Assembly: GCA_018985225.1 (NCBI GenBank)
Contig: JADGIF010000154.1
Location: 1 to 16,689, forward strand
From: Amoeboradix gromovi X-113
Lineage: Eukaryota; Fungi; Sanchytriomycota
Direction: 5' to 3'
Length of the DNA: 16,689 nucleotides
Of the stretch, positions 1 to 16,689 are shown piece by piece (position 1 is the stretch's first letter; every line of letters starts with the position of its first letter). The position numbers were made by a program, and so were the translations under genes. The notes under the pieces are model-generated. The model was not told where the DNA came from, ran no database searches, and saw nothing but the letters and a program-made list of their open reading frames with translations.

Positions 1-249
1 GAACGTCTGGAAAAGTTATGCAGTTATATAAAAATTCTCGATAAATAATTCATTTTACAAAATTCAGTAGCTGTCACTAGGAGCTACAAACAATATCTTC
101 CAAAACATCTGTGTAATGGTTTTCAATGCAAGGAAATTCGTTACTGTGTCATTTAAAAGACATTCAAGAGCCGTTTGATATTTAGCTATCTTTCTCAAAA
201 GAGATCGTCTTATTTATGAGATTCTCATCTTAATAACAAAGGGAATATT

Positions 250-760
250 GAGCGACCGTTAGTTACCTTGCCTTGATACATCTTTAGCGCCAAAATTATT
301 AGAGACGTTTGATGCTGTTGCCTCAATTTCAAGGTAAAAAGTATCGAGCCCACTTGGAACAAACATTATCAAGAAGCATCTCAAAGATAATGGATGCTTG
401 CCCATAAACTATCTGTTTCGCATTAAGACGTTGAACCGGTGATTGTTAAAGTGTGACTGTCTTGGTTTGAACTCAACAAGCAATTAAAGTCGGAAGAGTT
501 CAGATGATATTAATGCAATCTAACTCACTCTACCTCGCAAACATAACAAGGTATACGAATTTATCATCATCAAATATCACCTAGTGTATTAGCCAACATT
601 CACAACAAGTCTAATGCCGGGAACTTATCGAGTGCAGCAGCCATAAAATGGCCACAGTTCCCAAATCTCATTCAAAGGGTAGCAAAATAAACCCAGATAT
701 TTGCACAAAGGTCTCTTAGGATATAGAATTGATACTGCTTGCACACGAGTACGTTCCTAA
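250..760 (+). pseudogene. Highly degraded hAT-like DDE transposase relic
   Basis: Broken frames give KIMDACP*TICFAL/D-x-*-TG at ~385-440, resembling the first catalytic hhhhDxWT motif. LIECSSHK at ~624-647 resembles the hAT CxxH motif, and ACTRVRS at ~736-757 resembles TRWxS. The motifs are in the correct order, but there are many stops and frameshifts and the limits are approximate. Confidence 0.4.
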
Positions 761-1230
761 GGAGCTGTGTTATTGATTAACTTTTCTACAAACACTGAAA
801 CGATAGTTTAGCTGAGTTTGTATTAGCAGGGACAGTACATCGCACCGTCGAAGATGAATATTATGAGGAAAGTGACCTGCTGTACCCATATCTAAATTTT
901 ATCTGGCTGTTTCCATGACGCTTTGGTAGCATATCTATCTAATTCCAAAGGGTTATAGAGACAATGTACCAATTTTATGTCATTGAGGGTCCGCCTATAA
1001 AAGCTAAAAGACCTGATTGGGATAAAGGAGATGGGCATTCCATTGCCGAATCTGAGGATATAGAATAGGGATGTCTCTGCGATAATATTCAGTGTAGTTT
1101 CTAAAGTGAGTGTACTAAATGCTACACCAAATCCTATTCTCAGATATTAATGATCCTGATGTACAATATTTATGTCTGGTGTGAAACCTGAAAGCATATA
1201 AATTGGGATGCTACAGATAAAATAAAACAG

Positions 1231-2325
1231 ATGTTATTTACAACTTTAATCAGTGCATCAAACTGCGACTACGGCGTTGAATTGACAGCAGACTCTAGAT
1301 TGCTAAGATACTTAAAATCGAAAGCGCTGAGCAAATTCGTTGTAACAATTAGACAAGAAGGGAACAAGTATAAGGAAGTGGAAGGTAATACCATTATGGA
1401 TGTTTCTCCGGGACAGTCTATCTTCTTTACCCAAACTGTTGCTGCTGACAGAACTAAAATTATCAATCAGTGCAGGGAATTTGAATCTTTTGAGTGGATA
1501 GTAAACGGAAAGTCATGTGGTAAAAAGGATTCTATCAAAGGAAAAGATGGAAAACTAACAGCTACATGGGACAAATGTGACAAGATCGAAGTACCGGCGG
1601 ATTTTGAAAAGGAAAAATCAACTAAAACTGCTCCGAAAGAAGTAGCAATTGAAGACGTGCCAGGTGATGCAGATATGGCCATTAAAGCTGAAGAAGATGA
1701 AGATATGGCCATTAAAGCTGAAGAAGATGAAGATATGGCCATTAAAGCTGAAGAAGATGAAACTATTGAAGAAGGTGATGGGGAAGTTCTCACAGACAAG
1801 CACACTAAGTCAAGCAACCTTAAAACAGAATCATCAGCTGACGAGGACCCTACGGTAGCAGATGCCGATAAAGAAGAGGGAAACAAAGACCCAAATGATA
1901 ATACCACAATGAGGCGAGTTCTAACGGCAAACTCACTAGCTAATGACAATTCATTAACTGGAGAAGATGAAATGAACTTCAAAGACCCAGAAAACTTTGG
2001 CAGTAGCGACCCACACTCTTATTCTACTAAAAAAAGAGTTTATAGTGATGAAGAAGATAGCACTATTCCACCTCCTCCAGCTATTGGAGATTCTTCACCA
2101 ATGATTGCACCACCAATTGGAGATTCTTCACCAATGATTGCACCACCAATTGGAGGTTCTTCACCAATGATTTCACCGCCAATTGGAGATTCCTACCCTA
2201 ATGGCGATGTGAATTCGGCAGAGTATCGTCCATTTTCTTCTGATTATGGAAGAAACTACGGTGCCCAAGAATACCATGCATATGCATCTCCATTAAGAAG
2301 TGTCGATTATGGATACAAATATTAA
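1231..2325 (+). CDS. Putative secreted acidic/Pro-rich repeat protein (364 aa)
   Basis: Intact ORF with a short hydrophobic N-terminus (MLFTTLISA) and a Cys-containing N-terminal domain. It has in-frame tandem repeats, dibasic RR/KKR sites and a Tyr-rich tail. AATAAA overlaps the stop. Confidence 0.75.
   Translation: MLFTTLISASNCDYGVELTADSRLLRYLKSKALSKFVVTIRQEGNKYKEVEGNTIMDVSPGQSIFFTQTVAADRTKIINQCREFESFEWIVNGKSCGKKDSIKGKDGKLTATWDKCDKIEVPADFEKEKSTKTAPKEVAIEDVPGDADMAIKAEEDEDMAIKAEEDEDMAIKAEEDETIEEGDGEVLTDKHTKSSNLKTESSADEDPTVADADKEEGNKDPNDNTTMRRVLTANSLANDNSLTGEDEMNFKDPENFGSSDPHSYSTKKRVYSDEEDSTIPPPPAIGDSSPMIAPPIGDSSPMIAPPIGGSSPMISPPIGDSYPNGDVNSAEYRPFSSDYGRNYGAQEYHAYASPLRSVDYGYKY
1671..1760 (+). 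repeat. 3 perfect 30-bp coding tandem repeats (DMAIKAEEDE)
   Basis: AGATATGGCCATTAAAGCTGAAGAAGATGA at 1671, 1701 and 1731. Confidence 0.97.
2083..2192 (+). repeat. 3.3 copies of a 33-bp coding tandem repeat (IGDSSPMIAPP)
   Basis: ATTGGAGATTCTTCACCAATGATTGCACCACCA at 2083 and 2116, a variant at 2149 and a partial copy at 2182. Confidence 0.95.
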
Positions 2326-2582
2326 TAAAATTTTTATTTATTATTCATTCTTTTGTAATTGAATTTCCAAATCCTTCCATAATTTACCTTTATTTGCATT
2401 ATCAAATATGGAATCTAGAACGCCATTACCTGTTGATTCCAGCAAGAATGCACCTCCGATTATCGTGGCTACAAATATTGAATTTTGTTTGAAGAGTCTT
2501 TGAAGCATATGGGGCTAAATTCTGCACTACGTAAATCAAGAATAAACAAGTACTTTATGTGTAAATAGATGGCGTAATCATA

Positions 2583-2655
2583 GCGCTTGTGGCCAAATGG
2601 CTAAGGCACCGGACTTCTAATCCGGGGATTCTGGGTTCGAGTCCCAGCAAGCGTG
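2583..2655 (+). tRNA. tRNA-Arg (anticodon TCT), intronless
   Basis: Acceptor stem GCGCTTG/CAAGCGT; anticodon arm CCGGA-CTTCTAA-TCCGG with TCT at 2616-2618; T arm CTGGG-TTCGAGT-CCCAG. The gene is 73 nt with no encoded CCA. Confidence 0.96.
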
Positions 2656-2664
2656 ATAAATCTG

Positions 2665-2669
2665 TTTTT
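2665..2669 (+). terminator. RNA polymerase III terminator (T5) of the tRNA
   Basis: TTTTT about 10 nt downstream of the discriminator base. Confidence 0.7.
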
Positions 2670-2690
2670 AATCAATTTAATAACCTAAAA

Positions 2691-3788
2691 CTATTTATTA
2701 ACTAGATGTACTTGACATGATTGCACATTCAGCTGCTCACGATATACTTTTTGAAACTCCATAATTTGATTTGGTAATCCGCTGAAATATATGTTTTTGA
2801 TTTGGTAATTCTGAACTGTAGCATTTAGCATTGAAAATTGTGTATTTTCCAAATTGTGAAGGTGTATGCTCTGTAGTTTTAACGACTTGATAAATGGAAA
2901 AGGCAAATAAATGCTACCAAAACAGTTTAGATTTTTAAATCTCTCAAAATCAGCAAGTTCCAATGAGTTAATTCCAGGAACAATTACCAATTTTTCGATG
3001 TTATCAGAATTAAGAGCATCAAATATCATCCTAGTTTGTTCATTACGAGCCCCAATAATCTTGCAACTTACGTCTTCAAGTAAATGTGCTAATAACAATG
3101 ACTTTGCTACAGATCGAGAATCTACTGGAGAGAAAGTAATGTCTAGCTTGACTAATAGCTTCAAATGACCTTTTAGACTGTTCAAGACATTCACGTTGTC
3201 AGTATGTAAAATTTTAGCGGAGCCCGTAATTTGTTGAGTTTTGAACAGTTCATCTAAATCGGGGCAATCCTGCCAGGTTAATGATTCCTTGGAAAATCTA
3301 AGTGTCTCTGGTTCTTTTATACTCAATACCTGCACGTTTGCAATTTCGAATGTTGTCAAATGCACCGATTCCAACAAAACCTTAAAATTTGGATATTCAA
3401 TAGAGACGCTGTACAGTCCAAGATGAGTTAAGTGTTTAAACCTGTTAATAATATTCATTTCCAAAATGTCATTCATCTCTCCACTGTTCTTTCCAAATAG
3501 TAAAATCTCTTTTACTTCTAAGGATACGCTTTCAATGTATTTGCTTGGCCCGCAGTATAACTGCAACTTAGATTTGCAAATTAACTCTAGAATTTGCTTC
3601 TGCAACGAATCAATCAAATTTAATGGGCTTAAAGTTACTACCAAAAATTTCAATTGTTTGGTGTCAATTGGCAATTTTATATCTGTCGTATGCACAATGT
3701 ACAATTGGCTTGGACTCGCTTGCTTCTTAACTTCAGATGAAAAGAGTGAAATGAATCCATTTAAATCTAGTTCAAATAGACTTGCCAT
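2691..3788 (-). CDS. Hypothetical protein with degenerate leucine-rich-repeat-like segments (365 aa)
   Basis: Long intact ORF with an ATG start. LxxLxL-type segments include FKHLTHLGLYSVSI, NIEKLVI, LKLQSIHLHNL and QIKNIYFSGL. The LRR call is tentative. Confidence 0.6.
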   Translation of the reverse strand: MASLFELDLNGFISLFSSEVKKQASPSQLYIVHTTDIKLPIDTKQLKFLVVTLSPLNLIDSLQKQILELICKSKLQLYCGPSKYIESVSLEVKEILLFGKNSGEMNDILEMNIINRFKHLTHLGLYSVSIEYPNFKVLLESVHLTTFEIANVQVLSIKEPETLRFSKESLTWQDCPDLDELFKTQQITGSAKILHTDNVNVLNSLKGHLKLLVKLDITFSPVDSRSVAKSLLLAHLLEDVSCKIIGARNEQTRMIFDALNSDNIEKLVIVPGINSLELADFERFKNLNCFGSIYLPFPFIKSLKLQSIHLHNLENTQFSMLNATVQNYQIKNIYFSGLPNQIMEFQKVYREQLNVQSCQVHLVNK

Positions 3789-4322
3789 TTAAAGCCAACA
3801 AAGGGAAGCCTAAACGTGAAACATTTTATAGGTACTAATTTTATTAGAATTGCCTAATAGCCCTGGAAGTTTAAGGAAGTGATAGGCCATTAAGTCTCTA
3901 AATTACTGTGCCCATTGAAAAATAGTTCTCGAAAAATTATCTTGGTAACTAGTGGTAGAATATAATGCACAATGCAGATGGTCAATACACTTTTATGTAA
4001 TCAACTGGTAAACTTTTCGCCTGCAAGTATCTCGCTGGCAATGATTTTATCACCAGCTCTTGGAAACTCAGTCAAGCCGCTCATACTAAAATCCATCAAG
4101 GGTGAATATCGTAATAAAACTTGCGCTACAGGTCACCCATTAAAATGCAAAAAATGGGGTCACAGATCAAAGAGATATTCCCATGTATTCTGATACCAAC
4201 CTTTAGCAAAACACTCTAAAACGGTATTACCACCAATGTTTTCCACTTTCAACTGTGGGACTCTTCAAGGGTTTCACATGACCTAGGCGCCCAAATTAAA
4301 AACATGGTTTTATGGAGGAAAC

Positions 4323-5207
4323 ATGGATTCCGTTGACTTTAATCCGTACTACGATGCTATCCACAAACCCTACTTTGCCTTAGAGAATTTTCTCATGCAA
4401 TTGATTCCATTCCGTCTAAATATCTCATTTATGGGGAGAAGCAACCATTCAAAGCATTTCCCATTTATGCAAATAGAGGTAGTATTGTTTTTCACTGCAA
4501 TATATTTAGTTGTTTGTTTAATAGGAAAGTATAGAACCAGTAGGTATGATCATCCTTTTTTCAAATTCCTGGTTAATGTTTATAACGCCTGTTTAGTTGC
4601 TTTGAGTGCGTTCATGGTGGTGACGGTTCTTATAGAGTCTTCTAGACTAGGATATACGTGGTTCAACAACCCAGTTGATGAATCCCCAAAAACGCTGCCA
4701 TTAGCAAAGGCACTGAGTATTTTTTATTTGAGCAAATTTCCAGAGTTACTGGACACTGTAATCATGGCAATTAAAGGTAACACTCGTCAAATATCATTTC
4801 TTCATATTTATCATCACACTAGTATCATCTTCTTTTGGTACTGCATTATTTATGCTACACCCTACAGTGAGTGTTATTTTGCGGCATTCCAAAACTCATT
4901 TATTCATACATTGATGTATTCCTATTACTTGCTAACAAGTATGAGAGCTGGTTTGTTTTTGACTAGACGCTTGAAGAAGTATATGACTCAATTGCAAATG
5001 GGTCAATTTGTCTTGAACTGTATTCAAACGTTTGTAAATGTTTACATGTATTATAACGGCAAGTCAAATGGATATCCACTGGTACAGAATTTCTTATTGT
5101 TTGGGTACATGGTGTCATTATTAATTCTCTTTGGAAACTTCTACTTTAGGGATCGAAAAAGAGAAGCCACTGATGAAGGGGTTCATTTGAAGAAGAAGCA
5201 GCAGTAA
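4323..5207 (+). CDS. ELO: Fatty-acid elongase, GNS1/SUR4/ELO family
   Basis: Motifs SKFPELLDT, QISFLHIYHH (His box), NSFIHTLMYSYY and MTQLQMGQF, several transmembrane segments, and a C-terminal KKKQQ ER-retrieval signal. Confidence 0.95.
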   Translation: MDSVDFNPYYDAIHKPYFALENFLMQLIPFRLNISFMGRSNHSKHFPFMQIEVVLFFTAIYLVVCLIGKYRTSRYDHPFFKFLVNVYNACLVALSAFMVVTVLIESSRLGYTWFNNPVDESPKTLPLAKALSIFYLSKFPELLDTVIMAIKGNTRQISFLHIYHHTSIIFFWYCIIYATPYSECYFAAFQNSFIHTLMYSYYLLTSMRAGLFLTRRLKKYMTQLQMGQFVLNCIQTFVNVYMYYNGKSNGYPLVQNFLLFGYMVSLLILFGNFYFRDRKREATDEGVHLKKKQQ

Positions 5208-5272
5208 TTGATCAATGTTAATAAATCAAATTACAAAAAACAAATGTTCTCTGATATTTGAAAGTAAGATAT

Positions 5273-5659
5273 TTATTCCTTGTCTACTGTAGCAACAGAT
5301 GGATTAGTAACATATAAGCCATATTGAGCACACTTGTCAACAATTAATCTTTTTTTTCTTTGAGAAACTTTCGCTTTGATTTCGATTGCGTAAGTTAAAG
5401 GATCCATCAAATATTTCTGTACATCTGCTTCATTTTCAACCCAAACCTTGTATAGCCCATTTGGTAATAAATGCTTGTTGTGAGTACCATAACCGATAGA
5501 TGGCATAGGGATACAACCTTTAAATCTTCTTCGTACACAACTGTCAATACCATTTGGCTTTCTCCAGCTGGTTTTCACACGGTCATATCTATCGGAATGA
5601 TGTCTTTTAAACTGCTTTGATCTTTTCTGTTTAGACTGCTTGAGCAATGCTTTGGCCAT
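5273..5659 (-). CDS. RPL32: 60S ribosomal protein L32 (eL32)
   Basis: KR..FKRHHSDRY.RVK.SWRKPNGIDS.VRRRFKG...MPSIGYG and ..LLPNG signature; 128 aa. Confidence 0.97.
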   Translation of the reverse strand: MAKALLKQSKQKRSKQFKRHHSDRYDRVKTSWRKPNGIDSCVRRRFKGCIPMPSIGYGTHNKHLLPNGLYKVWVENEADVQKYLMDPLTYAIEIKAKVSQRKKRLIVDKCAQYGLYVTNPSVATVDKE

Positions 5660-6764
5660 CTCTTAAGAAAGAGGAGATTTATGAAATACTTCAAAAATAC
5701 ACGTGGAAAGTTATGAAACAAAATACCTATTTTAATACGCTTATATGAGACAAAAGTTGAGACCGAGTCCCAACTTCAAATGACTCCGTCAAGCCTTTCT
5801 CGTTATAATAGCCGTTTAAACTCTTTGCTAGCAATTCGGTTTTTCATGCGCAATCAAACAACTAGGCAGAGCATCCCTACTAGATTGCACTATTATTATT
5901 CCGATCAAAGACTTTGGTTGCGTTGGCCATTATGACATAAAACTCTTTTCTCCAATTTTCACATGTCAGAAACAAGACAGTACCTGGAAATTTTGGAAAA
6001 CAGCTTCTATTTTGGTACTGCTGCGTGCCTGCTAACAGGAGTCTTGGAGTTGTCTTTTCAGTAAGTAAGACCCATTCTGATAAATGTCATCATTTCCAAG
6101 CAAAAGGAACACCTAGAAACCCGATATCTCCATGTCATCAGATACGAAAATTTATCAGGAATAAGAAGGGATATATTGTGAACAAGACGGTATTACAAAC
6201 ATCAAGACAGAGTATGAAAATGTATCGGTTGATATATTGCAACATATGCTCAAGTGCTAATCAGCCAAGCTGTTTTGAAAGAGATATTACTAGTGCATAT
6301 TCGTATTGAGAGAAGACTTATGGCATATTATGGTACTGACGCATCCTTCCAGAGGTTCTCCTGCTTAAAGCGGGGGGCATTTTCTGAAATTGGGTCCTAG
6401 ATGACTTGTCTATTCAGTAAGTGGTTACCTTTCTCTTCAAATGGTTAAGGCAAATATAGGACCATATACTCGCTATTTATGGTTCACTCAGGATGATCAT
6501 ATCAGGCTTAAAAAATAAAATAATTTGTTAAACGCCATTTTCTATAACTCTTATTCAAAAACATTCTAATAAACTCTTATTCTTATTTATTGTGAATCTT
6601 GTTCCAATTCAAGATAGAACCTTTTCTGTTTTCTTAAGGTTTGTCCTATGAAATTGTGTTAAGTAGAAAGAGCGACCCGAAATCAATTTGGCAATTTAGA
6701 TGAACTTACTCGTGACTTTTTGATACCGATGCATTACGACGTTTAGCATACCGTTTGATACAGA

Positions 6765-7370
6765 ATGTTAGTCCTACTTTCTCTATTTTTAAGTGCTACT
6801 AGCAAGAGTTCAAGAAGCTTAGCTAGTAAACAGTCTACCCTGTCTGATATTTCCAATGAATGTCTATCCGCTCTGAATCTTTTTACAAAGTGCCAAACTA
6901 CCTCAACCTTGGACTATAAAAGAACTCACCCGAACGCTTCAATTAGCATCATAAACAGTACCCCTATCTACTGTCCGATTTGCAACGATCAGTATGCTGC
7001 AGTTGGGCAGATCTGCGATACTGAGATCTCAAATGGAAATCCAACTATTTTTATGCAGTATTTCACTTGCTACTCTATCAATGACAAGTATTGCATGAAC
7101 GAGTTTGAGTCTATAGACAATGGAACTGTGAATTACAGCCAATTCGACTGCACTAATTCATGCCATAAATGGTTGGCAGACTATTACAACAAATTCAATA
7201 ACACTGAATCTACCACAAGTATTACTCAAGACGTAATAGATGCAGGATGGACTACTGAGAATATCAAGAGTTGTTTAAAGCGAATTGTTGCAAATAACGA
7301 TAACGGATCAAGCGTTTTAGCAGTATCCACAATCAACTTAGTTCTTGTCGCACTGTTCACCGTCAAATAA
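6765..7370 (+). CDS. Cys-rich secreted, probably GPI-anchored surface protein (201 aa)
   Basis: Signal-like N-terminus MLVLLSLFLS and 10 Cys. Several N-x-S/T sites, and small residues (NGSS) followed by a hydrophobic C-terminal tail. Confidence 0.75.
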   Translation: MLVLLSLFLSATSKSSRSLASKQSTLSDISNECLSALNLFTKCQTTSTLDYKRTHPNASISIINSTPIYCPICNDQYAAVGQICDTEISNGNPTIFMQYFTCYSINDKYCMNEFESIDNGTVNYSQFDCTNSCHKWLADYYNKFNNTESTTSITQDVIDAGWTTENIKSCLKRIVANNDNGSSVLAVSTINLVLVALFTVK

Positions 7371-7439
7371 ATTATGTAATTTCAAAACAAGCGTGATAAT
7401 TAGTGGCACCCAAATCATGACCTCATCTTGCTTTTAAAA

Positions 7440-7640
7440 CCTGTTGTGACACATTCACTCATTTTCAATCTTGGTTTCTATGAAAATCTAGAGTTTCACC
7501 AGGACGCTGGCAGTTCCAATTGTGCAGTCATATCATTTACCAGTACCATGCGGAGTGCTGCAGCCATAAATCTGATTTAGACGCAATTTGCAGCTTGACT
7601 ATTTTGTAGAATAAATCATTTATCGCGAATTAGTATGCAT
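7440..7640 (+). pseudogene. Short degraded hAT-like transposase relic
   Basis: Frameshifted ENLEFHQDAGSSNCAV / LPVP / ECCSHKSDL resembles the hAT second-D region plus the CxxH motif. Nucleotides 7553-7570 match 630-647 at 17/18. Confidence 0.4.
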
Positions 7641-7790
7641 TTTTGTATAATTTCAAGACTTTTCCAGATTTTTCAAATACCTTAAATATTCGATATTCTT
7701 CCTTTTCACAAGTGGTAAATCAATTCTAAAGAAACAACTAACAGGTACAGCATACATTCGTCTCAGACTGATAAGCTGGTCTAAACACGG

Positions 7791-8040
7791 AAATTCGATG
7801 CCATGTACAGTATGTGGCACTCTAAAGAAAACCAATTTGGAGAACTATTCATGTACATAGTGTCGTTTGGAAGTCGACATGGACCACATGGCACCAAGGA
7901 ACAAATTCGATGCCATGTAAGAGGTATGGTACTTTAAAGAAAACCAGCTTAGAAACATACACATGTACAAATTGTCATTTTAAGATAGATAGAGACCATA
8001 TGGCTGTAAGGAACATATACATCAAGTATCTGCATCCTTA
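7791..8040 (+). pseudogene. TnpB/Fanzor C-terminal fragment (Zn ribbon + RuvC-III), tandemly duplicated
   Basis: Copy 1 (7791-7902) reads SMPCTVCGTLKKTNLENYSCT*CRLEVDMDHMAPRN. Copy 2 (7903-8014+) reads SMPCKRYGTLKKTSLETYTCTNCHFKIDRDHMAVRNIYIKYL. Both match the TnpB/Fanzor pattern SxxCxxCG...CxxC...DRDxNAxxNI. Confidence 0.75.
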
Positions 8041-8392
8041 TTCAATCCCGCCTCAGGGTAGTGAAAGCGTAAGCAATCACTGTAACGGTGCATCTAGCAT
8101 TGCTAGTTTCTCTGCGGAAATTCTCGATTTTCTCGGAAATCAGGACTTTTAACGAGGAGTAAACAAACATGCAATATCAATCAGCGTTGTATTACCATCA
8201 ATGGTTTGCAAACATATTTTACTGCAAAAAATCGTAGTTGCGAGTGTCCCTATCTGTAACCAAATGCCGCTGAAATCGCAGCCAATGCATGAAGTTTAAT
8301 TTATAGCTAGTAATATGGCTTAAATAATGATTAGCTGGCTATTTTATAAAATCTTCAAGTGTTTATTGTTCAACGTTGCGAAAGGATAATAT

Positions 8393-8674
8393 TTACTCAA
8401 AATTGAGTTGCCTCATCATATCAAGACGCTCCTTCCACTCATTAGCAGATACTTCAGTAAAGGAGTAACAAATTTCCGACTTTTTAACAGTCAGAACGCA
8501 GTCTTTGATTGTCATTTGGAATCCTTTATCAACAGTTATAGTGTCCAACAATTCTAACGATAGAGGAAGACTTTTATCCGCTATTGCTTGTTTGGAAACC
8601 GATTGTGACGTGCCCTTATGAAGGCTAAATAATGAGCCGTGTGATCCTACTTTACTTGAGCTTCTCAATGCCAA
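8393..8674 (-). CDS. Possible 3' fragment of a host gene (no ATG start)
   Basis: Open frame with only a TTG start; it stays open about 18 more codons upstream without an ATG. The C-terminus YSFTEVSANEWKERL is vaguely like the terminal helix of a PH domain. Confidence 0.25.
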   Translation of the reverse strand: MALRSSSKVGSHGSLFSLHKGTSQSVSKQAIADKSLPLSLELLDTITVDKGFQMTIKDCVLTVKKSEICYSFTEVSANEWKERLDMMRQLNFE

Positions 8675-8942
8675 ACGCTCGCTTTCCTTAGTTAGTTTAA
8701 AATACTGCGGGATTAGAGATGACAGGTCTCAAAGGAATAGATAAAACGTGCCTTGAAATGCGACTTAATCATTAGCATAGGTCAAACATGCATGTATCAA
8801 GTGCTAGAGGTGCAAATGTGCAACGTGTCGATGATGAAACCATAATGGTTAAACATTACTCAGATGTACATGTGCAAGTATGAAAGGTGTAAAGGTGGAA
8901 TGAAACTCTTTTTTTTCAACTTCAAATTTTCAAGCATCTATA

Positions 8943-8988
8943 CATATGCAATGATATTTTCTAGAAAAATTAATTAATTAATTCAAAG
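8943..8988 (+). repeat. Left terminal inverted repeat core
   Basis: CATATGCAATGATATTTTCTAGAAAAATTAATTAATTAATTCAAAG matches the reverse complement of 16588-16632 at 41 of 46 columns. Confidence 0.9.
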
Positions 8989-9150
8989 GTGCAAAGGTGA
9001 AAGGTACATAGGTTCAAAGATGAAAGATGCAAAGGTACAAGATGAAAAATCAAAGGTGCAAAGTTTAAAAGGTGCTGGGTATAAGATGAAGGGTGCAAAG
9101 GTACAACTGTGAAAGATCAAGATACAAATGTGAAACATAAGGTCAAGGTG
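8984..9150 (+). repeat. Left subterminal array of degenerate 7-8-bp repeats (CAAAGGTG / AAAGGTAC / AAAGATG)
   Basis: Directly visible purine-rich periodic array. Confidence 0.9.
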
Positions 9151-9201
9151 GGCAAAAAGTATCTGAATCAGAAAGAATTTCGAGCAGATGTCTATTCAAA
9201 T

Positions 9202-11538
9202 TCAACAAAACGATACCCGTTTTTCATATTCATGAATAAGGGTCGCCTCGAGTTTCTGTTCATTAACGAAAATCTTAAGGTCATCGATCGTTGTAAATGT
9301 CTTCGTTTCTCGCTGAACCAGAACTGCATTAGCCAACTTGCGCTTATCTTTGCCCGACAACGCCATCTGAATGTACGAAATAGGATCTGTGTTGATTTTC
9401 ACGAATGGAGACGATGCTGGATGAGTCCAGAGTGTGCCATGATATCGCTGATTTTGACCATAAGCAACCACAACGCTATTCTTGGCCAAATCGACCGCGC
9501 TAACGTTGGCGTAAATGACACAGCTAAACAAGCACGCGACTAATGTGCTATTGGCTGCCAAAATGCGAGGCATAATCGACGCCTTTTGTAACAAATTTGA
9601 GACGCCGATTTGTCCCAGATTGTTCCCTCCAACATGTTTGCGTTGGTCCGTAAATAATACATATCCATCTGAGGACTTCTTCTGCAACACATAAAACACA
9701 TCAACCCCTTCGCCTCCTTCCCCGTTGATTACTACCAAACCTTCCTTCAACCAGTCATGTCGCTCATTGTAATTCCCCTTGCGTCCAATCATTGGTGACG
9801 ACATATCAGTCGAAAACTTGTCTTCAGTTTCCATTACTAGCATCGGCCTTAGTTCGACTTCGTCTTCACATCCGTTGACTATCGCGCCCTTAAACAATTG
9901 CTTGACCTTGACTACTGAGCGGCCAACAATAATCAATGAATTGATCCGCAACGCATGATAGTACGCTCCAAACACCTCCCATAATTGCCATGGTGCCTTG
10001 TCGTATATCAACTCATCAACTTTTTCAATCAATCCTTGAATGCAAAGGATCAGACAACAAACGGCGTTATCTTGAAACAAGTGAAGCGGATATTCGGAGA
10101 TACGATGAAAAATTGCATACGGAATAAGAACTTCGTGATCGTCATTGAGTAGACAAAGAGAGCTATCTCTAACTCGAGACCAACTCATGTCATTAATAAC
10201 CGCAACTTCTTCATCAACTTTCTGCCCGGCTACCGCATATGCAACAAGTTTGATAAAATTGATAGCACCTAGTGATCTTCCCCATGTCTCCACGTAGGAA
10301 TTCCTGGTAACCTTGTATGCACTCTCAATAGTTTCGATATTTAAGAAGCCATCTAAGGAAATGCATTCAATCTCCTTCAGCAGTCGCAAAACGTATTCCG
10401 TAACCCACCTCGGAACTCCACCCAGGTAAAACAAATGTCTGCGAACTGGCGCGTGCAGTAACAGCCGATCTCCCTTAGGAATTGAACTAATTGCAGTTTC
10501 CACGTCAGATTGAGTCAGTAGGTACATCGGCATACGAAGACTTTCAGTCTTGGAGGAGTTGACAATGGAAATGACAGAAAAGTCGGTTCCTGCAAACATT
10601 GGATAAATGCGTACACCAGCAACAGGAGCTGCCATAATGTCACCGAGTACGTTCAGCAAATCTTGAAGCAATTCCTCATTTCCCTTCTTCTTCCCGCCAA
10701 CTTCGTGAATCGTCTGGTACTCGTCAACTCCAAGAAACAAATGAAGAGTCTCACTTGACTTCAGCATACCGAGGTTGATACACTTTTGAAGTATAACTTG
10801 GAGAGCCAAATCAAGAGTCAACTCACCGCCATTCACGGGCAATGACTCGGTAAACCATTGACGAAACACATCGCCATTACCCTCAATAAAACACCGATGC
10901 AGCAACCTCCAAGCGAACGATGCCTCAATAAGCATTTTGCGTTCTACAGGGTGCGGCATGTGACCGTTATGATAAAGCACCAAAACACCAAGCCGAGTTT
11001 CAGGAATGCCAGCCAAATCAAATATCCGCTCCCACTCTTCCAGCATTCTTGTCTTTCCAAGACCAGACAACCCAGAGCATACCGGAATTTTCCGATGAAT
11101 TCGTGTAGTTTGAGAGATTGGCTTCGCAATTACCTTCATACATTCAGCGGCTTGTTGAAGCGCTGCATCACGGCCAGATAACGGAAACATCATATGGTCT
11201 TCGGTGAGTACGCGAGGTACGCAATGGAATTTGGTCGGATCCCCCATCTGTCGCTCAAGGAATTCTAACAGACTCGAAGCGTTCAAACTGATACGCTCTC
11301 CTTTAGGCTCTGGTGACGGCAGCTGCTGATCGACATCCATCGCGTCAATAGAGGCTGGCGGGCGGAGGTGGTTGTAAATGACAGACCCGATAATAGGATT
11401 GCGGCACAAAGCCTGCCATTGCGATTCTTGAATGCCCCGTATATCGTTAAATGAAAGAGGATCAATTTGTTCGACCATCTGATTTAGCCCATAGCCTTGT
11501 AATTTGTGAATAAGCGTGTCTTTGGTCGGCGTCGTCAT
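9202..11538 (-). CDS. Crinkler/RHS-type (CR) protein: helical header + P-loop NTPase + PD-(D/E)xK-like nuclease + C-terminal HhH-like domain (778 aa)
   Basis: Walker A SGLSGLGKT, Walker B LFLGVDEYQ and the GGVPR motif of the AAA+/STAND-like helical module. Nuclease-like WEVF...NGEGGEGVDVFY...DQRK. ComEA-like tail VKINTD...LANAVLVQR..KTFTTIDDL. The ORF is intact. Confidence 0.8.
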   Translation of the reverse strand: MTTPTKDTLIHKLQGYGLNQMVEQIDPLSFNDIRGIQESQWQALCRNPIIGSVIYNHLRPPASIDAMDVDQQLPSPEPKGERISLNASSLLEFLERQMGDPTKFHCVPRVLTEDHMMFPLSGRDAALQQAAECMKVIAKPISQTTRIHRKIPVCSGLSGLGKTRMLEEWERIFDLAGIPETRLGVLVLYHNGHMPHPVERKMLIEASFAWRLLHRCFIEGNGDVFRQWFTESLPVNGGELTLDLALQVILQKCINLGMLKSSETLHLFLGVDEYQTIHEVGGKKKGNEELLQDLLNVLGDIMAAPVAGVRIYPMFAGTDFSVISIVNSSKTESLRMPMYLLTQSDVETAISSIPKGDRLLLHAPVRRHLFYLGGVPRWVTEYVLRLLKEIECISLDGFLNIETIESAYKVTRNSYVETWGRSLGAINFIKLVAYAVAGQKVDEEVAVINDMSWSRVRDSSLCLLNDDHEVLIPYAIFHRISEYPLHLFQDNAVCCLILCIQGLIEKVDELIYDKAPWQLWEVFGAYYHALRINSLIIVGRSVVKVKQLFKGAIVNGCEDEVELRPMLVMETEDKFSTDMSSPMIGRKGNYNERHDWLKEGLVVINGEGGEGVDVFYVLQKKSSDGYVLFTDQRKHVGGNNLGQIGVSNLLQKASIMPRILAANSTLVACLFSCVIYANVSAVDLAKNSVVVAYGQNQRYHGTLWTHPASSPFVKINTDPISYIQMALSGKDKRKLANAVLVQRETKTFTTIDDLKIFVNEQKLEATLIHEYEKRVSFC

Positions 11539-11670
11539 CGTTCGTTGAAATTTTTCAAAAAAGAAAAATATTGGCTAACCGATGTGATTGGGTCACGTCC
11601 AGCCCAGCCAATCTAATTCGTCGAACCAGAGAGCGTTGAATTTTTGAAAAATATTCTCTTCTCCCTGAAA
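11539..11670. promoter_or_regulatory. Putative bidirectional promoter
   Basis: 132-bp divergent spacer. AGCCAAT occurs on both strands (11570-11576 minus, 11606-11612 plus). A perfect 12-bp inverted pair TTTTTGAAAAAT (11550-11561 minus, 11641-11652 plus) lies just upstream of each ATG. Confidence 0.6.
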
Positions 11671-12075
11671 ATGAATCTTGCTCCAGCTCACAACCCCGAT
11701 TTACCGCTATACTTCATTGATTTCGCACCAGGAACAACGGGGGCTACTTTTAATGATGAGTTTCTTCGAAGTATCCACGCCCAACGAATTCAAAACTTGG
11801 CTGAATTGGAAGCGTTGGAGGTAGATGTTAATCTGATCGTGGTCGGTCACGGAAATGGAAATGGGTTCCAAGTTGCTAATGATAACAGAGTCGTTCAACT
11901 CGATTATTCCCATCCTCAAAACTTGAATTGGAGAGCAAATGTGCAGTTGGTTCACTTATTTACATGCTATGGAGCGAATTTTATGAGCTCAACTGAAGGT
12001 TTCAGAGGATATGCTTTTGCTACTCTGTCTGTTACAAATGCCCGTGGTTTGATGTTGAATCTCTTTAGACATTAA
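11671..12075 (+). CDS. Small caspase-fold (clan CD; C80/CHAT-like) cysteine protease, 134 aa
   Basis: The first ATG is at 11671 (the ORF track uses TTG 11644). Hydrophobic-strand-preceded catalytic motifs LIVVGHG and VHLFTCYGA lie about 39 residues apart. AATAAA follows 7 nt after the stop. Confidence 0.65.
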   Translation: MNLAPAHNPDLPLYFIDFAPGTTGATFNDEFLRSIHAQRIQNLAELEALEVDVNLIVVGHGNGNGFQVANDNRVVQLDYSHPQNLNWRANVQLVHLFTCYGANFMSSTEGFRGYAFATLSVTNARGLMLNLFRH

Positions 12076-12098
12076 TGGTGCCAATAAATGTTTTACTT

Positions 12099-13130
12099 TC
12101 ATGATCTTTTACTCTGTCTTCTATCAGGTTCAATACCTTCACGTATACGCTTATCAGTACGGTATATGTCAAGTTGCTTCTGTCTTAAAGAGTTGTCTAT
12201 ATCTTGACTTAATGACGAGACTTTGAGTACTTCAAACATATTAAACTTTTGATGCTTGCCTTCAACCTGAATACTATTCAATCCCACGTTATCAACTATG
12301 TAAATCTTCAAGGTGAATCGCTGACCTTCTTTCTCGAATGCTCCTCGTTTATTCAACAGCCTGACAAAGTCACCTCGTTTGATAGCGGAATCTGTGACCT
12401 GATTGTTGTGGGCTATACTTTTTCTTATCAGTTCCACTTCATCAAACATCTCCAGTCGCTCAGGTATCTTTGCAATACTGCTATGAAACGATAAGTTGTA
12501 ATTTTGAACAAAGTCGGGCAACTTATCAATCCATCTATTTGTATTCTTGCTTGTCAAGTACTTTTCAATCATCAGTGCTATAGTGCGATTAAACCTCTCT
12601 GCGACTCCCAGACACTTCTTATCATCCTTCTCACAATACTGTGATGATATATTATGTTCATCTGTCCAATTCGTAATGCAATTATTTTGAAACTCTTTAC
12701 CATTATCTGTTTGTAGAACTTTCAAAGGGCGTCCATCATTGATCGACTGTTGACGAATTCTTTCAAATGCACCCACAACAGTTTCCTGACTTTTATCCTT
12801 CAATGCCGCGACATATGCATACTTTGTGTTGTCATTGATTACAACCAGCAGAATGTGGTAGTTTGAGTTTTGTCTCTGATATCGCGTAAGAAACGTTAGA
12901 TCTGCTTGATAGTGACCAACCTTGCCGTGAATCTTTGGTGTGCTTTTCGAATTCTTTGGTTTCTGAAACACTTGGCTGATCGGACTTTGAGCAAGGAACT
13001 CCTTAACCTGTTTCATTGTGATTTTTGGGTTCTGTTCTTTGGCGCGTCTCAACAACTTGTCAGCTCTAACAAAACCAGTTTTGGGATCGTTGAACAGCTT
13101 GTTACGTAATTGAATAGTACTCTGTGGCAT
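12099..13130 (-). CDS. Retroviral-like (rve) DDE integrase, Polinton type
   Basis: Catalytic triad in YQADL, LQTDNGKEF and AERFNRTI, plus YNxSFHSSI and the C-terminal GDFVRL...FEKEG..FT..IY motif. The probable ATG is at 13130 (MPQS...). Confidence 0.93.
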   Translation of the reverse strand: MPQSTIQLRNKLFNDPKTGFVRADKLLRRAKEQNPKITMKQVKEFLAQSPISQVFQKPKNSKSTPKIHGKVGHYQADLTFLTRYQRQNSNYHILLVVINDNTKYAYVAALKDKSQETVVGAFERIRQQSINDGRPLKVLQTDNGKEFQNNCITNWTDEHNISSQYCEKDDKKCLGVAERFNRTIALMIEKYLTSKNTNRWIDKLPDFVQNYNLSFHSSIAKIPERLEMFDEVELIRKSIAHNNQVTDSAIKRGDFVRLLNKRGAFEKEGQRFTLKIYIVDNVGLNSIQVEGKHQKFNMFEVLKVSSLSQDIDNSLRQKQLDIYRTDKRIREGIEPDRRQSKRS

Positions 13131-13167
13131 TGTATATATCAAAAAAGATAATCATCCAAAATAATAA

Positions 13168-16100
13168 TTATTTAATTGAGGCGTGAAAGAGTGGGACAGA
13201 ATCGTTGCCTACAAAATACCTTCCTTTCCACTGGACCGTATTGATTTGCTTTTCCAATGAGTCCAACTTCAGAATACTAAAAATATCAACAAGCTGTTGT
13301 TTTGAGCTTCGATTGACGTTGATGCGTCTAAAATCGCGTTGCATATCAATCTTGATCGAATTGCCAAGCATCATTGATTCAAACATATCTACATTCAGCT
13401 GATCTTTGGGGATGCCTTTGCCACGCAGATGATACTTGATCTCCTCGTGATCTTCACATTTCTCCACGTATTCTAGGAAATACAGCTTAGGGCAATCCAT
13501 ACTCCATAAAAAATCTTACAGTTTTCTCCAAGATCATCGCTGATTCCACCAATTTCATTGTCCATAACTAAACCTTTCATATTCTTCGCGTGTATTTGAA
13601 TACTGTCAATGTCTGTATAGTAGGGTGAATTTTCAAGTTGTTGTTTTAGATCGCCACTATCAAAGTATGGATTCGACTTTTTCAAATAGTCCAGCATTAT
13701 CCTACGGCTATACCCTAGAATGAAACTTCCCAGATAGCATGGTTTTGAAATCTTTGATGCAAGCTTTTCTTCATCTTGATATGTTAGGTAGAAACTTCCA
13801 TCGCTGAGGGCTCTCATTGACACGCCTCCATATTTGATATGATACTTTATGAATTCCTCGTGCAAATGTATAATGACGTTTTCATCTAGAATGGGCCTCT
13901 GAATTGTTTTCCCATACAAACCATTCATCATCAACTTAGCAAGTTTATACTGCGCGCTACCCTTTCTCGCATTCTTTTTGAATTCATAAAGGTGGTTGAT
14001 ATAGTTACCAAACACGTTATCTGTCTGCTCCCAATAATATCCTTCAATGATTTTGTACCCATTTACCAAGGCGTTATCAATATCGACAGAGTTATATGTT
14101 CCACATCCATCTCGCAAATCCCATATCAAACGACCTTCTTCTCGTCTAGGAAGAATTCCATCAATTAGATTTTTGTTTGTGATGTATTCAACTCTGTATA
14201 TACCTACTTTAGGGCATTTGCCATCTTTCTCGATCAATTCATTAAAGTATTTTAGAGACGGTGTATTTTCCCTCAAACTGTTTGGTATTCCAATTGGGAA
14301 CTCGTTTTTCATCGCGGCAGGATACAGAGAATTGACATATGCATCGATTAAATAGTCCTCAATATCTTCGAATGATATCTTCTTGTTGATATACGCATCG
14401 TGCTGACTGCTGACAAACTTGTGGTTATACTTGTAAGTTCGTCCTCCATATATTGATTCTCGAAAGAACTTCTCATGCTCAGCCGTAGGTAAGAACACTG
14501 GATTGTTTGTCTCGTCATATAGAAAGTTTATCCATGACGCGTATGTGAGTTGGGATGTTGACAGATACTTGTAGAAATTAGCACCAAAGTTTTCATAACA
14601 GCTTTTGTTCAATCGTTCTGACAACTCTTTCAGACCCAAAACATCTCCTTGCAAATAGTTTAAACAGTCGGCTTGATCAGTGTTGCACATCTTTTCCCAG
14701 TCATCTCCTAAACCATAATCACCCTTCTGAACTAAGCAGCTCAATTCTTGCAGATTCTGTCTCAAGGTTCCAGTGGTGTGTTTTGAAATGTCGAAACACG
14801 AGATGTTTCCTACGCTTGCCTTTAGAATTGCTCCATTGTTCAACAGGAGCTCATCTAACTTGATTGAGTCATCTTCAGCGTGCATTTTACTCAGTTTCTT
14901 AACCAGTTCATAATGATAGAATTTGCTTCCATTGTATGCGTTTACAAAAACTGATGAGTATACAGAATAGTTGAGTAGATGGTTGATGAACTTTTCCATA
15001 CAATCAACACCTGTGAAGTATGTGAAAGTGTTTTCAATATTATCAATGAAGCCAAGAATGTATGGCGTATGAATCTTGATGCCGCCTACTGCATTTCTTG
15101 TATGTGTTTCAATATCATAATGAACTATTACTATTTTATCATTTGGCTCATCAAAGTTGAACTTGTCACGCTTGAATGGATTAATAACATATCTGTGCTT
15201 ACCATCCTTAATCAGCTTTTATACTATCATGTTAGTATTGCAGTTGTGTTTGCTTAAGTATTTTCTACTGCAGCCTGCACACTGTTGATACTGTTTAATT
15301 TCAATCTTTGAATAGTAATCATTCTCCAACAAAAGCAAAACTTTCTCGTCTAACCCTTCTAGATCTCATAATAATATCGTTTGACCATATCTCTAACCCG
15401 TATTTACCATCCTCACTGTATTTGTGAAATATATCTAGTGCGGATTTAACATCGACCAATGAATCCTGTTCGAGGTTAAATTCTTGTCTGATGCAATTGC
15501 ACTCTTTTTTGGAAAGTTTATGTTTAATACTTGGTACATAAGACTGAATGCACTTGAAGAAGCAATTGTTATTTGATGCCTTTGGATGAGTTATTCTTTT
15601 GACGGCATCATTTGTTTTGAGCTCTCGTGTGTTACAACCTCCTTGAATGGCTTTTATTATATCAAATTTCTATCCTATTTAAATCCTCCGAATAATCCTG
15701 ATTCTTACCAAAGAATCCATCAGCATACACGTTGATCATGTGAATCAATGCTTTCTTGTTCTTAACATCAACACTCTTGAATATCTTGTATATGAAAAAA
15801 TTGTCGCTATCGACCAACTGCTGGTATTTCAACATAATAATATCATTTGGATTCAACTTTGATTGTGTGATAACAGTATCAATGAATCTGGATATAATCG
15901 TTGTTTGCGATGTTGTATCTATATGTGCTGTTTTAACCCATTTGCCCCTTTCCCTCCCCTCACTCAATTCCTTCGCGTACTTTTTCTCCTTGTTGGCAAA
16001 GTACGCTAGATCTCTTATTGGAAATAGTTCATTTCGACCAACAAGATATCCAGCATTATTCATTTTGCATTGTAAGACATATTCAACCTTTCGTTTGAAA

Positions 16101-16303
16101 TCTAAAAACTCTAGCTGATAGTAGTCGCTTGTTAAATCAGCCAAGGAACATGTGAGCTCCCTCAACAATAGGTTAGAATTATTCAGTTTTTTCCTCAGGC
16201 ATTGATGCTTTGTATCGAAGGTGGTATCAAATTCATCAACCAGATAGTCCAAAGCTGGAAGTCTCCTGGGCTCATTGAAAGTTAGCTGGTTAATGCTAAC
16301 CAT
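13168..16303 (-). pseudogene. Protein-primed family B DNA polymerase polyprotein, disrupted (~1040 codons)
   Basis: Motifs: Exo I HYDIET (~15105-15123), Exo II YNGSKF(Y), Exo III YLQGD, SIYGGRT, motif A (Y)VNSLYP, motif B KLMMNGLYGK, motif C YTD(I)DS, APKLY and KGIP. Frameshifts at ~15665, ~15360 and ~13491 and a TAA at 15219-15221 join track ORFs 15662-16303, 13473-14999 and 13168-13500. Confidence 0.9.
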
Positions 16304-16359
16304 GGCTCTTGTATATAATAGGGAAATATTTTTATTCTGAAATTAAATAAATAATAACT

Positions 16360-16594
16360 TTGACGTTTTACCTTTCACGTTTGCCGTTTACACTTTCACC
16401 TTTAAAGTTTGAACTTTGAGCTTTTAGGTTTCTCCTATGGACCTTTGTACCTTTGGGCGATTCATCTTTGAAAGTTTCATCTTTTACCTTTGCACCTTTG
16501 ACCTTTGTACCTTTCATCTTTGCACGTTTGCACCTTTGCATCTCTGTACCTTTGCACCAATCACGTTTCACCTTTGTACGTTTTCAACTTTGAA
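16360..16594 (-). repeat. Right subterminal array of the same 7-8-bp repeats, inverted
   Basis: CACCTTTG / GTACCTTT / CATCTTT units on the plus strand. Confidence 0.9.
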
Positions 16595-16632
16595 CTAATT
16601 ATTTAATTTTCAAGAAAATATCTTTGCATATG
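16588..16632 (-). repeat. Right terminal inverted repeat core
   Basis: The reverse complement reads CATATGCAAAGATATTTTCTTGAAAATTAAATAATTAGTTCAAAG. Confidence 0.9.
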
Positions 16633-16685
16633 GGACACCAAATATAAAAACTAGACTAACTCGTTTTTATAGGAGGTGTTCCATA
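16629..16685. repeat. Imperfect 57-nt palindrome/hairpin
   Basis: TATGGGACACC-AAA-TATAAAAAC-(11 nt)-GTTTTTATA-GGA-GGTGTTCCATA. Confidence 0.85.
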
Positions 16686-16689
16686 CGGA

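What the first reader, a model, noticed from the sequence alone, without database searches (positions are those of the whole stretch)
8943..16632. Compact Polinton-like element with no virion module, carrying effector cargo
Seen: only four genes between the inverted repeats (pPolB, integrase, protease, CR protein), tightly packed. There are 37 bp between the pol stop and the integrase ATG, and 23 bp between the convergent integrase and protease stops. Established: canonical Polintons are usually much larger and add major/minor capsid proteins, an A32-like packaging ATPase and an adenain protease. Inference: this is a minimal self-synthesizing transposon or an integrated linear-plasmid/transpoviron-like replicon that ferries effector genes. 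It could be a vehicle for CR-effector expansion or horizontal transfer.
Basis: partly seen in the sequence, partly recalled or inferred. Interest (0 to 1): 0.8.

Follow-up and report, generated by a model that had tools for sequence, protein, structure and literature searches.

The report
Dead capsid-less Polinton carrying Crinkler cargo
This is a 7.7-kb virus-derived jumping element with a broken DNA polymerase gene, an intact integrase gene and no capsid genes, carrying an intact Crinkler-type ATPase–nuclease gene and a small predicted protease; it likely belongs to a family of about 8-kb capsid-less elements of aphelid-like microbes that likely swap such cargo.

Summary
The four genes, their spacing and the inverted ends are real. 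Two corrections. (1) The pPolB is a pseudogene: three frameshifts, one stop and substitutions at four invariant catalytic-motif residues. This copy cannot self-synthesize; the integrase, CR and protease frames are open. (2) The terminal CATATG is more likely a 6-bp target duplication than the repeat tip, and the right one overlaps a high-copy TnpB-type element.

The polymerase forms one clade with metagenomic relatives, nested among capsid-encoding Polinton-like viruses; one of the closest has the same pol→integrase order. No capsid module was seen in 27 close loci (short contigs, weak test). Overlapping contigs outline a second unit of about 8 kb with an unrelated NTPase–nuclease cargo. Another relative holds SET and ParB-like genes between pol and integrase. 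Some relatives show end-to-end junctions, likely circles or tandem dimers.

Capsid-less Polintons, including a fungal one, and cargo-carrying Mavericks are published. Crinkler cargo on such a minimal element in aphelid-like hosts was not found in my searches. Verdict: a new variant of a known kind. Effector spread is plausible but not shown.

The parts
8742..8942 (.). End-like repeat DNA outside the proposed left boundary; either part of a longer end or the end of a neighbouring or older unit
   Evidence: Same AAAGGT-type repeats. Depth-table positions imply one X4 contig spanning about 8742-9003, with no X4 cover at 8170-8453. A second X1 contig (depth 8.15) matches here and joins 16620 onward.
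8943..8948 (.). CATATG, candidate left 6-bp target-site duplication
   Evidence: Identical hexamer at 16627-16632; register matches relatives' termini. Inferred.
8949..9140 (+). Left terminal inverted repeat: AT-rich arm plus 7–8-nt tandem array
9202..11538 (-). Intact CR (Crinkler-related) protein: short helical header, AAA+/STAND-like NTPase, predicted restriction-endonuclease-like nuclease, C-terminal HhH-like end
   Evidence: 65 homologs, some named Crinkler family. Model pLDDT 88; fold hits Avs3, ORC/Cdc6, TnsC. Walker A/B and D613, D631-Q-R-K conserved. GC 45% against 34-40% in five host genes.
11671..12075 (+). 134-aa ORF, predicted caspase/CHAT-fold cysteine protease (His60-Gly, Cys99); variable cargo
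   Evidence: Model pLDDT 57. Best VIA hit SAVED-CHAT, Z 7.7, rmsd 3.1, 119 aligned; caspase or CHAT hits lead two Foldseek lists at E 0.015-0.03. Skipped by contig joints in X12, almost uncovered in X4.
12099..13130 (-). rve (retroviral-like DDE) integrase, open frame, D77/D142/E178 present
   Evidence: Pfam rve E 2e-9; alignment; 0 of 27 conserved columns altered
13168..16303 (-). Protein-primed DNA polymerase B pseudogene (terminal-protein region inferred, vOTU, exonuclease, palm), with 3 frameshifts, 1 stop and catalytic-motif substitutions
   Evidence: Pfam DNA_pol_B_2 E 4e-47
16318..16626 (-). Right terminal region: tandem array between two inverted AT-rich arms; outer part is the inverted copy of the left end
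   Evidence: (I5, I8)
16627..16632 (.). CATATG, candidate right target-site duplication; its last bases overlap the start of the high-copy element
16630..16689 (+). Left end (strong hairpin) of an unrelated very high-copy element; not part of the Polinton
   Evidence: Summed contig depth about 55,000 against 14-33 elsewhere, with heterogeneous loose ends before 16627-16631; hairpin z -6.5

Best explanation
This is an integrated copy with a broken polymerase gene, likely of a small Polinton-derived DNA transposon family that lost its capsid module and likely carries exchangeable cargo, here an intact Crinkler-type NTPase–nuclease gene and a predicted caspase-like protease. Inferred mechanism for intact family members, by analogy with Polintons: the pPolB copies the element from its ends using its fused terminal-protein region, which the vOTU domain would cut off. 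The DDE integrase binds the repeat arrays at the imperfect inverted ends and inserts the linear copy with a 6-bp duplication. End-to-end junctions in relatives would be circles or head-to-tail dimers of free copies. With no particle to fill, genome size and content are free to change, and genes enter between, before or after the pol–integrase core. This copy can move only if a polymerase is supplied in trans. Its cargo and integrase have stayed open while pol decayed, which hints at selection on them.
For: Shown. The pol clade (window, P0086-88, L006/7/11/23) has SH-aLRT 100 and lies among capsid-module viruses L083/84/85/87. L084 has the same pol→integrase order, 44% and 41-44% identity, an A32 ATPase and a weak Ulp1-like protease hit. 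Pol lies upstream of the integrase on the same strand in 15 of 27 close loci, several of them redundant. L001, L002 and L003 end in the same terminal motif 200-350 bp after the integrase, with different flanks. L018, L023 and L002 overlap at 94-99% and together cover about 8.0 kb from end to end with only a broken NTPase–nuclease cargo, pol and integrase; that cargo does not hit the window's CR profile. L026 has SET and ParB-like genes between pol and integrase. CR, ends, pol and integrase are all covered at 80% or more in four other runs (X2, X3, X4, X12), and one X4 contig puts the CR 3' end 27 nt from the pol upstream region. No close pol, integrase, CR or protease relative in IMG/VR. End-to-end junctions with 2–3-nt spacers in L009 and L011-13. 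All 4 frame breaks fall in pol (P=0.043 if spread by length, post hoc); 3 of 79 conserved columns are altered in pol against 0 of 27 and 0 of 74 in integrase and CR.
Against: No single contig holds a second complete element; the 8-kb unit is inferred from three records. The close loci are short (27 loci, 70 kb in all), and the capsid test is weak because the viral capsid seeds barely found each other. In the L009/L011-13 subfamily the middle of the element was not assembled and could hold a virion module. CR-like genes beside deletion remnants (L021, L022) may be host flank. The window's termini lack the 5'-AG motif, and the arms are only 76% alike. The left boundary and the target duplication are ambiguous. 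No whole genome was available, so copy number, empty sites and cargo swapping within one genome were not tested directly. The protease fold is a middling match from a low-confidence model.
Confidence: 0.66

Rival explanations
1. A deletion remnant of an ordinary capsid-encoding Polinton-like virus whose full-length sisters were not sampled; the capsid-less state is decay, not a lifestyle.
For: This copy is decayed. Deleted remnants exist among relatives (L021, L022) and in the possible source run (joint 12253→16493). The nearest outgroups are full viruses. The capsid search was insensitive.
Against: A long stem (0.54) separates the clade from all viral contigs. No member of the clade was found in IMG/VR. 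Ends directly follow the integrase in L001-3, and the L018/L023/L002 overlap leaves no room for a virion module. Intact 1053-1062-aa polymerases exist in the clade.
Confidence: 0.14
2. The core is a real capsid-less Polinton, but CR and the protease are passengers: CR NTPase–nuclease genes are themselves mobile or sit in repeat-rich regions and were captured by chance, with no role for the element in their spread.
For: CR GC is 45% against 37-39% for the core. Cargo position and orientation vary. CR homologs are widespread in aphelids, Rozella, chytrids and oomycetes. CR genes are reported near Helitrons (PMC5289972, passages).
Against: The same CR family lies beside the terminal repeat in other samples. 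No repeats or duplications of its own were seen around CR. An unrelated NTPase–nuclease gene occupies the second unit.
Confidence: 0.12
3. A satellite replicon (transpoviron-like lifestyle or linear plasmid) that borrows particles or transcription from a helper virus and integrates only now and then.
For: TATATA-like motifs lie just before the pol and integrase starts here, in relatives and before some L084 genes, but not before five host genes. Very high contig depth of relatives in X4 with no flank cover. End-to-end junctions.
Against: Full exonuclease and no SF1-helicase fusion, unlike transpovirons; no RNA polymerase or capping genes, unlike cytoplasmic plasmids (recalled). An integrase is present, and this copy sits among host genes. 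Contig depth is no copy number.
Confidence: 0.08

Closest known systems
Polintons/Mavericks lacking the morphogenetic module (Polinton-1_GI of Rhizophagus, 11,954 bp; Polinton-1_EI; zebrafish N1 elements; PMC4028283 section 4 and Table S1, read)
   Same: pPolB plus rve integrase between inverted ends; no MCP, penton, ATPase or maturation protease
   Different: 7.7 kb, smaller than every entry in that table (smallest 10,272 bp). Imperfect ends of tandem arrays; CR and caspase-like cargo; aphelid-associated clade. Relationship to Polinton-1_GI not tested (sequence not at hand).
Capsid-encoding Polinton-like viral contigs L084, L083, L085, L087, L081 (IMG/VR)
   Same: Nearest polymerases (33-44%); L084 and L081 share the pol→integrase order
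   Different: 15-20-kb contigs with an A32-type ATPase (L081, L084 by Pfam; L083, L085 by Walker A motif), protease-like and capsid-like ORFs (capsid identity judged by size, position and appearance, no Pfam hit); no CR
Cargo-carrying Mavericks of nematodes (10.1101/2022.07.12.499685, abstract and outline) and insect polintons with TE cargo (10.1101/2025.02.07.637071, passages)
   Same: A Polinton-type element carrying protease or toxin-like cargo; pol-less copies that may stay mobile
   Different: The insect ones keep capsid genes (passages), and the nematode ones are described as virus-like with a fusogen (abstract); here no particle route is encoded
Capsid-less fungal pMVRE group 1 lineage and transpovirons (PMC13215967, sections and passages; PMC11161782, passages)
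   Same: TIR-bounded pPolB elements without structural genes
   Different: Mavirus-type and transpoviron pPolBs lack most of the exonuclease or are fused to SF1 helicase; this clade has the full vOTU–exonuclease–palm enzyme. No aphelid genome is named in that paper's 8 supplementary files.
CR-NTPase + CR-REase proteins (Zhang et al. 2016, seen only through the review PMC5289972, passages)
   Same: Header, P-loop NTPase and REase-like layout
   Different: No Pfam Crinkler ubiquitin-like header; the header is a short helical domain; no secretion evidence

Membership tests
Polinton/Maverick | Protein-primed PolB with TP–vOTU–exonuclease–palm layout | tested here: met
   Pfam hit, and vOTU Cys/His, exonuclease and palm motifs invariant in 25 relatives; pseudogene in this copy. 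TP identity is inferred from position.
Polinton/Maverick | rve integrase | tested here: met
Polinton/Maverick | Terminal inverted repeats | tested here: met
   160 nt at 76%; imperfect
Polinton/Maverick | 6-bp target-site duplication | tested here: inconclusive
   CATATG on both sides, but it is palindromic, the right copy overlaps another element, and end-like DNA continues to the left
Polinton/Maverick | 5'-AG-type repeated end motif (PMC8097293, passages) | tested here: inconclusive
   Relatives end in 5'-AGAAGA; the window's proposed termini begin CAA
Polintovirus (virion-forming) | DJR major capsid, penton, A32 ATPase, Ulp1/adenain protease | tested here: not met
   No unassigned long ORF remains in the element; no hits from viral seeds; the small protease is caspase-like, not adenain-like
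Autonomous self-synthesizing element | Intact polymerase in this copy | tested here: not met
   3 frameshifts, 1 stop, catalytic-motif changes. The X1 contig matches 12529-16653 with 0 gaps, though X1 may be the source.
Transpoviron / Tlr1-like | pPolB palm fused to SF1 helicase, exonuclease lost | tested here: not met
   Exonuclease motifs present and no helicase hit; feature from PMC11161782 passages
Cytoplasmic linear plasmid (pGKL type) | Own RNA polymerase and capping genes, no integrase (recalled) | tested here: not met
   Integrase present, no such ORFs
CR (Crinkler/RHS) protein | P-loop NTPase followed by REase-fold nuclease | tested here: met
   NTPase by fold and motifs. The REase rests on conserved D…D-Q-x-K and homology to named Crinkler-family proteins, not on a fold match.
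CR (Crinkler/RHS) protein | Canonical CRN ubiquitin-like delivery header | tested here: inconclusive
   No PF20147 hit in the protein or in 42 aligned members; the header is modelled as helical
CR (Crinkler/RHS) protein | Delivery into a host cell and effector activity | not testable with these tools
   Needs experiment
Caspase/CHAT (clan CD) protease | Caspase-hemoglobinase fold with His-Gly and Cys dyad | tested here: inconclusive
   Motifs present in the window and in fragments P0214/P0215; Z 7.7 from a pLDDT-57 model

The most novel reading that the evidence does not exclude
Aphelid-like parasites of algae harbour an active family of about 8-kb Polinton descendants that gave up the virion altogether, cycle through end-joined circles or dimers, and act as dedicated shuttles for Crinkler-type nuclease genes and other effector-like cargo. 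They would seed CR expansions and move CR families between lineages, with the nuclease and the caspase-like protease possibly forming a selfish toxin–regulator pair that keeps the element in the host.
Probability: 0.27. Interest if true: 0.78.

Novelty: new variant of a known kind. Interest (0 to 1): 0.55.

Why it matters
It is a compact natural case of the virus-to-transposon transition: the nearest viral relatives keep the same pol–integrase pair plus a virion module, and this clade appears to have traded that module for cargo. If intact copies prove mobile, they give a testable answer to two open questions: whether a Polinton can transpose with only pPolB and integrase, and how CR effector genes multiply and move in early-diverging fungus-related parasites. 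This copy is dead, so the value lies in the family.

Tried and rejected
Stop-codon recoding as a cause of the broken pol was rejected: three of four breaks are frameshifts, the stop sits where the relative has Tyr, and host genes end in TAA. The 213-aa ORF at 15662-16303 as a fifth gene was rejected: it is the pol N-terminus. IMG/VR scans with the integrase, P0086, the CR alignment, the protease and an end motif gave nothing close. The prokaryote genome scan gave only distant polymerases, 37% at best. The capsid, penton, ATPase and protease seed search found nothing in the window or 27 close loci except a weak Walker-A hit in the L018 cargo, but its sensitivity was poor. PDB sequence searches for CR and the protease were blank; Rfam gave only a tRNA. 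P0217 and P0218 were not used as protease homologs; P0218 was checked and is a repeat artefact. The Atlas lead for the protease was weak (Peptidase_C80 in 13% of a cluster, score 0.83). The Atlas search for the CR header and the VIA search for the CR model did not complete. A hairpin at 8905-8985 is not above chance (z -0.9). Depth differences across the element in X1 (31, 21, 14) and higher CR depth in the polyA run X12 were not used as copy number or expression, as the tool warns. Earlier-findings look-ups returned nothing. Zhang et al. 2016 could not be read. Tree rows: 45, 27; the most distant proteins and the prokaryote loci were left out.
Full report
OBSERVATION. Between 8949 and 16626 lie four genes: CR (11538→9202, 778 aa), a 134-aa ORF (11671→12075), an rve integrase (13130→12099) and a pPolB (16303→13168). 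The 37-bp and 23-bp spacers are exact. The ends are inverted repeats well above chance (160 nt, 75.6%, E 2e-20; score 110 against a maximum of 46 in 500 shuffles). Each is an AT-rich arm plus a 7–8-nt tandem array. The flank is a compact eukaryotic genome: tRNA-Arg and intronless ELO and RPL32. No whole genome is held.

THE POLYMERASE IS DEAD. Against the intact relative P0086 (1053 aa; 51-71% identity by segment) the gene changes frame three times and has one in-frame stop. It departs from 3 of 79 highly conserved columns, and these are the exonuclease II Asp, the motif A Asp and the motif C Thr, each invariant in 25 of 25 others. The vOTU His is also replaced. A contig from run X1 matches 12529-16653 with 2 differences and no gaps; X1 may be the source, so this is not independent. 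The integrase keeps D77/D142/E178 and departs at 0 of 27 conserved columns, CR at 0 of 74. All four breaks falling in pol has P=0.043 by length (post hoc). The share of altered columns in pol ranks only 7th of 26 sequences, so the count itself is not extreme; their position is what stands out.

THE ENDS. CATATG stands at 8943-48 and 16627-32. Being palindromic it reads as part of the inverted repeat, but it is also a direct repeat. The bases inside it (CAATGATA, CAAAGATA) line up with the AGAAGATA termini of L001, L002, L003 and L009. Polintons make 6-bp duplications (PMC8097293, passages), so I read the element as 8949-16626 with a CATATG duplication. Two facts weaken this. First, from about 16630 the DNA belongs to another element with summed contig depth near 55,000, many unrelated left flanks and a strong hairpin; 25 of the 71 contigs listed with loose ends there share CATA before it. 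Second, 8742-8942 is end-like repeat DNA, also held by an X4 contig that runs across 8943 and by a second X1 contig that then joins 16620. That contig could be an empty or deleted homologous site, which would support the boundaries. Its onward letters were not shown.

CARGO. CR has 65 homologs, the best named ones in Amoeboaphelidium (58-74%), then chytrids, Rozella and oomycetes, some named Crinkler family. A confident model (pLDDT 88) matches STAND, ORC/Cdc6 and TnsC AAA+ folds. Walker A, Walker B and a D…DQRK nuclease-like motif are conserved. This is the NTPase+REase layout of CR proteins as summarised in PMC5289972 (passages); the original paper could not be read. There is no Pfam Crinkler header, and effector delivery is untested. 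The 134-aa protein has few relatives: 6 hits in 1.84 billion including itself, 3 of them plausible fragments. It has His60-Gly and Cys99. Its low-confidence model (pLDDT 57) ranks CHAT or caspase proteins first in three libraries (Z 7.7; E 0.015; E 0.033). It is likely a caspase-like protease, not the adenain of Polintons.

THE FAMILY. The integrase has 85 homologs, the named ones in Amoeboaphelidium protococcarum and A. occidentale at 73-85% over partial lengths; the window's host itself was not identified. Of 80 metagenome loci, 27 are close (52-78%). In 15 of the 27, pol lies upstream on the same strand; several loci are redundant. L001, L002 and L003 end shortly after the integrase in one terminal motif with different flanks, as independent insertions would. 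Neighbouring genes differ: SET and ParB-like genes between pol and integrase in L026, an AAA protein in L020/L011-13, a broken NTPase–nuclease in L018, a Pfam-Crinkler gene in L021 and a nuclease-like ORF in L022. The last two sit beside deleted remnants and may be flank. L018, L023 and L002 overlap at 94-99% and outline a unit of about 8.0 kb: an inverted end copy, NTPase–nuclease cargo, pol, integrase, end. It has no room for a virion module, and its cargo does not hit the window's CR profile. This unit is inferred from three records, not seen on one contig. In four other runs, relatives at 80% or more cover ends, CR, integrase and pol. One X3 contig links CR to the terminal repeat, X12 joints skip the protease, and an X4 joint places CR just upstream of pol. 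L009 and L011-13 carry two imperfect ends abutted with a TA or TAT spacer between pol and integrase; no other locus in 1.4 Mb passed the same test. I infer circles or tandem dimers; in that subfamily the middle is unassembled.

ORIGIN. In two trees the window's pol groups with the close relatives (SH-aLRT 100, stem 0.54) inside a wider group containing viral contigs L083, L084, L085 and L087. The exact sister is unresolved. L084 shares the pol→integrase order and has an A32 ATPase, a weak Ulp1-like protease hit and capsid-like ORFs. No member of the close clade was found in IMG/VR. Loss of the virion module on the stem is the simplest reading. The direct capsid search of 27 loci was negative but insensitive.

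MECHANISM. Shown: anatomy, decay of pol, linkage and variable neighbours. Inferred from Polinton biology (PMC11161782, passages): protein-primed copying from the ends with vOTU release of the terminal protein, then integrase insertion. Inferred here: free end-joined forms, cargo exchange, and mobilisation of this copy only in trans. Untested: nuclease and protease activity, expression, effector role and transfer between species.

WHAT IS KNOWN. Nine of 72 Polintons lack capsid, ATPase and protease, among them a fungal one of 11,954 bp (PMC4028283, section 4 and Table S1). A capsid-less fungal lineage of mavirus-related elements is mentioned in PMC13215967 (section 7); no aphelid is named in its text or 8 supplements. 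Cargo on Mavericks is known (10.1101/2022.07.12.499685, abstract and outline; 10.1101/2025.02.07.637071, passages), and a Crinkler-like gene spreading with hAT elements in fish is reported (PMC12957317, abstract). Searches for Polinton+Amoeboaphelidium gave 0 papers, Polinton+Crinkler 2 (listing only, not read), and aphelid/Crinkler/TE terms 6 (listing only). None describes this family in its title or abstract start. Subscription papers, Repbase and preprint supplements were not visible and may.

VERDICT. A real element and a dead copy, from a family that looks capsid-less and cargo-bearing. New variant of a known kind; interest 0.55. The shuttle-for-CR reading has probability about 0.27 and would deserve about 0.78.

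Noticed in passing
window 7640-8159 and 16630-16689: Two ends of a very high-copy element family in run X1 (summed depth 22,000-55,000). The first holds two 112-bp copies of a TnpB/Fanzor-type zinc-ribbon remnant (Pfam Cas12f1-like_TNB) and ends near 8159; the second starts with a strong hairpin and prefers CATA before it, like the SpuFz1 TAM (PMC10432273, passages). Many contigs join 8156-8162 to 16627-16631 directly or with 8-28 variable letters, suggesting circles or tandem copies.
   Followed up: partly
window pPolB 13168-16303: All three departures at highly conserved columns, plus the vOTU His, hit catalytic motifs rather than structural positions; unexplained, post hoc.
   Followed up: partly
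L009:321, L011:3483, L012:2759, L013:4187; L018:405-950: End-to-end junctions of imperfect inverted ends with 2–3-nt spacers just upstream of the integrase, reminiscent of IS3/IS481 or 2-LTR circle junctions (recalled); L018 has an end followed by a partly deleted inverted copy.
   Followed up: partly
window, upstream of 16303 and 13130; L001-L043; L084: A TATATA-like motif a few bases before the pol and integrase start codons, also before some L084 genes, absent before five host genes, CR and the protease.
   Followed up: partly
window 11539-11670: The divergent spacer between CR and the protease carries an inverted TTTTTGAAAAA-type motif before both starts, suggesting a shared control region.
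   Followed up: no
window 12253 and 16493; 11932-12101: In X1 one contig joins the integrase 3' part to the right-end repeats (a likely short deletion derivative), and two variants cover the protease–integrase border.
   Followed up: no
L026:530-2548: SET-domain and ParB-like genes lie between pol and integrase in a relative.
   Followed up: partly
L054:138-1640: A gag–protease retroelement fragment sits directly against a truncated integrase nearly identical to that of L003.
   Followed up: no
window 6-35 and 7639-7668: A 30-nt inverted pair (83%) brackets the host gene block; possibly ends of another repeat, or chance.
   Followed up: no
window 1231-2325, 2691-3788, 6765-7370: Host genes without a clear family: a 364-aa protein with 30- and 33-bp internal repeats, a 365-aa LRR-like protein, and a 201-aa cysteine-rich protein with hydrophobic ends, probably secreted or anchored.
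   Followed up: no
L081, L084: Near-complete Polinton-like viral contigs with pol→integrase and a virion module; L084's integrase is split into two ORFs.
   Followed up: partly
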